This document shows positions 1-11,713 of a stretch of 11,713 nucleotides of DNA, piece after piece. Under the pieces are notes generated by a model. It had not been told where the DNA came from. It worked only from the letters and a program-made list of their open reading frames with translations, and made no database searches. The stretch is from the NCBI GenBank assembly GCA_030587475.2, contig JAUQYZ020000147.1, positions 1-11,713 of the forward strand, written 5' to 3'. How positions within the stretch are numbered: position 1 is the stretch's first letter; every line of letters starts with the position of its first letter. The translations under genes and the position numbers were made by a program. The stretch comes from Candidatus Sigynarchaeum calidifontis. Its GTDB lineage: Archaea; Asgardarchaeota; Lokiarchaeia; Sigyniarchaeales; Sigyniarchaeaceae.

Positions 1-1
1 C

Positions 2-91
2 GTCATAGACCCACAAGGAAACTGGGTGGTCAAGGTGCCCCACCAAGGCGAGCAGATGTTCGTCCACGATATTGAACTCGAGGGGTACTGA
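2..91 (+). CDS. C-terminal fragment of a carbon-nitrogen hydrolase (nitrilase superfamily), 5'-truncated by the window
   Basis: Not in the ORF track. Frame +2 reads VIDPQGNWVVKVPHQGEQMFVHDIELEGY* (TGA 89-91), which resembles the typical 'IIDPxG...E......DI' C-terminal strands of CN-hydrolases. Confidence 0.6.
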   Translation, partial: VIDPQGNWVVKVPHQGEQMFVHDIELEGY

Positions 92-110
92 AAAAGAAGT
101 CAAGAAAAAG
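91..110 (-). terminator. Oligo-T/pyrimidine-rich archaeal-type terminator of the CoA-transferase operon
   Basis: Minus strand reads CTTTTTCTTGACTTCTTTTT, starting 10 nt after the stop codon at 120. No hairpin. Confidence 0.5.
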
Positions 111-119
111 GGAGCGCGG

Positions 120-1301
120 TCAGATGACGTGCTTCCGTTTCAGCTTCTTGAACGTGTCCGCATCGATGCCGAGCAAGCCCGCGTAGATCTCTTCGTTATG
201 CTGGCCGAGATCGGGCGCCTTGGTGGCGATGTCCGCGGGGCTGTCGGAAAACTTGATGACGGGGTTGGGAAGGGTCGCTTTAGCCACGTTGTCGAACGTG
301 AACGAGCGGTTGAACATGCCGCGGGAGGCGAGCTGCTCGTCTTCCTGGATCTCGTCGATCTGCACGACGGGGCTGCATGGGATCCGGTTCTCGCGCATTA
401 TCTTCACGATCTCGTCGCGATCGTGCTTTTGCGTATATGCTTCAAGTACTTCATCAAGAAATTCGATGTGGTCCATGCGCTTCACGACGTTGGATAAGCG
501 CTCGTCGGATAACAAGTCCTCCCGCCCGATGACGCTCATGAGGCGCTTGAACTGGTTCTCCGTGATGGTCACGAGAACGACGCGCTTCCCGTCTTTCGTT
601 GGGTACTGGTTGTACGTCGGGAGAAGGCGCGACGTGAGGTCACGGTTCCTCGCCTTGTCCATGAACTCGTGAACCTGCGCCCGGATGTTCATGGAATACA
701 TCAAGTCCTGCATCGACACGTCGACGAATTGCCCCTTGCCCGTCCGCTCGCGGTGGAATAAAGCTTGCATGATGCCGACGCAGCACGCGAGGCCTGACGA
801 ATAATCCGCGAACGGGATGCGTGGCGTGCCCTCGGTGATGTTCGACGCGTGCATGATGCCACCGGCAGCCTGCGCGACCAGGTCGAACGCGGGAAGGTCT
901 GACCGGGGACCGGTCTGGCCGAAGCCAGAGATAGCGGCGTATATCAAGCGCGGGTTTTTTTCCTTGAGCACTTCGTAATCGACGCCCCAGCGCTTCATGG
1001 TGCCGGGAATGAAGTTTTCTAGCACGACATCGGCTTTCTCGACCAGTTTAAAGAAAATATCCCTGGCATCCGGCTGGCTAAGGTCGATGGTTATCGATTT
1101 CTTGTTCCGGTTGAGAATGGAGAACAAGGGAGACATTTGCTTGTCGAACATCGTGAATAATCGCATCGCCTCGCCATATGGAGGTACTTCGACCTTGATG
1201 ACTTCGGCGCCCTGGTCTGCGAGATACGTGGCGCAATATGGGCCGGATATGAATTGCGACAGGTCGAGGACGCGAATTCCTTGTAGTATTTTGCCAGGCA
1301 T
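120..1301 (-). CDS. Family III CoA-transferase (CaiB/BaiF/Frc family)
   Basis: 393 aa with the family motifs LQGIRVLDLSQFISGPY, LADQGAEVIKVE, NRNKKSITIDL, ADVVLENFIPG, ISGFGQTGP and C-terminal APDLGQHNEEI. A catalytic-Asp context is present (IPFADYSSG). Confidence 0.95.
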   Translation of the reverse strand: MPGKILQGIRVLDLSQFISGPYCATYLADQGAEVIKVEVPPYGEAMRLFTMFDKQMSPLFSILNRNKKSITIDLSQPDARDIFFKLVEKADVVLENFIPGTMKRWGVDYEVLKEKNPRLIYAAISGFGQTGPRSDLPAFDLVAQAAGGIMHASNITEGTPRIPFADYSSGLACCVGIMQALFHRERTGKGQFVDVSMQDLMYSMNIRAQVHEFMDKARNRDLTSRLLPTYNQYPTKDGKRVVLVTITENQFKRLMSVIGREDLLSDERLSNVVKRMDHIEFLDEVLEAYTQKHDRDEIVKIMRENRIPCSPVVQIDEIQEDEQLASRGMFNRSFTFDNVAKATLPNPVIKFSDSPADIATKAPDLGQHNEEIYAGLLGIDADTFKKLKRKHVI

Positions 1302-1314
1302 GGCATCATCTCGT

Positions 1315-1755
1315 TTACCAGTCTTTTAGCAGCCGCTTCAAATATTTTAAAATGTACCCGGCTGCCAGGGGATATCGCATGAGCTTGTTCATGGCACCCT
1401 CTATCTTGAAACGGCCGGTCATCATCGCTCGCGTGGGGTCGATTTCCCCCGTGACGAGGCCGTGCCACGCGGATTCTGGCGCGGTGATCGCGAATTCGTG
1501 GGGAGTGTCATCTCCATCCTTCAAGAACTTGGCAGAACGGCACTTGCCGTGCCACAAGTCGAGCCATAACTTGACGTCCTTCGTTATTTTTTTCCCCTCG
1601 GCCTTGAATACCAGCACCAAGGCGCCTTCCCACGTTTTCGCGCTTTTCTCGTAGTTCGGGTTGTTGTTCAAGCATTTTGCAAACTCATCAGCCCAGGCTT
1701 GCGTCTCGAATTGCATCTGTTCGCTCACGCGTGTCGTTGGTTGATTCTCGGTCAT
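1315..1755 (-). CDS. SCP2 sterol/lipid-binding domain protein (146 aa)
   Basis: Start reassigned to ATG 1755 (MTENQ...), which overlaps the upstream stop as ATGA. SCP2 features: WLDLWHGKCR and AWHGLVTGEIDPTRAMMTGRFKIEGAMNKLM. Confidence 0.88.
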   Translation of the reverse strand: MTENQPTTRVSEQMQFETQAWADEFAKCLNNNPNYEKSAKTWEGALVLVFKAEGKKITKDVKLWLDLWHGKCRSAKFLKDGDDTPHEFAITAPESAWHGLVTGEIDPTRAMMTGRFKIEGAMNKLMRYPLAAGYILKYLKRLLKDW

Positions 1756-2228
1756 AGTTCCGTCGGCAACTCGCTGTAGTAGCCGAATGCCATTATCCCC
1801 TTGACCACGTCTTGCACGTCTCGCAAGAAATCCTTGTAGGTCTCGGCAAACCGCTTCTTGAACAAGGGCAACAGCTCCTCCACGCATTCGTCGCTGAAGA
1901 TAACGCGCAGCGCGACGAAGTAAGAATCGATACCATGCTTCACCATGTCCTCCGTGGGCGACGCGAGGACCGCGAACCCGACCGCGAGCGTTTCCCCCTC
2001 CGCTCTCTTCCACTTCTCCTCCGCTGCCTTATAATACTGGGCCTGGAACATCCGGTTCATGAAGAGCCGGAACTTGAGTGTCGGGTCAAAGCTCATGAAG
2101 AATCGCCCAGATGATTCCATCTCTTCTTGGAAGGTCTGTAGCACGTGGTTTCGTGCCTCTGGAAAGCTGCCCGGGTAGGATATCTCGTGCTTTTCGAACA
2201 AGTCGACGACCTTGAGCACGGCGGGCAT
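1752..2228 (-). CDS. Hypothetical protein (158 aa), first gene of the operon
   Basis: Start reassigned to ATG 2228 (MPAVLKV...), preceded by a GAGGGG SD-like motif. Coding-like codon usage and ATGA coupling to the SCP2 gene. Confidence 0.75.
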   Translation of the reverse strand: MPAVLKVVDLFEKHEISYPGSFPEARNHVLQTFQEEMESSGRFFMSFDPTLKFRLFMNRMFQAQYYKAAEEKWKRAEGETLAVGFAVLASPTEDMVKHGIDSYFVALRVIFSDECVEELLPLFKKRFAETYKDFLRDVQDVVKGIMAFGYYSELPTEL

Positions 2229-2384
2229 CTCGATGCCCCTCGCGTCCGAGTAAATGCATAGATAGTTATTCAAGGGAGATCCGGATCGGATATCGCCCTA
2301 TCATCTTAAGAAGTTATTTATTGCGTTCGTTCGACATGTATGCTGATAACTCGCACCACCACGATCCGAACGTGATTTCGTGCC

Positions 2385-3269
2385 ATGGACAGCATGCTCG
2401 ATCCTTTCACGTTAGTACCACCCGAGTATCGCGCTAGCGAGAGCACGATTGCGATACTTGGTGATAGCACGAGTTTATTGGAAACGATAAAGCCCGACTG
2501 CATCGACCTCGTCTTCGCCGACCCGCCGTACAACATCGGGAAGGAGTTCGAGAAGAAGATCGCACGGGACGTGTACATCACGTGGTGCAAGGGCTGGATC
2601 GACCAGTGCATGCGGGTCTTGAAGCCGACGGGCACCATGTACCTCATGGCGGCCACGCAATTCTTGCCGTACCTCGACATCCACGTGAGCGAAAAGTGGA
2701 TGGTGAGATCACGCATCGTGTGGCATTACGATAGTTCCGGAGTGCAGGCACGACGCCATTTCGGTTCCATGTACGAGCCCATCCTCATGATCGTCAAGGA
2801 CGAGGAATCGTACAAGTTCAACGCCGAGGCAGTCATGGTCGAGGCGCGTAGCGGTGCCGTCCGAAAGCTTATCGATTACCGAAAAACCCCGCCACAGCCA
2901 TATAGCAATAAAAAGGTCATGGGAAACGTCTGGGAGATCCCGCGCGTCAGGTTCAAGATGCCCGAGTACGAGAACCACGGCACGCAAAAGCCCGAGCGGT
3001 TGCTCGAGATCCCGCTGCTCGCGTCGACGGATCCCGGCGACATCGTGCTCGATCCGTTTGCCGGCAGCTTCACCACGTGCGCTGTCGCGCAGCGGCTCGG
3101 CCGGAAATCCATTGGTATCGAGATCAACGAGGAGTATTTCAAAATGGGATTGCGACGGCTCGGCCTCGCGACGGAATACAAGGGCGAGCGCCTCGTGAAG
3201 GTCAAATCGAGAAAGACGAACAACAAGTCCAAAAAGGATCACGAAAAGGATGGGCAAGCCGACAGATGA
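2385..3269 (+). CDS. yhdJ: Adenine-specific DNA methyltransferase, beta class, YhdJ-like
   Basis: The catalytic DPPY motif precedes the SAM-binding VLDPFAGSFTT (beta order). Long segments that I recall matching E. coli YhdJ: SRIVWHYDSSGVQA, GSMYEPILM, LIDYRKTPPQPY, GNVW..PRVR..M.EYENH.TQKPE and GIEIN.EY.KMGLRRL. Confidence 0.92.
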   Translation: MDSMLDPFTLVPPEYRASESTIAILGDSTSLLETIKPDCIDLVFADPPYNIGKEFEKKIARDVYITWCKGWIDQCMRVLKPTGTMYLMAATQFLPYLDIHVSEKWMVRSRIVWHYDSSGVQARRHFGSMYEPILMIVKDEESYKFNAEAVMVEARSGAVRKLIDYRKTPPQPYSNKKVMGNVWEIPRVRFKMPEYENHGTQKPERLLEIPLLASTDPGDIVLDPFAGSFTTCAVAQRLGRKSIGIEINEEYFKMGLRRLGLATEYKGERLVKVKSRKTNNKSKKDHEKDGQADR

Positions 3270-3294
3270 CGTGAAAGCATGAACGTGAAAGAAA

Positions 3295-3325
3295 GGATCG
3301 TGGCAGCGCTGGATCGTGGCAGCGC
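3295..3325 (+). repeat. Tandem direct repeat GGATCGTGGCAGCGC x2 (16-nt period)
   Basis: Exact 15-nt copies at 3295-3309 and 3311-3325. Confidence 0.85.
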
Positions 3326-3444
3326 ACCCGCTGGAAAACGTGCTCGCCGTCGTCGAGGGATGGCGGGAAGCACGGACGTATTAGAGCCGGATTCAGATCG
3401 ATCAAGGACGAGATTTATAGGTGCCGACGATGTCGGGCAAGGTT

Positions 3445-3460
3445 AAAAATAGAAGAAATA
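3445..3460 (-). terminator. T-rich terminator after the beta-propeller gene
   Basis: Minus strand reads TATTTCTTCTATTTTT immediately after the stop at 3466. Confidence 0.45.
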
Positions 3461-3465
3461 TCGTG

Positions 3466-4815
3466 TTACTGTTCTAACCGGGAACCGCGGTGCAACTTCG
3501 CAACGACCTTTCGTGCGATGAAGAGCACGCCACAAAAGCTTACTATGAAGATGGCCACGGTTGATGGCCCGTCCACGCCGGGTGTCGAACCCGTAACCGT
3601 GATAACCGTGAATTTCGTGACCATGGCATTCGATAAAGGCATGTCGGTAGATGACGCATTCGTCCCGCCGCAGCATACCACGATGTCCCCGGAAATGGCT
3701 ATGTCCTTTGCGCAATCAAACCTCGATCCACCCCAGGTAGTGTCACCGAGCAAGTTGCCATCACCATCGTATTTCGCGATGAATGCTTGCGAGTCCGTTG
3801 ATGGATTGGAGGTTCTGCTGCAAGTTTGCCCGACAATGTAGACCCCGCTGCTGTCGCATGCCAAGGCATAGGCATAGTCGTCTTCCACGCCGCCCCACGT
3901 CACGCTCCAGGCCTCCGAGCAGGTCATATCGAGCTTGACCAGGAAAGCCTCCGTTTTTTTCGCGGTGTCGTTGCAATACCCGCATATGTAATATGACGTG
4001 CCAGAGATGGCGAACCCGGTGCAAACCTCGTTCCGCGTGCTGCTACCCCATGTCACCCACCCGAATGACGAGTTGGCCGGGTAAAACTCGCCGATGATAA
4101 TATCGCGAGATAACGTGGTGCCGTTGGTGATCGTTCCCGCGACGATGATGCGAGTGCCGCTCGTGGCTATATGGTCAAATTGCTCGTTGTTGCCCAGGTC
4201 AAGCGAAGCATTCATGATGCTCGAGAGCGTGCTGTTGAACTTCATGATCGTCGCGTTTTGCGCGTTTGAACCGGCATCCACGTAACCACAGACATAAATA
4301 TCCGAGCCGACGATGGCGAGATCAAGAGGGACTTCGTTGCGAACGTGATCTCCCCATTCGATGGACATTCCCCCGCTGTAGTTGGCATCATAACTGGTGA
4401 GAAGCCCGTGTTCGGTTGAGAAAGATGAACCTAGATGAGCTACGTCGTACAAATTCCCGCCACTCTGCACGATCGACTCTGGAACTCGCCACGCATCAGG
4501 TCCATTATTCGTGAGCGGTGAGGCACGCTCCAAGACACCATCCATGCTGTATTTTGCGTAGAAGGCCCCACTGTAGCTATTCACGGGTTCCTGGCCGGTA
4601 CCTGCCAGGAAAATCTTCTGGTTGTAGATCAAAACGGTCTCGTACAAGTCTTGCTTGTTGCCGTCGAATACCTTGCTCCATTGCTGGGAAAATGATGTTG
4701 TCGTGCTGGATGGCGCGATTCCAGATGCTGTACTTGAAACCATAACTAGCATAACGAGAAACATGAACGAACCCGTTACACTCGTCAACCGAATCGTTGT
4801 TTTGGATGAATTCAT
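3466..4815 (-). CDS. Secreted, membrane-anchored beta-propeller repeat (SBBP-like) surface protein
   Basis: Likely start ATG 4815 (MNSSKTT...) after an AGGGGT SD-like motif. N-terminal hydrophobic signal (FMFLVMLVMV) and repeated blades such as WSVTWGGVEDDYAYALACDSSGVYIVGQT and TTWGGSRFDCAKDIAISGDIVVCCG. The C-terminus is Thr/Pro/Gly-rich, then a transmembrane helix and basic tail. Confidence 0.85.
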   Translation of the reverse strand: MNSSKTTIRLTSVTGSFMFLVMLVMVSSTASGIAPSSTTTSFSQQWSKVFDGNKQDLYETVLIYNQKIFLAGTGQEPVNSYSGAFYAKYSMDGVLERASPLTNNGPDAWRVPESIVQSGGNLYDVAHLGSSFSTEHGLLTSYDANYSGGMSIEWGDHVRNEVPLDLAIVGSDIYVCGYVDAGSNAQNATIMKFNSTLSSIMNASLDLGNNEQFDHIATSGTRIIVAGTITNGTTLSRDIIIGEFYPANSSFGWVTWGSSTRNEVCTGFAISGTSYYICGYCNDTAKKTEAFLVKLDMTCSEAWSVTWGGVEDDYAYALACDSSGVYIVGQTCSRTSNPSTDSQAFIAKYDGDGNLLGDTTWGGSRFDCAKDIAISGDIVVCCGGTNASSTDMPLSNAMVTKFTVITVTGSTPGVDGPSTVAIFIVSFCGVLFIARKVVAKLHRGSRLEQ

Positions 4816-4968
4816 CCTTGACCCCTTTCTTCTTTTCGTATCGTGATATGAGGGATATGTTGTCCACGGTGCATCTCTTATACCCAAAATGGTTTTATCG
4901 CATAACACCGGGAAGGTGAAAGACGGAAATCTTCAATCAGTAAAACATGAACCGCGATTATGCGCGCA

Positions 4969-5738
4969 TCACAGCCCCAGCGCTGCCAGCTCGGCCTTGG
5001 TCGACCTGGCCTTCCCCGGCGTGATGTCGAACACGCGCCACATGCACAGGCACCCGGCCAGGTAGAACAGCGCGGGCACGGCCATCATCTGCACCCGAAG
5101 CCCCCAGAGAGCGATGTCGGTTTGCAACGCTGCATCGGGGTCAAATCCAGAGATGGCATGGATGATACCAAAGGTCAGGGCTTGAATGACGACGGATAAC
5201 CGACCGAAAAACGTCCGAAACCCGTAAAAGATGCCTTCGTTTCTCGATTTCATCTTCACGACCATCTCGTCGATGACGTCCGAGAACGTCGGTGCCATGA
5301 GCGTCCACGGGGCGCTCAAGGCCATTCCCCGGATGAAAGCGCCGGCGATCGCGAACGACACGTCCCGAGCCACGCGAACACGGCCCAATCGAAGCCGAGC
5401 GGTGGCGTGAAGATGAAAGTGAAGGCGACCGCGCAAGGGATGGCCGTGCACATGAACCACGGGAAGCGGCGGCCCCAGCGCGCCGTGAACCGCGTCGGGC
5501 GGTCGGAGATGTACCCGACCAGCGGGTCGTTGAACATGTTCCAGATGCCATAGATGACGAACGCCGTGGCGAGGAAGATGTTGGGGAGGAGGACCTCGTT
5601 CTCGTAAAAGGCATACACCCGCACGGAAAAAGCGGTCAAGAGGAAATCATCGAGGAAACTCCCGCAACCGTAGGAAAAATGGATTTTCGATGGATGCCGG
5701 GTCTCTTTTGTCTCGGCAACGGGGCCGGTCATGATCAT
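4969..5738 (-). pseudogene. GPH-family (MelB/UidB-like) MFS sugar:cation symporter with internal deletion and frameshift
   Basis: The N-terminal part (frame of ORF 5316..5738) has SYGCG, IWNMFNDPLVGYISDR and WGRRFPW. The C-terminal part (frame of ORF 4969..5460) has FSDVIDE, RNEGIFYG and VPALF. Together they give about 255 aa versus about 450 aa expected. The frame switches near 5360-5370. Confidence 0.82.
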
Positions 5739-5828
5739 TGCCCGGGCCGGGCCAAGTTAAAATTTCCCGGCACCGGTCAAGCACGATATCGGGATCTTGT
5801 TGATTGGCCAGCCCTGTGGTCATCGTCC

Positions 5829-5835
5829 TTTATAA
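5829..5835 (+). promoter_or_regulatory. Putative archaeal TATA box (TTTATAA) for the SWIM-domain gene
   Basis: About 36-42 nt upstream of the TTG/GTG start (5871/5874). A GGTGA SD motif lies at 5860-5864. Confidence 0.55.
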
Positions 5836-5870
5836 GACCCCGCAAGGAGAATGATCGTGGGTGATCTCGC

Positions 5871-7502
5871 TTGGTGACCATCGACATCAACTCGATAAAG
5901 GACGACCTGTCGGGGCCATGGTGGCATCTGGTTTCGGCTACAGATTTTCATTTCCTCGAAACCATCAACACGACTGGTTCCGGACAAGCAGTCGTTGAAG
6001 GCGACGTGCTCGTGCACAAGCAAGTCTTGCCAGGGGAACAATACCCTTCGATCAGATATCACGTGGTGGGACAAGGCGGCTCGACGCGGCTAGCGACCAA
6101 CCAGGAGGTGAAAGAGCTTCTCGGTAAATCACTGCTCGCGTTCATCGAGAAAACGAACCACTTGCCACCGAATTGCAAGTTCTCCAAGCGGTTCAAGAAC
6201 GGCTCGGTCCAGATCGATTTCGAGCCCCACAAGAACGTGAAGTTCGCGCTGAAGATCGTGCCGGCCGACAGCAAGGTGGCAGACCTGGACGCGCGGATAG
6301 AAACGATGCCATCGGGACCCGTGGCACTTGCACAAACGGCACCCGTGAAGGGGCAAGCCGCCGATGCAAGCGCTGAAGCTGGCGGGGCGGCCACGATGGT
6401 GCCAGCCAAGCAAGCGGCTGCCAAGGACGACCTGGCAATCCCGAAGCACATCGCGAAGATCCAGGACAGCCTGGCGCTCATCGACGGGATCGTCGAGGCT
6501 GTCGAAAAACGAACGAGCACCTTCCAGGATAATGTGGTCACGTATTACATGCTCACGATCCGCGATGCTATCGTCGGTCTCGGGGAAAAGGATCCTATCG
6601 GGTATCCAGTGAGCGTGATAAAGGCACGCTTGTCGGAAAATAAGATGCTGCGTAAAAAGATCCAGCCGGGCATGTATCTTTCCATGCGGGGGAAATTCGA
6701 ACCACACGGGAACGACGGGTTTGCGATCAAGTACGCGCGTGGCGTCACCACGAGAAAAACCAAGAAAAAAAACGTGTCGATAGCATCCCCGGAAATGGTC
6801 TCGGCGCTGCTCAAGAGGACGGACAAGGTTGTCCAGGCGCCCGCCTGGAACAGTCGTGGCGGCGTCCACGGCTATTACCGCGATCACGAAGATGATTACT
6901 ACGACGAAAACGACGACTATTACGATGATGATGATGAGATCGGCGATTATCGCGGCGGGTATGGCCCGCGCAGGTCGTACCCGCCATGGTGGAACAGGCC
7001 GGTGGACCGCGCGGCGAGCATCCACGACGTCTCGGGCACGCCGCTGGAGGCCGTGTTCGGCCACATGGATCAAAAAGTGCGCCGCAAGATCACGAGGGCG
7101 ATCAACATGCTCAGGAGTCAACGCAACATGCTCTTCATCAAGAGCGAGAAGACCGCGGTGCACGGCATCGTGAGGTCCCAGAGCCACGCGGGAACCGAGT
7201 ACGCGACGTGCATCGGCGAAGGTGGCAAGTACTATTGCGTGTCGAACACGCTGAGCCCGTGCCTCGGGCTCCAGGGGACGATCTGCAAGCACGTGCTCCT
7301 CACGATCATCGCCGCGGCGAAGGACGGCAAGGTCGATCGAGCCGCGTTGACCGCCTGGATACAAGCGGCACTGTCGCAATGGCCACGGCTCGACGAGACA
7401 GAAGCGGTATCGATCTTCACCGAGTACAAGAGCGGACCGCTAGAAATCGGCATGGATTGGCGCCAGGTGGAAGTCCTTCCCGAGGATTTCGTCGCGTTTT
7501 GA
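5871..7502 (+). CDS. Multidomain protein with C-terminal SWIM-type zinc finger, putative central OB-fold and acidic/RGG linker
   Basis: 543-aa ORF with strong coding bias. The C-terminal region is GIVRSQS...YATCI...YYCVSNTLSPCLGLQGTICKHVL...DWRQVEVLPEDF (C-x7-C-x7-C-K-H). Ala-rich and Asp/Tyr-rich linkers separate the domains. Confidence 0.85.
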   Translation: MVTIDINSIKDDLSGPWWHLVSATDFHFLETINTTGSGQAVVEGDVLVHKQVLPGEQYPSIRYHVVGQGGSTRLATNQEVKELLGKSLLAFIEKTNHLPPNCKFSKRFKNGSVQIDFEPHKNVKFALKIVPADSKVADLDARIETMPSGPVALAQTAPVKGQAADASAEAGGAATMVPAKQAAAKDDLAIPKHIAKIQDSLALIDGIVEAVEKRTSTFQDNVVTYYMLTIRDAIVGLGEKDPIGYPVSVIKARLSENKMLRKKIQPGMYLSMRGKFEPHGNDGFAIKYARGVTTRKTKKKNVSIASPEMVSALLKRTDKVVQAPAWNSRGGVHGYYRDHEDDYYDENDDYYDDDDEIGDYRGGYGPRRSYPPWWNRPVDRAASIHDVSGTPLEAVFGHMDQKVRRKITRAINMLRSQRNMLFIKSEKTAVHGIVRSQSHAGTEYATCIGEGGKYYCVSNTLSPCLGLQGTICKHVLLTIIAAAKDGKVDRAALTAWIQAALSQWPRLDETEAVSIFTEYKSGPLEIGMDWRQVEVLPEDFVAF

Positions 7503-7528
7503 CGGCACGCTTGTATCATCCTCGCATT

Positions 7529-7549
7529 GAAATAGAAAAGGAGAGAAAG
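7529..7549 (-). terminator. Pyrimidine-rich terminator-like tract on the minus strand
   Basis: Minus strand reads CTTTCTCTCCTTTTCTATTTC, 14 nt after the TAG at 7563-7565. Confidence 0.4.
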
Positions 7550-7562
7550 TTTCTGGCACCTA

Positions 7563-7785
7563 CTAGACGAGCGTGAAAGACACGTCCACGCGGATCTCGG
7601 CTGGCAATGGCGGGAACGGCAGGAATGCTGGCATCCAAAACACATGGATGGCATGATATCGTGGCCCGGGCGGGATGATGGTGAACCCTCTCGGATAGGA
7701 GGCCCCGGGAGGCGTGGTGTACCCCACCCCGCCGCCCGTGCGGAGCACGCTGGCGCCGACCTCGACGCCGATCTCGCGTGACCAT
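7563..7785 (-). pseudogene. Small frameshifted ORF or gene remnant of unknown function
   Basis: The frame reading EIGVEVGASVLRTGGGVGYTTPPGASYPRGFTIIPPG...EIRVDVSFTLV* mostly has G/C-ending codons. The nearest ATG (7785) is 1 nt out of frame, and an in-frame GTG lies at 7748. A T-rich tract follows. Confidence 0.4.
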
Positions 7786-7874
7786 GAATGCGTCGGGGTT
7801 CGAGTCGAAGGTTAAAAACAAGCCCCTGACGGGCTGCAAATCGCGAAAACATTTTTTACATGATCGATGGCGCC

Positions 7875-7899
7875 GAAAAAGAGGGAAAAAACAGAGAAA
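7875..7899 (-). terminator. Oligo-T terminator after the ParM-like gene
   Basis: Minus strand reads TTTCTCTGTTTTTTCCCTCTTTTTC, about 40-60 nt downstream of the stop at 7936. Confidence 0.55.
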
Positions 7900-7935
7900 C
7901 TCATGAACGGGGCCGTCGACGTTCTCGGGCCCGGA

Positions 7936-8982
7936 TCATTCATCCTTGTCGCCGGCGCGGTCCCGGACGACGAGCTCGAAACCCATGGCATTGCTCATGA
8001 CCGGGTCGGGCGGGATGAAGCAGTCCTCTGGCTTGGCAATCATCTTCATCTGGGCGAGGGCCTTCTGGATGAACGGGCCGAAGATGTAGGCACCACCACC
8101 GCAACACACGTAAAGTTCCACGAACGAGTCGGGTGGCATGAAGCCGATGAGGCGGGCGGCCTCGTCGACCATGATCTTGGAGATCTGCTCGGCGTAGTAG
8201 TTCTTGACGTCCTTGATGCTGAAGGTCTCGCCGCCAATCATGACCGAGTCGCGGCCGAGCTCGATGGATTTCATGAGCTCGTATGGCCGGACGTACTTGC
8301 CGGTCTGGTCGTTGAGCTTTTTCGAGATGCGGTTCGTGAGCGTGTCCGTCGCCTCGTTGAGCGAGCCCGAGGATTGACGCATGGGGCGGCCCTGGTACAT
8401 GGCGAGAAAGTCGGTGCTGCCGTGGCCGATGTCGATAAGCACGGCGTCGATGGCGACGTCGACCTTGCGCTCCTTCAACGTCCAATAATAAGTTCCGTAC
8501 GGCTCGGGAATCACGACAGCCTTCTTTACATTCACCGTGAGCTGTCGCTTCTCGCCGGTCGCGTCGTTACGGCACTTTATCTCGTGCGTGCCCTTCAAGA
8601 GCCTCGATAGCTCTTTCATTTCATTCATCGGGGTCGCGACGGGCACGCCGACGCCGATGATGAATTCATCGCCATCCTCGGCAATGTTCACAAGGGACGA
8701 TTTCAACGCGATAAAGGCATTCTCGGCGGATTTCATTTTCCCCTCGGACACCAGGGGGTATTTAATCTCGGATTGGGTGCGGGCGAGCTCGCCGACGAAA
8801 TACTCCTTGCCGTCATGTTCCATAACCAGATTATTAATTAGGCTCTTATCCGTGCTCATCCCTGTCCATCCCTCGCTGACATCGCCGATCATAGAGATCA
8901 TCTTGAATTTTTTCGTCCCATTTTCGAACGAAGTTTTTAAACTCGACGTCCCGAGGTCCATCCCTGCATATTTCAATGGCAT
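7936..8982 (-). CDS. ParM/StbA-family actin-like ATPase (348 aa)
   Basis: Start reassigned to ATG 8982 (MPLKYAGMDLG) after a GGTGA SD. All five actin-fold motifs are present: phosphate-1 GMDLGTSSLK, connect-1 VIPEPYGTYY, phosphate-2 LIDIGHGSTD, adenosine CGGGA and connect-2 DPVMSNAMGF. The ParM/Alp-typical YFVGELA and IGVGVP segments are also present. Confidence 0.92.
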   Translation of the reverse strand: MPLKYAGMDLGTSSLKTSFENGTKKFKMISMIGDVSEGWTGMSTDKSLINNLVMEHDGKEYFVGELARTQSEIKYPLVSEGKMKSAENAFIALKSSLVNIAEDGDEFIIGVGVPVATPMNEMKELSRLLKGTHEIKCRNDATGEKRQLTVNVKKAVVIPEPYGTYYWTLKERKVDVAIDAVLIDIGHGSTDFLAMYQGRPMRQSSGSLNEATDTLTNRISKKLNDQTGKYVRPYELMKSIELGRDSVMIGGETFSIKDVKNYYAEQISKIMVDEAARLIGFMPPDSFVELYVCCGGGAYIFGPFIQKALAQMKMIAKPEDCFIPPDPVMSNAMGFELVVRDRAGDKDE

Positions 8983-9419
8983 ATCATGTTCACCATGTTG
9001 TTTTCGGTTCGAGTGATCCGATCGTGTTCCAAATGATCTCACGTTGCTGCGAATTAAAATCTTAATTGCTGACGCTCCCGGCTTGCCTTTATCGTCCCGT
9101 GATCCCGCGACCGCACGCACTGCTCGGGGTGAATGGCAAGTTCACCCGCCGAGTCCAGCCATCCGATCATGGATGGAAATTACAGCGCGATCCAACCCCG
9201 GCACATCTACAAGGAACGTGCCTCACGAGATGGCCATGAAACAAGTCGGGGGCATGCCGTGTCCCGGAAATTGCAGCCATTTCCGGCGAATAGGACACGC
9301 GCATCGGTATATGGAACCACACGGAAATCGTCCTCACGTTACATTAGAGAACCTTCTTGGTCTGTCACGGTGCTGGATAGCGCGCAAGCTACGAATGCGG
9401 GAGAAAATCACCTAGAAAT

Positions 9420-10892
9420 TCACTGGTGTTTCTTTTTCTTTGTCTGAGGAAAATCCCGCATCCATGCCTCCCACAAGTTTATGATTCCTGATACACGGGG
9501 TGTTTCTGGGGGAGCGGGGCGGTATGAAATTTCACCATCGTCGAAATCGATGTCCTCGATTTGGCTCCACTCGATCGTGGGTTCCCGCGTCTCTGGATCG
9601 ACATAGAAAGTTACGCCGGCATTAAGAGGATCAATGGGGTACTTGCACGCGTCCAGCTCGAATGAGCCTACACGGGGCCCGATATCCTCTTCTTGGAGGA
9701 AACGGATCTCGAAATAATACTTTCCTTTATCTTCTTGTGACTCTGGATCGGACACGTACTGGATGTTCGAGACACCCCAAAATTCGTTAACGACGAGCAG
9801 CATGTTAAAGCTATCCAGCGCACCCGAACTGGCGAGGTGTGGGTACACCATCGCAACGCCTAGATCCCGGTTGTCTGGTCCTAGTTCCTCCGAGAATGCA
9901 ATTCCAGCCAAGAAACGAAGGGTCATGAGGTCGATAGGGCGCGGGACCCCTCGTGACACGTCAGAAGTGACGAGCCACGGGAGCCCTTGTTTGGCGGCAT
10001 CCCAGATTGCTTGCCAGCGTTGTAAAATCCCATCGAGCACGCGCTCGTTTACATGGATGGAAAAACCACTTTCTTTACCGGAAGGAATCGTTCTGAGAAG
10101 GAGATCGTTTGGATCGCAAGCCGAGCCTTTTCCATCGGCGGTAATCCCTTGGCTCTTGCACAAATTGTCAAGATGGTTGCTGAAGTTTTGAATCTGAATG
10201 ATCATTTTCGTCGTGAAATTTTTAGTCGACAACGGAGTAAAGTAATCAAGAAGGAACTGCATTACCGCATACGAATCCCTGATCCATTTGTTATACAACT
10301 CTGTGGACACGGTTCCCCGGGCATTGACCAGTGCTTTCGCTTCCGAATCGCTCCCGATGATACCGGTCGGAGCCAATCGGGCCACGTCGTCGCGAATCGA
10401 CTGGCCAAACATCATCATCGCGCGACCGTGGGCTTCGACGACGTGATTTAAATAGAATTGGTAAACCTTTTCCTTGATCTCGTTAATAGCACGAGATATA
10501 ACATCTATCGTTTCTTTACTCCCCTTCAATTTGGTGAGTGCCTTCACGGGAAATAGTAACGTCATCTTGATTTCGAAAGTAACTGGATCAAGGCCGAGCT
10601 GGTTGAAGAGAGCCCTTAATCGCTCGTCATCCACCGGGCTTATCACGACCTCACGTCTTTCAAACTGCGAATTGACGAATGTTTTGAATCCTGGCACGAC
10701 CGGGTCGTCTGGGTCATCACAATCCGAAAATCGCGTCATCAGCCAATCCTCAGGGGTGCCTTTCTCCACGGCGTGATGTGTTATTAGACTAAACAAGAGA
10801 TCGGCTTGGATAGAAAGCGGGATCAACCGGTTATGCAGCAAGTCGTCGCTGACATCCTCGAGTGTCGCAACCTCTCGCTTGCCTGGTTTCAT
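9420..10892 (-). CDS. Hypothetical protein (490 aa), no recognisable domain
   Basis: Long uninterrupted ORF with ATGA overlap (10889-10892) with the LRR gene. No obvious signal peptide or transmembrane segment. Confidence 0.8.
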   Translation of the reverse strand: MKPGKREVATLEDVSDDLLHNRLIPLSIQADLLFSLITHHAVEKGTPEDWLMTRFSDCDDPDDPVVPGFKTFVNSQFERREVVISPVDDERLRALFNQLGLDPVTFEIKMTLLFPVKALTKLKGSKETIDVISRAINEIKEKVYQFYLNHVVEAHGRAMMMFGQSIRDDVARLAPTGIIGSDSEAKALVNARGTVSTELYNKWIRDSYAVMQFLLDYFTPLSTKNFTTKMIIQIQNFSNHLDNLCKSQGITADGKGSACDPNDLLLRTIPSGKESGFSIHVNERVLDGILQRWQAIWDAAKQGLPWLVTSDVSRGVPRPIDLMTLRFLAGIAFSEELGPDNRDLGVAMVYPHLASSGALDSFNMLLVVNEFWGVSNIQYVSDPESQEDKGKYYFEIRFLQEEDIGPRVGSFELDACKYPIDPLNAGVTFYVDPETREPTIEWSQIEDIDFDDGEISYRPAPPETPRVSGIINLWEAWMRDFPQTKKKKHQ

Positions 10893-11515
10893 CGCATTCG
10901 CCTCTTGAGTGGTTTCACGACGACACTCGCATCGTTATAATATTTGTCGGCGAGCATCGTAAAGAGCCCTGGAATTTCATCGTTCAATTCGATATCACGG
11001 AAGGTGCCAGGGTGTTGACCTTGCTTGCGCAAATCCAGGGTTACAAGATTGCTCAGATCACCGAGACCCTCGATTTCATGTATCTGATTGTTTCGTAACG
11101 AGAGGTGCTTGAGCTTGACGAGCTTCTGAAGCCCTTCAATGCGAGATATGTTGTTCGAATCGAGCCAGAGCGACTCTAAATTCACCAGTGAATCCAAATT
11201 CTCGATCTTCCCGATTTTGTTGTGAGTCAAGGATAGCTCCTTCAAATTAACGAGCTTGTCGAGGCCCTCGATCCGCTTGATCTCATTCGAGTTAAGCCAC
11301 AACGAGCGTAAATGCACGAAACGGTCGAGTCCCTCGATACAAGTGATTTTATTACCGGTCAAGCATAACTCTTCCAGCTTTGGAAGCGCTTCGATGCCTT
11401 TGATGTCGGTAATTCGTTCTATGTCTTTGCAGAAGAGAAAAAGATGCCTTGCATCATCAGTTACCTCCGCGATGACGCTCCCCTTGTATTGAATAACGAG
11501 ACTCTCCGCTACCAT
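10889..11515 (-). CDS. Leucine-rich repeat protein (SDS22-like 22-aa repeats)
   Basis: Tandem LxxLxLxxNxIxxIEGLxxLxx repeats, e.g. LRSLWLNSNEIKRIEGLDKLVN and LKELSLTHNKIGKIENLDSLVN. Start is probably ATG 11515 (MVAESLV), although the frame stays open to the window end. Confidence 0.92.
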   Translation of the reverse strand: MVAESLVIQYKGSVIAEVTDDARHLFLFCKDIERITDIKGIEALPKLEELCLTGNKITCIEGLDRFVHLRSLWLNSNEIKRIEGLDKLVNLKELSLTHNKIGKIENLDSLVNLESLWLDSNNISRIEGLQKLVKLKHLSLRNNQIHEIEGLGDLSNLVTLDLRKQGQHPGTFRDIELNDEIPGLFTMLADKYYNDASVVVKPLKRRMR

Positions 11516-11542
11516 GTTGATCTCTTCTCTTTTGCCGGCAAT

Positions 11543-11551
11543 CTTAAAAAA
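11543..11551 (-). promoter_or_regulatory. Putative TATA box (TTTTTTAAG) for the LRR-hypothetical operon
   Basis: About 28-36 nt upstream of ATG 11515, consistent with archaeal spacing for a short-leader transcript. Confidence 0.45.
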
Positions 11552-11713
11552 CCAACCTATTGAACGCAGAGATTGATCATTGAGATCGCTTAATGATGCG
11601 CGAGCGCGTGGAGAATTAAAAATGATAACCCAATGGCACGGCACCATCGCCGCCATCGCGACCATCATCTCCGGTCTCGCGGAGTGATGTAGGAGCTTCT
11701 TTTCCTCCAGCAT

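Follow-up and report, generated by a model that had tools for sequence, protein, structure and literature searches.

The actin-like gene of the DNA stretch analysed here (the window, 11,713 bp) encodes ALP-A, an actin-fold ATPase of the ParM/StbA type and not of the Lokiactin or crenactin type. The absence of an adaptor is true only for the ALP-A locus and not for the genome. On a separate contig, C252, we found a 445-aa protein whose C-terminal tail is predicted to dock in the cleft of ALP-A that corresponds to the ParR-binding cleft of ParM. The explanation that we favour, with moderate confidence, is a working ALP-A filament that is coupled to its cargo by this trans-encoded tail adaptor. 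The ALP-A module is ParMR-like, and it has no ribbon-helix-helix (RHH) domain, no parC and no linkage between its genes.

The ALP-A gene and its chromosomal setting

The window is the entire contig C84 of a 4.99-Mb MAG (269 contigs, 89% complete). No rRNA gene that could anchor its taxonomy is assembled in the genome. The GC content and tetranucleotide use of the window match those of the bin, and positions 21-3313 show synteny with a congener's 20-kb contig and, in part, with the 3.7-Mb single contig of a relative. The ALP-A gene is chromosomal. The features of the window are as follows.

Left of ALP-A, within the syntenic block: family III CoA-transferase, SCP2 protein and N6 DNA methyltransferase (Pfam, NCBIfam)
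3466-4908, minus strand: surface-type protein of 480 aa, with a hydrophobic segment at the N-terminus, a stretch rich in Ser/Thr, a weak match to the delta-60 repeat and a TM helix at the C-terminus
4969-5738, minus strand: MFS_2 transporter fragments (profile positions 1-102 at 5316-5738 and 311-426 at 4969-5460)
5871-7502, plus strand: unclassified 543-aa protein, convergent on ALP-A, with a Tyr/Asp-rich low-complexity stretch
7503..7935, no strand: gene-free spacer 3' of ALP-A, where the sister clade has its adaptor gene
7876..7891, minus strand: oligo-T runs T6 (7891-7886) and T5 (7880-7876), 45-60 nt past the ALP-A stop (sequence reading)
7936..8982, minus strand: ALP-A, 348-aa ParM/Alp-family actin-fold ATPase (Pfam, PHROG, motifs, model)
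8983..9419, no strand: spacer 5' of ALP-A, with no credible ORF and no repeat array
8990..8994, minus strand: Shine-Dalgarno-like GGTGA, 7 nt 5' of the ALP-A ATG (sequence reading; putative function)
9053..9060, minus strand: A/T-rich box ATTTTAAT, 71-78 nt 5' of the ALP-A ATG (sequence reading)
9420-10892, minus strand: 490-aa orphan, 5' of ALP-A
10889-11713, minus strand: leucine-rich-repeat protein, 5' of the 490-aa orphan

The start of ALP-A is the first in-frame ATG of its ORF, and its position is identical in the orthologues. Alignment A1, which has 36 rows, was used for the motifs and the AlphaFold2 model. The box ATTTTAAT is possibly an archaeal TATA element and, as such, a candidate promoter of ALP-A's own; the spacer 5' of the gene is not conserved in an 84%-identical orthologue. 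The oligo-T runs are likely to be an archaeal terminator, and an additional stem-loop with a T-run lies at 7835-7821, 3' of ALP-A. A near-perfect palindrome at 9264-9286 (11-nt arms CCGGAAATTGC / GCCATTTCCGG, 1-nt spacer), about 280-300 nt 5' of the ALP-A start, may be a regulator binding site.

Searches around the gene for a classical partition cassette were negative. A parC-like iteron array was absent from positions 7400-9500, which hold just short two- or three-copy chance repeats, and no Rfam family matched the window. None of the small ORFs in the two spacers of about 435 bp is protein-like, and their composition ruled them out as ParR candidates. The adaptor HMM and tblastn found nothing significant in the window that could be an adaptor remnant 3' of ALP-A. 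Pfam and NCBIfam gave no RHH match on contig C84, and together with PHROGs they gave no plasmid or virus replication or partition family among the neighbours of ALP-A and no integrase or capsid gene on the contig.

The neighbouring genes are varied. The 480-aa protein is probably located at the cell surface, as judged from its segments; at orthologous actin loci of relatives (L008, L011 and L032), large membrane or surface proteins that are mutually unrelated also adjoin the actin gene. Congener G001 (contig C69) has approximately 645 bp more between the two MFS_2 parts, and the MFS_2 gene of the window is therefore a pseudogene with an internal deletion. The 543-aa protein has no Pfam match, and its C-terminus is weakly similar to SWIM-type zinc-finger domains (Atlas structure, TM 0.77 by target). 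The start of the 490-aa gene overlaps the stop of the leucine-rich-repeat gene by 4 nt, so the two probably form one operon. The 490-aa gene was considered as an adaptor and rejected, because it is unmatched in 300 other Asgard genomes, Pfam and PHROGs, has no Atlas neighbours, and lacks both an RPKL-type tail and profile similarity to the adaptor family. The 50 nt that follow the methyltransferase gene match G001 twice but do not represent a repeat family in the genome studied here.

Profile searches place ALP-A among the actin-like proteins of the ParM group. It scores 73.6 bits against Pfam ALP_N (PF17989, cut-off 26.3) and 44.3 bits against MreB-like_C (PF21522, cut-off 27.8), but only 18.5 bits against Actin (PF00022), which is under the cut-off of 27. 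The NCBIfam models PRTRC_D, FcmB and ParM match it below their cut-offs, and its top HMM match is PHROG 691, 'partition protein' (1e-38). All nucleotide-binding motifs are conserved in A1: phosphate-1 (DLGTSSLK, with D9, G11 and K16), connect-1 (GVPV, 112-115), the catalytic Glu (E160 in PEPYG), phosphate-2 (DIGHGSTD, 184-191), the adenosine motif (GGGA, 295-298) and connect-2 (SNAMGFE). Full-length alignments to ALP-A were obtained for 1118 plasmid ParM/StbA genes, at 23-25% identity, and for a few Bacillus phage partition genes.

The AlphaFold2 model of ALP-A (pLDDT 90.7, pTM 0.88) leads to the same group. In a Foldseek search of the PDB, the first ranks were taken by Alp7A, pCBH ParM, Ta0583, CorM, pSK41 ParM, B. 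thuringiensis ParM and Dh-cParM1, with E values of 1e-19 to 1e-17 for Alp7A, the ParMs, Ta0583 and CorM. MamK, BeeR, MreB and then eukaryotic actin followed these Alps. By sequence, only Dh-cParM1, CorM and pCBH ParM were matched in the PDB (phmmer, E 0.01). ALP-A was placed among the named actins by these HMM, PDB-sequence and fold rankings. The same genome encodes a Lokiactin-type actin (436 bits to PF00022) and ARPs, and ALP-A is therefore an additional actin-fold system.

Homologues of ALP-A with 44-89% identity are nearly all labelled as Asgard (Lokiarchaeia/Promethearchaeota, Hel-, Heimdall-, Thor- and Njordarchaeota), and some are located on Mb contigs and on two complete Heimdallarchaeum chromosomes. 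The related loci were recovered by an alignment-based scan; a single-protein query gave none. When the phylum was sampled evenly, 54 of 301 Asgard genomes had a member of the family. Some taxonomic families have it as a fixed gene (26/28, 11/11 with three copies, 6/7 and 5/5), but it is rare in the order of the present genome, with 2/68 and 0/7 in two families. The ALP-A family is an Asgard-only, chromosomal branch of the ParM/Alp actin-like ATPases.

Much of what the sequence-only reading had said about the gene itself was borne out. The actin-fold ATPase motifs that it had called intact are all present and conserved in A1, and the Shine-Dalgarno sequence and oligo-T terminator that it had assigned to the gene can be read as GGTGA and the T6/T5 runs, whose functions are putative. 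It had seen no adjacent RHH gene, iterons or replication genes, and contig C84 has none. Its Asgard chromosomal context agrees with the Asgard homologues, the synteny of the flank and the Lokiactin-type gene in the genome, and the distinction that it drew from crenactin and the Asgard actins agrees with the PF00022 score and the fold ranking.

A candidate tail-bearing adaptor on another contig

The genes downstream of the actin were surveyed at 80 ALP-A-family loci from species genomes. At nine loci of the sister clade, a protein of 394-429 aa ending in RPKLDDMLD..IV.E is encoded 82-182 bp 3' of the actin gene. At two further sister-clade loci the adaptor is interrupted by the contig end, and all loci of this clade with enough sequence have it. 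In genome G198, for example, a 55%-identical ALP-A orthologue has a 34%-identical paralogue as its head-to-head neighbour and is followed by a 429-aa protein ending RPKLDDMLDNVIVSE; this pairing of actin and adaptor recurs in G253. An ML tree rooted on the paralogues places the clade of ALP-A as sister to the RPKLDDML-linked clade (SH-aLRT 92). The clade of ALP-A itself comprises four loci, and an adjacent adaptor is found at none of them.

A search with the sister-clade adaptors detected a 445-aa homologue in the genome of ALP-A, with the tail RPKLSEMLDSVIVED. Two loci of this genome outside the window are relevant to ALP-A.

C252:7038-10464 (L022), plus strand: trio of genes for a 126-aa protein, a protein of about 458/459 aa and the 445-aa adaptor (C252:9127-10464, plus strand)
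C3:3700-4809 (L017), minus strand: ALP-B, a 37%-identical actin paralogue with degenerate motifs

The 445-aa adaptor can be aligned from end to end with the linked adaptors, and the RPKL..ML tail is invariant among them. A protein named from Candidatus Sigynarchaeum springense shares 94% identity with the 445-aa adaptor. In the adaptor model, an alpha-helical repeat domain (44-280) is followed by a long linker of low confidence and, at the end, a short helix; there is no RHH domain. The fold search gave just weak alpha-solenoid matches (Sec17/alpha-SNAP, CNOT9 and TPR; E 0.02-0.1), so we make no family claim for the adaptor. In the trio, the protein of about 458/459 aa combines a coiled coil with three RWD/E2-like repeats and a C1/RING-like zinc finger. 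A congener and the 3.7-Mb contig of a relative (G312) also carry this conserved trio.

Given the contig geometry, the adaptor gene is at least about 12 kb away from ALP-A. Because the two genes are on separate contigs of a MAG (C84 and C252), their membership in one cell rests on binning; the composition of both contigs agrees with one bin. Genomes G000 and G002 and an assembly with the locus-tag prefix ACTSUE each have ALP-A and the adaptor, and in G002 and the ACTSUE assembly the two genes are apart, as they are here.

We also observed, in a Heimdallarchaeota subclade, an overlapping gene for 195-243 aa located 3' of the actin gene, whose product ends in RPSLDDAIGAI(V/I)(V/I)VE (e.g. RPSLDDAIGAIVVVE). 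It occurs at the loci L068, L077, L078, L081, L082, L086, L088, L091, L093, L095, L106 and L107. On the basis of its tail, which shares the RP.LDD core, we regard it as a second, putative type of adaptor.

Docking of the tail was predicted by a co-fold of ALP-A and residues 340-445 of the adaptor, both supplied with their alignments, alongside three controls. The pair scored 0.78 (runs 0.78, 0.64 and 0.79; best control 0.10) and passed a mark attained by 58 of the 80 solved complexes and by 2 of the 110 mismatched pairs, although, since peptide complexes of ParM-ParR and CorM-CorR have been solved, a pass may show likeness to these and not the affinity of this pair. The runs had at least 73% of contacts in common, with a partner pLDDT of at least 53. 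Only the last 18 residues of the adaptor (428-445) contact ALP-A, at residues 119-130, 154-170, 174-179, 197-199, 285-289 and 338-342. In the model, the tail is positioned between helices and strands of the subdomains IA (119-170, 338-342) and IIA (174-199, 285-289). In ParM, a 17-residue ParR peptide binds between IA and IIA (PMC3794156), and the C-terminal peptide of CorR is required for the recruitment of CorM (10.1101/2025.06.27.661541). The adaptor tail is thus predicted by the model to dock in the IA/IIA cleft of ALP-A, which is the ParR-binding cleft of ParM. The cleft residues are 61-68% identical to those of adaptor-linked orthologues, compared with 51-54% for the remaining protein.

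The paralogue ALP-B lacks the catalytic Glu (YGPYG) and has DIGFGSAE as phosphate-2 and GDGV as adenosine motif; judging from these motifs, ALP-B is probably a pseudo-ATPase. Its orthologue is head to head with ALP-A in G198, G039 and Helarchaeota loci. The ALP-B gene of the present genome stands alone, next to a CxxCxxCC-domain gene.

Filament, adaptor and alternative explanations

Polymerisation, binding in the cell and cargo are what we infer for ALP-A, as follows. By analogy with its solved relatives ParM, Alp7A and CorM, ALP-A would bind ATP and polymerise. The 445-aa protein from C252 would couple the filament to cargo in trans, its tail RPKLSEMLDSVIVED entering the IA/IIA cleft as in the co-fold model. 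Actin and adaptor would be a pair whose genes are adjacent in the sister clade and unlinked in the clade of ALP-A. The lack of an RHH domain in the adaptor, and of parC, makes a protein or membrane assembly a more probable cargo than DNA.

The most serious alternative, which we consider distinctly less probable, is that ALP-A is a truly stand-alone filament with no dedicated or recognisable adaptor, and that the C252 protein serves another partner in this clade, such as ALP-B, Lokiactin or an E2/RWD complex. A tail-bearing gene within 450 bp is absent from most Heimdall-group orthologues, also from those on complete chromosomes, and the genes that flank ALP-A at the four loci of its own clade are mutually unrelated. 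In addition, G312, a 3.7-Mb single contig, keeps the adaptor trio, and neither single-protein nor profile searches detected an actin of the ALP-A family there. G312 was reached via an adaptor-search locus and is possibly the same assembly as G003 of family f1. In the phylum sample, 4 of 15 adaptor-bearing genomes are without an ALP-A-family actin, and in G001 we saw the paralogue ALP-B only and no ALP-A. The adaptor, which is kept without the actin in these genomes, is therefore not strictly dependent on ALP-A. This alternative nevertheless sits poorly with four observations: the predicted cleft is more conserved than the rest of ALP-A, the tail is invariant in linked and unlinked adaptors alike, the predicted complex passes its controls, and three assemblies (G000, G002 and ACTSUE) each encode both genes.

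These observations also bear on the sequence-only reading, which had described ALP-A as stand-alone. An adaptor-less ALP-A is not supported, given the linkage in the sister clade, the homologue on C252 and the predicted docking of the tail. The proposal in that reading of a domesticated filament system with a non-canonical adaptor stands insofar as the gene is chromosomal and under selection and a candidate non-RHH adaptor exists; that it polymerises is something we infer. That reading had also considered a plasmid or provirus with a ParR encoded elsewhere. A candidate partner does exist on another contig, but it is non-RHH, and the contig is neither a plasmid nor a provirus. The comparison of synteny across Asgard genomes that it had suggested revealed a syntenic left flank and the adjacency of actin and adaptor in the sister clade.

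It is improbable that ALP-A is a non-polymerising actin-fold ATPase acting as an enzyme or regulator. Actin-fold proteins do include kinases and chaperones, and filament formation is a presumed property of the Asgard ALP-A family members. The strong structure and sequence neighbours of ALP-A, however, are all filament formers (Alp7A, the ParMs and CorM, then MamK, BeeR, MreB and actin), and neither a sugar kinase nor an Hsp70 appeared within the Foldseek top 50. A peptide-binding cleft and a tail-bearing partner are, moreover, hallmarks of cytomotive ParM systems.

Least probable of all is that ALP-A remains from an integrated partition cassette of a plasmid or virus, with ParR and parC lost, and is now a decaying or neutral passenger in a variable island: the right two thirds of contig C84 (from about 3.3 kb) are absent from congener G001, the neighbours of ALP-A are orphans, a DNA methyltransferase and the MFS transporter pseudogene lie nearby and the best HMM match is a phage family, but ALP-A is under purifying selection with intact motifs (dN 0.12 to the 84%-identical orthologue with saturated synonymous sites, dN/dS approximately 0.04), its orthologue in another genus lies near the same SCP2 and methyltransferase genes, the family is found Asgard-wide on chromosomes with at most 23-25% identity to plasmid or phage genes, and the contig carries no integrase, replication or capsid gene.

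Relation to known systems and significance

The working filament with a trans-encoded adaptor, our preferred reading, has its closest counterparts in the ParMRC systems (R1 ParM/ParR, pSK41, pCBH and Alp7A) and the cParMs (Dh-cParM1, PDB 8x1i; PMC12270681), with which ALP-A shares the fold, the nucleotide motifs and ALP_N. In ParMRC, the C-terminal peptide of the partner occupies the IA/IIA cleft (PDB 4A62), and the same is predicted for ALP-A. In contrast to ParMRC, ALP-A is only 23-25% identical and comes with no RHH ParR, parC iterons or plasmid. The candidate adaptor also differs from ParR: it has 445 aa, consists of alpha-helical repeats and a long disordered linker, and is encoded on another contig.

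The CorMR system of multicellular cyanobacteria (10.1101/2025.06.27.661541; PDB 9rmi; NCBIfam FcmB) is a chromosomal ParM derivative, and CorM is among the best matches of ALP-A. CorR has lost DNA binding and uses its C-terminal peptide to recruit the filament; it has kept the (RHH)2 fold, carries a membrane-binding amphipathic helix, and its gene adjoins corM (10.1101/2025.06.27.661541). The Asgard adaptor, by contrast, has an unrelated fold, its gene is not linked to that of the actin, and the system belongs to an archaeal lineage.

Ta0583 of Thermoplasma acidophilum (PDB 2fsj/2fsk/2fsn; PF21522) is, like ALP-A, an archaeal chromosomal ParM-like actin with no known ParR. ALP-A exceeds the PF21522 cut-off and superimposes on the Ta0583 structures with a TM by target of 0.77-0.82 (2fsj, 2fsk, 2fsn), but their sequences are too dissimilar for phmmer at E 0.01. 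The Asgard ALP-A family has tail-bearing adaptors of its own and a pseudo-ATPase paralogue; to our knowledge, neither has been reported for Ta0583. Lokiactin, the Asgard ARPs and crenactin share the actin fold, and actins of this kind are present in the same genome; they belong to another family, and actins rank below the Alps in the fold search with ALP-A.

Work on the Asgard cytoskeleton has centred on Lokiactin and its eukaryote-like regulators. Our literature searches turned up no paper on ParM-type actins in Asgard archaea and none describing the Asgard module of ALP-A and RPKL-tail adaptor. A bolder extension of the preferred reading, which we regard as doubtful, is a second, ParM-derived Asgard cytoskeleton, in which ALP-A filaments would be steered by the non-DNA-binding tail adaptor together with the RWD/E2-zinc-finger protein and the pseudo-ATPase paralogue, all encoded in this lineage by dispersed genes acting in trans. 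A partition motor of prokaryotes would on this view be linked to ubiquitin-like or scaffold machinery in the closest relatives of eukaryotes.

Since an actin and its adaptor can be unlinked, the absence of a neighbouring partner does not mean the absence of a partner, and the tail motif RP[KS]L.. offers a practical genome-wide handle on such partners. An Asgard case would parallel CorMR, in which a partition machine has become a cell-shape cytoskeleton. If the preferred reading is correct, the lineage nearest to eukaryotes would possess, in a conserved chromosomal ParM-like family with non-RHH adaptors, a second filament system.
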